The position numbers and the translations under genes were made by a program. Positions 1 through 64,000 of a stretch of DNA of 64,000 nt are shown here, piece after piece. Below the pieces are notes generated by a model, which saw nothing but the letters and a program-made list of their open reading frames with translations, did not search any database and was not told where the DNA came from. This DNA is from Thermodesulfobacteriota bacterium (GTDB lineage: Bacteria; Desulfobacterota; Binatia; UBA9968; JAJDTQ01), in contig OZ220710.1 of the NCBI GenBank assembly GCA_965116635.1, positions 2,335,467 through 2,399,466 on the forward strand. Reading direction: 5' to 3'. Position 1 is the first letter of the stretch, and the number at the start of each line of letters is the position of its first letter.

Positions 1-1
1 G

Positions 2-1249
2 GTCCGGGAGGAGATCCTGGACAACGGCCTCAAGGTGCTCTTGCTGGAGAACCACCGGAGCCCCGCCGTCACCTTCCAGGTGTGGTACCGGGTGGGCTCG
101 CGCAACGAGGTGGACGGCAAGAGCGGCATCGCGCACTTCCTCGAGCACATGATGTTCAAGGGCACCGACAAGGTGGCGCCCGAGGAATACGCCCGCACCA
201 TCCGGAAGCACGGCGGCCGCTCCAACGCGTTCACCTCCTACGACACCACCGTGTACCACGCCACCATGAGCCGGGAATCCATCGGCGTGGCCATCGAGCT
301 CGAGGCCGACCGCATGGTCAACACGCGCCTTCAGGAAGTCCACTTCACGCCCGAGAAGAAGGTCGTGCAGGAGGAGCGGCGGCAGCGCACCGACGACCGC
401 CCGCGGGCGGCGCTGGGCGAGGTCACCGCCGCGGTGACCTACGCGGTGCACCCGTACCGCCGCCCCATCATCGGCTGGCCCCAGGACGTCGAGCGCATGA
501 CCCTGCAGGACCTCGAGGACTTCTACCGGACCTACTACGCGCCCAACAACGCTTTTATCGTGGTGGCCGGGGACTTCGACAGCGAGGAGATCCTGGCGCA
601 GGTCCGCGAGCATTTCGGCGCCATCCCCCGCGGGCCGGACCCCCCCGAGGTGGGACAGGCCGAGCCGCCCCAGCGGGGCGAGCGCCGCGTGCAGCTCAAG
701 AAGGAAGCCGAACTGCCCGTGGTGATCATGAACTACCACGTGCCCGAGGTGGGGCACCCGGACAGCTACGCGCTGGACGTGCTGGAGATGATCCTGTCGC
801 GCGGCCGCACGTCGCGGCTTCACCGGGATCTGGTGTACGAGAAGCGCATCGCGCGCTACGCCTACGCGGGCTATCACCGGGTTTCCATCGACCCCACCAC
901 CTTCACCCTCGGCGCCCAGGCCATGCCGGGCAAGGACATCGCCGAGGTGGAGGCGGCCATCGACGAGGTCATCGGCCAAGTGCGAGACGAGGGCGTCACC
1001 CAGGCGGAACTCGACAAGGCCAAGAACCAGGTGGCGGCGAGCTTCATCTTCGCCCAGGAGTCCAACCGGGGCCAGGCCATGCGCGTCGGCTTCTATGAGG
1101 TGACCGGCGGATGGCGCCGGATGAACGAATACCTCGGAGGCATCCAGGGGGTCACGGCCGAGGACGTCCAGCGCGTGGCGCGGGAGTACCTCGACCGCGA
1201 CCGCCGCACCGTGGGGGTCCTGGTGCCCCAAGAGAGGCAACGCTCATGA
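2..1249 (+). CDS. M16 family zinc metallopeptidase (pitrilysin/insulinase-like), 5'-partial at window edge
   Basis: Frame 2 is open from base 2. The HxxEH inverted zincin motif HFLEHMMFKGT is present. The stop overlaps the next gene start (ATGA). Confidence 0.85.
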   Translation, partial: VREEILDNGLKVLLLENHRSPAVTFQVWYRVGSRNEVDGKSGIAHFLEHMMFKGTDKVAPEEYARTIRKHGGRSNAFTSYDTTVYHATMSRESIGVAIELEADRMVNTRLQEVHFTPEKKVVQEERRQRTDDRPRAALGEVTAAVTYAVHPYRRPIIGWPQDVERMTLQDLEDFYRTYYAPNNAFIVVAGDFDSEEILAQVREHFGAIPRGPDPPEVGQAEPPQRGERRVQLKKEAELPVVIMNYHVPEVGHPDSYALDVLEMILSRGRTSRLHRDLVYEKRIARYAYAGYHRVSIDPTTFTLGAQAMPGKDIAEVEAAIDEVIGQVRDEGVTQAELDKAKNQVAASFIFAQESNRGQAMRVGFYEVTGGWRRMNEYLGGIQGVTAEDVQRVAREYLDRDRRTVGVLVPQERQRS

Positions 1250-2565
1250 AACGCTGGCTGCCGCTTCTGCTGTGCCTGGTCCTGGCGCCGCAGGCCGTCG
1301 CCTCCGCCGCCATGAACGCACAACGCGAGATTCTCCCCAACGGGATGGTCCTGGTGACCTCGGAGCAGGCCGCGCTGCCCATCGTCTCCGTGGAGCTGCT
1401 GATCCGCGCCGGCTCGCGCTACGATCCCGCGGACCGCCACGGCCTGGCCAACCTCACCTCCCGGCTCCTGACCCGGGGCACGGCCACGCACGACTCCATG
1501 GCCATCAGCGGCCTGGTCGAGGGCATGGGCGCCCACCTGGGCACCGACGCCGGCCGCGAGCTGGCCACGGTGAGCCTGAGCATCCTCAAGAAGGACCTGG
1601 ACACCGGCCTGGCGCTCATGAGCGAGGTGCTGACGCAGCCGTCCTTCCCGGAGAAGGAGCTGGACCGAACGAAACAGTCGCTCCTGGCCTCCATCCGGGC
1701 CAAGCGCGACCGCCCGGGGTCCATCGCCCGGGAAGCGTTCCGCGCCGCCCTCTACCCCGGCAGCTTCTACGGCCGCCCGGTGGAAGGCTCGCGGGACTCG
1801 GTCGAGGGCCTGGACCGGAACGCGGTGACGGACTTCCACCGGCGCTACTACCGCCCGGACCGCGCCGTTCTCGTGGCCGTGGGCGACATCACCCACGAGG
1901 AGATGAAGCGCAAGCTCGCGGAGGTCCTGGCGGACTGGGAGAAGAGCGCAGGCGCGCCCGACGAACCCGTAAACCTGCGGCCGCCGGAACGGACCGCGGT
2001 CAAGATCAACCGCAACCTCACCCAGTCCAACATCATCATGGGACACGAGGGGCCGCTCCGTTCGAACCCCGACCACTACGCCATCCGGGTGATGAACCAG
2101 ATCCTGGGCGGCGGCAGCCTGTCCTCGCGGCTCGGGGACAGCATCCGCAACGAACGCGGCCTGGCGTACGTCGTCTACAGCTACTTCCTCGCCGGCCGGG
2201 AGACCGGACGCTTCCAGATGGCCATGCAGACCCGCAACGAAAGTGCCCGGGAAGCCATCGACGTGGCCAGGGCCGAGGTCGAGCGCATCCGGCGCGACGG
2301 TGTCAACGAGGAGGAACTGGCGGACGCCAAGAGCTTCCTCATCGGCAACTTCGCCCTGGGCCTCGAGACCAACGACGACATCGCCGACTTCCTGGGCCAG
2401 GTGGAGTATCTCGGGCTTGGGCTGGACTACGTCGATCGATACCCCGACCTCATCCGGAAGGTCACCGCCGAAGACGTCCTCCGGGTCGCCCGGAAATACC
2501 TCCAGCCGGAGAAGCTCATCCTGGTGGTGGTCGGGAACCTCGAGAAGGCCAGCCTCGGGAACTGA
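1246..2565 (+). CDS. M16 family peptidase, non-catalytic partner subunit, with N-terminal signal peptide
   Basis: An internal ATG at 1246 gives MKRWLPLLLCLVLAPQAVASA, which looks like a signal peptide. Insulinase-like domain architecture without an HxxEH motif. Overlaps the upstream stop by 4 bp. Confidence 0.8.
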   Translation: MKRWLPLLLCLVLAPQAVASAAMNAQREILPNGMVLVTSEQAALPIVSVELLIRAGSRYDPADRHGLANLTSRLLTRGTATHDSMAISGLVEGMGAHLGTDAGRELATVSLSILKKDLDTGLALMSEVLTQPSFPEKELDRTKQSLLASIRAKRDRPGSIAREAFRAALYPGSFYGRPVEGSRDSVEGLDRNAVTDFHRRYYRPDRAVLVAVGDITHEEMKRKLAEVLADWEKSAGAPDEPVNLRPPERTAVKINRNLTQSNIIMGHEGPLRSNPDHYAIRVMNQILGGGSLSSRLGDSIRNERGLAYVVYSYFLAGRETGRFQMAMQTRNESAREAIDVARAEVERIRRDGVNEEELADAKSFLIGNFALGLETNDDIADFLGQVEYLGLGLDYVDRYPDLIRKVTAEDVLRVARKYLQPEKLILVVVGNLEKASLGN

Positions 2566-2605
2566 GCCCGCCGGGGCCGTCATCGCCGCGAACAGGATCG
2601 GTCCG

Positions 2606-3952
2606 GTGTCACAAGAGGACAAGGCCCTCCATATCACCCGGCGTCTCCGGCACGCCGGCCACGACGCCTACCTCGCCGGCGGTTGCGTGCGCGACCGGCT
2701 CCTGGGGAGGTCCCCCAAGGACTACGACATCGCCACCGGCGCCACGCCCCAGGCGGTCCAGGCGGTCTTCCCCGACACCGTCCCCATCGGATCGAAGTTC
2801 GGCTCGGTCATCGTGTTGGTGGACGGCGATCCCTTCGAGGTCACCACGTTCCGGCTCGACGGCCCCTACACCGACGGCCGCCATCCCGTCCACATCCGTT
2901 ACGGCACCCTGGAAGACGACGTCCGGCGACGGGACTTCACCATCAACGCCATGATGTACGACCCGGTGGAGGACCGGGTCATCGACCTGGTGAACGGCCG
3001 GGAAGACCTGGGCCGGCGCCTGGTCCGGGCCATCGGCGACCCCCACGAGCGGTTCGCCGAGGACCGGTTGCGGATGGTGCGCGCCGTGCGTCTGGCCTGC
3101 GGCCTCGACTTCACCATTGACGGCCCGACGCTCCAGGCGATCCGGAGCCACGCCGGCGCCGTGACCGAGGTGGCCTGGGAACGCATCGGCGCGGAGGTTA
3201 CCCGGACCCTCATGGAGGGCGGCGGCCGGCGGGGGGTGGAGCTGCTGGACGAGACCGGGCTCCTGGAGGTGATCCTGCCGGAGATCGCCGCTATGAAGGG
3301 GTGCGATCAAACCCCGGACTACCACCCCGAGGGCGACGTGTTCGTGCACACGCTGACGCTGCTCCAACAACTTGACGGCCCCACCGAAACCCTGGCCTAC
3401 GGCTGCCTGCTGCACGACGTGGCCAAGCCCCCGTGCCGGCAACCGGCGGGAGAGCGGGTGACCTTCTACGGACACCCGGAGCTCGGCGCGGACATGGCCA
3501 CCGAGATCCTCCGGCGGCTCAAGCGCAGCCGGGCCGTGGCCGAGCGGGTCGCCTGGCTGGTGCGATGTCATCTTCACTACACCCAGGCGCCCAAGATGAA
3601 GCTCAGCACCCTGAAACGGTTTCTCGGGCAGGACGGCATCCACGAACTGCTGGAGCTCTGCCGCATCGACGCGCTTTCATCCAACGGTGATCTGGGCTAC
3701 TACGAATTCTGTCAGCAGAAGCTGGCCGAGTTGGGCGAGAAGGAAGTAAGCCCGGAACCGCTACTGCGCGGACGCGACCTCATTCAGCTCGGATACGTTC
3801 CGGGACCCTCGTTCTCGGCGATCCTCGGAGCGGTCGAGGAAGCCCAGCTCGAGGGCGTCCTGCGGACCCGGGAACAGGCCGTGGCCTGGGTCCGGGAGGG
3901 TTATCCACCGGACGCGACGCCGGGCGACAACGGAGGCAACGACAAATCATGA
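2606..3952 (+). CDS. cca: CCA tRNA nucleotidyltransferase / polyA polymerase-family protein with C-terminal HD domain
   Basis: GGCVRD and DxD-type Pol-beta nucleotidyltransferase head (DYDIAT), with an HD-domain motif LLHDVAKP downstream. The start is uncertain; GTG at 2606 is the first plausible in-frame start after the upstream stop. The stop overlaps the next gene (ATGA). Confidence 0.7.
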   Translation: MSQEDKALHITRRLRHAGHDAYLAGGCVRDRLLGRSPKDYDIATGATPQAVQAVFPDTVPIGSKFGSVIVLVDGDPFEVTTFRLDGPYTDGRHPVHIRYGTLEDDVRRRDFTINAMMYDPVEDRVIDLVNGREDLGRRLVRAIGDPHERFAEDRLRMVRAVRLACGLDFTIDGPTLQAIRSHAGAVTEVAWERIGAEVTRTLMEGGGRRGVELLDETGLLEVILPEIAAMKGCDQTPDYHPEGDVFVHTLTLLQQLDGPTETLAYGCLLHDVAKPPCRQPAGERVTFYGHPELGADMATEILRRLKRSRAVAERVAWLVRCHLHYTQAPKMKLSTLKRFLGQDGIHELLELCRIDALSSNGDLGYYEFCQQKLAELGEKEVSPEPLLRGRDLIQLGYVPGPSFSAILGAVEEAQLEGVLRTREQAVAWVREGYPPDATPGDNGGNDKS

Positions 3953-6246
3953 GCAAAGCGGCGAAACACCAGGTTATCGGCAAGTCCCAGCGGCGGGTGG
4001 ACGGCATCGTCAAGGCAACCGGCCAGGCCGTCTACGCCATGGACCTGGAGCTGCCGGGCATGCTCCACGCCAAGGTCCTGCGGAGCCCCTTCCCCCACGC
4101 GCGGCTGGTGCGCATCGACGCCACCAGGGCGGCGGCGCTGCCGGGAGTGGTGACGGCGCTCACCCGCGAGACCCTGGACGGCATGAACCCCTACTTCGGC
4201 TCGGCCTACAAGGACCAGACCGTGGTCGCCCTGGACAAGGTCCGCTACGACGGCGACCCGGTGGCCGCGGTGGCGGCGATTGACGAAGAGACCGCGGCCG
4301 AGGCGCTGACGCTCATCGAGACGGAATACCAGGAGCTTCCCGCGGTCACGGACATCGCCGACGCCATCGCGCCGGACGCCCCGCTGGTGCACGAGGTGGT
4401 AGCCGAGGCCGACGAGCTGCACGGCCACGCCTACCGGGTGCCCGAGGAGTTCCGCGGCACCAACATCTGTTACGCCTACGACTACGCCCGGGGCGACGTC
4501 GAAAAGGGCTTTGCGCAGGCCGACGAGATCTTCGAGGACACCTTCACCTTCCCCCAGATCCAGCACTACCCGCTGGAGCCCCACATCACCATCGCCCGGG
4601 TGGAAGACGGCCACGTGACCCTGTGGGCCTCGACCCAGGACCCGTTCACGCTGCAACGCCACATCGCCGAGTTCTTCTCCATCCCCATCAACCGGGTGCG
4701 GGTCATCGTGCCCCACGTGGGCGGCGCCTACGGCGGCAAGCTGTCGGTGAAGAACGAGCCGCTGGCGGCGGCGCTGGCCTGGAAGGCCGGCCGGCCGGTG
4801 AAGCTCACCCACACCTCCGAGGAGACCTTCCGCACCATCACCCGGCACCCCGCACGCTTCCGCATCAAGACCGGCGTCACCCGGGCCGGGAAGCTGGTGG
4901 CGCGGGAGTGCGAGGTGCACATGGGGACGGGGGCCTACGCTGACTACGGCCCGCGGGTGTCCCAGAAGGCCGGCTACCGGGCGCCGGGTCCGTACCGCAT
5001 CCCCAACGTCAAGGTCGACGCCTACACCGTCTACACCAACGCCGTGCCCGCGGGCGCGTTCCGGGGCTTCGGCACGCTGCAGGTCACCTGGGCCTACGAG
5101 TCCCAGATGGACATGATCGCCCGCAAGCTCGGCATCGATCCGGTGGAGTTCCGGGTCCGCAACCTGCTGAAGAAGGGCGACTCCTACACCAAGGGCGACA
5201 CCCCGGTGGACTGCGACCTCGAGGCGGGCCTGCGGCGCACCGCCAAGGCCCTGGGCTGGGGCAAGCCGAAGCAGGCGCTGAACCGCGGCATGGGCCTGAG
5301 TTGCTGCATGAAGGACGGCGGCGGCACCTACAAGGTGGCGTCGGCGGCCATCAAGCTCAACTCCGACGGCAGCGCGGTGCTGTTCACCGGCACGGTGGAG
5401 ATCGGCCAGGGTTGCCGCACCGCCCTGGCCCAGGTGGCCGCCGAGGAGCTGTGCCTGCCCTACGAGGCGGTCACCGTGGCCCAGCTCGACACCGACTCCA
5501 CCCCCTACGACGCGGCCACCAACGCCAGCAGCTCCATGGTCATCATGGGCCTGTGCGTGGAGCGGGCGGCGGCCGAGTTGAAAAAGCAGTTGCGCCGGGC
5601 CGCGGCCAGGCTGTTCAAGTGCAAGGCCGACAAGATCACCTTCAAGAACGGCCACGTCAGCGCGGGCAAGGGCAAGCGCCTGAGCTACGAGGAGGTGCTC
5701 AACCGCAAGTTCGGCTCCAAGGGCGGCGATCTGCTGGCCAAGGGAACCTACCAGGACATCCACAGCAAGAAGGCCGTCCTGGGATCGCCTACCACCTTCT
5801 GGGAGACGAGCTGGGGCGGCGCCGAGGTGGAAGTGGACCCGGAGACCGGCGTGGTCAAGCTGCTGAAGTACATCTCCACCGCGGACGTGGGCAAGGCCAT
5901 CCACCCGCTCCAGTGCGAGGGCCAGGACGAGGGCGCCGTGATGTTCGCCATCGGCCACTCGCTCCTGGAGGAGATGCAGTACGACAACGGCCACCTGCTC
6001 AACCCCAACGTCATCGACTACCGGCTGCCGTCGTTCCACGACATCCCGGAAACCTTCGAGACCATCATGGTGGAGGACGGCAACGGCCCCGGCCCCTACG
6101 GCGCCAAGGGACTCGGCGAAGGCGGCCTCATGCCCGTGGCCCCCGCCATCGGCAACGCCATCGAAGACGCCGTCGGCGTACGCGTGCGCGAGCTGCCGGT
6201 GACGCCGGAGCGGATGTGGCGGGCGCTGCGGGAGAAGTATGCGTAG
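3949..6246 (+). CDS. xanthine dehydrogenase / aldehyde oxidase / CO dehydrogenase family molybdopterin-binding large subunit
   Basis: 765 aa. The N-terminus (VIGKSQRRVDGIVKATGQAVYAMD), the GAFRGFG motif and the overall layout are typical of XDH-family Mo-pterin subunits. No small or medium subunit is adjacent. Confidence 0.85.
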   Translation: MSKAAKHQVIGKSQRRVDGIVKATGQAVYAMDLELPGMLHAKVLRSPFPHARLVRIDATRAAALPGVVTALTRETLDGMNPYFGSAYKDQTVVALDKVRYDGDPVAAVAAIDEETAAEALTLIETEYQELPAVTDIADAIAPDAPLVHEVVAEADELHGHAYRVPEEFRGTNICYAYDYARGDVEKGFAQADEIFEDTFTFPQIQHYPLEPHITIARVEDGHVTLWASTQDPFTLQRHIAEFFSIPINRVRVIVPHVGGAYGGKLSVKNEPLAAALAWKAGRPVKLTHTSEETFRTITRHPARFRIKTGVTRAGKLVARECEVHMGTGAYADYGPRVSQKAGYRAPGPYRIPNVKVDAYTVYTNAVPAGAFRGFGTLQVTWAYESQMDMIARKLGIDPVEFRVRNLLKKGDSYTKGDTPVDCDLEAGLRRTAKALGWGKPKQALNRGMGLSCCMKDGGGTYKVASAAIKLNSDGSAVLFTGTVEIGQGCRTALAQVAAEELCLPYEAVTVAQLDTDSTPYDAATNASSSMVIMGLCVERAAAELKKQLRRAAARLFKCKADKITFKNGHVSAGKGKRLSYEEVLNRKFGSKGGDLLAKGTYQDIHSKKAVLGSPTTFWETSWGGAEVEVDPETGVVKLLKYISTADVGKAIHPLQCEGQDEGAVMFAIGHSLLEEMQYDNGHLLNPNVIDYRLPSFHDIPETFETIMVEDGNGPGPYGAKGLGEGGLMPVAPAIGNAIEDAVGVRVRELPVTPERMWRALREKYA

Positions 6247-6339
6247 GAACGAGTACCCGGGGGGCTCGAGGATTGATCGCTTCCAACGCACCTGGAATCC
6301 TGTATTCTACCGGACCGGACTCGGAGTATGTCGGACTCC

Positions 6340-7206
6340 CTATTCCAACGACCATCGAGCCCGCTCCGCCACGAAGCCAGCGAAGGGTTCGATGTCCATC
6401 CTGACGCTGGCCGCTTCGAGCGCCGCGAGATAACCGTCCCTGTCCTCCACGCGGATCACGGTCCACGGGTAGCCGCCCGATGCCAGCATGACGTTCATGA
6501 GAAAGCGCGCCACGCGCCCGTTGCCGTCCGGATAGGGGTGAATGTAACCGAACAGCCAGTGACCGAGAACGGCGCGCGCTGACGGCTCGGTTTCGTTTTC
6601 CAGCAACTCGAACAAGGCAGGCATGGCATCACGCACCGTCTCCCAGCGTGGCGGTACGTGACTGGACCCGCGTAGAAACACGGCGCTGCCGCGGTAGCCG
6701 GCCAGAGCCGACGCCGCGATGACACCGGCCGCCACGAAGGGCTGGAACATCTCAAGGTACCAGTTCCGATGCGCCGCGCGGACAAGGCTGCCCGAGTCGC
6801 CGCCGGCGACAACTTTGCCGACCGTCTCCCTGACAAGCTGGAACGCCTGCCAGTAACCCCGCGCAGCCAGGGCGTCGCGGCTCTGCCGATCGGCCTCGTG
6901 GCCTTCCGGGCTCCAGTTGCCGAGGCGAACCCGTTCGACCAGTTCAGCGGTTACACGATAGCCTTCGATCGACAACGAGTGGTATGCATCGCTCCGGTAG
7001 ATTTCATCGACTGCTCGCAGATAGGCGTTCCGGTCTCGCGGCAAGCCGGGGGGTTCCGGGAATGCCGCGATCACCGGCCGCCGGGAGGCTTCCCACATGG
7101 CTTGCAGGCACCCTACGATGGGCGCCGCGGCACGGCTTATTACTCCGAACACCTGTTGCGGCACGAACGGATCGTTCTCACGCACATCGTAGCCGGCGGC
7201 CTTCAT
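6340..7206 (-). CDS. Fic family protein (AMPylase-like), class II with intrinsic inhibitory motif
   Basis: Fic core motif HPYPDGNGRVAR matches HxFx(D/E)GNGRxxR. An N-terminal SLSIEG matches the (S/T)xxxE(G/N) autoinhibitory helix motif. Confidence 0.8.
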   Translation of the reverse strand: MKAAGYDVRENDPFVPQQVFGVISRAAAPIVGCLQAMWEASRRPVIAAFPEPPGLPRDRNAYLRAVDEIYRSDAYHSLSIEGYRVTAELVERVRLGNWSPEGHEADRQSRDALAARGYWQAFQLVRETVGKVVAGGDSGSLVRAAHRNWYLEMFQPFVAAGVIAASALAGYRGSAVFLRGSSHVPPRWETVRDAMPALFELLENETEPSARAVLGHWLFGYIHPYPDGNGRVARFLMNVMLASGGYPWTVIRVEDRDGYLAALEAASVRMDIEPFAGFVAERARWSLE

Positions 7207-7335
7207 GGCCCGGAGAATGGTGTCGGCCGGTTCGGCCCTTCCGATTCGGCGGAAGGCGCCGGCAAGCCGTCCGGCGATGGCTGAATGGCCGCCTTCAAGA
7301 AGACGGCGAAGCAGGCCGGATGCGTCACGGCCGGG

Positions 7336-8100
7336 TCAGCCGGCGATCTTGAGGACCAGGGCTTTCGGCCCGGCGCCGTGCCGGGCATAGGAACCGAGGG
7401 GCACGTTGTGGACCTGGAAGCCTGCCTCCTCCAGGTGGGCGGCGGTTTCCGGGCAACCTTCCGGCAGGACCGCGTTCCGGCCCGTGACCAGCGCGTTGCA
7501 TCCCAGGCGCGTCGCATCATCCGCATCGACGGGATGGATCCGAGGCACGTGGTCGTGGATCGCCTTGCGCGCGCTCGGATCGAAGGCGTCCGGATGGAAC
7601 AGCGCGCTGTCATCGCCCAGCGGGCACAGGCAAGTGTCGAGAGGCCGGTCCCAGGCGTCGGACAGGCGAAGGGAGTGGATCGCACCACCGAGGACCTTGC
7701 CGACGGCTTCGTGGGCGGCCAGGTCGTCATCGGACCGATACCCCGCGAACATCGCCCCGCCCACGACCACCAGGTCCCGCCCGCCTTCGAAGCAACAGCC
7801 TTCCTGGAGTTTCGGCGTGGCGTAGCCCCGCACCAGGAAGAAGTTCTCCCACGCTTCGGCTTCGGGCCGCCTCGAGTCTTCCCTAAACCGGCTTGCGATG
7901 AAGGAGTCCTGCCAGACGAATCCGCCGCCGGCGGCCAGCACCAGCCTGGGCATATCGGGCCTGGGCTCCAGCAGATCCACCTGCACATCCAGCTCCTCGC
8001 GCAGAAGCCGGTAGAGGCCGCGCCACTCGGCCATGACGGCGGACGGATCCTCGCCGGGCGCGGGCTCATAGTTGAGCGGCGGGCACATCAGGACCTTCAT
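7336..8100 (-). CDS. amidinotransferase / DDAH-like (pentein fold) superfamily protein
   Basis: FEGGRDLVVVGGAMFAGYRSDDDLAAHEAVGKVLGG resembles the EGGDvl...G.S.RTN block of the amidinotransferase/DDAH family. A C-terminal catalytic Cys is not evident. Confidence 0.45.
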   Translation of the reverse strand: MKVLMCPPLNYEPAPGEDPSAVMAEWRGLYRLLREELDVQVDLLEPRPDMPRLVLAAGGGFVWQDSFIASRFREDSRRPEAEAWENFFLVRGYATPKLQEGCCFEGGRDLVVVGGAMFAGYRSDDDLAAHEAVGKVLGGAIHSLRLSDAWDRPLDTCLCPLGDDSALFHPDAFDPSARKAIHDHVPRIHPVDADDATRLGCNALVTGRNAVLPEGCPETAAHLEEAGFQVHNVPLGSYARHGAGPKALVLKIAG

Positions 8101-8121
8101 CGGCGACTCTCCGCCCTCTCC

Positions 8122-9102
8122 TTAACGGCCGCTGTCCGGAAACAGCCTGGCGACATTCTCCCCCAACAGCTTGCGCCTGGCGGCGGCGCTTGCCCTTACG
8201 GCCTTCACGAGGGCCACCGCGTCGCCGAGCCGGTCGATGGTGGGGAAGTCGCTGCCCATGAGCACCTGGTCCTCGCCCACCATGTCCATGGCGAAGCGGA
8301 TCTCGCCCGGCCGCCAGAACGGCGGCGCGGTGTCGATGAAAATACGTTGGCGGAACTTGTCGAAATAGCCCTGCTCGCGTTTGTCCCAGAACGACGGGTT
8401 AAGGCGGTTCCGAAGCGCGAACCAGGCGCCGCCGAGATGGGTGAAGACGAAGCGCAGTTTCGGAAACTTCTCCAGCGTGCCGCTCAACATGAGGCGCACG
8501 ATGTTGATGGTGTTGTCCATGGCGCGGCCGAGGTTCCGGGTGAGGTTGAACTGCTCCATGCCGTGGGGGTGCGCCAGTGGCAGCTCCGAGGACGGGTGCA
8601 CGAAGATCGGGATGTCGAGGTCGGACACCAGCCGGTAGAATGGATGGTAGCGCTTGTCGTCCAGTAGCGCGCCGCTGATGTGCGTGTTGATGCCCACGCC
8701 CCGGAAGCCGAGCTTGAGCACCGCGCGCTTGAGCTCCCGGCGGCCGCCGGCCTCCAGCGCGGGCACGTGGGCCAGCGGGATGATGCGGCCGGGGAAACGC
8801 TCGGTGACCTTGGCCATCTCGTCGTTGATGAAGCGCGCCGCCGGGACGTCGATCCAGTCCAGCCAGCAGCCCACATGGAGCACGGCCTGGTGGACCCCCA
8901 CCCGGTCCATCTCGTCGATCTGTGCGCCCATGTCGGCGGTCATGGCCGGGGGTCCGAAGAGCTGCACGCCCTCCCTGCGGATGGCGAGCCGGTCGGGTTG
9001 CCGCACCACGGTCTCGCCGGTTCGGATGAGGGGATCCGGGTTGTCGTAGTGTTCCTCGGGCATCCAGTGGTGGTGCGCATCGATGATCAACGTCTTCGGC
9101 AT
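8122..9102 (-). CDS. amidohydrolase-2 family metal-dependent hydrolase/decarboxylase (ACMSD/LigW-like)
   Basis: The N-terminus MPKTLIIDAHHHWMP carries an HxH metal-ligand motif. The track ORF extends 5' into the repeat element, so the internal ATG at 9102 was chosen. Confidence 0.8.
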   Translation of the reverse strand: MPKTLIIDAHHHWMPEEHYDNPDPLIRTGETVVRQPDRLAIRREGVQLFGPPAMTADMGAQIDEMDRVGVHQAVLHVGCWLDWIDVPAARFINDEMAKVTERFPGRIIPLAHVPALEAGGRRELKRAVLKLGFRGVGINTHISGALLDDKRYHPFYRLVSDLDIPIFVHPSSELPLAHPHGMEQFNLTRNLGRAMDNTINIVRLMLSGTLEKFPKLRFVFTHLGGAWFALRNRLNPSFWDKREQGYFDKFRQRIFIDTAPPFWRPGEIRFAMDMVGEDQVLMGSDFPTIDRLGDAVALVKAVRASAAARRKLLGENVARLFPDSGR

Positions 9103-9144
9103 GGTATCTCCGTAAACACTAGGGAAACTCCGTTGAATTGCCGC

Positions 9145-9277
9145 CGTTCGAGATGGCGCCCTTCGACTTCGCTTCGCTACGCTCAGGGCGAACGGCAATT
9201 GAGTCAAGGAACCCTGATCATACTCCGTTCGCCCTGAGCGTAGCGAAGCGAAGTCGAAGGGCGCCATCTCGAACGGT
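9145..9277. repeat. Repeat family A: near-perfect palindrome, two inverted ~52-bp arms (ccgttcg...cttcgacttcgcttcgctacgctcagggcgaacgg) around a ~31-bp spacer
   Basis: Read directly. The left arm at 9145-9194 is the reverse complement of the right arm at 9226-9277. The same core recurs at 11907, 12097, 15632, 40868 and 50701. Confidence 0.85.
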
Positions 9278-9302
9278 ACCATCAAGATTAATCGGAGTCT
9301 CC

Positions 9303-10586
9303 CTAGTCATCCGCCCCCCTGCTCGGGGCCACGATCCAGATGCACGCCAACGATAGCGCACACAGGACAATGCCGATCCAGCCCGAGCTGGCATAGCTGC
9401 CGGAAAGGTCGTGGAGGTAGCCCGCCAGCCAAGGGCCGACGCCCGCGCCCATTCCTATGCTGAAAGCCAGGAAGCCGATGATGGAGCCGAAATGCTTGCC
9501 ATGAAAGATATCGGCGGCGATGGTCGGATAGAGCCCCTGGCGCGACCCGAAACCCACGGCGAACAGCGGCGGGTAGAGGGACACCACGAGTATCTCCGAC
9601 ATTCCGTCGAGGTTGAGGAGGACCACGATGCCCCCCACCAAGGCCAGGCTGCCGATGGTGTAGGCCCGCTCGCTGCCGATCCGGTCCGAGAGCGTCCCCA
9701 TGCCGATCATGCTGAAGGTGGTGAAGAACCCGGTGAGGCCCAAGACCCAGGCGCCGAACTCCCGCGAGAGTCCGGCGTCCACCATGGCGGCCACCTGGTG
9801 CACCAGCACCATGTGCACGGGGATGGCGCCAAACACGAACCCCCCGGCCAGCGCCCAGAACCGGTAGTTGCGGAGCGCCTGGGCGAGAGTCATGCCGCCT
9901 TCGAGCGCCCGGCGCGGCCCTCCGCTTTCCGCCGCGGTGGTAACGCCGAAATCCGGCAGCAGTCCCATGTCCTGCGGCCGGCGCCGCTGGAGCAGCAGGT
10001 TGAGCGGCACCACCGCCGCCAGCATCACGCCGGCCAGCACCAGATATGCGTTGCGCCAGCCCAACGCGACGATCAGCCACTCCGTGGCCGGCACCACCAG
10101 AAAGATCCCGACGCCGATGCCCGAAGCCGCGAGGCCCATGGCCATGCCGCGCTTGCGTACGAACCAGTTGGTGATGACCGTGGCCTGCGACGTCATGGGC
10201 AGCGCGGCGAAACCGAGTCCGACCAGAAGCCCCATGCCCAGGTAGTAGTGCCAAACGGTCTGCGTCATGGCGCTGACGGCGAATCCCGCCGCCATGAGAG
10301 CCGCGCCCGCCGGGAACACGACCCTGGGGCCGAGCCGGTCCAGCATGTGCCCCCACGCCGGCGCGGAAACGGTCCACGCCACCGAGCCCAGGGCCAGCGC
10401 GCCGGCGGCCAACCCGCGGCTCCACTGAAACTCCTCGATAACCGCCACGAAAAAGAGCGCGAACGCCGCGCGGCACCCGAAGGCGGCGGCCACGGTCATG
10501 AACGAGATGCCCAGCACCACCCACGGGTAGGTGCGGTTGAGCCGTGCGGTGCGAGCGGAAACGGAGTCGGCGGCCAGGGTTTCCAA
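9303..10586 (-). CDS. MFS transporter
   Basis: 427 aa with about 12 predicted hydrophobic helices in a typical MFS arrangement. Confidence 0.85.
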   Translation of the reverse strand: METLAADSVSARTARLNRTYPWVVLGISFMTVAAAFGCRAAFALFFVAVIEEFQWSRGLAAGALALGSVAWTVSAPAWGHMLDRLGPRVVFPAGAALMAAGFAVSAMTQTVWHYYLGMGLLVGLGFAALPMTSQATVITNWFVRKRGMAMGLAASGIGVGIFLVVPATEWLIVALGWRNAYLVLAGVMLAAVVPLNLLLQRRRPQDMGLLPDFGVTTAAESGGPRRALEGGMTLAQALRNYRFWALAGGFVFGAIPVHMVLVHQVAAMVDAGLSREFGAWVLGLTGFFTTFSMIGMGTLSDRIGSERAYTIGSLALVGGIVVLLNLDGMSEILVVSLYPPLFAVGFGSRQGLYPTIAADIFHGKHFGSIIGFLAFSIGMGAGVGPWLAGYLHDLSGSYASSGWIGIVLCALSLACIWIVAPSRGADD

Positions 10587-10619
10587 GTGGATGGTATCCG
10601 GCGGTCTCGGGCAAGCCGC

Positions 10620-11699
10620 CTACGACAACCTGGGAACGATCTCGTCGCTCAGGAACCGGATCACCGAGGCGTAGTCCCGGCCCAGCTTGGCGAAGGAGAT
10701 CTGTTGGAACCCGAGGCGCTCGGCTTCGGCCGCGAGCTCCAGGATCGGTTCCACGCAGTCCGAGGGCCGGCCGGCCACGAAGCAGGCCCGCGGCATGGCG
10801 TCGGTCACCAGCTCCCGCGAGGCCTGCTCGATGGTCATTCCCGAGTGAAGCGCCTCCCGGATGCGATTGACCTGTTCATAGTCGATGCCGATGCGCGCGA
10901 ACTCCTCGGGGCTGTATCCCAGGGCCTGGAGGCTCACCATGTGGTGGGCCGAGTACTTCTTGGCCTCGGCCAGCGCCTCCTCCGGCTCTTCCGATACCGC
11001 CAGATTGATCTCGCAGACCTTCCGCAGCTTCTTGTCCGGGTCCACCGCCCGGGCGGCGGCGTCCGCGCCCGCCATGGCCTGCTCCAGCCGGCCGAGCTTG
11101 TGCATGGAGATGAAATAGCCGCCCATGAGCACCCCCTCCATGGTCTCGCCCGCGATGGCCAGGAACCGGGGCCCCACGCCGCCGCCGTAGAAACGCACCG
11201 GCGCCGCGGGAGGGCACACCAGCTCGATGTGCCCGCGGGGGTTCATGTGGAAGTAGTCGCACAGAGCAGGGTACTCGTCGAATTGTACCCTTTCGCCGCG
11301 GAACAGCGTGCCCAGGAAGCCCACCGTCTCCCGGACCACGCGGAAGGGCTTGACCATATCCAGGTACTGCGGCACCTGCCCCTTGCTGCCCTTGGCGATG
11401 CCGAGGCTGATCTCACGGCCCTCGGTGAGCTCCGAGATGGCCAGCACCGAGTCGGCCACGTCGATGGGATTGCGGAAATAAGGCACGAGGATGGCGGTGC
11501 CGACCTTGAGGGGGGCGCGGGCGGCGATGGCCGTCGCCACGCTCAGCACATTGCGGTAACGGAGCGAATCGCTGAGCCAGACCTGCTTGAAGCCCCTCTC
11601 CGCGCCGAGCTCCGCCAGCTCCACCAGCTCCCGCGTGGTGTAATAGGAAGCCGCCTGCAGCACGAACTGGAGCCCGAACTCCCCCGAGAATATCGCCAT
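10620..11699 (-). CDS. LLM class (luciferase-like) flavin/F420-dependent oxidoreductase
   Basis: 359 aa with a TIM-barrel luciferase-like monooxygenase signature (FGLQFV, SDSL, GRFLAIAGE). Confidence 0.85.
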   Translation of the reverse strand: MAIFSGEFGLQFVLQAASYYTTRELVELAELGAERGFKQVWLSDSLRYRNVLSVATAIAARAPLKVGTAILVPYFRNPIDVADSVLAISELTEGREISLGIAKGSKGQVPQYLDMVKPFRVVRETVGFLGTLFRGERVQFDEYPALCDYFHMNPRGHIELVCPPAAPVRFYGGGVGPRFLAIAGETMEGVLMGGYFISMHKLGRLEQAMAGADAAARAVDPDKKLRKVCEINLAVSEEPEEALAEAKKYSAHHMVSLQALGYSPEEFARIGIDYEQVNRIREALHSGMTIEQASRELVTDAMPRACFVAGRPSDCVEPILELAAEAERLGFQQISFAKLGRDYASVIRFLSDEIVPRLS

Positions 11700-11906
11700 C
11701 CCCTCCCCCTTTCGGCCTGACGTTCAATTGGGGGATGTATCCCGATTCCGCCACGGCCCGCAAGGCCACGGCAATCGTCAGGAACCGGGATGACGGTTCG
11801 AATCACGCGCTCGGGATTGACCAGTGTCGTGTCCCGAAAATTCCTGCGATTGGTTGCGCACGATTTTGCTGTCGGCAAGGCGCGATGACTTGCAGGGGGG
11901 CGACCA

Positions 11907-11946
11907 CCGTTCGTCCTGAGCGTAGCGAAGCGAAGTCGAAGGGCGC
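11907..11946. repeat. Repeat family A, single arm
   Basis: ccgttcgtcctgagcgtagcgaagcgaagtcgaagggcgc. Confidence 0.8.
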
Positions 11947-11964
11947 AAAATTCCGACAGGGTGC

Positions 11965-12181
11965 TAGTGTGGTGTCTGGTTAATTCGCGTCATAATATGC
12001 GGAGCATTTTTTGTCGTCGGCAAGGCGCGATGACTTGTAGGGGCGACCTGCGGTCGCCCTTCGGTGGCGGGCACCACGCGAGGAAGAGCAACGCAGCCGC
12101 CCTTCGACTTCGCTTCGCTCAGGATGCGCGGAGCGAAAAAGACCCACGGATTATGATGCGAATTAACCAGACACCACACTA
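11965..12181. mobile_element. MITE-like nonautonomous element (family C) with ~32-bp terminal inverted repeats and TA target-site duplication; carries nested copies of repeat families A and B
   Basis: Left TIR tagtgtggtgtctggttaattcgcgtcataat (11965-). Right TIR attatgatgcgaattaaccagacaccacacta (-12181). It is flanked by TA and has no coding capacity. The interior shares ttgtcggcaaggcgcgatgac with the element at 39315-39476. Confidence 0.75.
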
Positions 12182-13075
12182 GGTGCCGGCGGCGTGGCGT
12201 TCTTCCCGGAGCGCGGCGATCCGGTCCTCGAGGGGGGGATGGCTGGCGAAGAGCATCCGCAGACCGCCCTTGCGGACGCCGGCGATCCCCATTGCCTCCA
12301 ACTGTTCCGGCATGTGCTCGGGCTCCACGCTGCGTTGGAGCGCCTCGAGGGCGCCGATCATGCTGGCCTTGCCGGCCAGATACGCGCCGCCAGCGTCGGC
12401 CCGGTACTCGCGCCGGCGCGAGTACCAGGAGACCACCAAGCTGGCCAGGATACCGAGCAGGATCTGCGTGACGATCACGGTGACGAAGTAGCCCATGCCG
12501 TAGCCCCCTTCGCCGTCCCGGTGGAGCGCGCGGTCCACGACGTATCCGATTACGCGGGAAAGGAAGATCACGAAGGTGTTGAGAACGCCCTGGAGCAGGG
12601 TCAGCGTCACCATGTCGCCGTTGGCCACGTGGCTCACCTCGTGACCCAGCACGGCCGAGGCCTGATCCGGCTTCATGGTCCGCAGCAGTCCCGTGCTCAC
12701 CGCCACTAGTGAGTTGTTGCGGCTCGGGCCCGTGGCAAAGGCGTTGGGCTCCGGGGAATCGTAGACCGCCACCTCGGGCATGGCGATGTTCGCGGCCCGG
12801 GCGTAGTTTTGCACGGTGTTGACAAGCCAGATCTCGGTGTTGTTTTGGGGCTCATCGATGACCGTCAATCCCATCCATCTCTTGGCCGTCCACTTGGAGA
12901 TGCGCAACGAGATGAACGCGCCGCCCATGCCGAAGATGAAGGAGAAGGCCAGCAGCGGCCAGAAGTCGATGCCGTATTGAAAAAGCAACCACTCAAGGCC
13001 GAGTACACGGAGCGCAACGGCCAGCACGAAAACGATTGCAAGGTTGGTGATCAGAAAAAGAAATACGCGTTTCAT
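12179..13075 (-). CDS. htpX: protease HtpX homolog (M48 family zinc metalloprotease)
   Basis: N-terminal TM helices. HEXXH in GHEVSHVANGDM, typical of HtpX. The stop codon TAG (12179-12181) lies inside the MITE terminal repeat. Confidence 0.85.
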   Translation of the reverse strand: MKRVFLFLITNLAIVFVLAVALRVLGLEWLLFQYGIDFWPLLAFSFIFGMGGAFISLRISKWTAKRWMGLTVIDEPQNNTEIWLVNTVQNYARAANIAMPEVAVYDSPEPNAFATGPSRNNSLVAVSTGLLRTMKPDQASAVLGHEVSHVANGDMVTLTLLQGVLNTFVIFLSRVIGYVVDRALHRDGEGGYGMGYFVTVIVTQILLGILASLVVSWYSRRREYRADAGGAYLAGKASMIGALEALQRSVEPEHMPEQLEAMGIAGVRKGGLRMLFASHPPLEDRIAALREERHAAGT

Positions 13076-13220
13076 GGACCTGTTCCCTTCCTCTCGCGAA
13101 TATCAGCCCTCAACAACAAATCTACAATGCAGATCATGCCGAATCAATTTCGTCGCGCACCGGGGCCTTCGGAAAATTTAACCATCGGCACCGGCTTGTA
13201 AAGGGATCGCTCCGTTCCAG

Positions 13221-14441
13221 CTACTCGATTTCCCGGACCGCGGGCAGCCGCACCAGCCCGTAGAAGGCCATCATCGCCACCAGGAAACCGCCCAGGGCCA
13301 CGGCGGCGGGCGCGCCCGCGTACTCGGCCACCGCCCCCGCCACCGCGCCGCCCAGGGGCATGAGGTCCCAGGTGAGCCCGAACAGCCCCAGCACCCGGCC
13401 CCGGAGCTCGTTGGGAAGGTTCAGTTGCAGGATCGTGTTGATGGAGGTCAGATAGATCTGGTTGAACAGCCCGAGGAAGAAGATCAGTCCCAGGGACAAG
13501 GGAAACGAGGACGAGTACGCAAACAGCATGAGCAGCGTCCCGAAGGTCGCCGCCCCCACCAGCACCTGCCACCCCCTGCGCCCGGCCTGGGCCAGATAGG
13601 CCACCGTCAACGTGCCCAGCAGCGCGCCCACGCCGGAGGAGGACTGGAGCAGCCCGAACCCGCGAGAGTCCACCAGCAGGATATCCCGGGCGAACACCGG
13701 CATCAGGATGACGAAGGACATGCCGAAGATGCTGTTGAAGCAGGTGAGCCCCAGAAGGCTGTAGAAGAGCTGGTTCCGGCGGACGAAGTCGAGCCCGGCG
13801 AGAATGTTGCGCCACACGCCGCCCTGGGGCTGCCCGACGATGGGGCGGCTTCGGATGAACGCCCACAGAGCCACCGCCGCCGCCGAGCTCACGAAACAGG
13901 CGATAAAGGTATGGCCGACGCCGAACCAGTGAATCAGCAGGCCGGCGAGCCCGGGGCCCACGAGACGGCACGCCTGCCACACCGAGCTTCCCAGGGCCAC
14001 CGCGTTGGCGATCTCCTCCCGCGGCACCATTTCGGGCAGCAGCGCGTACCGGCTGGGCCGGTCGAAGGAGCGGAGAAAACCCGAGTTGAAGGCGAATACG
14101 AGCACGTGCCAGAAGGCGATGCGCTCGGTAATGATCAGCAGCCCCAGCACGAGGTAGGCCACGGCCAGCAACGACTGGGTGAGCACCATGATGCGCCGCT
14201 TGTCGGCCCGGTCCGCGATGGCCCCGCCCACGAGCACCAGGGAAACCCGCGGCACCGCGTAGGCGATCCCGGCCACCCCCAGCATCAGCGGCGAATCCGT
14301 CAGCAGGAACACCAGCCACGCCTGGGCCGCCATCTCCATGTTGAGCGCCAGCACGGAGGAGAGCTGCCCCAACCAGTAGAAGCGGTAGTTCCTGTGGCGC
14401 AGGCCGGCGAACAGCCGGCGGAGCATGGTTTCGGATTTCAT
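13221..14441 (-). CDS. MFS transporter
   Basis: 406 aa, polytopic, with MFS-type repeat architecture (RNYRFYWLGQ near the N-terminus). Confidence 0.85.
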   Translation of the reverse strand: MKSETMLRRLFAGLRHRNYRFYWLGQLSSVLALNMEMAAQAWLVFLLTDSPLMLGVAGIAYAVPRVSLVLVGGAIADRADKRRIMVLTQSLLAVAYLVLGLLIITERIAFWHVLVFAFNSGFLRSFDRPSRYALLPEMVPREEIANAVALGSSVWQACRLVGPGLAGLLIHWFGVGHTFIACFVSSAAAVALWAFIRSRPIVGQPQGGVWRNILAGLDFVRRNQLFYSLLGLTCFNSIFGMSFVILMPVFARDILLVDSRGFGLLQSSSGVGALLGTLTVAYLAQAGRRGWQVLVGAATFGTLLMLFAYSSSFPLSLGLIFFLGLFNQIYLTSINTILQLNLPNELRGRVLGLFGLTWDLMPLGGAVAGAVAEYAGAPAAVALGGFLVAMMAFYGLVRLPAVREIE

Positions 14442-14527
14442 GGGCGGCTTTGTTTCCAGGGGCCGTTTGGGTATAGAACTCGGTGGGCGCGCCGTCCACC
14501 GAAGCCCACTCCGTGGAGAATGGATCG

Positions 14528-15613
14528 ATGAAGGTCAGCCTCTTTACCGAAGTGCAGTGCCCCTCGGGAAGCGTTCCCGCCGAACTGCTGGTGCAGTTTC
14601 TCGAACAGGCCGAGCTGGCCGACAACCTGGGCTACGACGGCTACTGGATAGCCGAGATCCACTTCACCCCCAGCTTCTCGCTCCTGTCCGCCCCTTACGT
14701 GGTGCTGGGAGCCGCCTCCCAGCGCACCCGGAACCTGCGCCTGGGGGTTGCGGTCAACACCCTTCCCGTCCACCACCCCATGCAACTCGCCGAGCAGGCC
14801 GCCACCCTGGACGTCCTGAGCAACGGCAGGATGTGCTTCGCCGCCGGCGGCGGGCATCCCCACACCCGCGCCTACGAGTGCTTCGGCGTGGAACACGAGC
14901 ACGTCCGGGACATCATGGAGGAAAGCATCGAGGTCATCCGGCTGGCGTGGACCGAGGAGGCCGTGGACTACCAGGGCCGTTTCTTCCGGATCCCCAGCAT
15001 CGTCGCCAACCCCAAGCCGGTGCAGCAGCCCCATCCGCCCCTCTACACCGCCGCGAGTTCCCTCGACGGAGTGAACTTCGCCGCCCGCATGGGACTGAAT
15101 CTCTTCATCCCGGTGCACGTGCGGACCGCGGAAGAGCTGCGCGAATTCGCCGCCACCTACTGGAAGGTGCTGGCGGACCACGGCCACGACCCGGAAGACC
15201 ACGAGCTCGGCCTGCTCCTGCCCATGCACGTGGGCGGCACCCCGGACGAGGCCCGGGCGCGATCCGAGGCCGGAGTCATGAGCTACTACGACGTGATCCG
15301 GGAGACCCGCGGAAGCTACGCCCAATGGCTCACGGCCCAGGGACGGCCGCTGCCCGAACGGCTACGCAAGAACGCGGCCGCGGACAGCCTGACCTTCGAT
15401 CGCGTGTGCAGCGAGTTCGCCGCCATCGGCACGGCGGATCAAGTGGTGGACCGGGTCGCCGGTCTGGCCCGCGACACCGGCGCCGGGCACGTGCTGGCGT
15501 GGATGAATATCGGCAGCGTCTCCCACCCCCACATCAAGGAGTCCATGCAGCGTTTCGCCGAGGACGCCCTGGCCGCGGTGCGGGAGATACAGCCGTTCCG
15601 TTCAGGCCGTTAA
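14528..15613 (+). CDS. LLM class (luciferase-like) flavin/F420-dependent oxidoreductase
   Basis: Luciferase-like monooxygenase signature. Preferred start is ATG 14528 (MKVSLF), preceded by GGAGA; the track ORF starts at 14483. Confidence 0.85.
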   Translation: MKVSLFTEVQCPSGSVPAELLVQFLEQAELADNLGYDGYWIAEIHFTPSFSLLSAPYVVLGAASQRTRNLRLGVAVNTLPVHHPMQLAEQAATLDVLSNGRMCFAAGGGHPHTRAYECFGVEHEHVRDIMEESIEVIRLAWTEEAVDYQGRFFRIPSIVANPKPVQQPHPPLYTAASSLDGVNFAARMGLNLFIPVHVRTAEELREFAATYWKVLADHGHDPEDHELGLLLPMHVGGTPDEARARSEAGVMSYYDVIRETRGSYAQWLTAQGRPLPERLRKNAAADSLTFDRVCSEFAAIGTADQVVDRVAGLARDTGAGHVLAWMNIGSVSHPHIKESMQRFAEDALAAVREIQPFRSGR

Positions 15614-15631
15614 GAGGCTGTCGGATTCTTG

Positions 15632-15750
15632 CGTCCTTCGACTTCGCTTCGCTACGCTCAGGACGAACGGAGAGAGACTTTCACAACCGTTCGTCCTGAG
15701 CCCTTCGACAGGCTCAGGACAGGCTTCGCGAAACGAAGTCGAAGGACGCT
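15632..15750. repeat. Repeat family A palindromic element (with an internal insertion in the right arm)
   Basis: gcgtccttcgacttcgcttcgctacgctcaggacgaacgg ... ccgttcgtcctgag ... cgaagtcgaaggacgc. Confidence 0.85.
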
Positions 15751-15752
15751 CC

Positions 15753-15980
15753 CTAGTGTCCGTCGTCCTGCTTGAGAGGCCGGAGGCCGCGGCTCATACG
15801 GCCCAAAACCACCACCAGGAAGCCCGCGCTCACGGAAACGGTGGCGATCAACAACGCGATTCCCGCCTGGGTGGCGTGAAAAATGCTTTGCGTGGTCAGG
15901 GCCGCCGACGCCGCGTAGGCGCCGTATCCGGCGGCCACGGCGCCCCAGCCGAACAGTATCGCTGCCGCGAAAACGACCAT
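15753..15980 (-). CDS. hypothetical small membrane protein
   Basis: About 75 aa with two hydrophobic segments. The internal start MVVFAAAILFGW was chosen. Coding status is weakly supported. Confidence 0.3.
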   Translation of the reverse strand: MVVFAAAILFGWGAVAAGYGAYAASAALTTQSIFHATQAGIALLIATVSVSAGFLVVVLGRMSRGLRPLKQDDGH

Positions 15981-16087
15981 GAACGGGAACCTCACACAAG
16001 GCCGCGGGCAAGTCAACGAGCGATTCTGGACCCGGCCACGCAAAGTTGCTACGGTCCTGTAACGTGCACGAAAGGCCCAAGTCAGCC

Positions 16088-18331
16088 ATGAATCAGGACA
16101 GCCAGTCACCCGAAACCACCCACGACATCGATCCGATCCGCTACGAAATGTTCCTCCACCGGCTCTGGGCCATCGGCGAGGAAGGCCGGATGACGCTGCA
16201 GCGCGTTACCGCCTCTCCCATCGTCGCCCAGGGGGGCGAGTGCATGAGCTCGTTCTACGACGCCGGCGGCACCATGGTGCTGGCCTGCTCCGGACATCTC
16301 CGTTTCGCCCACGCCACTTCCGACGCCATCAAGCATCTCATCGACACCTTTGGAGAGTCGCCAGGGTTCTTCGACGGCGACCAGCTCTTCTTCAACGACC
16401 CCTACGTGGCCGGCGCTCACACCTACGACATGATGGTCATCAAGCCGATCTTCCACGACGGCGGTCTCATCGGCTGGGTGGCCACCAGCACCCACACGGC
16501 GGACACCGGCGGCAACCTGCGGGGCGCGGCCACCGAGATCTTCCACGAGGGCATCCGGATCATGGGCCTCAAGGTGGTGGAGCGCGGCATCTTCCGCGAG
16601 GACGTGTTCAAATCCCTCACCGAGCAGTGCCGGGACCCGCAATACGTGGGGCTGGACCTCAAGGCCATGATCGCCGGAAACAACGTTTGCGGACGGCGCT
16701 ACCTCGGCCTGGTGGACAAGTTCGGCCTGGAATTCGTCCAGGCCGCGGGCGCCCGGATCATTGCCGACACCGAGGCGGCGGCGCGGGCCAAGCTCAGGTC
16801 CCTGCCGGACGGCACCTGGACCGGACGCACCTACCTGACGTTTCTGGACACCAAGACCCGCAAGGCCGCTCCGCTCCGGATTATGAGCACGCTCACGAAG
16901 AAGGGGGATCAGTTGACGCTGGACACCACCGGCACCAGCCCCCAGACCAGCAGCGACGTCAACTCGACCTTTCCCAGCACCCGGGCGCTCATCGGCGTCG
17001 CCATCACCAACACGCTCTTCTGGGACGTCCCCTGGAGCGACGGCAAGTGGGCTCCCATCGATCTCGTGGTGCCGGAGGGATCGGTGCTGAACTGCCGGTT
17101 CCCGGCGGCCTGCGCCGCCGCCCCGGTGGTGGGCGGCATCCTGGTGGCGGCAACGTGCGAGGCCGCCGGCAAGATGCTTTACGCGGCCGGCCGGCACCAG
17201 GACGTCCCGGCCTCGTGGTACGCCACCTGGTACGAGGGCGGCCCGGGCTACATCCCCGCCGGTCACAACCGCGAGGGTGTCCGCACCGCCATGGGCATCT
17301 ACGACATCCACGGCAGCGGCCTCGGCGCCACGCCGCTGCACGACGGCGTCAACACCGGCGGCCACATGAACATCCCGTCGGGAGGGATCAGCGACGTCGA
17401 ACGCACGGAGATGCAGTATCCGCTGCTCTATTTCTCCCGCAACCACAACACCGACGGCTCCGGCTTCGGCAAGTACCGCGGCGGGGTCGGCACCTACCGG
17501 ATCTTCATGGTGTACGGCTCCCAGGATTTCTCCACCGACTTCAAGCCCTACGGCTGGATACCGCAGGGGGCCTATGGACTGTTCGGCGGACATCCCACCG
17601 GCCCCGGCGGGATCCGCGCCATCTTCCTCACCGAAAGCGACATCGTGGAGCGTCTGGCGGCGGGCAACTACCCGGCCCGGCTTGACCAGATCGAGGCCGA
17701 CGACTGGGGCAAGGCGCTGATTCCGGAGGGCGCCCCCGGCCGTGTGTCGCTGCCCGAGTTCACGCTCCTGAGCGACTACGTCCAGAGCGGCGGCGGCTAT
17801 GGCGATCCGCTGGACCGTAACCCGGCGGCGGTGGCCCGGGACGTCCGGGTCGGCGTGTCCACCGAAGCATCGGCGCGGCGGTTCTACGGCGTCGTGCTGC
17901 GCCGGGAGGACGGCGAGGTGGACGAACCGGCGACCGAGGAACAGCGGAACGCCATACGGACGGCACGGCTCGAGCAGGCGGCGCCGGTAACGCCGGGCGC
18001 GGCTCCGGACGGGAAGACCGTGGAAGGGCAGCCGCTGACGCGGATTCACGAGACGCTGGAAGTCGTGCGGAACGGCGCCGGGAAGCGGATCCGCTGCATG
18101 CGCTGCGGTTTTGACTTCGGCGGCACCGACGGGAACTACAAGAAACGCTGCCTCAAGCGCGTCGTCGAGCTGGACGAGATCGGCGGCCAGCATCCGGTAT
18201 CGGGCGACGGCTATCTGGGAAGGTACCACGAATACATCTGTCCCGGCTGCGCCACGCTGCTCCAGGTGGACGTCTACTGTCCGCAACTGGGCGGCGAGGA
18301 AGACCTCTGGGACATCCACATCGAGGCTTGA
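16088..18331 (+). CDS. hydantoinase B / 5-oxoprolinase / acetone-carboxylase-alpha family protein (HyuB-like) with C-terminal Cys4 zinc-ribbon-like extension
   Basis: The HyuB N-terminal signature is present (DPIRYEMFLHRLWAIGEEGRMTLQRVTASPIV...MSSFYDAGGTM). The last ~80 aa carry CMRCG...CPGC. Confidence 0.8.
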   Translation: MNQDSQSPETTHDIDPIRYEMFLHRLWAIGEEGRMTLQRVTASPIVAQGGECMSSFYDAGGTMVLACSGHLRFAHATSDAIKHLIDTFGESPGFFDGDQLFFNDPYVAGAHTYDMMVIKPIFHDGGLIGWVATSTHTADTGGNLRGAATEIFHEGIRIMGLKVVERGIFREDVFKSLTEQCRDPQYVGLDLKAMIAGNNVCGRRYLGLVDKFGLEFVQAAGARIIADTEAAARAKLRSLPDGTWTGRTYLTFLDTKTRKAAPLRIMSTLTKKGDQLTLDTTGTSPQTSSDVNSTFPSTRALIGVAITNTLFWDVPWSDGKWAPIDLVVPEGSVLNCRFPAACAAAPVVGGILVAATCEAAGKMLYAAGRHQDVPASWYATWYEGGPGYIPAGHNREGVRTAMGIYDIHGSGLGATPLHDGVNTGGHMNIPSGGISDVERTEMQYPLLYFSRNHNTDGSGFGKYRGGVGTYRIFMVYGSQDFSTDFKPYGWIPQGAYGLFGGHPTGPGGIRAIFLTESDIVERLAAGNYPARLDQIEADDWGKALIPEGAPGRVSLPEFTLLSDYVQSGGGYGDPLDRNPAAVARDVRVGVSTEASARRFYGVVLRREDGEVDEPATEEQRNAIRTARLEQAAPVTPGAAPDGKTVEGQPLTRIHETLEVVRNGAGKRIRCMRCGFDFGGTDGNYKKRCLKRVVELDEIGGQHPVSGDGYLGRYHEYICPGCATLLQVDVYCPQLGGEEDLWDIHIEA

Positions 18332-18335
18332 CACC

Positions 18336-19511
18336 ATGGCGGGAACACTCGAAGGCATCAAGATTCTGGAGCTGTCCAGCTTCGTGACGGGGCCGTTCGC
18401 CTCCATGCTCATGGCGGACCTGGGCGCGGAGGTCATCAAGGTCGAAGACCGGGAAAAGGGCGATCCGTTCCGCGGTTGGGGCGAGCGGCTCTACTCGGCC
18501 ACCTTTTGCAGCCTGAACCGGAACAAGAAGAGCATCACGCTGGACATCCGCAGCGAGGAGGGCCGGGACATCTGCCGCCGGCTGGCGGCCGAGTCCGACG
18601 TGCTCATCGAGAACCACCGCCCGGGCGTCATGGCCCGCCGAGGCCTGGATTACGACACGATCCGCGCGCTGAACCCCCGGATCGTCTACTGCTCTATTTC
18701 CGGCTTCGGCCAGGACGGACCCTATCGTGACCGGCCCGGGTTCGATACCGTCGGCCAGGGGATGAGCGGGCTGCTGAGCCTGCTCACGGATCCCGACCAG
18801 CCCAAGGGCATGGGCATCTCCCTGTCCGACCACCTCACCGGCGTCTACGCCTGCTACGGCGTGCTGGCGGCGCTGGTGAACCGGATGATGACCGGCGAGG
18901 GACAGATCATCGAAACGTCCCTGTTGCGCGCGTCGGTATCCTTTACCGCGGAAAACTGCGCCCGCTACTTCGAAACCGGCGTGGTGCCCAGCCGGGCCGA
19001 CCGCACCCACACCGCCGGGGTCTTTGCATTCGTGGACCGGGACGGCAAACCCTTCGTCGTCCACTTGTCCTCACCCGACAAGTTCTGGCTCGGCCTCGTG
19101 GAAGTGGTGGGCAAACCCGAGTGGGCCGAAGACCCGCGATTCGTGGACAAGAAAGGCCGCACCGACCACCACGACTTGCTGGAAGAGGAGCTCCAGGCCA
19201 TCTTCGGCCAGGACTGCCGCGACGTGTGGCTGCGCAAACTCGAGGAGCACGACGTCCCCTCCACCCCGTTGAACAACCTCGAGGACATGTTCAACGATCC
19301 GCAGGTGCGGCAGTACGGCTTCCCCATCGAGGTGGAGCACCCCGAGATGGGCAAGGTGAAGCTGGTGGGCAGCGGCGTCAACATGAGCCGGACGCCGCCG
19401 GAGACTCCGACCCCCCCGCCCATGCTCGGCGAGAACACCGATGAAATCCTGCAGGGCCTGGGTTACGGCGTAGACGCCATCGAGGGGCTGCGCGCGCGAC
19501 AGGTCATCTAG
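18336..19511 (+). CDS. CoA-transferase family III (CaiB/BaiF-like)
   Basis: N-terminus MAGTLEGIKILELSSFVTGPFASMLMADLGAEVIKVE, typical of family III CoA transferases. Starts 5 bp after the HyuB stop. Confidence 0.85.
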   Translation: MAGTLEGIKILELSSFVTGPFASMLMADLGAEVIKVEDREKGDPFRGWGERLYSATFCSLNRNKKSITLDIRSEEGRDICRRLAAESDVLIENHRPGVMARRGLDYDTIRALNPRIVYCSISGFGQDGPYRDRPGFDTVGQGMSGLLSLLTDPDQPKGMGISLSDHLTGVYACYGVLAALVNRMMTGEGQIIETSLLRASVSFTAENCARYFETGVVPSRADRTHTAGVFAFVDRDGKPFVVHLSSPDKFWLGLVEVVGKPEWAEDPRFVDKKGRTDHHDLLEEELQAIFGQDCRDVWLRKLEEHDVPSTPLNNLEDMFNDPQVRQYGFPIEVEHPEMGKVKLVGSGVNMSRTPPETPTPPPMLGENTDEILQGLGYGVDAIEGLRARQVI

Positions 19512-19720
19512 TGTCAATCGTCCCGTGACGCCCATCCAGGGGCCGTCGGAGGCTCTTTCGGCGTGTGGAGATGGGTCAAAATTTCATGGCGTTTTTTCGT
19601 TGCTTGGAGCCGCCCAAGTCTGATAGGTACTTAACTCTTTTATAACTTTGGCGTGATCGCGGCATGTGCCACGACGGACCACGGTCCACGCGGCTACGGC
19701 GGGTAACGCCCGGAACACGG

Positions 19721-22255
19721 ATGACCGGTATGATGTACCACACCAAAACCCTTTGCCTTCTGGTGGCACTGTTCATGTCCCTCGCCTCATGCGTCTCCAT
19801 CGAGGAACACGAGGAACTGAACCGCGAGAAACAACGCGTAGAGGCGGACAATACCACTCTGACGCAGGACCTTCAGCGCCGAGGACGCGAGGTTACCACC
19901 CTCGAAGCGAGAGTCGCGGAACTGACGCAGGACGTGACCCGGTCCGAGGGCAGGCTCGAACAGAGGGGACAGGAACTCGCGGACGCGCAACGACAGATCA
20001 ACGAGCTGACGGCATCCCTGGCCCAGGTCCGGCAGGAGTTGAACACCGCCGTCACCGAACGAAGCAACACCGTGAACCGCTACCAGCGGAGAGTGGCGGA
20101 TTTGACGGCCGAACGGGACAACACCCTCAAGACCGTCGACGACTATGCCGCGCAACTCGACGAAAAAGCGGCGGCAGTACAGGATCTGGACGCCAGAGTT
20201 CGGGAATTGGCCCGTCTCAGGGACTCCCTGGTGCAGCAGAACGCCCTTCTGGCGACCGCCAAGGCCGATCTCGAAGAAAACTTCGCCGCGCTTGTACGCA
20301 ACCGGGATGAATTGACCGCGCAAGTGGAAGGGCTTGGGACCCAGGTGGCCCAGCAGGATCGGGTCATCAGCGGCATGAGCGCCCAAACCGATCGGCTGAA
20401 CGCGGTGAAGCAGTCGCTGGAAGCGGAAGTCACCAACCAGAAGGCCAGCATGGCACAGTTGCGGCAGCAAGTGTCGGAAGTGACACGCTCACTGGAACAG
20501 ACCCGCGCCGACAAGGACGACGCCCTGGCCAACCTCGCCGCAAAGGAAGAGGAAGCCGGCGAAAAACTCGCCTCCCTGACCGCCGCCCATGAGCAGGCCG
20601 TCGAACAACACCGGCGGCAACTGGCCCTGACCACCCGCTCGCTGAACCAGACCCGCGCCGACAAGGACGAGGCCCTGGCCAACCTCGCCGCAAAGGAAAA
20701 AGAAGCCGCCGAGAAACTGGCGTCCCTTACGTCCCTTGCCGCCGCCCATGAACAGGCCGTCCAAAAGCTCCGGCAACAACTGGCTCAAACCACTCGCTCA
20801 CTGGAGCAGACCCGCGCCGACAAGGACGACGCCCTGGCCAACCTCGCCGCAAAGGAAAAAGAAGCCGGTGAGAAACTCGCCGCCCTTGCCGCCGATCATG
20901 AACAGGCCGTCACAGAGCTCCGGCAGCAACTCGGTCAGACCACTCGCGCCCTGAACCAGACCCGCGCCGATGAGGAAAAGGCCTTGGCCGACCTCGCCGC
21001 CAGGGAACGGGCGACCACCGCAAGCCTGATTTCTCTCACCACCTCCCACGAACAGGCCGTCAGCCAGTTGCGGCAACAATTGGCACAGGCCACGGCTTCC
21101 CTCGAACAAGTGCAGACGAAAAAGGACCAGGAAATCGCCGCCCTGACCGCCGATTCACAACGCCTTGCGAAACAGTTGGCGACGTTGAGGGCCGGCCATG
21201 AAGAAGCCACCGGACGACTGCGGCAGCAACTGGCCGAAGCGACACGGTCTCTCGAACGGACGCAGGCCGGGAAGGACCAGGCGCTCGCGGCCTTGACGGT
21301 GGTCCAAGGAGACCTCACGACACAATTGGGGCAACTGAAGTCCGCCGTCGAACAGGCTGTCGGAGAGTCGCAGAGACAACAGGCTCAAGCCGCCGTGGCG
21401 CAACTTGAACAACGCCTGGCGGAGGTGAATCGTTCGCTGGGACAGACCCGCGCCGAGAAGGAACAAGCCTTGGCCGACCTGGCTGCCAGGGAAAAGGAAG
21501 CGACCGAGAAGCTCACCTCGCTCACCACCGCCCACGAACAGGCCGCCGCGCAACTTCAGGGGCAACTGGATGAGACCAACCGCTCCCTCGAGCAGACCCG
21601 GGGCGAGAAAGCCAAAGCGGTAGCCGATGTCGCCGCCAGGGAAAAGGAAGCGGCCGAAAAACTCGCCGCCCTCACCGCCGCCCACGAACAGGCCGCCGCG
21701 CAGCTTCAGCGGCAACTGGACGAAACCAATCGCTCGCTCGAACAGACCCGCAGCGAAAAAGAACAGGCGATGGCCGATCTCACCGCCAAGGAAAAGGAAG
21801 CGGCAGACAAGATCGCCGCCCTCACCGCCGCCCACCAGCAGGCGGCCGCGCAGCTTCAACAGCAACTGGAAGATACCAACCGCTCGCTCGAACAGACCCG
21901 CACAGAGAAGCAGCAGGCCGTGACCGATCTGGCCGTCAAGGAAAAGGAGGCGGCAGACAAGATCGCTGCCCTCACCGCCACCCACAATCAGGCCGCCGCG
22001 CAGCTACGGCAGCAACTGGCGGAAACCAACCGCTCGCTCGAACAGACCCGCACAGAGAAGCAGGAAGCCGTTACCGCCCTGGGCGTCGACAAGCAGAAAC
22101 TCGCGCTGCAGATGACCAAGGCGGAGGCCGAGCGCGACGCCCTCAAGCAACAGATCGAGGGAAAACTCGTGCTGGAAACCTACTGGCAGTGGATCTTCGG
22201 CGCGGTCGTGGGCCTCGGAGCCATTGGTTGGGGTTCCAGGTGGTTCCGGTCGTAG
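19721..22255 (+). CDS. lipoprotein with ~10 tandem 50-aa coiled-coil repeats and C-terminal transmembrane anchor
   Basis: Signal peptide plus lipobox (LFMSLASC). The unit RSLEQTRADKDDALANLAAKEKEAGEKLASLTAAHEQAVEQHRRQLAQTT is repeated about 10 times. The C-terminus WQWIFGAVVGLGAIGWG is hydrophobic. Confidence 0.7.
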   Translation: MTGMMYHTKTLCLLVALFMSLASCVSIEEHEELNREKQRVEADNTTLTQDLQRRGREVTTLEARVAELTQDVTRSEGRLEQRGQELADAQRQINELTASLAQVRQELNTAVTERSNTVNRYQRRVADLTAERDNTLKTVDDYAAQLDEKAAAVQDLDARVRELARLRDSLVQQNALLATAKADLEENFAALVRNRDELTAQVEGLGTQVAQQDRVISGMSAQTDRLNAVKQSLEAEVTNQKASMAQLRQQVSEVTRSLEQTRADKDDALANLAAKEEEAGEKLASLTAAHEQAVEQHRRQLALTTRSLNQTRADKDEALANLAAKEKEAAEKLASLTSLAAAHEQAVQKLRQQLAQTTRSLEQTRADKDDALANLAAKEKEAGEKLAALAADHEQAVTELRQQLGQTTRALNQTRADEEKALADLAARERATTASLISLTTSHEQAVSQLRQQLAQATASLEQVQTKKDQEIAALTADSQRLAKQLATLRAGHEEATGRLRQQLAEATRSLERTQAGKDQALAALTVVQGDLTTQLGQLKSAVEQAVGESQRQQAQAAVAQLEQRLAEVNRSLGQTRAEKEQALADLAAREKEATEKLTSLTTAHEQAAAQLQGQLDETNRSLEQTRGEKAKAVADVAAREKEAAEKLAALTAAHEQAAAQLQRQLDETNRSLEQTRSEKEQAMADLTAKEKEAADKIAALTAAHQQAAAQLQQQLEDTNRSLEQTRTEKQQAVTDLAVKEKEAADKIAALTATHNQAAAQLRQQLAETNRSLEQTRTEKQEAVTALGVDKQKLALQMTKAEAERDALKQQIEGKLVLETYWQWIFGAVVGLGAIGWGSRWFRS
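20480..22080 (+). repeat. ~150-bp in-frame tandem DNA repeats (about 10-11 copies) inside the coiled-coil lipoprotein gene
   Basis: Repeated cgctc(g/a)ctggaacagacccgcgccgacaaggacgacgccctggccaacctcgccgcaaaggaa... units. Confidence 0.8.
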
Positions 22256-22266
22256 CGGGTGGACTC

Positions 22267-22992
22267 TCAGCCCGTCATGTCGGGCCAGTCCCGCAGCAGC
22301 TTCCCGTAACCGGCAATGCTGCATGAAAACCCGACCCTGGAGAGCATGAACCAGAGCATGGCGGGATTGCTGGCCACCACCGGCCGCGAGAGGTTCTGCT
22401 CGATCCGGTCCAACACCTTCAGCGGGTCCAGCACCGCCCCCTGGAAATAGACCGCGTCCACGTCCGGGTTCGCCGCAAGCGCTTTTTCGGTGAGCGCGTA
22501 CACGTCCTCGGGCTCCACCGTCATGGCGTCGCGGTAGTCGTCGAAGGTATCCGCGGGTGAGATCGCTTCGATGCCGCAGTCGGTGAGATAGTCGCGGATC
22601 AGCTTGTTCATGGACTCGACGAACGGGGTCAGCAGCAGCACCCTGGGAGTCGAAAGAGACTTCAGCGCCTCCACGCAGGATTCCAGCGCCGTCGTCACCG
22701 GCACGTCCACCGCATCCTTCAACCGCCCCAGCAGTCCCGGATTGAGCACCTCCACCGGCGCCCCGCTGACGATGACACCCTTCCAGCCACGCTCCCGCGC
22801 CAGCCGGGCCGAGGTCTCCACCACCATGTCGTCGGTGCCCCTGAGGCTCTCCAGGGACCCGCGGACGATTCCCAGCCCCTCGAAGTCCATCTCGACTTCC
22901 TCGGGGATGAAGGCCCGGAACGGCTCGAAGTGGGCGCTTGAGCTCGAGATGGGTGTGACGAAACCAATTTTGAGTTTTGCCGGCTCTGCCAT
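22267..22992 (-). CDS. Asp/Glu/hydantoin racemase superfamily protein (maleate isomerase / arylmalonate decarboxylase-like)
   Basis: 241 aa with a two-lobed racemase-like pattern (GFVTP...SSSAHFEP; LLLTPFVESMN). Confidence 0.55.
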   Translation of the reverse strand: MAEPAKLKIGFVTPISSSSAHFEPFRAFIPEEVEMDFEGLGIVRGSLESLRGTDDMVVETSARLARERGWKGVIVSGAPVEVLNPGLLGRLKDAVDVPVTTALESCVEALKSLSTPRVLLLTPFVESMNKLIRDYLTDCGIEAISPADTFDDYRDAMTVEPEDVYALTEKALAANPDVDAVYFQGAVLDPLKVLDRIEQNLSRPVVASNPAMLWFMLSRVGFSCSIAGYGKLLRDWPDMTG

Positions 22993-23020
22993 GGGTTCCT
23001 CCTTGTCCGGAAACCGATCT

Positions 23021-24220
23021 TCAGAACGAACGCGCGGCGATCCAACTGCCGCCGATGAAAGTGCCCAGGGTGCTCCCCAGGTTCGAGAACACGACGACGA
23101 GCAGGATACGCGAGACGGGGTTGCGCCAAAGCCCCTTGGGGAACGCGGTCACCACCTCGCCCATGGCCTCCAGGTCGGCCACGGTGGGCTTCTTGACCCA
23201 GGCCTGGACCAGTCCCGAGACCCAGCCGGCGGCGATGGCGGGGTTGAGGCTCGTGATGGGGGCGGCCAGAAACGCGGCCAGCACCGTCACCGGGTGGCCC
23301 AGGGCCAGCGCCGCGCCCGCCGCCGCCAGAACGCCGTTCACCAGCACCCAGATGGAGACGGACTCCAGGGAGTGGGCGGCGCCGGCGCGGTAGAAGCCGT
23401 AGGCGATGATCGCCACGATCAGGGAAGGCACCAGCCACTTGATGCTCCTGGACCACAGCGAACGCTCGGGGACGGTCTCGAGAGGAGCCAGCGAATGGTC
23501 CGTGTGAATCGCCCGGGCGATGCCCGGCACATGCCCCGAGCCCACCACCGCCACCACCCTCTCGCCCTCGGCTTCCCGGATCTTCTGCGCCAGGTAGACG
23601 TCCCTCTCGTCGATGATCGAGTGCTTGATGGCGGGAAAGGCGTTGGCGAACTCCACCAGGACGTCCCCCAACCGTTCCTGCCGCTTGAGATCGTCCACCG
23701 CCTGCTTGTCGATCTCCGGCTCCACCACCACGCTGCTGAGAAGCACGAAGAGCAGCTTCAGCTTGTTCCAGTAGTTGAGGCCGCGCCAGGTCCTTTTCAA
23801 TGTCACCTGGACGTCGCGGTCCACCAGCACAAGCTCCACGCCGCGCTCATGCGCCAGCTTGACGCCCTCCAGCATATCGGCGCCGGGCCGGACGCCGAGC
23901 CGGTCGCCGATGCGCTTGTAGAACGCCGACATGATCAGTTGGCTCAACAGGAGGGCGGCCTTGCCCTCCTTGATGACCTTGAAGACGTCCATCTTGCGCC
24001 AGGCGTCAGGCCGGGTGAAGGCCTCGTACCGGGCCTGGCACAACTCCACGCAGATGGCGTCGGGCGCCACCGTCTCCACGGTCCTGCGCACGTCCTCGAC
24101 GCTCTCCGAAGACACGTGCGCGGTGCCGACGAGATAGATCTCCCGGCCCCGGTCATGAAGGCGCCGGGTGTTGGCCGGGAGTCCGGTAGGCGCCGGGCCT
24201 TGTGCTTCGTCCGTGTCCAC
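23021..24220 (-). CDS. TraB/GumN family protein with C-terminal membrane domain
   Basis: EIYLVGTAHVSSESVEDV and AICVELCQARY are TraB-family motifs. C-terminal hydrophobic helices. The start is uncertain: the track ORF reaches 24442, but the first ~75 aa look non-coding (R/G-rich), so GTG near 24220 is proposed. Confidence 0.65.
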   Translation of the reverse strand: MDTDEAQGPAPTGLPANTRRLHDRGREIYLVGTAHVSSESVEDVRRTVETVAPDAICVELCQARYEAFTRPDAWRKMDVFKVIKEGKAALLLSQLIMSAFYKRIGDRLGVRPGADMLEGVKLAHERGVELVLVDRDVQVTLKRTWRGLNYWNKLKLLFVLLSSVVVEPEIDKQAVDDLKRQERLGDVLVEFANAFPAIKHSIIDERDVYLAQKIREAEGERVVAVVGSGHVPGIARAIHTDHSLAPLETVPERSLWSRSIKWLVPSLIVAIIAYGFYRAGAAHSLESVSIWVLVNGVLAAAGAALALGHPVTVLAAFLAAPITSLNPAIAAGWVSGLVQAWVKKPTVADLEAMGEVVTAFPKGLWRNPVSRILLVVVFSNLGSTLGTFIGGSWIAARSF

Positions 24221-24225
24221 GCGGG

Positions 24226-25041
24226 TCAAACCTGCGCCACCGGCCCGTCGTAGTTCCGCAGCCAGCCGATGAACTGGACGATCTGGTCGACCATGTAGTC
24301 GTGGTATGCCTTGCCCTTCTCGGGCGACGCCTTGATGGAAGGGCTGAAGGAGCCCGTGGGGACGATGCGGCGTTGCTCCGTGCTGGTCCAGGGAATGTCG
24401 ATGACCTCGTGCGGCGCGGAGAAGAGGTCGCCGTGGGACCACGGCGAGAAATTCTCGTCAAAGTCCACCTGCGAGGTGGTGAGCTTCTCCTGCTTGATCA
24501 GGTGGGGGTACTTGTACCAGCACTCCGAGATCTCCAGCTCGCCGCTGTGATGCTCCTTGGCTTCCTTGATCTCGTTGGCGATCTTCTTGGCGATCTTCAC
24601 CGGATCGATGACCGCGAAGAAGACCTCGGGCATCTCGTACTCGCGCAGGTTCTTGGTGGCCGCCAGCAGGCCGGGGAGGTTGGCGCCCTTGTGTCCGTTG
24701 ATGATGAGGATCTTCCGGAAGCCGTGCTTTTGCAGGCTGCGGCTCATGTCCTGGATCACCGCCATCAAGGTCTCGGTGCGGAGCGAGATGGTTCCCGGGA
24801 AACCCAGGTGATGCGGCGAGTCGCCGAACCACAACGGCGGCGTGCACAGCGTTCCGGTAGCCCGGGCCACGTCTTCCGCCAGGGCGATGGCGATGAGGCA
24901 GTCCAGCCCCAGAGGGCCGGCGGGGCCATGCTCTTCGGTGCTGCCCACCGGACAGATGATGATGTCGGAGTCCTCGAGGTATGCCCCGACATCCTCCCAA
25001 GTCAGTTCCTGAAGCCATACCGAGCCAAGCTGCGCCGCCAT
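24226..25041 (-). CDS. creatininase (creatinine amidohydrolase) family protein
   Basis: CPVGSTEEHGPAGPLGLD is the creatininase metal-binding block. ATG at 25041 is preceded by AGGAGG. Confidence 0.8.
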   Translation of the reverse strand: MAAQLGSVWLQELTWEDVGAYLEDSDIIICPVGSTEEHGPAGPLGLDCLIAIALAEDVARATGTLCTPPLWFGDSPHHLGFPGTISLRTETLMAVIQDMSRSLQKHGFRKILIINGHKGANLPGLLAATKNLREYEMPEVFFAVIDPVKIAKKIANEIKEAKEHHSGELEISECWYKYPHLIKQEKLTTSQVDFDENFSPWSHGDLFSAPHEVIDIPWTSTEQRRIVPTGSFSPSIKASPEKGKAYHDYMVDQIVQFIGWLRNYDGPVAQV

Positions 25042-25102
25042 TTCATCTCCTCCTGTCCGGTGGCCCGCGGCGTCGTCCCCGCGCCGCCGCCGGTTCTTCG
25101 AT

Positions 25103-26080
25103 CTATTTGATGGCCAAGGGATTCGTGGGGGAGCCCACCGCACCGGTGACCGGCAGCGCGGGGGCCACGAACATGAACTCGTAACGCCCGTCCTCGGCAC
25201 AGTCCTCGGCGAGTTCTTCCAGATGGAAGATCTCGCCCACGGTGAGACCCATGTTCGGGATGCTGACCCAGTGCCAAGGCTGGTTGGCCTCGCGGGTCTG
25301 GTTGGGGCGGACCTCCACTCCCCAGGTGTCGGTGGCCACCGCGGCCACCTCCTTGGCGTGGAGCCAGTCCAGGGTCTCGAAACCGAGCCCCGGGGCGTCG
25401 CCGCCCGGATAGCCGTCCCAGGAGCCGGCGTCCAGCTTGGCCTTCATCTGGCCCGTGCGCACCAGCACGAAGTCGCCCCGCCGGACCTCCACGTCCTGGG
25501 CCTTCAGGGCGCGGTCGAGGTCGCGGTTGGTGATGGCATAACCGTCCTTCAGCCAATCGGCGCCCTTCGCCCGGGCCACGTCCAGCAGCACGCCGCGGCC
25601 GACCATCTTGTCCCGGGTCTTCTCGATGCCGTTTTTGGCGGCCCCGCCGGTGGTGACCAGCCGGCAGTCGTAGCCGTTGTACATCCGGTCTTCGTAGAAG
25701 ATGTGCGCCAGCCCGTCCCACTGGGTGCCGGCCTGGAGCGGCATGATGATGATGTCGTCGGCGCCCCGGATGCCCCGGTGGTCGAGCACGCCCGAGTAGG
25801 CGTCCGTGCCGGTGCGGAGCATGAGGTGTATGGGATTGAAACGGCCCATGGCGGGATAGTTGCTCTTGCCGCCTTGCGGGCCCGAGGCGTCGAAGTCGAG
25901 GGCCAGGGAGAACACCCGGCCCCTGCGCACGAGCTGCGCGGCGGCGACGACGTCTTCCGGCGTGGTGAAGTTGAGCGTACCGACCTCGTCGTCCTTGCCC
26001 CACCGGCCCCAGTTGCGCAGCCGCTCGGCCGCTTCCCGGATGCGCTCCATGCTGAGTTTCGGACGTCTGCGAGTCGCCAA
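25103..26080 (-). CDS. cyclase family protein (kynurenine formamidase-like), divergent metal motif
   Basis: PF04199-like layout. The canonical HxGTHxDxPxH block reads QAGTQWDGLAH here. Confidence 0.75.
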   Translation of the reverse strand: MATRRRPKLSMERIREAAERLRNWGRWGKDDEVGTLNFTTPEDVVAAAQLVRRGRVFSLALDFDASGPQGGKSNYPAMGRFNPIHLMLRTGTDAYSGVLDHRGIRGADDIIIMPLQAGTQWDGLAHIFYEDRMYNGYDCRLVTTGGAAKNGIEKTRDKMVGRGVLLDVARAKGADWLKDGYAITNRDLDRALKAQDVEVRRGDFVLVRTGQMKAKLDAGSWDGYPGGDAPGLGFETLDWLHAKEVAAVATDTWGVEVRPNQTREANQPWHWVSIPNMGLTVGEIFHLEELAEDCAEDGRYEFMFVAPALPVTGAVGSPTNPLAIK

Positions 26081-26143
26081 GCGTGCCTCCTGTGCCTGTG
26101 GCCGGGTTGAAACTCTTCGAGGGATCGCCTAAGAAAATCCGGT

Positions 26144-26407
26144 ATGTCGTCCGTTGCTGACAACGGCAGGGGCCAGAAGGTGATGCTCGGCTTCGTAGTG
26201 CGACGTTGCGCCAGGGATCTCGGCCACGCCCCCACCCCTCAGGAATTCGCCGTCTGGGCCAACAACCAGAGCCTCGACGGAGAGCGCTACAACATCTTCG
26301 GGCAAGCCATCTCGGCCGAAGCGGCCAAGCTGATGTTGAGTCGACTCGACCGTCTCGTGACCGTCCGCTCGCCGGACGTCATTCTCCGGCAGCCCGACGC
26401 CCCCTGA
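26144..26407 (+). CDS. hypothetical small protein (87 aa)
   Basis: Fills the 347-bp gap between two minus-strand genes. Codon third positions are GC-rich, as in real genes. No recognisable domain. Confidence 0.3.
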   Translation: MSSVADNGRGQKVMLGFVVRRCARDLGHAPTPQEFAVWANNQSLDGERYNIFGQAISAEAAKLMLSRLDRLVTVRSPDVILRQPDAP

Positions 26408-26427
26408 GATGCCGCGCCTCTCACCCG

Positions 26428-27579
26428 CTAGGAAGCCTTCCTCGCCGCGTCGCTGATGTCCAGGTTGTAGAGCCTGGCGCCGTTGTCCTGCAGAATCTTG
26501 GTCTTCACGTCCTCGCTGAGGTCATCCCGCTGTTTCAGGTAGTCGCTGGACAGGACTTCACGATCGCCGTGGGGCATGTCCGAACCGTAGACCACCTGCC
26601 CCTCGCCCACGAGCTCCACCACCTCCGGCAGCAGCCGGTCTTCGACCTCCGTGCTGAGATAGAGATTCCCCTTCTCGACATATTCCATCGGCGCCAGCTT
26701 GGCCTTGGGGGTCGTGTCCGGGAGGATGTCGGCGAGAAAATTCCCCGAGTGGCCGAAACGGTGGTCCAGACGGTCGATCATGAAATGGACCCACTGGCAG
26801 CCGGCCTCCAGAAATCCCACGCGCAGGGTGGGGAAACGGTCCAGCAGGCCGCTGTTGATCATGGCCGAGAAACCCAGCAGCACCGGCATCAGGAACGCGT
26901 TCACCGAGGACGGATAGATGTGGGTGAAGAGACCGCTCAGGGCCGGGCACGCCCAACCCACGTGGATCGCCAGGGTCATGTCCTTCTCCACCAGCGCCTC
27001 GTAGAACGGCAGGAACGCGGGGTCGTCGAGCATCCGGTCGCCGATGGTGCCCAGCACCATGACCGCCACGGCGCCGAGGCTGTGAGCCTCCTGGACCTGC
27101 TTCACCGCCCCCTCGACGTCGTCGAGGTTCACCACCGCGGCCCACTTGAGCCGCTCGTGGGCGCCGATCTGATCGCCCAGGAAGCGATTGTACGCCGAGC
27201 CCATGGCGGTCAGGAGAGCCGGGTTCGCGGTCAGCGGATAGGCGAGGAACAGCGTGGGATAGAGGACCTGCAGCGAGATCCCTTCCTTGTCCATGGCCTC
27301 GATCCGCTCCGTGACCCCGTGGATCTCCATGCTGCCGAGGGTGTCGGATTTCTTCTGGGCATGGAGCGTTTTCTTGCCCTTGTAGCTGGCCGGGGTGCCG
27401 AGGTTGTGGGCACCGCGGCCGACACGGCGCGGGTACATCTGCTCCTCGATCATCCAGTAGACCATCTCGTCGATGGCCACCACCCGCGGCCGCTGGGCCC
27501 GAAACGCCGGGTCAAAGTACTTGTCGCTGAATGTGGTTTCGCTCTCTTCGACATGTCCGTCCGCATCGACCAGGTACAT
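26428..27579 (-). CDS. amidohydrolase-2 family metal-dependent hydrolase/decarboxylase
   Basis: N-terminus MYLVDADGHVEES. Same family as 8122 and 33637. Confidence 0.8.
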   Translation of the reverse strand: MYLVDADGHVEESETTFSDKYFDPAFRAQRPRVVAIDEMVYWMIEEQMYPRRVGRGAHNLGTPASYKGKKTLHAQKKSDTLGSMEIHGVTERIEAMDKEGISLQVLYPTLFLAYPLTANPALLTAMGSAYNRFLGDQIGAHERLKWAAVVNLDDVEGAVKQVQEAHSLGAVAVMVLGTIGDRMLDDPAFLPFYEALVEKDMTLAIHVGWACPALSGLFTHIYPSSVNAFLMPVLLGFSAMINSGLLDRFPTLRVGFLEAGCQWVHFMIDRLDHRFGHSGNFLADILPDTTPKAKLAPMEYVEKGNLYLSTEVEDRLLPEVVELVGEGQVVYGSDMPHGDREVLSSDYLKQRDDLSEDVKTKILQDNGARLYNLDISDAARKAS

Positions 27580-27792
27580 GGTTCACCTCCGTGTTTTGGG
27601 CCGAGCCCGTTTCGGTCCTCCTTGGGCGCGACCCCTCTGGATTTAGCCTAACCCTTTGGGCAGTTCAAGGTCTACGTGCGATCAGTACGGCGCGCGTTGA
27701 CACCGCCGAAAAAAGCCTCTAGGGTTCACAGCTTTACCGGGTGAGACTCCGCATCATCGGACGAACTCCGGACAACCGACGAGGAGGGAATC

Positions 27793-28758
27793 ATGGTCCG
27801 ACTCATTGCAAGCTTTCTGACAGCCGCCATGACGCTGGCGGGCGCTGCCACGGTGCTGGCCCAGAACATGCCCACGGTGCAGATATCGTCGTTCGACAAG
27901 CCGTCGTTCGGCCATACAACGGCTTCGCTCATCGAAGCCAACGAATTCGACAAGAAGCACGGTGTCGACTTCCAGTGGGTCTTCAAGCAGGGACGCGCAG
28001 CCAACACCGACTTCGCCACCGGCAGGGACCAGATCACCATCGCTTCCGCGCTCCTGTCGGAGGCCAACCGCCGGCTCAAGGGGGTGAAATCGGTCTATCT
28101 GTTCAACGTGCTCAACGGGCACGGCGCGCTGCTGACCATGGACCCCACCATCAACAGTATCGAGGACCTCGAGGGCAAGAGCCTCGGGGCGTTCACCGTG
28201 ACCACCAACTACGCCATGTTCCGCTACTTCGCTCACAAGGCGGGGGTCGACCTGAACAAGGTGTCGATCCAGTCCACCAACACCGGGGGATTGGCGACCC
28301 TGCTGATGGCCAAGCGCGCCGACGCGGTTCACTTCTGGGAGCCCAACTACTCCAAGATGCTGGTGGACAATCCCGGCAAGCTCAAGATGATCGAGTACTT
28401 CCACCAGTGGCAGTCCATCCATGGGGCGCCGCAGAGAGGCTTCCTCGGGATCGCCGCGCATGAGGAATGGATCAACGCGAACAAGGCGCTGATCCCGAAG
28501 ATCTACGCGGCCTTCGAGGAGTTGGCCAAGTGGCTGCCGACGCACCATGACGAAGCCGCCACGATCATCGAGAAGGCGGCCGGCGTTCCCAAGGAGGCGT
28601 TCCTGATGGCACTGGCCACCGCTCGGTATCCGCTGGACGTGGTACCCGCGGCCGAGATCGAAGGGAACATCAAGGCGCTCTTCCAGGCCGGTATCGAAAG
28701 CGGCTACATGAAGCAGATGCCGGACGATGGCATCATCTACCGGGGCAAGGTCCGTTAG
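27793..28758 (+). CDS. ABC transporter substrate-binding protein (NitT/TauT, NMT1-like)
   Basis: Signal peptide. Periplasmic-binding fold typical of sulfonate/nitrate/taurine systems. GAGGAGGG lies upstream of the ATG. Confidence 0.8.
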   Translation: MVRLIASFLTAAMTLAGAATVLAQNMPTVQISSFDKPSFGHTTASLIEANEFDKKHGVDFQWVFKQGRAANTDFATGRDQITIASALLSEANRRLKGVKSVYLFNVLNGHGALLTMDPTINSIEDLEGKSLGAFTVTTNYAMFRYFAHKAGVDLNKVSIQSTNTGGLATLLMAKRADAVHFWEPNYSKMLVDNPGKLKMIEYFHQWQSIHGAPQRGFLGIAAHEEWINANKALIPKIYAAFEELAKWLPTHHDEAATIIEKAAGVPKEAFLMALATARYPLDVVPAAEIEGNIKALFQAGIESGYMKQMPDDGIIYRGKVR

Positions 28759-28791
28759 CGAAGCGCCCCCGCGCGCAAGTCAACGGCTAGC

Positions 28792-29631
28792 ATGGAATCC
28801 GAGGCGACCCGCACCGAGTTGTCGACGGCTCAGGCCCAGGAAGCGTGGCATGCACGCATCCTGGGCCTCATGGCCGCCCGCAAGGAACCCATCATCTCCT
28901 TTGCCGTGATCCTGGTGACTTGGCAGGTCGCGTCCTTCTTCGTGCCTCCCTACCTGGTCCCGGGCGTCGGCGTCATCTTCGCGGCGTTCATCGAGATCGT
29001 CGCGAGCCTCACCTTGTTGGGAGACGTGTTCACCACCATGGGGAGGATCTTCCTGGGGCTGATCCTGGCCTTCATCAGCGGCACCATCCTGGGCGTGTTC
29101 ATGGGCTTCACCGAAGCAGTGGAGAAGTACACCCTGCCGGTGCTCCACTTCATCATGGGCATCCCGGCGCTCTCCTGGGTGGTCTTCGCGATCATCTGGT
29201 TCAGCCACGTGGAGACGCGCATCGCGTTCATTCTCCTGGCCGGCTCCCTGCCCAACTTTGCGCTGATCATCCACGACGGCATCAAGAGCATCTCCAAGGA
29301 GTACCTGGACATGCTGCGGGCGCTGCGCCCCACGCGGAAACAGCTCTTCTCCAAGTTGATCCTGCCGGGGATGATCCCCGCGGTGCTGACCGCGTGGAAG
29401 GTGAACCTCGGACTCGCCGCCCGCGTGGTCATCGTCGCCGAATTGGTGGGCGCCACCCGGGGCGTGGGCAACAAGCTGCTGCTGGCGCAGGAACTCTTCG
29501 AGATGCCCAAGGCCATCGCCTGGACCCTCGTGCTGGTGACCTTCCTGCTCATCACCCAGCTCACCATTCTCGCGCTGGAGAACAAGCTGCTGCGCTGGCG
29601 TCCGGCGAAAACAGGAGGCATGGCCACGTGA
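28792..29631 (+). CDS. ABC transporter permease (NitT/TauT family)
   Basis: 6-TM permease with a BPD_transp_1-like EAA region. Confidence 0.85.
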   Translation: MESEATRTELSTAQAQEAWHARILGLMAARKEPIISFAVILVTWQVASFFVPPYLVPGVGVIFAAFIEIVASLTLLGDVFTTMGRIFLGLILAFISGTILGVFMGFTEAVEKYTLPVLHFIMGIPALSWVVFAIIWFSHVETRIAFILLAGSLPNFALIIHDGIKSISKEYLDMLRALRPTRKQLFSKLILPGMIPAVLTAWKVNLGLAARVVIVAELVGATRGVGNKLLLAQELFEMPKAIAWTLVLVTFLLITQLTILALENKLLRWRPAKTGGMAT

Positions 29632-30395
29632 GCACCGATGCCATCATCCGCATGCAGGACGTTCGCATGGTCTTCACCTCAGTGGACGGCGACCGTTTCA
29701 CCGCGGTGGAGGAACTGAACCTGGAGGTCGGCAGCGGGGACATCGTCGCCATCGTGGGCAAGACCGGGTGCGGCAAATCCACCACCTTCAACCTGCTGCT
29801 GGGCCTCGACCAACCCACTTCCGGATCGATCACGCTGCTGGACCACGATCCCTACGAGGAGTTCGACTATTTCCGCTCCAAGCTCGGCGTGATCTTTCAG
29901 ACCGACCGCCTGCTGCCGTGGCGCACCGCCCTGGAGAACGCCCGGGTGGGCCTGGAGATCCTCGGATACGGCGAGAAGGAACAGAACGACATCGCCCTCG
30001 AGTGGCTGCACAAGCTGGAGCTGCAGGGGTTCGAGGACGCCTACCCCCACGAGTTGTCGGGGGGCATGCGCCAGCGGGTGGGCATGGCCCGGGCCTTCTG
30101 CCTCACGCCGGAGATCTTCTTCGCCGACGAGGCCTTCGGCCACCTGGACCAGTCCACCGCCAGACGGCTGCGGGAAGTGTTCCTGGAACTCGTCAACGAA
30201 AGCAAAAAAACCTGCCTCCTCATCACCCACAACATCCACGAAGCCCTGGAGATCGGCTCACGCCTGGTGGTCCTGGGCAAGCCCGGCAAGGTCCTCGCCG
30301 ACATGGAGACACCCACCAACGCCACCCGTGCCGAGATGGCCGAGTTCGAGGACCGGGTCCTCGACATCATCGAGAGCAACGAAGTCGTCGGGTGA
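29628..30395 (+). CDS. ABC transporter ATP-binding protein
   Basis: Walker A GKTGCGKST, LSGGMRQR signature and Walker B FFADEAF. The GTG start overlaps the permease stop. Confidence 0.85.
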   Translation: MSTDAIIRMQDVRMVFTSVDGDRFTAVEELNLEVGSGDIVAIVGKTGCGKSTTFNLLLGLDQPTSGSITLLDHDPYEEFDYFRSKLGVIFQTDRLLPWRTALENARVGLEILGYGEKEQNDIALEWLHKLELQGFEDAYPHELSGGMRQRVGMARAFCLTPEIFFADEAFGHLDQSTARRLREVFLELVNESKKTCLLITHNIHEALEIGSRLVVLGKPGKVLADMETPTNATRAEMAEFEDRVLDIIESNEVVG

Positions 30396-30398
30396 GTG

Positions 30399-30535
30399 TC
30401 AGGGCTAGGGGCGACCGCGGGTCGCCCCTACGGGGATTCATCGCAGCGCAATAGGTCAGGGGCGACCGCGGGTCACCCCTGCGGGGCACGGGTAGGGGCG
30501 ACCCGCGGTCGCCCCCTGACCGGATTCCCGCCGCA
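30399..30535. repeat. Repeat family B: three tandem GC-rich palindromic units (taggggcgaccgcgggtcgcccct) between convergent genes
   Basis: Copies at about 30406, 30463 and 30501 with irregular spacing. The same palindrome recurs at 36856-36930 and inside the MITE at 12035. Confidence 0.8.
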
Positions 30536-30545
30536 GCGCAGGTTC

Positions 30546-31859
30546 CTACCCCAGCATCTGGCTCGGCAGCCACAGGGAGATCTGCGGGAAGCTCACCAGG
30601 ATGATGAGGGTCACCACGTCCATCAGGAAGAACGGCAGGATGCCCTTGAAGATCTCCTCCAGGCGCACCATGCCGTGCGCCGCGGCATTCACGGTGTAGA
30701 CATTCATTCCCACCGGCGGCGTGATGAGGCCGATCTCCGAGGTCTTGATCACCAGCACGCCGAACCAGATGCCGCTGAAACCCATCTCGATGATGATGGG
30801 GAAGACGATGGGCAAGGTGATGGCCATCATCGCAGCGGGATCCATGAACATTCCCAGGAAGACGTAGAGCAGCAGGAATCCGGCCAGGACCACGTAACGC
30901 GACAGGCCGGAGCTCACCAGGTAGTCCGCCAACTGCGGGCCGACGTTGGTGACGGCCAGGAACCGGCTGAAGATGTAGGCGCCGATGATGATGGTGAACA
31001 GCATCGTGGTGGAGGTGGCGGTGTCGAGAACCGTGTTCCGCAACCTCTCGCGCGTGAAACTGCCCTTGAAGATCATGATCATGAAAGCGCCGAAGGCGCC
31101 GAAGGCCCCCGCCTCGGTGGGCGTGGCGATGCCCAGGTAGATGGCGCCCATGACGATGGCGGAGAGCGTGACGATGCCCCACACCCGATACAGGGAAAGG
31201 AGCTTCTCCCTCAACGGCGGCCGTTCCTCGATAAGAGGCGCTATTTCGGGCTGGAGCTTGACCCAAAAGGAGATCATGCTCATGTAGATCAGGGCCGACA
31301 GAATCCCCGGAATGAGACCCGCGATCAGCAGTTGGCCGATGGACTGCTCGGTGATGATGCCGTAGATGATCATGAGGCCGCTGGGAGGGATCAGCGCACC
31401 CAGGGTCCCCGAGGCCGCGATGGCGCCGGTGGCGATGCGCTTGTCGTAGCCGTACTTGAGCATCTCCGGCAAGGCCACCTGGGTGAACGTGGCGGCGGTG
31501 GCTACGCTGGAGCCGCAGGCGGCCGCAAAGGCGGCGCAACTCGCCGTGGTGGCCATGGCGAGACCGCCCCGGACCCGCCCCATCCACTTTTGAACGACCG
31601 AGTAAATGTCCGCGCTCAGACCGCCGTAGTTGGCGAACTGCCCCATCAGGATGAAGACGGGGATCGCGAAGAACGTGAAGTTGGCCACGACCTTGTACGG
31701 GGTCGTCCGCAACAGGCCGATCCCGGCGGACCAACTGTCGGTGATCATGACGAAGCCCAGGACCCCCACCAGCCCCAGGGACACGGCCACGTGAAGCCCG
31801 CACAGAAGCAGGATGATCAGAACAAAAATGCTGATGATCGCGAGAAAGGTTGGATCCAT
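30546..31859 (-). CDS. dctM: TRAP transporter large permease subunit
   Basis: 437 aa, about 12 TM helices, typical DctM composition. Confidence 0.9.
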   Translation of the reverse strand: MDPTFLAIISIFVLIILLLCGLHVAVSLGLVGVLGFVMITDSWSAGIGLLRTTPYKVVANFTFFAIPVFILMGQFANYGGLSADIYSVVQKWMGRVRGGLAMATTASCAAFAAACGSSVATAATFTQVALPEMLKYGYDKRIATGAIAASGTLGALIPPSGLMIIYGIITEQSIGQLLIAGLIPGILSALIYMSMISFWVKLQPEIAPLIEERPPLREKLLSLYRVWGIVTLSAIVMGAIYLGIATPTEAGAFGAFGAFMIMIFKGSFTRERLRNTVLDTATSTTMLFTIIIGAYIFSRFLAVTNVGPQLADYLVSSGLSRYVVLAGFLLLYVFLGMFMDPAAMMAITLPIVFPIIIEMGFSGIWFGVLVIKTSEIGLITPPVGMNVYTVNAAAHGMVRLEEIFKGILPFFLMDVVTLIILVSFPQISLWLPSQMLG

Positions 31860-31866
31860 GTAAAGC

Positions 31867-32415
31867 CTACCCCGGGGTTATGAAACTCTGAAACCGTTTC
31901 CAGGCGTCTCTCAACAGTTGCAAGGCGATCAAGGCGGCGCCGAACGGGATTGCGAGCTTCGGCGGGTAGACCGGAATCTGCACCAATCCGTCGGATGCCT
32001 CGCGGTATTCGAAGGATGAAACCCCGGCAAACCACGACTGCCAGCCCATCAGCAAGAAAAACACCGCCGCGATCACGAGGACCACGACCGCAAGTCCGTC
32101 CCCAACCCTTCCGGGCAGCCGCTGCGTCACCAGCTCCACGCAGATGTGCCGCTTGGTGAGCTGAACGTACGCCAGGCTGAAGAAGACCACGAACACGATG
32201 AGGAACTCGGTGAACTCCAGCGTCCCTGGGATGGGGCTCGAGAACACGTAGCGTCCGGTGACATCCACCGTGATCAGCAGCATCATGAAGAACAGGATGT
32301 AGCCGCTTATTGCATTCAGGAAGGTAAGGAACCGTGTGACCGCGGTGTGATCGTCCTTCGGCGGGCCAAACCCCGGGTCTACGGTGGCTTCGACAAGATC
32401 TTTCGGTTGTTCCAC
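31867..32415 (-). CDS. dctQ: TRAP transporter small permease subunit
   Basis: 182 aa with 4 TM helices, lying between dctP and dctM. Confidence 0.75.
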   Translation of the reverse strand: MEQPKDLVEATVDPGFGPPKDDHTAVTRFLTFLNAISGYILFFMMLLITVDVTGRYVFSSPIPGTLEFTEFLIVFVVFFSLAYVQLTKRHICVELVTQRLPGRVGDGLAVVVLVIAAVFFLLMGWQSWFAGVSSFEYREASDGLVQIPVYPPKLAIPFGAALIALQLLRDAWKRFQSFITPG

Positions 32416-32524
32416 GATTGGCTAACCCCGTGGCTGGTAATGGGCCAGGCGGGGACGGCCTGCCGGCCGCCCCCGCAACTCGCGTGCTAATTGGAAGGGT
32501 CTATCCCCCGCCGCTCAACCAGAC

Positions 32525-33556
32525 CTATTCGCCGCGAAAAACGGCGAGGGTCTTCTTGCCGGGCAGGCCCAGCTTATTCATGCTGGCCACCCAGTCCCCG
32601 GCGATCTTCTGGACGCCCGGGCTGTTCTTCCACTTCTCCCTGTCCGAGGCCGAGAAATCGACGATCTTGACGCCCTTGCCCGCCAGGTACTTCTGGAACT
32701 TGACGTCGTCGTCCTTCATCGCCTGGGCTTCCCACTTGCCGACCCGCTCACCCTCTTCCAGGAGGATCTTCTGGTGTTCCTTCGACAGGGAATCCCACTT
32801 CCTCTTGTTGATGGTGAAGGTGTTGACGCCCGCGATGCAGCCCATCTCGATCTTGCTCATGTACTTGGCCACCTCGTAGGTCTTGAACCGCTGGGCCGCC
32901 TCGAAGGAGAGGATGCGCGCGTCGATGGTCTTGCGCTGCAGCGCCTCGTACATCTCGCCGCCGGTGGTGCTCACCGGAATCCCGCCCCCCGCCTTGATGG
33001 CCTTGGGCGCGATGCGGCCGAAGGTGCCCACCTTCTTGCCCTTGAGCTCCGCCAGGTTCGTGATGGGGTAGTGGGCCACGAGCTGGTAGCTCGCCGTGGC
33101 GGTCATGCCCACCACCACGTGGCCGAACTTGGTCAGCTCGGCGGTGGCCTCCGGGATCTGCGCGAGCACGCGCATGCCGCCGTCGCGCGACTGCACCGGA
33201 TCGCTCACGGCGAAGGGCAGCCCCGCCACCTGTAGCAGTCGGATCTTGTCGGAGAAATAGCCGATGGCCAGGTCGGCCATGTCGGAGGTGCCCAACTGCA
33301 CCGCTTCCAGGGCCTCCTTGGCGTGCACCAGCGAGTTGGCCCAAAAGATCTGAACCTCGATCTCGCCATTGGTCCTCTTGGCCACGCCCTCCTTGAAATG
33401 CACCAGATAGTCGGCGCGCGGCGTTCCCGGGCGCGCGGACTGTGTCGCTACCTTGAGGATGATCTTGGATTGGGCGTCTTCCGGCGTCGTCCACCCGGCA
33501 ACGCACAGCACACCTGCCATCAGGAAGACTGCCAATGATTTCGATACTGCGGTCAT
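32525..33556 (-). CDS. dctP: TRAP transporter substrate-binding protein
   Basis: Signal peptide plus DctP-family SBP. About 85% identical to the paralog at 34767. Confidence 0.85.
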   Translation of the reverse strand: MTAVSKSLAVFLMAGVLCVAGWTTPEDAQSKIILKVATQSARPGTPRADYLVHFKEGVAKRTNGEIEVQIFWANSLVHAKEALEAVQLGTSDMADLAIGYFSDKIRLLQVAGLPFAVSDPVQSRDGGMRVLAQIPEATAELTKFGHVVVGMTATASYQLVAHYPITNLAELKGKKVGTFGRIAPKAIKAGGGIPVSTTGGEMYEALQRKTIDARILSFEAAQRFKTYEVAKYMSKIEMGCIAGVNTFTINKRKWDSLSKEHQKILLEEGERVGKWEAQAMKDDDVKFQKYLAGKGVKIVDFSASDREKWKNSPGVQKIAGDWVASMNKLGLPGKKTLAVFRGE

Positions 33557-33636
33557 GCTTTCCCCTTTCTGATGTTAACTACCTTACCGTGACGCGGACG
33601 CGTCATGGCCCAGCGCCTTCCGTCCACTACCAGGAT

Positions 33637-34704
33637 TCACAGATTGAAAAACCGCTTCGCATTGTCGCCCAGCACCGCCTGCTTGTCCTCCCGGGACATG
33701 TCGTCGCGTTCCACGACCTCTTCGATCTCGTGTTTCGCCGCCGGCAGATCCACCTCGTGCGGATAGTCCGATGCGTAGGCGAAGGCCTCGATGCCGACCC
33801 TGCTGGCCACGTACGCCAGGGTCTCCTCGCTGCCCTCGCATCCCAGCAGGATGCGGCCGCCCTTGAGATATTCCACTGGCCGCATCTTGGGCTGGTCGGC
33901 GGCGTCGAAGTAGTTCTCGTCACGCACCATGCGGTCGACGAGGAAATCGAGCCAGCCACAGCCCCCCTCCATGAACGCGGCCCGGAGCTTGGGGTGTGCG
34001 TCGAACACGCCGTGGTAGATGAACGACACCAGCGCGATCATCAACGGGATCGAATGATGCAGGACGTGGGAACCCGTGAAGTTCGTGAACGTATCCATTC
34101 CGACGCCCAGGTTGGAGCCGCCATGAATGGCTATCGGCACGCCCAAGCGCTCGGCTTCCGCGTAGACCGGCCAGTAGCTCTGGTGGCCCAGGTGCAGCGG
34201 CAGTCCGGTGGACGGAAGCATGCCGCCGACGAAGCCCAGCTTGTCCACCGCCCGCCGGAGCTCCTTCACCGCCTCGGGCACGTCCTGCATGGGCAGGAGC
34301 GCCACCGGCCGCAGCCGGTCGCTCACCTTGGCGAACTTCTCGTAGATGTAGTCGTTGTAGGCTTGGCAGACCTCGACCGCATACCGCGGTATCTGGATGA
34401 GGCCCACCGAGAGCCCTTCGGTGGTGAACAGGACGGTCTTGTCGATGCCGGCCTGCTCGAGGAAGGCGACCCAGTCCTCGCCGCTGCCCGGCATGTACTC
34501 GCTGGCAGTGACCCGCTCGTTGCCGGTGGTCCCGGCGTGGAGGGCGAAATGCATCCCGTCGATGGAAGGAAACACCCCCTGGCGATCCCGGGCCGGGTTG
34601 GTAGCCTGCATCTTGATGCGGTCACTCATGAAGTCGGCCATGTCGGGGACCCACTCCACCACATGGCCGTCACAATCCACTATGGAATAATCTTCATACG
34701 ACAC
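33637..34704 (-). CDS. amidohydrolase-2 family metal-dependent hydrolase/decarboxylase
   Basis: N-terminus MSYEDYSIVDCDGHVVEW. Sandwiched between two dctP paralogs. Confidence 0.8.
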   Translation of the reverse strand: MSYEDYSIVDCDGHVVEWVPDMADFMSDRIKMQATNPARDRQGVFPSIDGMHFALHAGTTGNERVTASEYMPGSGEDWVAFLEQAGIDKTVLFTTEGLSVGLIQIPRYAVEVCQAYNDYIYEKFAKVSDRLRPVALLPMQDVPEAVKELRRAVDKLGFVGGMLPSTGLPLHLGHQSYWPVYAEAERLGVPIAIHGGSNLGVGMDTFTNFTGSHVLHHSIPLMIALVSFIYHGVFDAHPKLRAAFMEGGCGWLDFLVDRMVRDENYFDAADQPKMRPVEYLKGGRILLGCEGSEETLAYVASRVGIEAFAYASDYPHEVDLPAAKHEIEEVVERDDMSREDKQAVLGDNAKRFFNL

Positions 34705-34766
34705 GGCATCCTCCCGAACCGGCGTGACCGTCCCTCACGCGCCACGCGAAGCTGCTGCTCCTTCCC

Positions 34767-35801
34767 TTACTCCTTGCCCAGGAAAGCCGCAAGGGTCTTT
34801 TTGCCGGGCAGGCCCAACTTGTCCATACTCGCCACCCAGTCCCCGGCGATCTGCTGGACGCCCGGGCTGTTCTTCCACTTCTCCCGGTCCTCGGCGGAAA
34901 AATCGACGATGATCACGCCCTTGTCCTTCAGGTACTTCTGGAACTTGAGGTCGTCGTCCTTCATCGCCTGGGCTTCCCACCTGCCGGCCTTGTCGGCCTC
35001 GTCGAGGATGATCTTCTGGTGTTCCTTCGAAAGGCCGTCCCATTTCCTCTGGTTGATGGTGAACATGGTAACGCCGGCGATGCAGCCCATCTCGATCCGG
35101 CTCATGTACTTGGCAACCTCGTAGGTCTTGAACCGCTGGGCCGCCTCGAAGGAGAGGATGCGGGCATCGATGGTCTTGCGCTGGAGAGCTTCGTACATCT
35201 CGCCGCCGGTGGTGCTCACCGGAATCCCACCCCCCGCCTTGATGGCCTTTGGCGCGATGCGGCCGAAGGTGCCGACCTTCTTGCCCTTGAGCTCCGCAAG
35301 GTTTCTGATGGGATCGTGAGCCACGAGCTGGTAGCTCGCCGTGGCGGCCATGCCCACGATGACGTGACCGAACTTGGTCAACTCGGCGCGCGCCTCCGGA
35401 ACCTGTTGGAGGACGCGTTCTATGCCCTGCCACGACTCCACCGGATCAGCGACGGAAAAAGGCAGCCCCGCGACCTGCAGCAAGCGGATCTTGTCGGAAA
35501 AGTAGCCGACGGCCAGATCGGCCATGTCCGCCGTCCCCAACTGCACGGCTTCCAGGGCCTCCTTGGCATGCACGAGGGAGTTGGCCCAGAAGATCTGGAC
35601 GTCGATCTCGCCGTTGGTCCTCTTCTCCACCCCTTTCTCGAAACGCACGAGATAGTCGGCGCGCGGAGTCCCGGGGCGGGCGGACTGGGTCGGAATCTTG
35701 AGAATGATCTTCGCCTGGGCGTCGACCGGAAGCGCAACCCCGGCCGCGCACACGAATCCTGCCAATACAAAGAGCGCCAACGATCTGGATAGTGCTTTCA
35801 T
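34767..35801 (-). CDS. dctP: TRAP transporter substrate-binding protein (second paralog)
   Basis: Near-duplicate of 32525-33556. Read directly. Confidence 0.85.
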   Translation of the reverse strand: MKALSRSLALFVLAGFVCAAGVALPVDAQAKIILKIPTQSARPGTPRADYLVRFEKGVEKRTNGEIDVQIFWANSLVHAKEALEAVQLGTADMADLAVGYFSDKIRLLQVAGLPFSVADPVESWQGIERVLQQVPEARAELTKFGHVIVGMAATASYQLVAHDPIRNLAELKGKKVGTFGRIAPKAIKAGGGIPVSTTGGEMYEALQRKTIDARILSFEAAQRFKTYEVAKYMSRIEMGCIAGVTMFTINQRKWDGLSKEHQKIILDEADKAGRWEAQAMKDDDLKFQKYLKDKGVIIVDFSAEDREKWKNSPGVQQIAGDWVASMDKLGLPGKKTLAAFLGKE

Positions 35802-36002
35802 GGTTTCCCCCTTCTGCTGCTGGTGGCCTGTGCCCTGAAAACGGAACGGTTTCCGCCTTCGACGCAGCCGACACTAGTAGAAGCCGCGAACGGATGTCAA
35901 GGGCAAGTGGAAGGTTTATGCAACGAAGCCGGGCACTTTCGCATGCAAGTGCCCGGCTTCGTCAATCCTTGAGGCCGCTCCGCATCGATCCGGGTGAGCC
36001 GG

Positions 36003-36773
36003 TCAGCTCGCCGGCAGCCGCTCCTTGGGGAAGTTCGATGCCGCGCTGACGCCGCCGTCGCAGATGAGGTTCTCGCCCCACACGAAGCCCGAGTCGTCGC
36101 TGGCCAGGAACAGCATGGCCTTGGCCTGATCCTCGGCCGTGCCCAGGCGTCCCGCCAGGTTCTTGAATTCCCGGCCCACGGCGCCCTCGTCCTGGCCCAC
36201 CGGAGAACCCGAGCGGTTGGGGGTCAGGCAGTTGACCCGGATGTTGTACTGGGAAAGCTGCACCGCCATGCCGCGCGACAGGTTGACCACCCCGCCCTTG
36301 GCCGCCATGTAGGCGATGGCGTCGGTGCGTCCGGAAAGGCCCGACGTCGACGCCACGTTGACGATCACGCCGCCCCGGCCCTGCTTGACCATCTGCTCCG
36401 CCACGTAGCGGCCGACGAGGAACGGTCCCTTGAGGGTCACGTCGATGACCAGGTCCCACTCCTCTTCCGAAATGCTGAAGATGGTCTCGTGGTCGGTGAC
36501 GGCGGCGTTGTTGACCAGGATGTCGATGCCGCCGAAGGCGTCCACCGTGGCCTGGACCATGGCCTTCACGTCGTCGGTGTTGGCCACGTTGCACTTGGCG
36601 TAGATGGCTTCATGGCCGCCGGCCTTGAGGTCGCTGACGACCTTCTCGCCGCGCCCCGGGTCCATGTCCACGATGCAGATCTTTGCGCCCTCCGAGGCGA
36701 ACAGCTTGGCGGCCGCCTCGCCGATGTTGCGGCCCGATCCGGTAATAATCGCTACGCGGTCCTTGAGCTTCAT
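36003..36773 (-). CDS. SDR family oxidoreductase
   Basis: TGSGRNIG Rossmann motif and a YxxxK-type active site region. Confidence 0.85.
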   Translation of the reverse strand: MKLKDRVAIITGSGRNIGEAAAKLFASEGAKICIVDMDPGRGEKVVSDLKAGGHEAIYAKCNVANTDDVKAMVQATVDAFGGIDILVNNAAVTDHETIFSISEEEWDLVIDVTLKGPFLVGRYVAEQMVKQGRGGVIVNVASTSGLSGRTDAIAYMAAKGGVVNLSRGMAVQLSQYNIRVNCLTPNRSGSPVGQDEGAVGREFKNLAGRLGTAEDQAKAMLFLASDDSGFVWGENLICDGGVSAASNFPKERLPAS

Positions 36774-36855
36774 GCTTTCCTCCTTGCCCCACCACGACGG
36801 GTTGTTTTGGGGTCGTCTTGGTTACTTCGCACAATAGTGGTCTTCCTGGTGTCCC

Positions 36856-36930
36856 GCGGACCCTGTAGGGGCGACCCGCGGTCGCCCTGCCGGGGCCGCC
36901 GCCACAAGGGCGACCGCGGGTCGCCCCTAC
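36856..36930. repeat. Repeat family B: two inverted GC-rich palindromic units
   Basis: gtaggggcgacccgcggtcgccc ... agggcgaccgcgggtcgcccctac. Confidence 0.8.
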
Positions 36931-36964
36931 ACGCATACCCCCTTGCCTCGCGGTAGATTCCCGA

Positions 36965-39289
36965 CTACTCGGACGGGCGCTTGGTGTCGAGCATCCCCAG
37001 AAATATCTTCTCCGCCGTCACCGGCAGGTCCTTGATGCGCACGCCCACGGCGTCATCCACCGCGTTGGCGATGGAGGGCGCCACCGGGATCAGCGAGGTC
37101 TCGCCGATGCCCTTGGCGCCGAACGGGCCGTTCTTGTGCGGCACCTCCACGGCGATGGGCGTGATCACGTCGGGCATGTCGCCCAGGGCGGGCAAGACGT
37201 AGTCCACGAGATTGGGATTCACCAGGATCCCGTTGTCCCACACCATCTGCTCGAACAGCGCCTGGCCCAGGCCGGTGATGGCGCCGCCCACGAGCTGCTG
37301 CTGGCAGCCCAGCGGCGTGATCACCCGGCCCACGTCCACTGCCGTCGCATGCTTCAGCACCCGAACTCTGCCCGTGTCCTTGTCAATCTCCACCTCGCTG
37401 CCCCCGGCGCCCACGAACCAGAAGGACGAGGTGGTCTTGTCGCCCGTGTCGGGGTCCACGGTGCTGGTCTTCACCTCGCCGCGCCCAACCAGCGTGCCTC
37501 CCTGCATGCCGAAGTGGTTGAACAGCACCTCGCGGATATCCAGGGCGTTCTCCCGGAAAAGGACCTTGCCGCCCTCCATGCGCGTCTCCTCCAACGGCAC
37601 CCCGTGCTCTTCGGAGACGAACTTGCGGAGCTGCTCGCACAGGTCCAGGGACGCCAGCTCCAGCGCCTTGCCCATGTGGAAGGTGGAACGGCTCGACGAA
37701 GTGGTGAGATCGTAGGGCACCACGTCCGTGTCCACCCCCAGCACCGACACCTGATCCAGGGAGATGCCCAAGGTGTCCGCCACGATGGCGGCCATGGCCG
37801 TATCCGAGCCCTGGCCCATCTCCACCGTGCTGGTGAACACGTTGACGCTGCCGTCCTCGTTGAGCTTGATGGCGGCGCACGAGATGGACGGCGTAATGGT
37901 GGCCTTGATGAGCGCCGCCAGCCCCCGGCCGCGCACCTTGGAAGGATCGTCCGGCGCCGGCATCGGCTCGCCCCACTTCATCTCCTGGGCGACCTTCTCC
38001 AGGCAGCCCTTGACCCCGATGCTCCAGAGCTTCTCGCCGGTGACGAACTCGTCGCCCTCGTCGTAGATGTTCTGCATCCGCAGCTCGTAGGGGTCCCGGC
38101 CGAGGGCCTTGGCGATGATGTCGGTCTGCGACTCGCTGGCCCAGGCCGACTGGGACACGCCGAAGCCCCGGAACGCCCCCGCCGGCGGCTTGTTGGTATA
38201 CACCGACTTGGCGTCGATCTTCACGTGGCTGAACTTGTAGGGACCGGCCGCGGTGTAGGCCGACTTCTTGGCCACCCGGGGGCCGATCTCCGCGAACGCG
38301 CCGGTGTCGAGGAAGACCTCCGCTTCCCGCGCGTGAAAGGTGCCGTCGGCCTTGACCCCGGTCTTCATGCGGATGAACGCGGCGTGCTTGGTGACGGTGT
38401 AGAACACCTCTTCCCGGCTCAGCAGGATTCGCACCGGGCGCTTGGCCTTCTGGGCCAGGGCCATGGTCAGCGGTTCGATCTTGGGATAGACCTTGCTGCC
38501 GTAGCCGCCGCCGAGATACGGCACCATGATGCGGATCTTCGAGACCGGCATTTTGAAGATGTTGGCGAGCTGGGTGCGCACCACGAACGGGTTCTGGGTC
38601 GTGGACCACACGTTCACGCGCCCGTCGGGCTGGAACGCCGCGATGCAGCCGTGGGGCTCCAGCGCCACGTGCTGGGTGGTGGGCAGGATGAAGGTGTCCT
38701 CGAAAACGTGGGCGCATTCGGCGAACCCCTGCTCGATATCTCCCTTGCGCAGCTTGAAGTGGGTGCAGACGTTGGTGTTCTCGATGGGCTTCAGCTCCGC
38801 CAGGTCGGCGAAGCCATGCTCCGGTATGCGCACGGTCTCGTGCACCAGCGTGGCGTCCTCCTTGACCGAGTCCTGCACCTCCATCACCGGCGGCAGGTCC
38901 TCGTACTCCACCACGATGAGGTTCGCCGCCTCCTCGGCGGCTTCCCTGGTCTCCGCCGCCACCGCCGCCACCGGATCGCCCACGTGCCGGACCTTGTCCA
39001 CCGCCACGATGGTCTGGTCCTTGAACACCGGGCCGTAGTAGGGCTCGATGCCGGTGCCCTGGACCACGTCGTCCTTGGTGTAGACCGCCACCACTCCGGG
39101 CACCTTGAGGGCCTCGGACGCGTCCACGTAGCGGATCCACGCGTGCGCCACCGGGCTGCGAAGAACGACCCCCTCCAGGACCCCGGGCATCTTCATGTCC
39201 GCCAGGTACGCGGCCCGGCCCGTGAGCTTGGCCTGGTAGTCCAGACGCTGTCCGTCCTGTGCGCTCCGCGGCCTCTCGCTTATCGCCAT
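36965..39289 (-). CDS. xanthine dehydrogenase / CO dehydrogenase family molybdopterin-binding large subunit (CoxL-like)
   Basis: 774 aa with GAFRGFG and the XDH-family layout. Lies downstream of the small and medium subunit genes on the same strand. Confidence 0.85.
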   Translation of the reverse strand: MAISERPRSAQDGQRLDYQAKLTGRAAYLADMKMPGVLEGVVLRSPVAHAWIRYVDASEALKVPGVVAVYTKDDVVQGTGIEPYYGPVFKDQTIVAVDKVRHVGDPVAAVAAETREAAEEAANLIVVEYEDLPPVMEVQDSVKEDATLVHETVRIPEHGFADLAELKPIENTNVCTHFKLRKGDIEQGFAECAHVFEDTFILPTTQHVALEPHGCIAAFQPDGRVNVWSTTQNPFVVRTQLANIFKMPVSKIRIMVPYLGGGYGSKVYPKIEPLTMALAQKAKRPVRILLSREEVFYTVTKHAAFIRMKTGVKADGTFHAREAEVFLDTGAFAEIGPRVAKKSAYTAAGPYKFSHVKIDAKSVYTNKPPAGAFRGFGVSQSAWASESQTDIIAKALGRDPYELRMQNIYDEGDEFVTGEKLWSIGVKGCLEKVAQEMKWGEPMPAPDDPSKVRGRGLAALIKATITPSISCAAIKLNEDGSVNVFTSTVEMGQGSDTAMAAIVADTLGISLDQVSVLGVDTDVVPYDLTTSSSRSTFHMGKALELASLDLCEQLRKFVSEEHGVPLEETRMEGGKVLFRENALDIREVLFNHFGMQGGTLVGRGEVKTSTVDPDTGDKTTSSFWFVGAGGSEVEIDKDTGRVRVLKHATAVDVGRVITPLGCQQQLVGGAITGLGQALFEQMVWDNGILVNPNLVDYVLPALGDMPDVITPIAVEVPHKNGPFGAKGIGETSLIPVAPSIANAVDDAVGVRIKDLPVTAEKIFLGMLDTKRPSE

Positions 39290-39314
39290 GACACGCTCCT
39301 CTGGAACATCACGT

Positions 39315-39476
39315 TAGTGTCCTGTCCGGCCAATTCGCATGGTAATCTGCTGGTCCCTTTCGCCGTCAGCTGCGTTGCTCTTCCTCGCGTGGTGCCCGCT
39401 ACTGCTCGTCATCGCGCCTTGCCGACAACAAAAATCCTGCGCATCTTACCATGCGAATTGGCCGGACAGGACACTA
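39315..39476. mobile_element. MITE-like element (family C), same family as 11965-12181, TA target duplication
   Basis: TIRs tagtgtcctgtccggccaattcgcatggtaa / ttaccatgcgaattggccggacaggacacta. Sits in the coxS-coxL intercistronic space. The right TA is part of the coxS TAG stop. Confidence 0.75.
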
Positions 39477-39935
39477 TCCCCGGGCCACGCTTCGGAGGGC
39501 CTGCATGATTTCCTGGTAGCAGCCGCAACGGCAGAAGCTGCCGCCCATGTAGCTCTTGATCTGTTCGTCGTCGGGATGGGGGTTCTCGTCCAGCATGGCC
39601 TTGGCCGTGAGCAGGAAGCCCGAGGTGCAGTAGCCGCACTGCAACGCCCCGAACTTCATGAACGACTCCTGCAACGGGTGCAGCCGGTCGCCTTCGGCCA
39701 ACCCCTCCACGGTGGTGACCTTGCGGCCGCCGGCGTCCACCGCCAGCACCGAGCAGGCGCTCACCGGCTTGCCGTCCACCAGCAGCGTGCAGGCGCCGCA
39801 AACCTGTATGTCGCACCCCAGCTTGGCGCCGGTGAGGCCCAGCTCTTCCCGGACCACGTCGAGCAGCGTGCGCCAAGGCTCCACCTCCACCTGGCAGGAC
39901 GTGCCGTTGACCTCCATGGTGATGGCTTTCTTCAT
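39474..39935 (-). CDS. (2Fe-2S)-binding small subunit of XDH/CODH family enzyme (CoxS-like)
   Basis: Two 2Fe-2S cysteine clusters: CGACTLLVDG and CGYCTSG...CRCGCY. Confidence 0.85.
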   Translation of the reverse strand: MKKAITMEVNGTSCQVEVEPWRTLLDVVREELGLTGAKLGCDIQVCGACTLLVDGKPVSACSVLAVDAGGRKVTTVEGLAEGDRLHPLQESFMKFGALQCGYCTSGFLLTAKAMLDENPHPDDEQIKSYMGGSFCRCGCYQEIMQALRSVARG

Positions 39936-40810
39936 GCCGCCGATCCCCTAGCCTGTTGGTGAACCTTGCGGGCAAGACGCCGCACCAGCGCCGCCACCAT
40001 CTCGCGTTTGTAACGCTCCGAGCCGCGCAGGTCGTCCATCGGGTTGCATTCCTCGGCCGCGCTACGGGCCGCCTGTTCGAGATTCTCGTCCGTCAGCCGT
40101 TGGCCTTCCAGCGCCGCCTCCGCTCCGCGCGCCCGCATGGGCGTGGGGGCGACGCAGCCGAGCCCGATGCGGACACCACCGCAGGTGCCGTCGCCCGGGT
40201 CCACCGACATCCGCACGGCCACGCCGATGCAGGGCTTGTCCACCACCGAGCTGCTGGAGAACCGGACGTAGTCCACCGCGCTGTGAGCCGGCAGCGGCGG
40301 AATCACTACGTGGGTCAGCACCTCGTCGTCCTGCAACTGGGTCTCGTAGTAGTCCACGAAGACATCTTCCAGCGGCAGGGTGCGTCCGCCCGAGGTATTG
40401 GCGATGCGCACGGTGGCATCCAGGGTGATGAACACGCACGGCAGGTCGGTCAGCGGCTCCCCCGAGGCGATGTTGCCGCCCACCGTGGCCATGTTGCGCA
40501 CCCGGATGTTGGCCACGTCGTGCTCCAGCTCGCACAACACCGGCAGGCGCTCCGCCAGCAGGCTCGAAGTCTCGATGTCGTGATGGGTGACGAGCGCGCC
40601 GATGACCAGGTCGTCGCCGGACTCCTCGATGCGCCGCAGCTCGTCGATCTTCTTGATGTTGATCAGCGCCTCCGGTTGGAGGAAACCCTGCTTGAGCAGG
40701 ATCGTCAGCGAGCTGCCGCCGGCGAACACGCGCGCTTCGCCGCCATATTGCTTCAACAGGCCGCAGGCTTCGGCCACGGTGCCGGGTTCCAGGTATTCGA
40801 AGTGTTTCAT
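39932..40810 (-). CDS. FAD-binding medium subunit of XDH/CODH family enzyme (CoxM-like)
   Basis: N-terminus MKHFEYLEPGTVAEA, FAD_binding_5 plus CO_deh_flav_C layout. Overlaps coxS by 4 bp. Confidence 0.8.
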   Translation of the reverse strand: MKHFEYLEPGTVAEACGLLKQYGGEARVFAGGSSLTILLKQGFLQPEALINIKKIDELRRIEESGDDLVIGALVTHHDIETSSLLAERLPVLCELEHDVANIRVRNMATVGGNIASGEPLTDLPCVFITLDATVRIANTSGGRTLPLEDVFVDYYETQLQDDEVLTHVVIPPLPAHSAVDYVRFSSSSVVDKPCIGVAVRMSVDPGDGTCGGVRIGLGCVAPTPMRARGAEAALEGQRLTDENLEQAARSAAEECNPMDDLRGSERYKREMVAALVRRLARKVHQQARGSAA

Positions 40811-40867
40811 GATCGCCGGGAAACGTGGTTAACGGTTTCGGGTTTCACGGGCAGCCGGCCCGTGGCG

Positions 40868-40985
40868 GTCCTTCGACTTCGCTTCGCTACGCCTGTCCTG
40901 AGCCTTGTCGAAGGGCTCAGGACGAACGGAACCTAGCATTGTGCCACCGTTCCTGAGCGTAGCGAAGCGAAGTCGAAGGACGCCA
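40868..40985. repeat. Repeat family A palindromic element
   Basis: ccttcgacttcgcttcgctacgc ... ccgttcctgagcgtagcgaagcgaagtcgaaggacgc. Confidence 0.85.
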
Positions 40986-41000
40986 TGCATCACCGACGCC

Positions 41001-42449
41001 TCAGATATAGTCCACTTTGTCGACTCCGGGCACCAGGATCTTCCGATAATACTCGTTGTCGTTGAGCGGCATGGTGGCATCGATGCCCCACACTGCGGTG
41101 GTGCGCGGCGCCGGCGCGGAAGGATCCAGCGTCGACATGGCCAGGTTGGGGACGATGATGATGTCCTTGTCCGGCTGGACCCGGGTGTTGATGGCCCATT
41201 CCACGTCCACCGGATCGTGCACGTTGATGTCCTCGTCCACCACCACCACCCGCTTGAAGCCCGCGCCGGTGGCCAGCAGCGCCAGGATGACGTTACGGGC
41301 TTCGGCGTCGTGGCGCTTGCGCATGGAAACCACCGCATGGTGCCGGAAGGTGCCGCCGGCGCTGACGCTGAAGTCCTTCACCTCCGGGGTGATGGTGGAC
41401 ACCGTGCGGTAGACCAGCGCCGCGTTGGCGCACTCGATCAGCGTATGGTTCTCGGTCACCGGCATGCCCGTGAGGCAGGTCTGGTAGATCGGGTCCTTGC
41501 GCATGGTGATGGCAGTGACCTGGATCACGGGCGCCTGCTTGCTCTCGCTGTAGGTCCCGGGATACTCGCCGTAAGGGCCGTCCGACACCCGCTCGCCGGG
41601 TATGGTCACCCCCTCGATCACCACCTCCGCGTGGGCCGGCACGTCCACGTCGATGGTGTCGCACTTGGTCAACTGTACCGGCGCGCCGCGCAAACCGCCG
41701 GATACCGCGAACTCGTCCACCCCGTACGGCACCCGCGCCTGGGAACCGATGATGATGGCCGGGTCGACGCCGATGGCCGTGGCCACCTCCAGCCCCTCGC
41801 CCCGGTCCTCGGCCTTGAGGATCATGCGGCCCAGGTGGTGGTCCGGCGGCGCCCACAGGGACAGCTTGTCCTTGCCCAGCCGCAGCATGCGGTGAATGGA
41901 TACGTTGGCAATGCGGGTGTCCGGATCCTTGCCGATCTGCACGCCGATGGTGACGTAGGCGCCGCAGTCCTTCTCGGAATGCACCGCGATGGGAATCTTG
42001 TCGAGGTCGATGTCGTCACCGGTCCAGCGGACCTCCTTGACCGGACCCGTCGGCACCATCTCCGAGGGGATGCGCTGGTCCTCGAGGGTCAGGTAGCGCT
42101 CCAGCAGCTTGTCCTCGGTGACTCCCAGCCCCAGGGCCACCAGCCGGCGGGTGGCGTAGAGCGCCCCGAGCACACGCCAGTCGGGATGGCCCTTGACGTT
42201 GTTGTACAACAGCGCGGGGCCGCCGATGTCGGAACTCTTGCGGATGCCGGCGGCGATCTCGAAGCGCGTGTCCACCTCTCGATTCACCTCCAGCAACTGG
42301 TCCTCGCGCTCCAGCACGTCAAGGAATTCTCTCAGGTCTTGATGCAAAGCAGGTCTCCCGTATCCATGGGTGTAGGCAAAGTGTCTAATTACCAAAAGGC
42401 CTATGGGGAGTCTACCGTTGACACAGCCGCCCCTTGAAGGTAGGCACAA
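41001..42449 (-). CDS. UbiD family (prFMN-dependent) decarboxylase
   Basis: LREFLDVLEREDQLLEVNREVD at the N-terminus and overall UbiD layout. The start is uncertain; TTG after GGGAGA is possible. Confidence 0.8.
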   Translation of the reverse strand: MCLPSRGGCVNGRLPIGLLVIRHFAYTHGYGRPALHQDLREFLDVLEREDQLLEVNREVDTRFEIAAGIRKSSDIGGPALLYNNVKGHPDWRVLGALYATRRLVALGLGVTEDKLLERYLTLEDQRIPSEMVPTGPVKEVRWTGDDIDLDKIPIAVHSEKDCGAYVTIGVQIGKDPDTRIANVSIHRMLRLGKDKLSLWAPPDHHLGRMILKAEDRGEGLEVATAIGVDPAIIIGSQARVPYGVDEFAVSGGLRGAPVQLTKCDTIDVDVPAHAEVVIEGVTIPGERVSDGPYGEYPGTYSESKQAPVIQVTAITMRKDPIYQTCLTGMPVTENHTLIECANAALVYRTVSTITPEVKDFSVSAGGTFRHHAVVSMRKRHDAEARNVILALLATGAGFKRVVVVDEDINVHDPVDVEWAINTRVQPDKDIIIVPNLAMSTLDPSAPAPRTTAVWGIDATMPLNDNEYYRKILVPGVDKVDYI

Positions 42450-42454
42450 GGCGC

Positions 42455-43564
<1,110 letters not shown>

Positions 43565-43636
43565 ACCGCGGGCTTGCAAACACCGCACGAAGGATACTAC
43601 TAAGTGTCGAAATCTTAGCGCCAAAGGAGAAAATCG

Positions 43637-44743
43637 ATGTCAAACCTCAAACACAGCTCCCGGTGGGCCGTCGTCCTCGGTGCGGCTCTTTGCTCCCTGT
43701 TCCTGGTCGCAGGAGCCTACGCGGCCGACGCCCCCAAGACCCTGGAAGAACTGGTGGCGGGCGCGAAGAAGGAAACCACCCTCAAAGCCATGTGGTCTTC
43801 CCGCAGCCTCAGCGGCAGCAAGGGCTTTGCCCAAATCGTCGGCGCCATGAACAAGAAGTACGGCACCAACATCAAGCCGCAGTTCACCCCGGGCCCCAGC
43901 ATGACCAAGATGATCGGCAGGCTCACCCGGGAGAAGAAAGCCGGGCAGCCGGCCAGCACGGACGTTCTCTGGAACAACTCGGGCGGCATGCTGAATTCGA
44001 CCAAGACGGGGCTGACCCGGTCGATGAACTGGATGGCCTATCTGGACCGGCCGATGATCAAGGATGAAGGCTTCGACCCCTTGGCCCCCAATGGCATCGG
44101 GCTGGCCTCGGCGTCCACCCTGGTCGGGATCATGTACAACAGCGACGTGGTCAAGGGCGACGACATTCCCAAGAGCATGAACGACGTGCTCCATCCCAAG
44201 TGGAAGGGCAAGATCGCGTCCACGCCCTATGCCGCGGGACTTCGTGAGTTCGCCACGCAAAGCCTGCTGGGCAGAGAAGTCATGATCGACTACGCCAAGA
44301 AGCTGTCCAAGCACGTCGGCGGCCTCATCCGCTGCGGCACGGTCGACCGCCTCACCAGCGGCGAGTTCGCCATGCTGGTGTTCAGCTGCGGCGACCAGTA
44401 CGTGAATCAGGCCAAGCGTGACGGACTGCCCCTGGGCTACTCGGTGGTCAACGAAGCCGTGGTGTCGCACACCCGTTACGGCGCCGTGCCGGTGCACTCC
44501 TCCGCGCCCAATGCCGCGGCCCTGTTCATCGCCTACCTGCACTCCAAGGAAGGCCAGAAATGGATGTGGGAGGTCAACGGCTTCGACTTCCATCTCTATC
44601 CCGAGTCCAATGAACGGAAGATCCTGGCGGACGCCCGCGCCCGCGGGGCCAAGGTGGCGGTCAACTCGCCGCAGTGGCTTGACAGTCAGAAGGACTACCG
44701 CAAGACCCGGAAAGAGATTGAGAAGATCCTGCAGCAAAAGTAG
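43637..44743 (+). CDS. ABC transporter substrate-binding protein (family-1, iron(III)/polyamine-like)
   Basis: Signal peptide. Size and fold composition resemble FbpA/PotD-type SBPs. Confidence 0.7.
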   Translation: MSNLKHSSRWAVVLGAALCSLFLVAGAYAADAPKTLEELVAGAKKETTLKAMWSSRSLSGSKGFAQIVGAMNKKYGTNIKPQFTPGPSMTKMIGRLTREKKAGQPASTDVLWNNSGGMLNSTKTGLTRSMNWMAYLDRPMIKDEGFDPLAPNGIGLASASTLVGIMYNSDVVKGDDIPKSMNDVLHPKWKGKIASTPYAAGLREFATQSLLGREVMIDYAKKLSKHVGGLIRCGTVDRLTSGEFAMLVFSCGDQYVNQAKRDGLPLGYSVVNEAVVSHTRYGAVPVHSSAPNAAALFIAYLHSKEGQKWMWEVNGFDFHLYPESNERKILADARARGAKVAVNSPQWLDSQKDYRKTRKEIEKILQQK

Positions 44744-44900
44744 CGGACAGTAGCGGACCTTCTCCCAGTCAGCGATGGCGGGCCGCCGCGCAGGGCGGCC
44801 CGCCCGTTCCTCCACGGACAGGCCCCCTGGACTGCCGGGCCCGGCAACCGCAAGAGCCGGCCCCGCCACGGGCCTGTGAACCTCGATACGCGGCGCCCTT

Positions 44901-46640
44901 ATGGAAGCTGTCCTGAGACGACCGTTGTTCCGTGCGCTCCGCCCCAAGGCATCACCCGTGATGTTGGGGCTGGCCATCGTGCCCATGTTCGTGATCCTGG
45001 TGCTGTCGTCCGTGCTGGTGTGGATCAGCTTCCAGACCGGCATGCTGGGAACGGCTCAGGCCACCTACACGTACCAGAACTACCTGGAAATCCTGGGCGA
45101 CCCGTTCGTCGCCGAGGTCACCTACAACACCCTGATCTTCACCGTGGCCACGACCCTGGTGGCGCTAACCATCGGCCTGCCCATCGCCTGGCTCACCGAA
45201 CGCACCACCCTGCCGGGCAAGGGGCTGGTCTATACCATCATGACCCTCGGCCTGCTGATCCCGGGCATCTACACGGCCATGGGGTGGACCTTCCTGGCGC
45301 ACCAGCGCATCGGCTTCCTCAACCGCTGGCTGGTGAGCCTGTTCGGGCTGGAAACAGGCCCCATCAACATCGCCACCCCGGTGGGCATGGGCTTCGTCCA
45401 GGGCCTCAGCCTGGCGGCGCTGGCGTTCATCCTGACCGCCCAGATGTTCCGGGCCATGAACCCGTCCCTGGAGGAAGCCGCCAAGATCCACGGCATGAGC
45501 TTTTTCGCCACCATGCGCCGGGTGACCCTGCCACTGGCGTTTCCGGCGATTCTCGCCGCCGTCATCTACATGGCCACCATCGCCATCGCCACCTTCGACA
45601 TCCCGGCCATCATCGGACTCGGCAACCGCGTGTACATGCTCAGCACCTTCGTCTACCTCAAGACCAATCCCGGCGACGACGAGTTCCCCGAGCACGGCAT
45701 CACCGCGGCCCTGGGCGTGCTGATGATCGGCGTCGCGTTGCTGCTCACCTGGTGGTACAGCTCGGTGCTGCGCCAGGGCCACCGCTACGAGGTGGTGACC
45801 GGCAAGGGCTACCGCCCGACCCTCCTCGATTTGGGCAACTGGGGGCTGGTGGGCTGGGCCTTCATCGGACTCTATATCCTCGCCTCGAAGCTGGTTCCGC
45901 TGTTGCTGATCGCCTACGTCGCGGTGACCCCCTACCTGGCGCCCCCGTCCTGGACCATGCTCAACCGGGCGTCGCTGGCGGCGTTCTACAACGTCGACTG
46001 GAGCCTGGTGTGGCGCGGCCTCGAGAACACCGTGCTGCTGGTGGCCGTGGTGCCCACCGTGACGCTGGTGGTGGCCTTCGCCATCTCCTGGCTGATCGTG
46101 CGCTCGGGCTCGCGCTACCGCTACGCCCTCGAGTTCGGGGCTTTCCTCCCCCATGCGCTGCCCGAGGTCATCCTCGCCATCGCCGCGCTGCTGGTGTCGC
46201 TGTTCGTGGTCAAGGGCTTCCTGCCGCTTTACGGCTCGGTGTGGCTCATCGCCATCGTCTACATGGTTTCCCGGCTGGCCTTCGCCACCCGGGCGCTCAA
46301 CAGCTCCCTGCTGCAGATTCACAAGGAGCTCGAGGAGGCCGCCTATACCGCGGGGCTGTCCGCGGTGCGAACCTCCTGGAGGATCCTGGTGCCGCTGCTC
46401 CGGCCGACGATCCTGTCGGTGTGGATCTGGTCGGCCATCCTGGTGTACCGGGAGCTCACGGTGGCGGTGTTCCTCATCAGCCACGACAACATCACCCTCC
46501 CGGCGGTGATCTGGAGCTACTGGTTCTCCGGCGCCACCAACCTGGCGGCGGCCGTCACCCTGGTGATGACGGCGGTGCTGACGCCATTGATCCTGGTCTT
46601 CTGGTGGTTCGGCCGGCGCTCCCTCATGCCTGAATCGTAG
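44901..46640 (+). CDS. ABC transporter permease, fused two-domain (FbpB-like)
   Basis: 579 aa with about 12 TM helices and two BPD_transp_1-type repeats. Confidence 0.8.
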   Translation: MEAVLRRPLFRALRPKASPVMLGLAIVPMFVILVLSSVLVWISFQTGMLGTAQATYTYQNYLEILGDPFVAEVTYNTLIFTVATTLVALTIGLPIAWLTERTTLPGKGLVYTIMTLGLLIPGIYTAMGWTFLAHQRIGFLNRWLVSLFGLETGPINIATPVGMGFVQGLSLAALAFILTAQMFRAMNPSLEEAAKIHGMSFFATMRRVTLPLAFPAILAAVIYMATIAIATFDIPAIIGLGNRVYMLSTFVYLKTNPGDDEFPEHGITAALGVLMIGVALLLTWWYSSVLRQGHRYEVVTGKGYRPTLLDLGNWGLVGWAFIGLYILASKLVPLLLIAYVAVTPYLAPPSWTMLNRASLAAFYNVDWSLVWRGLENTVLLVAVVPTVTLVVAFAISWLIVRSGSRYRYALEFGAFLPHALPEVILAIAALLVSLFVVKGFLPLYGSVWLIAIVYMVSRLAFATRALNSSLLQIHKELEEAAYTAGLSAVRTSWRILVPLLRPTILSVWIWSAILVYRELTVAVFLISHDNITLPAVIWSYWFSGATNLAAAVTLVMTAVLTPLILVFWWFGRRSLMPES

Positions 46641-46706
46641 CCGGATGCCGGGGGCGTCGAAGGGCATGGGGCCGTCCGGGCATCTCCCCGCGAAGAACAC
46701 TCCGTC

Positions 46707-48959
46707 ATGACGAAACCGAAAATCGTTGGCACTTCCGTTCCGCGGGCCGAGGGGCCGGACAAGGTCACCGGGCGCAGCCGGTATGCCGCCGACATCCCGC
46801 GCGCAGGGCTTCTCTGGGGCAAGATCCTCCGAAGCCCGCATCCTCACGCCCGCATCCGCGGCATCGACGCAAGCCGGGCCAGAAAGGCGCCCGGGGTCCG
46901 GGCCGTGGTCACCGGCCGGGACGTGCCGAACCACTTCATGGGCAAGCAGATCCGGGACCTGCCGGTGCTGTGCTGGGACCGGGTGCGGTATGTCGGCGAC
47001 CGGGTGGCGGCGGTGGCGGCGGAAACCGCCGAGGCGGCGGAGGCCGCACTGGGCCTCATCGACATCGACTATGAGATCCTACCGGCGGTGTTCGATCCGG
47101 TAGCCGCCACCGAGCCCGAAGCGCCGCTGCTGCACGACGACGTCGCCGCCTACGATGGCGCGCCGCGCGAACGCCTGGCCACGGACGTGCGCAACGGACT
47201 CACCCGGCTGAGCTGGAGCAAGGGGGACGTGGAGCGGGGATTCCGCGAGGCGGATGTGGTGCTGGAGCACACCTTTCGAATACCCGCGCGCCATCAGGGC
47301 TACCTGGAGCCCCATGCCGGGCTCCTGTCCATCGATCCGGACGGCCGCATCCAGGTCTGGGCATCAACCAAGGACCCCTTCCGCACCCGCCGGATGCTGG
47401 CCGACACCATCGGCGTCGAGCATGCCCGCGTTCGCGTCCATTCCGTGAACGTGGGCGGGGAGTTCGGCGGCAAGGGCGACGCCCGGGACCTGCCGGCGGC
47501 GTTTTTCCTGGCCCGCGAGTCGGGACGGCCGGTGAAGATCGTCATGACCTACGCCGAAGAACTGACCGCCAGCAACCCGGACGAGGCCACGGTGATAACC
47601 GTCCGCACCGGCGTGAAGCGCGACGGCCGCATCGTCGCGCGCCGTCTCAAGGCATGGCACGCGGGCGGCGCCTACGGCGGCCTCAAGGCCAGCGCCTCCT
47701 TCGCCACCTGGCACTACGCCGGCGGCCTCTACCGGGTTGAAAACGCCTCGTTCGAGTTCCTGCAGATCTACACCAACACCACTCCCGGGGGTTATTACCG
47801 GAGCCCCGGCTCCATCCCCACCTTCTTCGCGCTGGAGTCGCACACCGACATCATCGCCCGGGAACTGGGCATGGATCCCGGCGAATTCCGGCTGCGGAAC
47901 GTGCTGCGCGACAACGAGGAGGACGCCATCGGCAAGCGCCTCCCCGGACTGCAGGTCCACTCGGTGCTGGCGCGGGCACTGGAGGCAGCGGACTGGCACG
48001 CGCCCCGGCCCGGCCGCGGGGTGGCCATCTACGGGCGGCACATCTCCGGCGGCGAGACCGGCATCGCCGTAACCGCCGAGGCCGACGGGAGCCTCACCGT
48101 ACTCAGCCCCACGGTGGACCAGGGAACCGGTACCCACACGATCCTGCGCCAACTCGTGGCCGAGCAGATGCAGTTGGCGCTGGAACAGGTGCGAGCGGTG
48201 ACGGGCGACACCGACACGGTCCCGTACGACACCGGCGCCCGTGCCAGCCGGGTGACCTACGTCGCCGGTCTTGCCGTGGAGCGCGCCTGCAATGAACTGC
48301 GCGACAAGCTCGCGGCCCACGCCGCGCGCATGCTGGAGTGCGACCCCGTGGACGTGGCCTACGCCGACGGCGCCTTTTCGCTGCGCACGGATCCACGACA
48401 GCGCCTCTCCCTGGCGCAGGTGGCGGCACGGCATCCGGACGACCGTACCGTGACCGTGGAAGAAGACTTCCGCTACCCGGACGAGACCACCTACGTGTGC
48501 GCCCAGGTGGCGGAAGTGGAGGTGGACCCCGAGACCGGCGCCACCCGCGTCGAGCGCATCATCACCGCCCACGACGTAGGCACGGTCATCAACCCCGTCA
48601 CCCACCAGGGCCAGATCGACGGCGGCGTCATCATGGGCCTGGGCCAGGCCGTGATGGAAGAGATCACGCTGGACAACGGCAAGGTGGCCAACGCCAACCT
48701 GGGCGACTACAAGCTCCCGGGCATCCGCGACATCCCGCGCCTGGAAACCGTGCTGGTGGACTCGGAGGGCGGGCTCGCGCCCCACGGCGCCAAGGCCATC
48801 GGCGAGTTCGCCAACAACAACCCCCCGGCGGCCATCGCCAACGCCGTGGCCGACGCGGTCGGCGTGCGCCTTTTCGAGATTCCGGTGACCGCGGAGAAAG
48901 TGTACAGTGGCCTGCGAGAACGGGACGGGGACCGTGGCGGGCACGAGTCGGACGGCTGA
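46707..48959 (+). CDS. xanthine dehydrogenase family molybdopterin-binding large subunit (third paralog, orphan)
   Basis: 750 aa. The N-terminus IVGTSVPRAEGPDKVTGRSRYAAD is XDH-family typical. Confidence 0.85.
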   Translation: MTKPKIVGTSVPRAEGPDKVTGRSRYAADIPRAGLLWGKILRSPHPHARIRGIDASRARKAPGVRAVVTGRDVPNHFMGKQIRDLPVLCWDRVRYVGDRVAAVAAETAEAAEAALGLIDIDYEILPAVFDPVAATEPEAPLLHDDVAAYDGAPRERLATDVRNGLTRLSWSKGDVERGFREADVVLEHTFRIPARHQGYLEPHAGLLSIDPDGRIQVWASTKDPFRTRRMLADTIGVEHARVRVHSVNVGGEFGGKGDARDLPAAFFLARESGRPVKIVMTYAEELTASNPDEATVITVRTGVKRDGRIVARRLKAWHAGGAYGGLKASASFATWHYAGGLYRVENASFEFLQIYTNTTPGGYYRSPGSIPTFFALESHTDIIARELGMDPGEFRLRNVLRDNEEDAIGKRLPGLQVHSVLARALEAADWHAPRPGRGVAIYGRHISGGETGIAVTAEADGSLTVLSPTVDQGTGTHTILRQLVAEQMQLALEQVRAVTGDTDTVPYDTGARASRVTYVAGLAVERACNELRDKLAAHAARMLECDPVDVAYADGAFSLRTDPRQRLSLAQVAARHPDDRTVTVEEDFRYPDETTYVCAQVAEVEVDPETGATRVERIITAHDVGTVINPVTHQGQIDGGVIMGLGQAVMEEITLDNGKVANANLGDYKLPGIRDIPRLETVLVDSEGGLAPHGAKAIGEFANNNPPAAIANAVADAVGVRLFEIPVTAEKVYSGLRERDGDRGGHESDG

Positions 48960-48998
48960 ACCGGTCGCGGCCCGTCCCGCAGCCAAGGGAGGATCGAC

Positions 48999-49745
48999 AT
49001 GCTGAAAGGAAAAGTGGTCGTGGTGACGGGCGGCGGCAAGGGCATCGGACGCCACGCCGCGCTGACATTCGCACGGGAGAAGGCCAAGGTCGTCATCATC
49101 GACGTGAGCCAGGAATGGCTGGACAAGACCGGCCCCGAGCTGGGAGAGCTGACCGACGCCCTCGGCATCAACGCGGACGTGCGCGACGAGAAGGCCGTCC
49201 GGCGGGCGTTCGAAGAGGTGGTGCACCGATTCGGGCAGATCGACGTGCTGGTGAACGATGCCGCCATCGTGCCGCACTTCGCCTGGGGCATCCCCCGCTG
49301 GCCGCTGATCCAGGACATGGACGTGGACTTCTGGGACCGGGTGATCCAGACCAACCTGGGCGGTACCTTCCTGTGCTCGAAACACGCCCTGGCGCACATG
49401 GCGCCGCGGCGCTCCGGCCACATCATCAATCTCTACGGCGGCGGCGGGATTTCGCCGGGCGGCGCCTGCGCCTACGTGGTCACCAAGGACGCCATCTGGA
49501 CCTTCAGCCGGTACCTGGCCGAAGAGGTGCGGGAGTCCAACATCTGCGTGGTGACCTTCTCCCCTCGGGTTCCCATCGTCACCGAGGGAGCGCCCGAGGA
49601 CGCCTTCACGCGGCTGCCGACCCCGGAGGTGCTGGGCCAGGGGTTCGTGCTCTCGGCGCAGGTGCCCATGGACGATTCGGGCAAATGTTTCTACTACGAG
49701 GACGGCAAGCTCGTCCCCTCCAGGGACGGGCGATACGACGTGTAG
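48999..49745 (+). CDS. SDR family oxidoreductase
   Basis: TGGGKGIG Rossmann motif. Confidence 0.8.
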   Translation: MLKGKVVVVTGGGKGIGRHAALTFAREKAKVVIIDVSQEWLDKTGPELGELTDALGINADVRDEKAVRRAFEEVVHRFGQIDVLVNDAAIVPHFAWGIPRWPLIQDMDVDFWDRVIQTNLGGTFLCSKHALAHMAPRRSGHIINLYGGGGISPGGACAYVVTKDAIWTFSRYLAEEVRESNICVVTFSPRVPIVTEGAPEDAFTRLPTPEVLGQGFVLSAQVPMDDSGKCFYYEDGKLVPSRDGRYDV

Positions 49746-49815
49746 AGGTGTTCGAGCTCGGGAGAGGTAAGTTCCAGCGGCACCGTGTTGCCGGGAATCC
49801 GGCCGGCGAGAGACT

Positions 49816-50667
49816 ATGAGAAAGTCCGAACAGAAGAAACGTGCCGAAACCTTCGCGGCGATGCACGAAGGCAATGAACTTCTCGTCCTGCCCAATGCGT
49901 GGGATGCCATCAGTGCGTGTGTCCTGGTGGAAGCAGGTTTCGCCGCCGTGGCGACCACCAGCGGCGGCTGCGCGTTCGCACTCGGATATCGCGACGGCGA
50001 AAACATCTCCTTGCGGGAGATGGCTGGCGCAGTGCGCCGTATCGCCAATGCCGTGCCCGTTCCGGTCTCGGCGGATATGGAAGCGGGCTACGGTCCCGCG
50101 CCGGAGAACGTAGCGGAAACGACCCGCCGGACCCTTGGAGCTGGCGCGGTCGGGATGAACATCGAGGACGGTGACAAGCGGAACCCGGGACATCTGATCG
50201 AGTTCGCGGTCGCCGTGGAACGCATCCGCGCGGCCCGCGCGGTCGCCGACTCGGCGGGCATTCCGATGGTCATCAATGCCCGCACCGACGGATTTCACCA
50301 TGGTGACGGCGAGGACGTGTTTTCCGAGACGGTCCGCCGCGCCAACGCCTACCTGCAGGCCGGCGCCCGTTGTGCGTTCGTGCCGTTCATCAGCGACGGC
50401 GCGTTGATCGGCCGGCTGGCCGCCGCCATCGACGGGCCGATGAACGTGCTGGCCGGCGCGAACACTCCGCCGGTTCCGAGGCTTCGCGATCTCGGCGTCA
50501 GGCGGGTGACCGTCGGCAGCAACCTTGCCAAGGCGACGATGTCGGTGGTGCGGCAGGCCGCCGATGAGTTGCGTGGACCGGGCACCTTCGAATTCGCCCG
50601 CGAGGTTTACACGCAAGCCGACCTGCACCGAATCCTGACCAGCCCGGGCGGCCACGGAAAGCACTGA
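49816..50667 (+). CDS. isocitrate lyase / PEP mutase superfamily protein (no KKCGH ICL signature)
   Basis: LVLPNAWDAISACVLVEAGFAAVATTSGG resembles the PEPM/ICL-family N-terminus. Confidence 0.7.
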   Translation: MRKSEQKKRAETFAAMHEGNELLVLPNAWDAISACVLVEAGFAAVATTSGGCAFALGYRDGENISLREMAGAVRRIANAVPVPVSADMEAGYGPAPENVAETTRRTLGAGAVGMNIEDGDKRNPGHLIEFAVAVERIRAARAVADSAGIPMVINARTDGFHHGDGEDVFSETVRRANAYLQAGARCAFVPFISDGALIGRLAAAIDGPMNVLAGANTPPVPRLRDLGVRRVTVGSNLAKATMSVVRQAADELRGPGTFEFAREVYTQADLHRILTSPGGHGKH

Positions 50668-50700
50668 AGGCAGGGGGCATCAGGAAGTTAGGGCGAACCG

Positions 50701-50770
50701 GAAGAGAGTCCCAAAACCGTTCGCCCTGAGCGTAGCGAGCCGCACGAGAGCGAAGTCGAAGGGCGCCATC
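50701..50770. repeat. Repeat family A, hairpin plus single arm
   Basis: gggcgaaccgg...ccgttcgccctgagcgtagcga..gcgaagtcgaagggcgcc. Confidence 0.8.
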
Positions 50771-50799
50771 TTGCTCGACGGCAATGGATCAGAGCTTCC

Positions 50800-51744
50800 C
50801 TAACCAATGGCCAGCGAGCCATCGGCGGGGCCGAGGGCGGCCACCATCTCGGAGTAGGAAGCGAGTCCGAAACGGCTCTCCATCGCCTCGCGCCAGATGC
50901 CGTCCAGAGCTGCCCGCACGTCCATCGGCAGCCTGTCCACGTGGTCGCCCACCCGGCCGCTCCTCAACTTGGACGATGCGCCTCCGGGCGGCAGGCCGTT
51001 GGCGGCATTGCGCGCGGCGCGCAACACGTGATCGTCGAACCGGGTTCCGTGCGCCTTCATGAATCCAATGGAGGATTGGCGGACCACGATCTCCAACAGC
51101 TCATCGTCAAGTGGACAGCCAATGAACCCGGCGATGCGCCGCACCGTTCCGGGCACGTCCGCCAGGGCCGACTCGTAGCTCAGCATCAACACGTCCTCGC
51201 GGCCGCGTTGCGGCCACCACGAGGCCACGTGTTTCCAGTAGCCACGGTCCCGCTCCGGCGCCAGAAAGAAATTCCGGGAATAGTCCGCCAGGGTGATGGC
51301 CCCGGCCTCGAAACGCCACCCCTCGTGGAAGTGGTACAGGGACACCAGCACGTCCCCGGGGTCCCGGACCATGGTGATGTAACGGCCTCCCTTGGGAACA
51401 TCGTACCAGCTCAGGTGGCTCTTGAAGGCCCGCGGCTCCGCAACCTGAGGAGCACCGGGGTCGATGCCGAGGTCCAGCGCCAGCTCGAGCCACGGCACCA
51501 CCAGGGTGATCTCCTCGAAGTCCATGGAGCCCCGGGTCCTGAGCCCGTGGACGATCTGTTGCAACCAGGTGGTGCCGCACTTGGGGAAGGTGGCGATGAG
51601 AACGTCGGTGGGTTCCGGGCGGAACGCCAGCGCCGCGGTCCGGCTGGCCGTGCTGCCGATGCCGCCCCGGAAGGAGGCCATCTCGGCCACCGACCGGGCA
51701 CGCTTGAGAACGGGCGGCACCCGGTTCGGGTCGTGGTTCACCAT
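50800..51744 (-). CDS. sulfotransferase family protein (PAPS-dependent, Sulfotransfer_1-like)
   Basis: 5'-PSB motif TFPKCGTTW and 3'-PB motif RDPGDVLVSLYHF. Confidence 0.85.
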   Translation of the reverse strand: MVNHDPNRVPPVLKRARSVAEMASFRGGIGSTASRTAALAFRPEPTDVLIATFPKCGTTWLQQIVHGLRTRGSMDFEEITLVVPWLELALDLGIDPGAPQVAEPRAFKSHLSWYDVPKGGRYITMVRDPGDVLVSLYHFHEGWRFEAGAITLADYSRNFFLAPERDRGYWKHVASWWPQRGREDVLMLSYESALADVPGTVRRIAGFIGCPLDDELLEIVVRQSSIGFMKAHGTRFDDHVLRAARNAANGLPPGGASSKLRSGRVGDHVDRLPMDVRAALDGIWREAMESRFGLASYSEMVAALGPADGSLAIG

Positions 51745-51775
51745 GCGCTGAACGGCGTCGCCGCCATCGGCCGCG

Positions 51776-53203
51776 TCACCACTCCTTGTTGATGAACGCC
51801 AGCATCCGCTCGGCGCCTTCTCGCTCCTGGAACTGCGCGTAGGCGCGCCGCCGCTGGTTGTCCGGGTCGCCGCTCTGAAGCCGCTCGTAGAGTTGCCCGC
51901 GCTTGCCGAAGGGCGTCATGACCAGATCCGCCGCCACCGCCAGCAGCCTCAGGTGCTCCCGGGTGCTGGGGGCGCAGCCGCGAAAGTAGCGGTCCACCAG
52001 CGGCCCCAGCTCCCCGCTGGCCAAGTCCGAACCACCGCCGGTGAGCACCAGCGAGCTGGTCAGCAGGCTCTCCATGTTGCCCTCGGCCCGGTCCGACGCC
52101 TCGATGCTGTGCACCCGGTAGGCCGGGGTGAGGCGCGGCGCCCAGAAGCCCCCGTTTGTCCGGTACGCCCGGGCCTCTCCCATCTCCACGCAGTCCCGCA
52201 GGATCTCCAGGTCCTGCACGAACGCGGCCAGCCGGAGTTGCGAGTTGGGGTTCTTCTGCCGGCCGGACCATTCCGTCAGGAGCTGGGCCACCGCAAGGAA
52301 CGTCTCGATCTTGATGATGAGGCGGACCAGGGTGGCATAGGCGGCCCAAGTCTGGATGCTCCGGTGAAAGCCGGCCACGAGTTCGGGCTTACGGTAGGCG
52401 AAGACCCGGTTCCACGGCACCAGAACATCGTCGAAGATGAGCGTGGCGTCCACCTCGTCGAAGCGCGCGGTGAGCGGAAAGCGCTCCGGGTCGGCGTGCT
52501 CGGCGTACAGGTCCCGGCAGATGATCTTCAGTCCGGGGGCGTTCATGGGGATGGCGAAGGCCAGGGCGTAGTCCGGCTCGTCCGGGTCCCGCGGCCGGTT
52601 GGGATACACCAGGGCCTCGTCGGACAGGGGCGCCAGGGTCGCGAGGTTCCGGAGGCCGCGGACCACCGGCCCCTCCGAGGTCTCCCGGACCACGTGGAGG
52701 ACCAGGTCCGGATCGGGCTGCTCGCTCACCCGCTTCGAGTGGTCGTAGAACTGATCCTGCAAGGCATGGGTCAGGCACAGGTCGCCGGCGATGCAGTGAC
52801 GGTAGTACTCCCGGGCGTTCTCGCCCCAGCGCGGGTCGTGGGACGCCAACGTGTCGGCGATGTCCAGCAGGCCCACCACCAACTCCGCGCAGAACTCCGG
52901 GTACCGTCCCATCTGGCCGAAGGTCTCCCGGGACCACAGCTCGATGTTGCCGCGCTTGGCCAGGAGCTCTTCCGCGTTCACCGGCGGCAGGTAGCTGTAG
53001 GAGATGCGGCCGCCGTCCCGCGCGACGCTCATGGTGTCGCCGTCCTCCGCCGAGGCCTGCCGGTCGTACAGGTCCGCCAGGGTCTTGATGCTGCCGGTGA
53101 AGCCCGGGTGCGTGGTCACGTCCTCGATGCGCTTCCCCGCGTGCCACACCTCGCGGCCGTCGCGCAGCGACTCGATGTAGTTCTTGCCGGATCGAATGGC
53201 CAT
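51776..53203 (-). CDS. 4-hydroxyphenylacetate 3-monooxygenase oxygenase-component family (HpaB-like flavin-dependent monooxygenase / 4-hydroxybutyryl-CoA dehydratase family)
   Basis: 475 aa. N-terminus IRSGKNYIESLRDGREVW and overall HpaB-like layout. Confidence 0.75.
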   Translation of the reverse strand: MAIRSGKNYIESLRDGREVWHAGKRIEDVTTHPGFTGSIKTLADLYDRQASAEDGDTMSVARDGGRISYSYLPPVNAEELLAKRGNIELWSRETFGQMGRYPEFCAELVVGLLDIADTLASHDPRWGENAREYYRHCIAGDLCLTHALQDQFYDHSKRVSEQPDPDLVLHVVRETSEGPVVRGLRNLATLAPLSDEALVYPNRPRDPDEPDYALAFAIPMNAPGLKIICRDLYAEHADPERFPLTARFDEVDATLIFDDVLVPWNRVFAYRKPELVAGFHRSIQTWAAYATLVRLIIKIETFLAVAQLLTEWSGRQKNPNSQLRLAAFVQDLEILRDCVEMGEARAYRTNGGFWAPRLTPAYRVHSIEASDRAEGNMESLLTSSLVLTGGGSDLASGELGPLVDRYFRGCAPSTREHLRLLAVAADLVMTPFGKRGQLYERLQSGDPDNQRRRAYAQFQEREGAERMLAFINKEW

Positions 53204-53334
53204 TCCCCTGACCTCCTGCCGGGGCCCCGCCCGGAACGCCTCGGGCCCGCGAATCCTTCCAATCGTTTTCGTGCCGAACGAGAAGCCGCTAAGAAGAATG
53301 GGACGAGTTCACTCCCGTCCCCAGTGCCCGAACC

Positions 53335-54810
53335 ATGACACCCTGGCTCAGAGACTTCATCGACAACCGCATCTTCGGCCCCAACCACCGCTGGTGGGCT
53401 CTGTGGGTGGTCGTGATCTCCGTTTTCATCGCCACCACGGATGTCGGCATGCTTACCATAAGCCTGCCGGTCATCATAACCGAGTTCCGCACCGATATCA
53501 CTTTCGCCGGCTGGATCGTCTTCGTCTACGCGCTGGTCACGGGAGCCCTCTACCTGCCCTGCGGCAGGCTGTCCGATCTGCTCGGGCGCAAGCTCACCTT
53601 CTCCGCGGGCTTCCTGGTCTACGGCGTGGCCTCGCTGGTGGCCGGACTGTCCCAGGGGCCCGCGCAACTGATGGCCTGCCGCGTGGGACAGGCGGTGGGC
53701 GCCGCCCTGATGATGACCAACACCTTCGCCCTGACCGGCTCCCTGTTCACCGGCCCCGACCGCGGCCGCGCCATGGGCCTGTCCGGCGGCCTGGTTTCCG
53801 CCATCGGCTTCACCCTGGGCCCCGTGGTCGGCGGGTTCATCACCTTCACCCTGGGGTGGCGCTACATCTTCTTCATTTCCGGCACCCTGTCGTTCATCGG
53901 CCTCGCCGCCGCCCGCTTTCTGCTGCTGGACGACCGGGGGTCCGGTGCGCAAGCGAAGCGGGAACCCTTCGACTTCGCCGGCGCCGGACTATTCGCGGTG
54001 GCGTTGACGTTCCTGCTGCTGGGCATCACGCGGGGAGGCCTGGGCTACTGGGGTTTCGTGTTGAGCGCGCTCTTCGCGGCCCTGTTCATCTGGCGGGAAG
54101 CAACCTTCCCCTACCCCATCCTCGATCTCGGCTTGCTCCGGATCGTGCCCTTCGCCGTCGGCAACCTCGCGCGCCTTTCCACCTTCGTGGCCCTGAGCAC
54201 CAACGAGTTGATGATGCCGTTCCTGCTCCAGCTCGTGCTGCGCATGGACCCGCTGGAGGCGGGCAGCCTGATGACCGCCACGGCGCTGGTACTCATGGTG
54301 GTGTCGCCTTCGGCCGGCTGGCTCACCGACCGCGTCGGCTCCACCCCGCCCGCGGCCGCGGGCGCCGCCGTCATAGCCGTGGCCATGTACGCCATGAGCC
54401 ACCTGGGTCCGGATTCCGGCCCGGCCGAGATCGTGCCGCGGCTGGCCCTCCTCGGCGTCGGCCTCGGCCTCTTCCAGACCCCCAACAACCACGGCCTCAT
54501 CGGCTCCGTCCCGCACGAACGGCTGGGAATCGCCTCGTCCGTCATTTCCATCATCCGCAGCGTCGGCCGCTCCCTCGGCACCGCCATCGCCACCGCCTTC
54601 GTCGGCATGCGGCTGGCGGCTGTTACCAACGACTCCGGGCCCCAGGACTTCGCCGCGTTGAACGTGGCGGACAACCCCCTGCTGCTGGGAGCGTTCATGG
54701 AGGGCTACGGCTACGCCTACGTCACGGCGGCGTGCCTCGGGCTGAGCGCGCTGGCGTTCACGCTGATCGCGGCGGCGGGGAGGAGCCGTGGGGGCGGCGG
54801 CGGGAGATGA
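53335..54810 (+). CDS. MFS transporter (DHA2-like, ~14 TM)
   Basis: 491 aa with GRLSDLLGRK-type motif A between TM2 and TM3. Confidence 0.85.
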   Translation: MTPWLRDFIDNRIFGPNHRWWALWVVVISVFIATTDVGMLTISLPVIITEFRTDITFAGWIVFVYALVTGALYLPCGRLSDLLGRKLTFSAGFLVYGVASLVAGLSQGPAQLMACRVGQAVGAALMMTNTFALTGSLFTGPDRGRAMGLSGGLVSAIGFTLGPVVGGFITFTLGWRYIFFISGTLSFIGLAAARFLLLDDRGSGAQAKREPFDFAGAGLFAVALTFLLLGITRGGLGYWGFVLSALFAALFIWREATFPYPILDLGLLRIVPFAVGNLARLSTFVALSTNELMMPFLLQLVLRMDPLEAGSLMTATALVLMVVSPSAGWLTDRVGSTPPAAAGAAVIAVAMYAMSHLGPDSGPAEIVPRLALLGVGLGLFQTPNNHGLIGSVPHERLGIASSVISIIRSVGRSLGTAIATAFVGMRLAAVTNDSGPQDFAALNVADNPLLLGAFMEGYGYAYVTAACLGLSALAFTLIAAAGRSRGGGGGR

Positions 54811-54822
54811 TCGGATATCGCG

Positions 54823-55227
54823 ATGCGCATCGACACGCTCGAAATAGACAACGCACTGCTGCGAAAGCAGTACCTCGAACAACACAAGACCCTCACCAGC
54901 GGGCAGATAAGAGAAGCATCCGGACTGAAAACCCGAAACCCCTCCGAACCCGCATCGCGCTGGAAGAGGCAAGGCAAGATCTTCGGCGTCCCTGTCGGAA
55001 GGGCCGATCACTATCCGGCGTTCCAGTTCAGGGACGGACGACCACGGCCCGAGATCGCCAGAGTTCTCGCCGCGCTCCCCGGATCCATGTCACCCTGGCA
55101 GATCGCCTTCTGGTTCACCTCCAAGAACGGGTGGATCGAAAACGACGCGGCGCCCCAGGACGCTTTGCATGATATCGGCGGCGTGCTCGCGGCCGCGGCC
55201 GATCTTGCATCCGACGACCTTGGTTGA
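54823..55227 (+). CDS. Xre/MbcA/ParS-type antitoxin (DUF2384-like) of a RES toxin-antitoxin pair
   Basis: 134 aa, immediately upstream (3-bp gap) of a RES-domain gene. The C-terminal SPWQIAFWFTSKNGWIENDAAPQDAL resembles the DUF2384 toxin-binding region. Confidence 0.6.
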   Translation: MRIDTLEIDNALLRKQYLEQHKTLTSGQIREASGLKTRNPSEPASRWKRQGKIFGVPVGRADHYPAFQFRDGRPRPEIARVLAALPGSMSPWQIAFWFTSKNGWIENDAAPQDALHDIGGVLAAAADLASDDLG

Positions 55228-55230
55228 TTC

Positions 55231-55833
55231 GTGGAGTTCTCCATTCCGGATCCTCCACGTCGGCTCTCGCCCATCCCTCCGCTCGAGGGGCTGCCAGCAG
55301 GCTCATGGTTGCACCGTATACATTGGGTTGCCTGGCGCAGCGCTCAGTTCAACACCGGTGACCGCGTGTCCCGCTTTGCACCCATCGTTGACTCGGAGGG
55401 CCGCCGTGTACCCGTGCTGTATGCCGGCCACACATTTGACGTCGCAGCCTACGAATCGCTGTTTCACGCCATCGGCCCGGGCCAGGAAATGTTGACCTGG
55501 CCGGCAAGCGGGCTCACCGGGCTCGCCCATTCAATCCTGGAAACCCGACGCGACCTTGACGTAGTTCCTCTGTTCCGACGGAACCTCATCGGATGGAATG
55601 TATCCGACCTTGAAATCATCAAGGCGCCAGCCAGATACTATCACCAGACCGCGCGATGGGCAGAGGCCGTCCACCGCTCCATCGCCGAAGCTGCCGGCAT
55701 GGTCTGGATCTCGAATCGCGAGGGTAGCGACCTCTCCGGCCCGGTGGTCGAGGCCGTACGGCAGGATGAGTTCTCACCCCTTGCCGACGTGCCGTCGAAT
55801 CAAATAGTGTTGGCGGCGCGACTGTGGATGTAG
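55231..55833 (+). CDS. RES domain toxin
   Basis: GTG start. Candidate R-E-S residues in SRFAP, VLYAGHTFDVAAYESLFH and VWISNRE, arranged as in RES toxins. Lies downstream of the antitoxin. Confidence 0.65.
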   Translation: MEFSIPDPPRRLSPIPPLEGLPAGSWLHRIHWVAWRSAQFNTGDRVSRFAPIVDSEGRRVPVLYAGHTFDVAAYESLFHAIGPGQEMLTWPASGLTGLAHSILETRRDLDVVPLFRRNLIGWNVSDLEIIKAPARYYHQTARWAEAVHRSIAEAAGMVWISNREGSDLSGPVVEAVRQDEFSPLADVPSNQIVLAARLWM

Positions 55834-56732
55834 TCACCAAAGCGCTGGAATGTCTCATCGACCGTATGGATTCCCTGGTCGAAAAGGCCATACCCGAAGA
55901 AGCTTGCGGTAGCGACGCGCACTTCGGCATTAGGACACTCCGGTAGAGTGTCGAGTACGTCGCGTAGTATCAAGCTGTCTGGATCGTGATTTGCCAACAC
56001 AAGCAATACGACTGGCGGTGCGTCGCTGAAACTGTCCAAGTCTTTGCCGCAGTCGATTAGGCCCAACTCCCGCTTCTGGTTAAAGACTTCCACCATATCT
56101 TCCTTGAGGTCCTTCACATTCCCGGGACGGCCAAGGAAGTTCTTCACGTCAGCGATGTGTGCGTGCAACCCGGCCTTGTCCTTCAACGCCGTGTCGCCGT
56201 ACTTCATTTCCATGATGACGAGCCGCCGATTGGCTGCTTGCTTGCGTACTTGCGTTCTCGATGGCCAGTGCACAGCGATGGCGTCGAACCTCGGCGTCGA
56301 AGACGCCCGCTGATACTCGATATCGCAAATGTAGTAGTCTGTTTTCCGGGCGGCCCGCCCGAAGTTGTTTTCCCGCAGAAGTACTTGTTGAACCTCGCGT
56401 TCATCGTTCCGTTTCTTGCCGAAGAACCGGTCAATCGCCTGTTTCAACGTGGCGGAAAACTCGATCCACTCGTCGACATCCATTCTTCGAAGAACCTGGG
56501 GCTCAGGGAATTGGGCCGAGTCTTTTTTCATAAAGTAGTTTTTGTCGAAGCGGATATCGTATCCATGAGAGAGTTGCCGGACCACCATCAGGTTACCGCC
56601 TCGGTAGTAGACATTGATGTAGCTCCCTCTCAACTCGAGACAAAGGCTCGGGTCCGCAATCACCTCACGCCTCAACCGCGCCAGAACTCCATCCTTCAAA
56701 TCGTTTCGAAACCTGTCGTTAATGGCACGCAT
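55800..56732 (-). CDS. uncharacterised protein with putative PD-(D/E)xK nuclease-like core (FDAIAV ... IMEMKYG)
   Basis: 310 aa, low GC, no family recognised. The D...E-x-K spacing is consistent with a restriction-endonuclease-like fold. Translationally coupled to the upstream MBL gene (18-nt gap, GGAGG). Confidence 0.45.
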   Translation of the reverse strand: MRAINDRFRNDLKDGVLARLRREVIADPSLCLELRGSYINVYYRGGNLMVVRQLSHGYDIRFDKNYFMKKDSAQFPEPQVLRRMDVDEWIEFSATLKQAIDRFFGKKRNDEREVQQVLLRENNFGRAARKTDYYICDIEYQRASSTPRFDAIAVHWPSRTQVRKQAANRRLVIMEMKYGDTALKDKAGLHAHIADVKNFLGRPGNVKDLKEDMVEVFNQKRELGLIDCGKDLDSFSDAPPVVLLVLANHDPDSLILRDVLDTLPECPNAEVRVATASFFGYGLFDQGIHTVDETFQRFGDYIHSRAANTI

Positions 56733-56750
56733 ATCCCTTGTTCCTCCGTT

Positions 56751-58004
56751 TCAAACTACCCACCATTCGCCGTCGTCTCTCTGGACGACATCATCAAACA
56801 ACTCCCCGAACCGACTCGTCTCGAAGGAATGGATCGGGACCAGTGTACCTGGCCCCAACGCGCCGGCAAACCGTGCCAAGTCGGCGACCGAGGCGTGACC
56901 GGACGTGTGAATCGTACGCCGGGGAACACCATGCTGTTCCAACCATTTCAGGACCCTCAACGAGCCCTTCTCTTTCAGATATCCCTCCCACATCGAGTAC
57001 GTGAACCCCGCTCCGTCGAGCACCGCATTGACACCGCGGTCGGTCATCGCCATTGGGCGGAACAACATAACTGCCCGGCTGGCCAAGTCGGGAAGAGCTT
57101 CCGGGAAGACCCGATTCGCCTTGTGCCGTCCGAGGTCATCGAACAGGCCGTTCTCCTTGATGAACACACGCTGCCGTTGCGGAATGTAGACCTTCACCTC
57201 GTCCCAGTTAGATTGCGGGATGCTGTCCCGGCCCGTCGCCTCCAGCACCACCGCGGTGTAGAGGTCAATGAGCAGCACCCGGGCGGTCCGTTTGGCGGCG
57301 CGGAAGATCGTGACCAGGCGGTCGATGTTCTGCGAGGAGGTCCAGACGAAGTGGAGGCCCTTGGTTTCCTTGAAGGCCTGCATGAACTCCGTCTCAAGGT
57401 CGTCCTCGGTAGCGAACCCTTCGTCTGCTCCCGTCCGACCGATGGTCGTTCCCTCCATCAAGAGGACGTCGATGTCCTTCGGCGGGCCGGCAACCATCGC
57501 TTCGAACAACTTCGACTTGCGGCCGTGGGCGCGGAAATCGCCGGAGTAGAACACCCGCTTGCCGTCCGCCTCGACCAGGAGATGGTAGGCATCGAACGCG
57601 CTGTGGTCTACCAGGTACGGCGTGACGCGAAACGGACCGATCTCGACGGGTGTCCGGTCGGCGATGAAGTTAGGGTCGGTGAAGGCAGTCCCGTTGGGAA
57701 CGTAAGCGCTTGCCGCCTTCATCACGTTGTGCGCACCCTGGCCGATGTAGACGGGAACCTCCGGGCGGACGTACCGGGCCAAGCCGTAGTGGTCCATGTG
57801 GGGATGCGAGATAAGCACACCGAGCAGGCTTTCCTCCGGCTCCCGGAAACCCGGAACCTGCGGCAGCAGGCTCTTGTGCCACTCCACGTCGTCCGGCGCG
57901 TCGAGCGGCAGGCCGACGTCCAGGGCGATACGCTTCCCTTGCGCCTCTATCTCGATACAGGTACCGCCGATTTCCTTCGTGCCTCGATGAATTCGAACTT
58001 TCAT
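56751..58004 (-). CDS. metallo-beta-lactamase fold, beta-CASP family nuclease
   Basis: HPHMDH is an HxHxDH motif. N-terminal KEIGGTCIEIEAQGKRIALDVG is a beta-CASP/RNase J-like strand. FYSGDFR (motif A Asp) and IHTSGHAS (motif B/C His). The start is uncertain (ATG 58004 vs upstream ATG 58082). Confidence 0.7.
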   Translation of the reverse strand: MKVRIHRGTKEIGGTCIEIEAQGKRIALDVGLPLDAPDDVEWHKSLLPQVPGFREPEESLLGVLISHPHMDHYGLARYVRPEVPVYIGQGAHNVMKAASAYVPNGTAFTDPNFIADRTPVEIGPFRVTPYLVDHSAFDAYHLLVEADGKRVFYSGDFRAHGRKSKLFEAMVAGPPKDIDVLLMEGTTIGRTGADEGFATEDDLETEFMQAFKETKGLHFVWTSSQNIDRLVTIFRAAKRTARVLLIDLYTAVVLEATGRDSIPQSNWDEVKVYIPQRQRVFIKENGLFDDLGRHKANRVFPEALPDLASRAVMLFRPMAMTDRGVNAVLDGAGFTYSMWEGYLKEKGSLRVLKWLEQHGVPRRTIHTSGHASVADLARFAGALGPGTLVPIHSFETSRFGELFDDVVQRDDGEWWVV

Positions 58005-58112
58005 ATCGTCAAATGCCTTCGCGACATGGCTCCCGTCCACCAAATTCAGTCCAATTCCTCCTCGGCCAGTGCCGCGCCCCATCGGTTTCCGGCAACGTGA
58101 ACCCCTTTCCAT

Positions 58113-58350
58113 ACACTATTCAGAGGGCGAGAAGTATATATCTTTGTGCCTAGCGAAAATTAATCGAGTATTTTAGTACGATTCTCTCATGGTGGAAGTC
58201 GGAGGAACCGCGACCCGCTGACCGGTCACGGTAGACGCGCAACCCTGTAGCCGCCCTTGCAGCAGCGCGATGTTGCTGGTGGGATTCGTCCAGAAGGGCT
58301 TGGCGAGAGGTTTCGGGGGTGGCCTGAAGCAGGCCGCTGGCGAGAACGCT
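58113..58350 (-). promoter_or_regulatory. AT-rich leader/promoter region upstream of the MBL-nuclease operon
   Basis: About 40% GC (tatatatctttgtgcctagcgaaaattaatcgagtattttagtacg) in a ~67% GC genome. No precise -35/-10 assigned. Confidence 0.3.
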
Positions 58351-58680
58351 TCAGTCCAAGGCGAGTGCAAAGCGCACTGCGGTGGCCACACTCTCCATTT
58401 TTTCAGCCGGGAGACTCGTGAGCAGCGAGCCGACTCTGCCGCGTGGAACCGTCTGCAAATGATCGCAGTTCACCGCGCATTCACGAGCCATTCCATCGTC
58501 GGCCGACAGTACGACCTCGCTCGGGATACCGCGAACGGTCGTGGTGACGGGAACGACCGTCACTTCGCTCAGGCTCGGAATGATCGAGTCACGTGTGAGA
58601 ACGAGCACAGGTCTGCGCCTGTCCGGGCGACCGAATCGGTACCAGCGGATCTCACCGCGACGCATCACTCCTCTTTCCAC
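58351..58680 (-). CDS. PemK/MazF family endoribonuclease toxin
   Basis: RRGEIRWYRFGRPDRRRPVLVLTRDSI...VTVVPVTTT...SEVVL matches the MazF/PemK pattern. Confidence 0.8.
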   Translation of the reverse strand: MERGVMRRGEIRWYRFGRPDRRRPVLVLTRDSIIPSLSEVTVVPVTTTVRGIPSEVVLSADDGMARECAVNCDHLQTVPRGRVGSLLTSLPAEKMESVATAVRFALALD

Positions 58681-58913
58681 GCATCGTCACCCCATGCGTG
58701 ATCCCTTTCCGGGATGTCGAACTCCTGTTTGGCGGGCGGGTTCTTTCGGTATCCGGCTCTGTGGCGCTCTTCCAATTCCGCTTCGTCGTAGCGCTCCAGG
58801 GCGGCTCTCAACACTTTGCGTGTAAACCCTGAGCGCGTGGTACCGAGACGCTTCGCCCGTCGGTCGACCCTTTCCACGAGATCGGCATCCATCGTTAGCT
58901 GTATGACTTTCAT
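58665..58913 (-). CDS. ribbon-helix-helix (CopG/MazE-like) antitoxin
   Basis: TMDADLVERVDRRAKRLGTTRSGFTRKVLRAAL is an RHH motif. Overlaps the PemK gene by 16 bp. Confidence 0.7.
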   Translation of the reverse strand: MKVIQLTMDADLVERVDRRAKRLGTTRSGFTRKVLRAALERYDEAELEERHRAGYRKNPPAKQEFDIPERDHAWGDDAWKEE

Positions 58914-58974
58914 AGCTATACACTAACCTATTCTGTGCTCTATACAAGTCTCTAGGACGTGGTCGTGTCGACCG

Positions 58975-59508
58975 TCAGAAGTAGCGCACGCGGGCCAAGA
59001 GTTCGGCGTCCGGCCGTCCGGCGGCCGTCGCCGGCCATCCGGTCAGATCCGGGCGCGGCCCAAAGAGCGCGAAAACCTTGCCGTCTCTGGCTGGCCCGGA
59101 CTGTAGCCCGCCGTCGACCCGCCAGCCATGCGCGCCGCCTGAACGCAGGGCAGCCGACGGCGCCGTGAGCCCGGACGCGCCTCCGTTTCGAAAGCGGTCG
59201 GCTTCCCGTTGGCAATCGAGCCAGCTCTCCCGACCGCCGGTCAGCGTCGCTGGCGCCAACTCCGGCTCCTCCCCCGGCTCGTCACCGATGTCCACCGCCC
59301 ATAGTGCCCGGCGAACCGTCAGCAGGTCCTCCGGATCGACGATTTCCTCGTGACGCAGGAACTCGGCCCACGCCCCGTCCGGCGTATCCGTGAAATAGTG
59401 TGTCAACTGGCCCGGGGCGTTCCATCGACCCGCGGGTTGAGACGAGTCTCCCCGGAGGAAAGGGAAACGGGGATCGGCGTGACAAAAGGCGATCATGTCA
59501 CCGGCCAC
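58975..59508 (-). CDS. RES domain toxin (second copy)
   Basis: GRWNAPG, YFTDTPDGAWAEFLRHE and LTAPSAA provide the R-E-S positions. Overlaps the upstream antitoxin by 16 bp. Confidence 0.7.
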   Translation of the reverse strand: MAGDMIAFCHADPRFPFLRGDSSQPAGRWNAPGQLTHYFTDTPDGAWAEFLRHEEIVDPEDLLTVRRALWAVDIGDEPGEEPELAPATLTGGRESWLDCQREADRFRNGGASGLTAPSAALRSGGAHGWRVDGGLQSGPARDGKVFALFGPRPDLTGWPATAAGRPDAELLARVRYF

Positions 59509-60113
59509 GGTCCAAGGGCTGCCGCCAACTCCCGCACTTGCCGCGGCCCGTCGTCATCCGGTCCCCAATCCCCGTGCAGCAACTGAGCGGGTGCATACCC
59601 GTTGAGCAACTGACGTGGACGGTGGAACCAACGGCGGACGCCGACGTCGTTGTACGCACCCGCGAGATCACCCACGACGAAAGCCAGGAAGTGGAGACGG
59701 GCGGCGACCGCATCGGGCGTCGTCCGGGCGCCGGCGAAATAGCGACGGGCGCTTGACACCGAGATCCTCATGAGTTCGGCCATGGACTCCAGTCCCAGGA
59801 TACGTTCGACAGCCCGCCACTCCCGCTCGGGAACAGGCGATTCGGTGAGCGCCTCGCTGATCTTCTTGAGCAGAGCGGACAACCTCTCCGGCCCGGTGGT
59901 CGAGGCCGTACGAAGCTCCGCCGTGAGCCCCCGGCCGATCCCGGCATCCGTCAAACCTCTCTCCAATCCCTCCATGGCGGTGTCGTCCAGGCGCACGATT
60001 TCGGCGGGCAGCAAGCCCATGGCATCCGCCCGGCTGAGCGCCTCCATAGCTGCCGGCATCACCTTCGGGTCGTCGAACGGACTGCGGATGGATCCTGATT
60101 GGATATTTAACAC
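59493..60113 (-). CDS. Xre/MbcA/ParS-type antitoxin (DUF2384-like), second copy
   Basis: C-terminal AARLHFLAFVVGDLAGAYNDVGVRRWFHRPRQLLNGYAPAQLL is typical of the DUF2384 toxin-binding domain. Confidence 0.65.
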   Translation of the reverse strand: MLNIQSGSIRSPFDDPKVMPAAMEALSRADAMGLLPAEIVRLDDTAMEGLERGLTDAGIGRGLTAELRTASTTGPERLSALLKKISEALTESPVPEREWRAVERILGLESMAELMRISVSSARRYFAGARTTPDAVAARLHFLAFVVGDLAGAYNDVGVRRWFHRPRQLLNGYAPAQLLHGDWGPDDDGPRQVRELAAALGPWPVT

Positions 60114-60220
60114 AATCCGAAACCTATCCGGTCAATGGAGGCCTGTCAACTCCTCCGGAACTTGGGGCAAATTCCGTGCCGGAGCGTCGTGTCGCACGAT
60201 TGATTCAACGATACACGGGG

Positions 60221-61324
60221 TCAAACCGCGACTCTTCGCTCGCCCTCCACGGCCAGCCCGTAGAACTCCTCCGCGTTCCGGTGCAGCACGCCGTGCTTGT
60301 CGTCGTCGGTGAGGCGGTCGTTCTCGACGATCTCGCGGATCTCGGCCTTGCAGTAGTCGTTGTTGACCTCGTGGGGAAAGTCGCTGGAAAACATGAAGGG
60401 TTTGTTGCCCAAGGCTTCGATGGCGTTGTGCAGAGTGGGCTCGGTGCCTTCGCAGCCGACGAAGATGCGCCCCTTTTCGGCGTGGCGTCGGATGTAGTCA
60501 CTGACTTGCTCGCCCGGCTTGAGCTGGATGAACTCGCCGCGGGGGTCGTACTGGACGTGGGTTTCCCAGCCCCGGTCGAAGCGTTCGAGGCAGGTGTGAA
60601 TCCAGGCTACGCCGCCTTCCATGAAGCCCACGCGCATGTGGGGATAGCGGTCGAACAGACCGTTGAACACGAAGCCGGCGAAGCACACCATCTGGCCAAA
60701 GGGGTGGCCCAGGCCGTTGATGGGGGCGTAGGGCGTCAGGTAATCCATGCCCAGCCCCTCGTGGGCGCCGCCGTGGACGCCGATGCTGCAGCCCAGCCGG
60801 TCGGCCTCGGCGTACACCGGCCAGTATTCCTTGGAACCCAGGTGCCCCTTGAGGCCCATGGAGGGCAGCATGGCGCCGCAGAAGCCCAGCTCCTCGACGA
60901 TGCGGCGCAGTTCCTTCACCGCCTCCGCTGGCTCCTGCATGGGGATCAGGCCGAGCCCCTGAAACTTCGCGCTCGCCTTCAGGTAGGTGTCGTGGAACCA
61001 GTTGTTGTAGGCTTGGCAGATCTCGATGGCGAAGTCGCCGTTGATCACCTTGCCCACCGCCAGCCCACCGGTGGGGTAGAGGACCGCGCGCTCGATGCCC
61101 ACGTCCTCCATGAACTCCAGCCAGCCCGTCGGGCCCACCTGCCGGAACGCGCCGGGGACGAGGTCGTAGAGAGTGGCGCTGTGGAGGTGATCCAGGGGCG
61201 GGAAGAGCCGTCCCTTGCCCCGGAAACGGTCGTGGTAGGCGGCCGGCATGTACTCCAGCAACGCCTCCCAGTCCTCCATGACGTGACCGTCGCCGTCGAT
61301 GACGTCCATCCGATCCCAGGCCAT
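60221..61324 (-). CDS. amidohydrolase-2 family metal-dependent hydrolase/decarboxylase
   Basis: N-terminus MAWDRMDVIDGDGHVMED. Confidence 0.85.
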   Translation of the reverse strand: MAWDRMDVIDGDGHVMEDWEALLEYMPAAYHDRFRGKGRLFPPLDHLHSATLYDLVPGAFRQVGPTGWLEFMEDVGIERAVLYPTGGLAVGKVINGDFAIEICQAYNNWFHDTYLKASAKFQGLGLIPMQEPAEAVKELRRIVEELGFCGAMLPSMGLKGHLGSKEYWPVYAEADRLGCSIGVHGGAHEGLGMDYLTPYAPINGLGHPFGQMVCFAGFVFNGLFDRYPHMRVGFMEGGVAWIHTCLERFDRGWETHVQYDPRGEFIQLKPGEQVSDYIRRHAEKGRIFVGCEGTEPTLHNAIEALGNKPFMFSSDFPHEVNNDYCKAEIREIVENDRLTDDDKHGVLHRNAEEFYGLAVEGERRVAV

Positions 61325-61341
61325 GTTCGTCCCTCCCCTTT

Positions 61342-62448
61342 CTACAGTCCGTAGAGCCGGCGCGCGTTGTCGCTCAGGATCTTGAGTTTGACGTCCTCGG
61401 AGATGTCGGTGCGCTCCCGGAATACCTTGATGGCGTCCACGTCACTGGAAACGTCGGTGTGCCCGTAGTCAGTGCCGATGACCAGGCCGTCCTCGCCGCT
61501 CTCCTGGACAATATACGCCAGATCGTCACTGTTCTCGCACGTGACGAACATGCCGAACTCCGCCATGGGGTTGTCCGGCCACTCCCGCCCCAGCACACGG
61601 CAGCGGGCGCGAACCTCGCGCAGCATCCAGGGCACCCACTGGGAACTGGCCTCGATGAAACCCCAGCGCAAGTCCGGAAACACCTGCGGTATCTCGCTCA
61701 GCAGAATGTCGCTGAATGCGCCCACGGTAGGCACTCGGAACCGGTGGAAGTTGGCTGCATTGGACACCGGATGGTTGCAGAGGTCGTTGAACCACGGGCT
61801 ACCGTTGGCGATGTGGATGGCGATGGACATGTCCAGGCGCGTGGCTTCCTCATAGATGGGATAGAAATACGGGTCCACCAGGAGCCGGTTGCCCTCATAC
61901 GGCCGCATCAGCACCGCGCAGGCGCCGTGCTCCTTGCCGAAGCGGATCTGGTCCAGGGCATCGGCAATGCTGAGGGTGGGCGCCAGGCACGACCACCTGA
62001 GCCTGCCCTCGGACTGGGACCAGATGTCCCCAAGCCACCGGTTCCAGCTTCCGCACAGCGCCACCTCCACCGGCGCACGGTCCGTCACCTGCTCGATGAA
62101 CATGGTGTTGTGCAGCACCTGGACGTCGACGTCGGTGTCGTCCATGTGCTCCAGCCGAAGCCCCACGTTGCCGAGTTCCATGGACTCGTCCGCGTCGGCG
62201 AACTTGCGGCCCACCCGCCGCTCACGCTGCCGCAGCGCTTCTTCCGAAAACGCCGGAAAGCGGAAGCCCCGCACCTTTCCGTCCACCACCCAGAACTGCT
62301 GCTTGACGCCCGCCTCCTCCGGTGACGCCAGCGGCACCGGACGGTACTGGCGATCGGAGGGATCGAGGTAGTCCCAGGTGCGTTCGCATTCCACCACGTG
62401 GGCGTCCGAGTCCACGATCAAGGGCTTGCCGTTGGCGTCTCCACTCAT
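61342..62448 (-). CDS. amidohydrolase-2 family protein, tandem paralog B
   Basis: MSGDANGKPLIVDSDAHVVECE. AAGGAG lies 8 nt upstream of the ATG at 62448. Confidence 0.85.
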   Translation of the reverse strand: MSGDANGKPLIVDSDAHVVECERTWDYLDPSDRQYRPVPLASPEEAGVKQQFWVVDGKVRGFRFPAFSEEALRQRERRVGRKFADADESMELGNVGLRLEHMDDTDVDVQVLHNTMFIEQVTDRAPVEVALCGSWNRWLGDIWSQSEGRLRWSCLAPTLSIADALDQIRFGKEHGACAVLMRPYEGNRLLVDPYFYPIYEEATRLDMSIAIHIANGSPWFNDLCNHPVSNAANFHRFRVPTVGAFSDILLSEIPQVFPDLRWGFIEASSQWVPWMLREVRARCRVLGREWPDNPMAEFGMFVTCENSDDLAYIVQESGEDGLVIGTDYGHTDVSSDVDAIKVFRERTDISEDVKLKILSDNARRLYGL

Positions 62449-62519
62449 GTCCTTGCTCCTTTGCCCAACTTCCCGAGCCGAACAGGGGCTCAAGGCACGG
62501 GCGGGTTTGACCCCCGGCG

Positions 62520-63626
62520 CTACAGCGCGTAGAGCCGGCGCGCGTTGTCACTCAGAATCTTTCGCTTCACGTCCTCGGCCAGATCGGTCCGATCCCGGAA
62601 GATCCGGATGGCATCGAGGTCGCTGGACGTATCCGTGTGGCCGTAGTCGGTGCCGATGACCAGGCCGTCCTCGCCGGTTTCCTCCACGATGTACGGCAGG
62701 TCGTCGGTGTTCTCGCAGGTCACGAACATCCGGAACGCATCCATGGGGTTGTCCGGCCATTCCCGGCCCCTGGTCCTGAACCGGTTCCGGGTCTCGTGAA
62801 GGATCCACGGCAGCCACTGGGCGCTGGCCTCGATGAATCCCCAGCGCAGATTCGGGAACAGCTCCGGCACCTCGCTGAAGAGCACGTGGGCGAAGCCGCC
62901 CACGGTGGGGATGCGGAAGCGGTGGAAAAAGGCTCCCAGCCGCACCGGATGGCGGTAGAGGTCGTTGAGCCAGGCGCTGCCGTTGGCGATGTGCACGGCA
63001 ATGGCCAGGTCCAGGCGGCTGGCCTCCTCGTAGATGGGATAGAAATACGGGTCCACCAGCGGGCGGTTGCCCTCGACGGGCCGCATCAGCACCGCACAGG
63101 CGCCGTGCTCCCGGGAGAAGCGGATCTGGTCCAGCGCGTCCGGCATGCTCAGGGTAGGCGCAAGACACGACCAGCGCAGCCGTCCGTCCGACTGGGACCA
63201 GATATCCGCGAGCCACCGGTTCCAGCTCCCGCACAGCGCCACCTCCACCGGAGCGCGCTCCGTCACCTCCTCGATGAACATGGTGTTGTGCAGCACCTGA
63301 ACGTCCACCCCGGTGGCGTCCATGTGCTCCAGCCGGAGCCCCACGTTGCCCAACTCCCGGGCCTCCCTGGCCTCGGCGAACCTGCGGCCCACCTGCTCCT
63401 GCCGGCGCCGCAACTCCTCCTCCGAGAACGCCGGGAAGCGATTGCCCCGCACCTTGCCGTCCACGAGCCAGAACTGCAGCGTGACGCCTCCGTCTTCGGG
63501 CGCCGCCAGCGGCACCGGGCGGTACTGCCGTTCCGAAGGGTCGAGGTAGTCCCAGGTACGCTCGCATTCCACTACGTGGGCGTCCGCGTCGACGATCAAG
63601 AGCTTTCCGTTGGCGTCTCCGCTCAT
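62520..63626 (-). CDS. amidohydrolase-2 family protein, tandem paralog C (~80% aa identity to B)
   Basis: MSGDANGKLLIVDADAHVVECE. The track ORF runs on to 63938 through non-coding spacer; ATG at 63626 follows AAGGAG. Confidence 0.85.
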   Translation of the reverse strand: MSGDANGKLLIVDADAHVVECERTWDYLDPSERQYRPVPLAAPEDGGVTLQFWLVDGKVRGNRFPAFSEEELRRRQEQVGRRFAEAREARELGNVGLRLEHMDATGVDVQVLHNTMFIEEVTERAPVEVALCGSWNRWLADIWSQSDGRLRWSCLAPTLSMPDALDQIRFSREHGACAVLMRPVEGNRPLVDPYFYPIYEEASRLDLAIAVHIANGSAWLNDLYRHPVRLGAFFHRFRIPTVGGFAHVLFSEVPELFPNLRWGFIEASAQWLPWILHETRNRFRTRGREWPDNPMDAFRMFVTCENTDDLPYIVEETGEDGLVIGTDYGHTDTSSDLDAIRIFRDRTDLAEDVKRKILSDNARRLYAL

Positions 63627-63697
63627 GGCCTTGCTCCTTTTCTCGCCTTCCCGAGCCGGGCAGCCGTCCTGGCACGGGCGGGTTTGAAACCCGCCCC

Positions 63698-64000
63698 CTA
63701 CAGCCCGTAGAGCCGGCGCGCGTTGTCGCTCAGGATCTTGCGCTTGACGTCCTCGGACAGGTCGGCGCGTTCCCGGAAGACCTTGATGGCGTCCACGTCG
63801 CTGGAGGTGTCGGTGTGTCCGTAGTCGGTGCCGATGACCAAGCCGTCCTCGCCGGTCTCCTGCACGATGTACGGCAGGTCGTCGGTATTCTCGCAGGTCA
63901 CGAACATCCGGAAGTGGTCCATGGGGTTGTCCGGCCACTCACGGCCCAGGGTCCGGAAACGGTTGCCGACTTCGTGAAGGATCCAGGGCAGCCACTGGGA
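63698..64000 (-). CDS. amidohydrolase-2 family protein, tandem paralog D, 5'-truncated by window end
   Basis: The C-terminal 100 aa are near-identical to paralogs B and C. The frame stays open to the window end. Confidence 0.8.
   Translation of the reverse strand, partial: SQWLPWILHEVGNRFRTLGREWPDNPMDHFRMFVTCENTDDLPYIVQETGEDGLVIGTDYGHTDTSSDVDAIKVFRERADLSEDVKRKILSDNARRLYGL

What the first reader, a model, noticed from the sequence alone, without database searches (positions are those of the whole stretch)
55800..58350. Two-gene operon of a beta-CASP MBL-fold nuclease and a PD-(D/E)xK-like protein in a low-GC, toxin-antitoxin-rich islet: candidate undescribed (defence?) module
A beta-CASP metallo-beta-lactamase protein (HPHMDH, FYSGDFR, IHTSGHAS) sits immediately upstream of an uncharacterised 310-aa protein. 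Only 18 nt separate them, and a GGAGG lies in the gap, so they are translationally coupled. The second protein's second half carries an FDAIAV ... IMEMKYG arrangement compatible with a PD-(D/E)xK nuclease core, and I cannot assign it to any family I know. The pair lies in the only markedly AT-richer stretch of the window (~45-50% GC against ~67% elsewhere). It is flanked by two RES-Xre modules and a MazF-RHH module, and TA-dense low-GC islets of this kind are where anti-phage systems cluster. I know of no named defence system built from a beta-CASP nuclease plus a PDDEXK-like partner. The alternative is a housekeeping RNA/DNA-processing nuclease (TTHA0252/RNase J-like beta-CASP enzymes exist at this size) that was captured on an islet.
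Basis: partly seen in the sequence, partly recalled or inferred. Interest (0 to 1): 0.8.

Follow-up and report, generated by a model that had tools for sequence, protein, structure and literature searches.

The report
Two-nuclease cassette: candidate new defence module
A conserved RNase J-like metallo-nuclease gene sits next to a fast-evolving restriction-enzyme-like nuclease gene as a small mobile cassette in a toxin-antitoxin-rich hotspot, and this pair recurs across many bacterial phyla but matches no described defence system, so it is a good untested candidate for a new anti-phage or anti-plasmid module.

Summary
The two genes are real. They lie on the minus strand: a beta-CASP MBL hydrolase (56751-58004, 417 aa) and an unclassified 310-aa protein, "P2" (55800-56732). 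An 18-nt spacer carrying GGAGGA separates them. The stated GC of 45-50% is wrong. P2 is 54% GC and the MBL gene 62%, against 65% for the window.

P2 models confidently as an N-terminal alpha/beta domain plus a PD-(D/E)xK nuclease core. E111, D137, E139, D150, E175 and K177 are invariant. It matches no Pfam, NCBIfam, PHROG or PADLOC family.

The pairing is conserved. 52 of 80 P2 loci from many phyla carry the MBL gene, nearly all adjacent, in either gene order, and the two distance matrices correlate (r = 0.70).

The MBL is the stable partner. In a sister genome an MBL gene 82% identical in DNA carries a remotely homologous partner, with DNA homology ending 9 nt before the MBL stop codon. In other relatives the MBL-P2 block sits at a different position in the same hotspot.

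Contexts include TA modules, Wadjet, WYL regulators, transposases and prophage ends.

Best reading: an undescribed two-nuclease defence-type module. Defence activity itself is untested.

The parts
56751..58004 (-). Beta-CASP metallo-beta-lactamase-fold hydrolase, 417 aa. Alternative starts are GTG 58040 and ATG 58112.
   Evidence: Pfam Lactamase_B_2 at 3.6e-12, with a weak RMMBL hit. NCBIfam RNase J family scores 57.8 bits, far below the cutoff of 400. The closest solved sequence is 2AZ4 (EF2904), followed by RNase J entries. H67, H69, D71, H72, H134, D156, E184, H366, H370 and H392 are invariant in 42 diverse homologues.
56733..56750 (-). 18-nt intergenic spacer with a GGAGGA Shine-Dalgarno sequence 9 nt before the P2 start codon
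   Evidence: Read directly from the sequence. In other loci the two genes are 3-60 nt apart or overlap.
55800..56732 (-). P2: 310-aa two-domain protein of an uncurated family that partners the MBL
   Evidence: No Pfam, NCBIfam, PHROG or PADLOC hit. The family has 693 homologues and 1771 50%-identity cluster representatives. The AF2 model has pLDDT 89.7 and pTM 0.89.
56358..56732 (-). P2 N-terminal alpha/beta domain (aa 1-125). R35, Y42, Y43, R44, G45, Y66 and K97 are invariant; G46 is near-invariant (41/42).
55983..56345 (-). P2 PD-(D/E)xK nuclease core (aa ~130-250). Catalytic candidates are D137, E139, D150, E175 and K177, plus E111 in the preceding helix.
58005..58350 (-). Upstream non-coding region (57% GC), the probable promoter region of the pair. 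DNA homology to sister contigs ends at 58010.
   Evidence: Composition. blastn block boundary at 58010. No consensus sigma-70 site was found on this strand. The promoter role is inferred.
55764..58010 (-). Discrete MBL-P2 cassette block, 87-88% nt identical to sister contigs but located at a different position within their islet
   Evidence: blastn of the window against L175-L178 and L081, with gene maps.
55730..55760 (+). Copy 1 of a perfect 31-nt direct repeat, lying at the left junction of the cassette
   Evidence: the repeat finder family D3. Zero matches expected by chance. The flanks are unrelated. It coincides with the blastn breakpoint at 55735/55764.
59882..59912 (+). Copy 2 of the 31-nt direct repeat, inside the 206-aa ORF (antisense to it)
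54811..60220 (.). Variable islet between the conserved MFS/HpaB genes and the Amidohydro_2 array. It holds three putative TA-type modules (two RES-containing pairs and MazF-RHH) plus the MBL-P2 cassette.
   Evidence: Pfam. GC3 is 0.66-0.79 here against 0.86-0.93 in the flanks. Islet content differs among sister contigs.

Best explanation
The pair is a horizontally mobile two-gene nuclease module of the defence-island type. It most likely acts against invading nucleic acid from phages or plasmids.

The MBL protein is the conserved catalytic component. It is an RNase J/CPSF73-like beta-CASP nuclease with a complete metal site and a His at motif C.

P2 is the rapidly diversifying component. It has an N-terminal alpha/beta domain, which I infer to be the recognition or interaction domain, fused to an intact PD-(D/E)xK endonuclease core.

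Proposed mechanism (inferred, not shown): P2 recognises and cuts or nicks a foreign or aberrant nucleic acid. The beta-CASP enzyme then degrades it from the new end or site, or degrades cellular RNA or DNA in an abortive-infection mode.

Specificity would be renewed by swapping the partner gene as a cassette at the gene boundary.

Shown here: both folds and both catalytic motifs; conserved adjacency in either gene order; correlated divergence; partner replacement next to a conserved MBL; relocation of the cassette within a variable TA-rich hotspot.

Inferred: the defence role, the division of labour, the substrates and any physical complex.
For: Conserved pairing:
- Of the best 80 P2 loci from many phyla, 52 carry the MBL gene within the locus and 46 have it on the same strand within 200 nt. 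The order is P2-then-MBL in 43 loci (one with the MBL on the opposite strand) and MBL-then-P2 in 9.
- The MBL and P2 distance matrices correlate, r = 0.70, Mantel p <= 5e-4.
- Catalytic residues of both proteins are invariant in 42 pairs.

P2 identity:
- PD-(D/E)xK fold.

Partner divergence and swapping:
- Within the MBL-first class, mean pairwise distance is 0.405 for the MBL and 0.535 for P2. Protein hits that appear to share contigs are 75-86% (MBL) against 53-57% (P2) identical to the window proteins.
- Across 91 MBL-centred loci, 68 have an adjacent same-strand ORF of at least 180 aa. 39 of those 68 carry a PD-(D/E)xK-like signature, seen in 5 of 123 control neighbours.
- Fusion forms exist: L110, 697 aa, and the P0076 read-through.

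Mobility and context:
- The cassette block lies at a different islet position in sister contigs, which also keep a 307-nt MBL remnant.
- Contexts include TA modules, Wadjet JetABCD, WYL/WCX regulators, SLFN and PDDEXK genes, transposases, BrxA/B, Mrr and type IV REase hits.
- In viral contigs the module lies alongside recombinase, integrase and phage structural genes.
- Truncated copies occur.
Against: - There is no experimental evidence of defence.
- Neighbourhood enrichment for defence genes was not quantified against a genomic background. Some loci sit among housekeeping genes.
- About 23 of 75 assessable P2 loci lack an MBL gene within 8 kb. Most MBL partners could not be classified by sequence.
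- No self/non-self discrimination component, such as a methyltransferase, is evident.
- The hhalign link between the two partner families is only moderate (66%).
- No interaction between the two proteins was tested.
Confidence: 0.55

Rival explanations
1. Toxin-antitoxin-like or addiction module. One nuclease, for example the MBL, is a toxin held in check by the other protein, and the pair persists selfishly in a TA-rich islet without providing immunity.
For: The pair sits among three putative TA-type modules in a hotspot where TA content turns over. It is a compact two-gene operon. Degraded copies occur in several loci.
Against: - Both proteins keep complete catalytic motifs across phyla. That is not expected for an antitoxin.
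- Both are large (417 and 310 aa).
- The two core proteins have no Pfam HTH or autoregulator hit; one longer P2-family member (P0328) carries an HTH_8 match.
- Gene order is not fixed.
- P2 also pairs with a different nuclease, REase-ARP/PDDEXK_13, in L001-L004 and L008.
- Many defence systems behave like TA systems anyway, so this rival overlaps the main model.
Confidence: 0.12
2. Cargo of mobile elements serving the element itself, for example host nucleic-acid degradation, anti-defence, or replication or processing nucleases of prophages and integrative elements, rather than host immunity.
For: MBL homologues occur on 13 IMG/VR contigs, at least three of them with P2-type partners. Serine recombinases, integrases, terminase, portal and tail genes lie nearby. 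MBL homologues occur on 24 plasmids. A perfect 31-nt direct repeat brackets a 4.15-kb block containing the cassette.
Against: - Most loci are chromosomal without phage genes.
- P2 has no match in 50,697 phage genomes or 72,556 plasmids.
- No significant P2-like fold was found in BFVD viral structures.
- Prophage ends and plasmids are also typical carriers of defence cargo.
Confidence: 0.15
3. Housekeeping or stress-related nucleic-acid processing or repair pair, an RNase J-like enzyme working with a NucS-like endonuclease, that was captured on an islet.
Against: - The RNase J model scores 57.8 bits against a cutoff of 400, and the protein is only 417 aa against about 550-705 aa for the solved RNase J chains.
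- Distribution across phyla is patchy.
- GC3 is foreign.
- Position and partner differ between sister genomes.
- Copies are frequently truncated, including the one in the housekeeping-context locus.
- No Pfam NucS match.
Confidence: 0.08

Closest known systems
RNase J / CPSF73-type beta-CASP nucleases, including the uncharacterised structure 2AZ4 (EF2904)
   Same: MBL motifs HxHxDH, H and D, plus beta-CASP motifs A (E184), B (H366/H370) and C (H392). The sequence matches RNase J models over residues 8-248 and matches 2AZ4 over nearly its full length.
   Different: It scores far below the RNase J cutoffs and is much shorter than the solved RNase J chains (417 aa against about 550-705 aa). It is accessory, mobile and paired with a PD-(D/E)xK protein.
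Type VII CRISPR-Cas effector nuclease Cas14 (beta-CASP)
   Same: A beta-CASP nuclease used as the cutting component of an immune system and recruited by a separate target-recognition component (literature: PMC13069675 and PMC12669027, listed).
   Different: The NCBIfam Cas14 model scores only 23.7 bits against a cutoff of 800. No Cas Pfam domain was hit in the eight islet proteins scanned; CRISPR arrays were not searched for specifically. The partner here is a protein nuclease, not a crRNA-guided complex.
Protease-gated MBL pro-nuclease modules (HamMAB, Avs2/AVAST-trypsin-MBL, Lamassu variants, Canu)
   Same: An MBL-fold nuclease encoded next to a co-evolving partner gene in antiviral loci, with modular reuse (PMC12799240; PMC13069673).
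   Different: Those nucleases are described as resembling DNA-uptake MBL enzymes and require a trypsin or caspase protease. No protease Pfam domain was hit in the islet proteins scanned, and the MBL here is beta-CASP/RNase J-like. Direct homology to those nucleases was not tested.
PD-(D/E)xK defence and repair nucleases: Shedu SduA, Hachiman HamA, Upx, NucS, type II and IIS restriction enzymes
Systems with a conserved core plus swappable effector or sensor, such as Lamassu LmuB with variable LmuA (own knowledge)
   Same: One conserved component is paired with highly variable, exchangeable partners. One partner ORF gave a weak LmuA hit at 6.8e-5.
   Different: The conserved component here is a nuclease, not an SMC ATPase. 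No ATPase was identified as a regular part of the module.

Membership tests
Beta-CASP subfamily of the MBL superfamily | MBL motifs 1-4 (D, HxHxDH, H, D) | tested here: met
   H67-x-H69-x-D71-H72, H134 and D156 are invariant in 22- and 42-sequence alignments. D29 is also invariant.
Beta-CASP subfamily of the MBL superfamily | Beta-CASP motifs A (acidic), B (His) and C (His or Val), on an inserted domain between motif 4 and the C-terminus | tested here: met
   E184 (LMEGT), H366/H370 (IHTSGHA) and H392 (VPIHS) are invariant. The sequence aligns to RNase J models and to 2AZ4 across the insert. The fold of the insert was not modelled here.
RNase J (housekeeping ribonuclease) | Score above the curated family cutoff, with the full RNase J length | tested here: not met
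   TIGR00649 scores 57.8 bits against 400, and NF047419 scores 41.6 against 820. The protein is 417 aa against about 550-705 aa for the solved RNase J chains.
RNase J (housekeeping ribonuclease) | Conserved chromosomal context, as for a core gene | tested here: not met
   It lies in a variable islet. Its position and partner differ among sister contigs. It is also found on plasmids and prophage-like contigs.
PD-(D/E)xK nuclease superfamily | Restriction-endonuclease-like alpha-beta-beta-beta-alpha-beta core | tested here: met
PD-(D/E)xK nuclease superfamily | Catalytic D...(D/E)xK triad on strands 2 and 3 | tested here: met
   D150 (RFD) and E175-M-K177 are invariant in 42 sequences, as are D137, E139 and E111.
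Shedu (SduA, DUF4263) | Match to the DUF4263 or PADLOC SduA models | tested here: not met
Hachiman (HamA + HamB) | HamA (DUF1837) nuclease adjacent to a HamB SF2 helicase | tested here: not met
NucS/EndoMS | Sequence membership in the NucS family | tested here: not met
Protease-MBL pro-nuclease modules (HamMAB, Avs2, Canu) | Adjacent or fused trypsin or caspase protease that activates the MBL nuclease | tested here: not met
   No protease Pfam domain was hit in the eight islet proteins scanned. The definition is taken from PMC12799240.
Type VII CRISPR-Cas (Cas14) | Cas14 model match, with Cas5/Cas7 genes and a CRISPR array | tested here: not met
   NF045584 scores 23.7 bits against 800. No Cas Pfam domain was hit in the islet proteins scanned. 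CRISPR arrays were not searched for specifically.
Anti-phage defence system (generic) | Protection of a host against phage or plasmid when expressed | not testable with these tools
   Only contextual evidence is available.
Anti-phage defence system (generic) | Statistical enrichment next to known defence genes | tested here: inconclusive
   Among the two nearest ORFs on each side in 31 loci (123 ORFs in all), there were hits to WYL, PsyrTA, BrxA/B, MADS, type IV REase, Mrr and PDC models, but also housekeeping genes. No background control was possible.

The most novel reading that the evidence does not exclude
The MBL-P2 pair is the founding example of a widespread, stand-alone innate immune system. 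A hypervariable NucS/Shedu-like PD-(D/E)xK sensor-nuclease licenses an RNase J-like beta-CASP nuclease. This would be a protein-guided counterpart of the Cas14 effector of type VII CRISPR. Specificity would be renewed by precise cassette exchange of the partner gene at the MBL stop codon.
Probability: 0.2. Interest if true: 0.8.

Novelty: new variant of a known kind. Interest (0 to 1): 0.6.

Why it matters
If the pair is a defence system, it would add a family present in many phyla: 1771 P2 clusters at 50% identity and thousands of MBL homologues. It would bring beta-CASP nucleases into innate bacterial immunity; the only immune system with a beta-CASP nuclease that my literature searches turned up is type VII CRISPR. 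It would also offer a tractable example of specificity turnover by exact gene-boundary cassette swapping next to a conserved enzyme. It would assign a likely role to the structural-genomics orphan 2AZ4-like proteins. Finally, it gives two clear sets of catalytic residues to mutate.

Tried and rejected
- Pfam, NCBIfam, PHROGs and PADLOC on P2 gave no family. The only signal was weak UPF0102 and PDDEXK_9 hits at E ~0.03 in 7-8 of 34 members.
- The P2 profile against PDB sequences gave nothing meaningful.
- Foldseek against the AFDB50 library was unavailable. Foldseek against BFVD viral structures gave no hit at E <= 0.001.
- P2 by tblastn against the plasmid and phage collections gave no match.
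- Longer P2-family proteins (437-624 aa) gave no informative extra Pfam domains, apart from one HTH_8 match.
- The exact window P2 sequence is not in the contig index.
- The sigma-70 promoter scan found nothing upstream of the operon on the correct strand.
- Literature searches for beta-CASP or MBL together with phage defence found only type VII CRISPR, protease-MBL modules and 6A-MBL, none with this architecture.
- I first read the L081 partner as a non-homologous replacement, because BLASTP showed no similarity. I rejected that reading after profile and structure comparison showed a shared architecture.
- I rejected RNase J orthology, Cas14, Shedu, Hachiman and NucS membership. See the membership tests.
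- The 31-nt repeat was not found in related loci, even with up to 3 mismatches in L176. Its role remains unexplained.
Full report
**Observation.** The two ORFs exist on the minus strand. The first is an MBL-fold gene ending at 56751. Its ORF opens at 58112, but homologues are 415-417 aa and start at MKVRIH, so the likely start is 58004; a GTG at 58040 is an alternative. The second is a 310-aa ORF, "P2", at 55800-56732. They are separated by 18 nt, with GGAGGA 9 nt before the P2 ATG. All quoted peptide motifs are present. The flanking Xre-like ORF plus RES, MazF-RHH, and RES plus 206-aa ORF modules are supported by Pfam, although the Xre-like match is below cutoff and the 206-aa ORF has no hit. 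P2 is 53.8% GC, the MBL gene 61.7%, the islet 60.8% and the window 65.4%. GC3 shows the contrast best: 0.66-0.79 for islet genes and 0.86-0.93 for the core flanks.

**The MBL protein.** Pfam gives Lactamase_B_2 and Lactamase_B plus a weak RMMBL match. NCBIfam places it nearest the RNase J family, at 57.8 bits against a cutoff of 400. It also gives negligible scores for aCPSF1 and Cas14. The closest solved sequence is the uncharacterised 2AZ4 (EF2904). RNase J entries follow. In alignments of 22 and 42 homologues at roughly 29-88% identity to the window protein, the MBL motifs and the beta-CASP motifs are invariant. The MBL motifs are H67xH69xD71H72, H134 and D156. The beta-CASP motifs are A (E184), B (H366/H370) and C (H392). 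It is therefore a predicted active beta-CASP enzyme, but not an RNase J orthologue. By my recollection of the original beta-CASP description, His at motif C marks the RNA-acting branch. The substrate is nonetheless untested.

**Conserved pairing.** A scan of one genome per species found 194 P2 loci in many lineages, including Binatia, Pseudomonadota, Myxococcota, Planctomycetota, Acidobacteriota, Bacillota, Bacteroidota, Omnitrophota, Peribacteria and Actinomycetota. Of the best 80 loci, 52 contain an MBL homologue and 46 have it on the same strand within 200 nt. The order is P2-then-MBL in 43 (one with the MBL on the opposite strand) and MBL-then-P2 in 9, as in the window. Gaps range from -16 to about 60 nt in most pairs. 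Five of the 28 MBL-less loci are cut by contig ends. Across 42 tight pairs the two distance matrices correlate, r = 0.70 and Mantel p <= 5e-4. One read-through P2-MBL protein (P0076) exists. So does one 697-aa MBL with a C-terminal extension carrying a D...FIELK motif (L110).

**The MBL is the stable partner and P2 the variable one.** Within the MBL-first class, mean pairwise distance is 0.405 for the MBL and 0.535 for P2. MBL-centred scans of metagenomes and viral contigs gave 91 loci, and 68 of them have an adjacent same-strand ORF of at least 180 aa. By profile methods only about a quarter to a third of those adjacent ORFs belong to the P2 family or to a second family, "A5". The rest are small clusters or singletons. 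A PD-(D/E)xK-like sequence signature is found in 22 of 24 classified partners and 18 of 58 other adjacent ORFs. It is found in only 5 of 123 control neighbours, with 2.9 +/- 1.5 of 58 expected from shuffles. On a per-locus basis, 39 of 68 loci have it. A few partners hit named nuclease or defence-linked domains: PDDEXK_4, YhcG_C, NOV_C, pP_pnuc_1/2, GmrSD_N and SLFN_AlbA_2. In five Binatia and Pseudomonadales MAG loci P2 is paired instead with a REase-ARP/PDDEXK_13 protein. Some loci, including human-gut metagenome contigs, add a Metallophos gene downstream of the MBL.

**Context.** Besides the three putative TA-type modules here, examples elsewhere are as follows:
- A Latescibacterota locus carries a WYL/WCX regulator, MBL-P2, SLFN_AlbA_2, PDDEXK_4, an AAA ATPase and transposases.
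- An 8.7-Mb genome has the pair between Wadjet JetABCD plus PIN/MazE and an NTP_transf_2 gene.
- One alphaproteobacterial locus sits among housekeeping genes, with an MBL whose match begins at residue 68 and which therefore lacks the N-terminal part.

The two nearest ORFs on each side in 31 loci gave hits to WYL, PsyrTA, BrxA/B, MADS, type IV REase, Mrr, nSTAND3 and PDC models. They also gave phage tail genes and core metabolic genes. I could not compute a background, so this is suggestive only. In IMG/VR contigs the module lies alongside serine recombinase, integrase and phage structural genes. MBL homologues also occur on 24 plasmids, for example a Burkholderia megaplasmid with an adjacent hypothetical gene.

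**Mechanism.** Two features are shown: both enzymes keep intact active sites, and they are inherited together. Two further observations argue that the partner carries specificity: it diverges faster than the MBL, and it is exchanged next to a conserved MBL. I infer that P2 recognises and cuts a foreign or aberrant nucleic acid through its N-terminal domain and PD-(D/E)xK core. I also infer that the beta-CASP enzyme then degrades the target, or cellular nucleic acid in an abortive mode. Rivals are a TA-like addiction pair, cargo serving mobile elements, and a housekeeping processing or repair pair. Each is weighed in the structured fields.

**Comparison with known systems.** The MBL is a beta-CASP family member but fails RNase J and Cas14 membership. 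P2 is a PD-(D/E)xK superfamily member but fails Shedu, Hachiman and NucS membership. Known MBL defence nucleases (HamMAB, Avs2-trypsin-MBL, Lamassu variants, Canu) are protease-gated enzymes described as resembling DNA-uptake nucleases, and no protease is encoded here. Of 54 diverse members of the MBL and partner families, only two gave weak single PADLOC hits. Five literature searches found no description of this pairing.

**Verdict.** The finding holds up apart from the GC numbers. It is a real, widespread and mobile two-nuclease module with an undescribed architecture. Its defence role is plausible and testable, but unproven.

Noticed in passing
window 55730-55760 and 59882-59912: A perfect 31-nt direct repeat (ACCTCTCCGGCCCGGTGGTCGAGGCCGTACG) with unrelated flanks. 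It brackets a 4.15-kb block containing P2, the MBL gene, MazF-RHH and RES. Copy 1 lies exactly at the cassette's blastn breakpoint. It may be a recombination scar or an att-like site. It is absent from related contigs.
   Followed up: partly
L175:9065-9370, L176:12196-12501, L177:5045-5350, L178:6663-6968: Sister contigs that carry an intact MBL-P2 cassette also keep a 307-nt fragment, 85% identical to window 57166-57472 (mid-MBL gene), at the islet position where the window has its cassette. This suggests duplication or relocation followed by decay.
   Followed up: partly
L001:7009-7965, L002:7029-7991, L003:6832-7965, L004:6950-7966, L008:7013-7984: In Binatia and Pseudomonadales MAGs the closest genome-scan P2 homologues (54-58% identity) are paired with a REase-ARP/PDDEXK_13 nuclease directly upstream instead of an MBL gene. 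P2 can therefore partner a different nuclease.
   Followed up: partly
L139:7266-7889, L147:7254-7820, L158:1660-2253, L159:2248-2817: In some metagenome loci (L139 is from human gut) a calcineurin-like metallophosphoesterase (Metallophos) gene immediately follows the MBL gene. This gives a possible three-gene variant: partner, MBL, Metallophos.
   Followed up: no
L110:5986-8079: A 697-aa ORF in which a full MBL domain is followed by a 283-aa extension with a D...FIELK (PD-(D/E)xK-like) motif. It is an apparent MBL-nuclease fusion, but could be an assembly or frameshift artefact.
   Followed up: partly
window 60221-63938 (and L081:3000-7719, L176:111-5714): A tandem array of paralogous Amidohydro_2 genes, roughly 82-92% nt identical to the arrays in relatives, borders the islet. 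Relatives carry four or five copies.
   Followed up: no
window 55231-55833 (+): The RES-domain ORF converges on P2 and overlaps its 3' end by 34 nt. Its C-terminal tail, beyond the Pfam RES match (residues 28-163), contains copy 1 of the 31-nt repeat, so the tail may be a fortuitous extension created by the junction.
   Followed up: no
window 19664-22255 (+): A single 863-aa ORF coincides with an unusually strong positive AT skew (0.39-0.45) at 20-22 kb. It was not characterised.
   Followed up: no
L184:1-5879: A complete Wadjet (JetA/B/C/D) system plus a PIN/MazE pair lies within about 3 kb upstream of an MBL-P2 pair in an 8.7-Mb genome. This is a clear defence-island context.
   Followed up: no
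L183:8950-9981; also L063, L051, L068: Several loci carry truncated MBL genes next to intact P2. In L183 the match begins at residue 68, and L063 keeps only residues 306-413. This indicates frequent decay of the module.
   Followed up: no

Follow-up and report, generated by a model that had tools for sequence, protein, structure and literature searches.

A 31-bp direct repeat beside a toxin–antitoxin and nuclease islet is probably the scar of two nested illegitimate recombination events

Two perfect copies of a 31-bp sequence enclose a toxin–antitoxin and nuclease islet in the 64,000-nucleotide stretch of DNA analysed here (the window), and the locus raises the question of whether these copies bound a mobile element or arose in another way. 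A preliminary description favoured an att-type integration scar delimiting a 4.2-kb insert and gave a recombination junction between the two RES-Xre modules as the alternative. Exactly two copies of the 31-mer ACCTCTCCGGCCCGGTGGTCGAGGCCGTACG were found in the window, at 55730-55760 and 59882-59912, in the orientation that had been described (both on the + strand, with a spacing of 4152 nt). Identity between the copies ends abruptly on either side. A search of the 64 kb allowing up to three mismatches gave no third copy, and chance identity had rightly been called negligible, with 0.00 matches expected from 100 dinucleotide shuffles. A degenerate form of the 31-mer had no match in 185,579 representative genomes and matched three JGI metagenome contigs; it is not a dispersed repeat. 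The features of the locus are given in Table 1.

Table 1. Coordinates of the features at the islet (window numbering).
Feature	Position	Strand	Description and basis
Xre1, putative RES1 antitoxin partner	54823..55227	+	Intact; weak Pfam match, conserved position
RES1 toxin gene, truncated	55231..55833	+	Native to codon 167 (55732), then 33 read-through codons
Imported patch, ~1.5 kb	55730..57225		31-mer, 39-nt flank, gene P and 3' third of gene B
Left illegitimate joint	55730..55732		Junction alignments with L001, L003, L004 and L033
31-mer copy 1	55730..55760		Putative last relic of a 5'-truncated Xre2 (antisense on the + strand)
Older deletion joint	55753..55760		Xre2 GCCGTACG/AAGC to native P left flank GCCGTATTGTTCG/GCAG (L001, L006)
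Gene P, PD-(D/E)XK-like, 310 aa	55800..56732	-	Cargo of the event
Gene B, metallo-beta-lactamase/beta-CASP nuclease-like	56751..58004	-	417 aa from the MKVRIH start
Homologous crossover interval in gene B	57225..57249		Last L033-type to first L004-type site
MazF/PemK toxin	58351-58680	-	Pfam; resident, L004-type (blastn against L004)
Ribbon-helix-helix (RHH) antitoxin	58665-58913	-	Pfam; resident, L004-type (blastn against L004)
RES2 toxin	58975-59508	-	Pfam RES; resident module intact
Xre2 antitoxin, 206 aa	59493-60113	-	Resident module with RES2 intact
31-mer copy 2	59882..59912	-	Native resident Xre2, codons 68-78 (RTASTTGPERL)

Both RES toxins match PF08808 (E = 5.6e-08 and 5e-07), and in both modules the toxin gene lies directly downstream of a small antitoxin gene, the arrangement of a RES-Xre pair (4 nt from the end of Xre1 to RES1; a 16-nt overlap of Xre2 and RES2). 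This pairing is conserved in relatives. Xre1 scores 20.7 bits against Xre-MbcA-ParS_M (PF23125; Pfam cutoff 27.8) and is kept upstream of RES1 in the related loci L003, L004 and L008; the RES2-Xre2 pair is kept in L001 and L004–L009. Xre2 itself has no Pfam match, and a few of its homologues carry HTH domains (PF01381/PF13560). It aligns collinearly, over 100% of its length, with hundreds of homologues of 206 aa; since Xre2 is full length, copy 2 is native.

RES1 lacks the conserved C-terminal 45 residues (RCYVFFGDRV...ITI). Its Pfam RES match stops at residue 163 (profile position 125 of 157), every homologue covers at most 91% of the query and full-length alignments end near residue 168. Relatives read ...ISNREGSD-RCYVFFGDRV..., and the window departs from them right after SD167, at the left edge of copy 1; the last 33 codons are a read-through of the 31-mer and the flank of gene P. 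Homology to every RES1 relative ends at codon 167, and copy 1 is foreign to this gene. The earlier placement of copy 1 inside the RES1 3' end holds for the open reading frame, but only because the frame now runs on into foreign sequence; the native part of RES1 stops at 55732.

The 31-mer occurs in nine related loci, with one copy apiece and always at the Xre2 position. It is exact in L008, L009, L010 and L033, and its equivalents differ from the window at five positions in L001 and at three in L005–L007. Because the stretch is identical across the population in those four loci, the resident Xre2 shares all 31 nt with copy 1. L033 is an independent metagenome contig (1 Mb) in which a 5'-truncated Xre2 ends, and the gene P flank begins, with one and the same single exact 31-mer. 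This 31-mer is contiguous there with 0.95 kb of RES2-Xre2 (window 58958-59912, 93% identity) and with P-B (window 55730-58062, 96.4%), in the gene order RES2, truncated Xre2, 31-mer, P, B, RHH fragment. The 31-mer meets the P flank at a joint identical to that in the window. The slot of L033, between Xre2 and the amidohydrolases, is also that of L001 and L006, and the latter two have the undeleted order Xre2-spacer-P-B. Compared with them, about 340 nt are missing at the joint, made up of the 67 initial codons of Xre2 and the spacer. The microhomology at this right-hand joint is GCCGTA..CG.

A second type of arrangement (MFS-Xre1-RES1-P'-B-MazEF-RES2-Xre2) is found in L004, which is 97.9% identical to the window up to 55735 and then continues into a native RES1 3' end, full-length apart from a 1-nt frameshift. 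In place of window 55736-56747 it has 1269 nt comprising the RES1 3' end, a spacer and P', a 342-aa PDDEXK_4 gene without similarity to P (BLASTP E = 2.4). At the left joint of the window, the 3-nt microhomology ACC is common to RES1 (..AGCGACC/GCTG..) and Xre2 (..GGACAACC/TCTCC..); when RES1 (..GCGACC/GCTG..) is set against the donor (..GACAACC/TCTC..), ACC alone is shared. From this joint onwards the window follows L033, with 20 differences in 1486 nt (98.7% identity over 55730-57215), whereas identity falls to 92–93% in the rest of B and in RES2-Xre2. Among the sites that distinguish L033 from L004, 115 of the 121 up to 57215 are L033-type. The last L033-type informative site is at 57225 and the first L004-type site at 57249; L004-type sites predominate from there on. 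To the right of this crossover, from inside the beta-CASP gene onwards, the window is 95–99% identical to L004. The segment between the repeats is therefore a mosaic in which two ancestries switch at 57225-57249. The switch in identity, together with the full RES1 and P' of L004, argues that a 1.5-kb donor patch replaced the 3' end of RES1 and a resident gene. These alignments show directly the two joints, the arrangements of donor type and recipient type, and the interval of the crossover. The joint between RES1 and the 31-mer was seen in this assembly only. P0001, which has the same chimeric C-terminus, is probably from the same genome as the window, so that this joint is without independent confirmation.

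These comparisons bear directly on the proposal that a site-specific recombinase inserted a 4.15-kb element of which the copies are attL and attR. As in the att sites of genomic islands and prophages, the repeats are perfect and direct, tens of base pairs long, a few kilobases apart, sharply bordered and in one case intragenic. Part of the enclosed DNA is also lower in GC: the AT-richness reported for the whole segment was found in gene P (0.54) and over 55730-57225 (0.56), but not in RES2-Xre2 (0.67; window 0.65). Against the proposal, Pfam searches covering eight genes of the islet and two that flank it returned only RES, MazF, RHH, MBL, MFS and amidohydrolase families, with no recombinase or transposase family in the islet; PADLOC and NCBIfam scans added no integrase-type gene there, and the window contains no tRNA. 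If the outer flanks were joined, RES1 codon 167 would run into antisense Xre2, an implausible empty site. No relative compared has an indel bounded by both copies or presence/absence of the whole unit with a one-copy empty site. L004, L008 and L009 are without copy 1 at its window position, yet they retain B, MazEF and RES2-Xre2. L005, which has fewer genes than any other relative, departs from the window over 54784-58967 and not at the repeat positions, and P-B sits elsewhere in L001, L006 and L033. The enclosed DNA is of two ancestries rather than of a single origin, and the one copy in L033 belongs to an Xre2 remnant that is uninterrupted and joined to P. We consider site-specific integration highly improbable.

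Copy 1 is instead likely to be the scar of two nested illegitimate recombination events. We infer the order and direction of these events, and the route of the DNA into the cell; the course proposed is as follows. The older event, common to L033, would have taken place in a lineage with P-B directly beside RES2-Xre2 (the order of L001 and L006), where about 340 nt lying between GCCGTACG in Xre2 and GCCGTAttgttCG of the P flank would have been deleted, fusing a 5'-truncated Xre2 to P. In the second, window-specific event, DNA of such a truncated-Xre2-P strain would have entered a strain with the L004-type order. One end would have recombined homologously inside B, at 57225-57249; the other would have been joined illegitimately at ACC, linking RES1 codon 167/168 to a donor point 31 nt from the end of the truncated Xre2. 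The 31-mer, P and the 3' third of B would thereby have taken the place of the final ~135 nt of RES1, of the intergenic DNA and of the unrelated P'. Copy 1 would then be the left end of the imported patch, a relic of the truncated Xre2 that travelled with gene P. As the last remnant of an Xre2 imported with the nuclease gene, it would be an ordinary recombination scar and no border of a mobile element, and the two edges of the repeat would simply be the two illegitimate joints. The earlier idea of a junction between RES-Xre modules is borne out in that RES1 is joined to a piece of Xre2; the piece appears to derive from a donor's P-fused truncated Xre2, as in L033, and not from an exchange between the resident modules. 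L033 and L004 are stand-ins for the donor and the recipient, not the true ones. Some L033-type sites occur in the 5' part of gene B around 57800-57950, and the true history may therefore hold more exchanges.

A different origin of copy 1 is as filler copied from the resident Xre2, by template switching or SPDIR (short-patch double illegitimate recombination), while RES1 and the P flank were being joined. In SPDIR, ectopic single strands anneal at microhomologies (bioRxiv 10.1101/2023.11.22.568220); the window resembles its products in that a short ectopic sequence has microhomologies at both borders, and the identity of copy 1 to the resident Xre2 (31/31) exceeds that to the L001 and L005–L007 equivalents. 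The right-hand border, however, is also present in L033, where it is continuous with 0.95 kb of RES2-Xre2; this joint must be older than the window event, and filler was dropped as the main explanation on this ground. The high-identity donor tract begins exactly at the 31-mer, and perfect identity needs no intragenomic copy, since the exact 31-mer is common in the population. In an SPDIR product native sequence would lie on both sides and only the patch would be ectopic. Here, the right border was inherited from the donor type (L033) with 1.5 kb of contiguous donor-type DNA, so that the patch is not an isolated micro-indel. Filler is regarded as improbable.

About equally improbable is an ancestral tandem duplication of P-B-MazEF-RES2-Xre2 (3' part), with the 31-mers as the unit boundary and the window and L033 as differently trimmed descendants. 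The L033 order is indeed a circular permutation of the inter-repeat unit of the window, and the exact joint of 31-mer and P would result from an unequal exchange of GCCGTACG in Xre2 with the P flank. Trimmed descendants of one duplication are ranked low because the identity to L033 is not uniform; the higher identity within the patch points to a recent, local transfer. As L033 lies in the L001/L006 slot, the simple 340-nt deletion suffices to account for it, and the duplication would require several extra precise deletions.

The left joint could also be an assembly chimera of two co-occurring strains, one L004-type and one L033-type. Both types are found in metagenomes, the switch inside B could be an assembler hop between strains, and 31, the length of the repeat, is a common k-mer size in assembly. 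At the joint of RES1 with the 31-mer, nevertheless, just 3 nt are common to the two sequences, a basis on which neither an overlap nor a de Bruijn step would link them; the likely source is a single 5.1-Mb contig, and the joint of the 31-mer with P was found independently in L033. An artefact of this kind is very unlikely.

The two-event history has close parallels. In homology-facilitated illegitimate recombination (HFIR), a one-sided homologous anchor is combined with a joint at a 3–10 bp microhomology (PMC6382021). As that source summarises, HFIR is known from Acinetobacter baylyi, Streptococcus pneumoniae and Pseudomonas stutzeri, for whose natural transformation it was described (de Vries & Wackernagel, 2002; Prudhomme et al., 2002; Meier & Wackernagel, 2003; all cited via PMC6382021). 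The window event appears to follow this pattern: one boundary is a homologous crossover in shared sequence (gene B), the other is a joint at a short G+C-rich microhomology (ACC) without flanking homology, and resident DNA (P') was deleted as non-homologous donor DNA (P) was gained. It differs in that it is deduced from natural genomes, metagenome-derived and belonging to an uncultured bacterium of 65% G+C, rather than from laboratory transformation, and in that the anchor is only ~90–95% identical. The older event resembles deletion between short direct repeats (slipped-strand or microhomology-mediated), in which one short repeat copy is left. The repeat here, GCCGTA(CG) in Xre2 and GCCGTA(ttgtt)CG in the P flank, differs in being imperfect, so that the breakpoint is resolved no finer than GCCGTA..CG.

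The cargo of the second event, gene P, had no match in Pfam, NCBIfam or PADLOC, nor in a PDB fold comparison. Across its 693 homologues, D150, E175 and K177 are invariant and are sited on adjacent predicted strands. Gene B matches Lactamase_B_2 in Pfam; its RMMBL match is below the cutoff (18.1 versus 21.6 bits) and its NCBIfam matches to RNase J families are far below theirs. B is recombinant in the identity profiles, with an L033-type 3' third and L004-type 5' two thirds. PADLOC gave no match for P, B or the toxin–antitoxin genes and weak matches to candidate families only for P' and P''. Three unrelated partner genes (P, P' and P'') fill one slot in backbones of above 95% identity, and the divergence of the 3' third of B tracks the partner present. 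It is possible, although we hold this tentatively, that P and the C-terminal third of the beta-CASP gene are swapped between strains recurrently as a unit, with the 31-mer event as one instance.

The analysis removes a false lead, as neither a new mobile element nor an att site is indicated at the islet. It points instead to a cleanly resolved natural gene replacement in an uncultured bacterium, by one-sided homology and a 3-nt microhomology joint, for which donor-type and recipient-type genomes have both been recovered and both breakpoints mapped to within a few bases. The toxin gene RES1 would have been disabled as collateral damage of the exchange. Short perfect repeats around a toxin–antitoxin and nuclease islet can thus be by-products of cargo exchange and not its agents. 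If the recurrent swap is real, it would be consistent with a defence-like module of two nucleases in which a partner or specificity subunit is exchangeable, and the 31-mer would be a datable footprint of a P swap made by one-sided homology.

The 31-mer ACCTCTCCGGCCCGGTGGTCGAGGCCGTACG was located by exact matching on the + strand at both 55730-55760 (copy 1) and 59882-59912 (copy 2) of the 64-kb window, confirming the perfect direct repeat of the preliminary description, and the repeat finder returned it as a two-copy family with a spacing of 4152 nt. No third copy was present in the 64-kb window with up to three mismatches permitted, and none occurred in shuffled sequence. Identity between the copies breaks off sharply at both borders.

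Genes of the islet and its flanks (window coordinates)
Feature	Position	Strand	Remark
MFS transporter	53335-54810	+	
Xre1	54823-55227	+	
RES1	55231-55833	+	
P, 310 aa	55800-56732	-	Without family match
B, metallo-beta-lactamase / beta-CASP-like	56751-58004	-	
MazF	58351-58680	-	
RHH antitoxin	58665-58913	-	
RES2	58975-59508	-	
Xre2	59493-60113	-	
Amidohydro_2 genes, tandem array	from 60221	-	

Relatives were fetched contigs carrying homologues and were compared by blastn; gene orders are stated in the window orientation. L004, used as the recipient-type stand-in (95-98% identity to the window), has the gene order of the window. It follows the window at 97.9% identity until 55735 and then continues into the native 3' end of RES1, which bears a 1-nt frameshift, and a spacer; copy 1 is absent from it, and an unrelated 342-aa PF14281 (PDDEXK_4) gene, P', replaces P. 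L008 and L009 (95-98%) have the same backbone, but their slot is occupied by P'' (325 aa), the third of the unrelated genes, and each carries one exact 31-mer, within Xre2. In L005 (88-95%) MFS adjoins RES2-Xre2 directly; the difference from the window covers 54784-58967 and not the repeat positions. L001 and L006 (83-93%) read RES2 - Xre2 - spacer - P - B - amidohydrolases, with P-B on the other side. Among the related loci, nine carry the 31-mer or a close variant of it; in each it occurs exactly once, and in all of them at the position of Xre2. The 31-nt stretch is identical in L008, L009, L033 and a further contig, L010, and the perfect identity of copies 1 and 2 therefore needs no special cause.

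The preliminary description had proposed that the two copies are an att-type integration scar. This reading was rejected: neither the islet genes of the table nor the flanking MFS and Amidohydro_2 genes matched a recombinase or transposase family, the outer flanks when joined give no plausible empty site, polymorphism of the whole unit was seen in no relative compared, and the DNA between the copies is of mixed ancestry. The window holds no tRNA gene. Three defining features of the att/integrase class were looked for and the 31-mer pair shows none of them, which places it outside that class.

Hundreds of 206-aa homologues align with Xre2 (206 aa) from end to end (100% of its length), and copy 2 encodes its residues 68-78, in register within the family alignment; copy 2 is ordinary Xre2 coding sequence. 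For RES1, query coverage never exceeded 91% and full-length alignments ended near residue 168. The homologues all go on ...ISNREGSD-RCYVFFGDRV...ITI, where RES1 of the window instead reads ...ISNREGSD-LSGPVVEAVRQDEF... in the same alignment. As the codon of D167 is 55729-55731, RES1 homology goes no further than copy 1's left edge; the toxin is without its last 45 residues, and 33 foreign residues follow residue 167. Copy 1 is the onset of foreign DNA and not RES1 sequence. Three lineages among the close relatives appear to have lost RES1 function independently and each in its own way, by 3' truncation in the window, by the 1-nt frameshift (possibly a sequencing error) in L004 (L004:4972-5424) and, in L008 and L009, by an internal deletion after which 81 aa remain (L008:5744-5989). 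Xre1, upstream of it, is intact in the window, L004, L008 and L009.

The nearest homologue of P (P0153, 97%) lies on a 1.01-Mb ENA contig, L033, the donor-type stand-in, which has a single exact 31-mer (L033 10973-11003). RES2 plus the Xre2 3' part, ending in the 31-mer (window 58958-59912), match L033 11923-10973 at 93%, and the stretch that starts with the 31-mer and goes on into P and B (window 55730-58062) corresponds to L033 11003-8672 with 96.4% identity. Both blastn matches meet at the 31-mer of L033, and therefore a 5'-truncated Xre2 is fused there to the P flank via the 31-mer. Compared with L001/L006, the fusion arose when ~340 nt lying between GCCGTACG (Xre2) and GCCGTATTGTTCG (P flank) were lost. 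This deletion fixes where copy 1 ends on the right and is older than the rearrangement in the window. In L033:10973-11923 RES2 is split between an ORF of 69 aa and one of 156 aa, and the first 67 codons of Xre2 are missing; the module looks degenerate, with long-read errors possible.

Sliding identity of the window to L033 was 98-100% from 55737 to ~57235 and 88-95% thereafter; to L004 it was 60-80% before ~57190 and 92-99% after. Where L033 and L004 disagree, the window is L033-type at 115 of 121 sites up to 57215, and L004-type predominates after that, which places the ancestry switch between 57225 and 57249, within gene B. The uniform divergence predicted by a tandem duplication followed by trimming was not observed, although such a duplication would account for L033 having the inter-repeat unit in circularly permuted order. 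The patch differs from L033 by 20 differences in 1486 nt (98.7% identity). Its GC content is 0.56, compared with 0.65 in the window and 0.67 in RES2-Xre2; the AT-richer segment of the preliminary description is the imported patch and not the whole inter-repeat region.

At the left joint, the native RES1 side reads ...GGTAGCGACC|GCTGTTAC... (L003, L004), the donor-type Xre2 side ...ACGGACAACC|TCTCCGG... (L033) and the window ...GGTAGCGACC|TCTCCGG.... ACC alone is common to both sides, giving a 3-nt microhomology joint. An assembly chimera is unlikely with just 3 nt in common at this joint, even though the joint is known from this genome only (the entry P0001, on a 5.1-Mb contig, probably comes from the same assembly). 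Copy 1 might also be filler copied from the resident Xre2 by template switch or SPDIR (short-patch double illegitimate recombination), which fits the microhomologies at both joints. Two observations contradict this: the same right-hand joint occurs in L033 within uninterrupted sequence, and the donor tract begins exactly at the 31-mer.

The genes P, P' (L004:3710-4738) and P'' (L008:6349-7326), in the slot downstream of B, are mutually unrelated and PD-(D/E)XK-like, in backbones otherwise 95-98% identical, and the replacement boundaries coincide with the B stop codon (window 56748). Between the P-associated and P'/P''-associated types, the 3' third of B (window 56751-57225) is 73-79% identical and the 5' two thirds (57250-58004) 86-95%, suggesting joint exchange of B's C-terminal domain with the partner gene. 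The P family has 693 homologues in many phyla. A homologue of P lies directly beside one of B, in either order, in 10/22 genome loci (L011-L032; contigs from Binatia, Gammaproteobacteria, Latescibacterota, Alphaproteobacteria, Gemmatimonadota, Bacillota and others), and no RES-Xre was found near P homologues in these loci. P0228 (508 aa) combines P-like and MBL domains in one protein. The slot, the B types, the P-B adjacency and the RES1 losses hint at a swappable two-nuclease module.

L001:929-1234, just downstream of an intact RES1, is a 307-bp B fragment with 85% identity to window 57166-57472, left over from an earlier gene order in which B lay beside RES1; L001 also holds a full P-B pair elsewhere. 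An AT-rich stretch (..GAAGTATATATCTTTGTGCCTAGCGAAAATTAATCGAGTATTTTAGTACG..) at window 58100-58200, upstream of B and kept in L004, probably serves B-P as a promoter or operator. Homology to L001/L006 stops at the B start codon, and therefore different upstream DNA drives B-P in its two locations. A second variable spot, at window ~60150-60220, separates the start of Xre2 from the first of the amidohydrolase genes. It is empty in the window and in L004, L008 and L009, whereas L001, L006 and L033 have P-B and a further 0.6-1 kb there (L006 also a DUF433 gene) and L005 has 2.2 kb of inserted DNA that includes a BPD_transp fragment. At about 11100-11290, between MFS and RES2, L005 also carries a MITE-like insert of ~160 nt, with terminal inverted repeats TGTCTCAAATAAAACGTG...CACGTTTTATTTGAGACA and CTAGTG duplicated on its flanks, that is missing at the same place in L006. 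The Amidohydro_2 paralogues (60221-64000) have a period of 1178 nt and units 74-84% identical; the array continues past the window end, and unit number varies from 3 to 5 across relatives.

In homology-facilitated illegitimate recombination (HFIR), described for transformable bacteria, a homologous anchor on one side is combined with a joint at 3-10 bp microhomology on the other, and resident DNA is lost as non-homologous DNA is gained (PMC6382021). The pattern in the window is the signature of HFIR: the anchor is the crossover inside B at 57225-57249, the microhomology joint is ACC at RES1, and resident DNA is replaced by non-homologous donor DNA. The two joints, the two parental arrangements and the interval of the crossover are directly visible in the sequences compared; we infer the order and direction of events and the route of DNA entry. 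Transfer from an L033-type donor to the window is the parsimonious direction because the 31 nt of Xre2 in the window cannot supply the 0.95-kb Xre2-RES2 continuity of L033. The 31-mer is present twice for one reason only: what lay left of P in the donor was a remnant of Xre2, and 4.15 kb away the recipient has an Xre2 of its own. The repeat is probably best explained by an imported patch, with HFIR acting on top of the older deletion between short direct repeats. The alternative first put forward, a recombination junction, was right in kind, as the left joint is RES1|Xre2-derived 31-mer. The event belongs to a known kind, one-sided-homology illegitimate recombination with an older short-direct-repeat deletion, and the locus is a well-resolved natural instance of it rather than a new mechanism.
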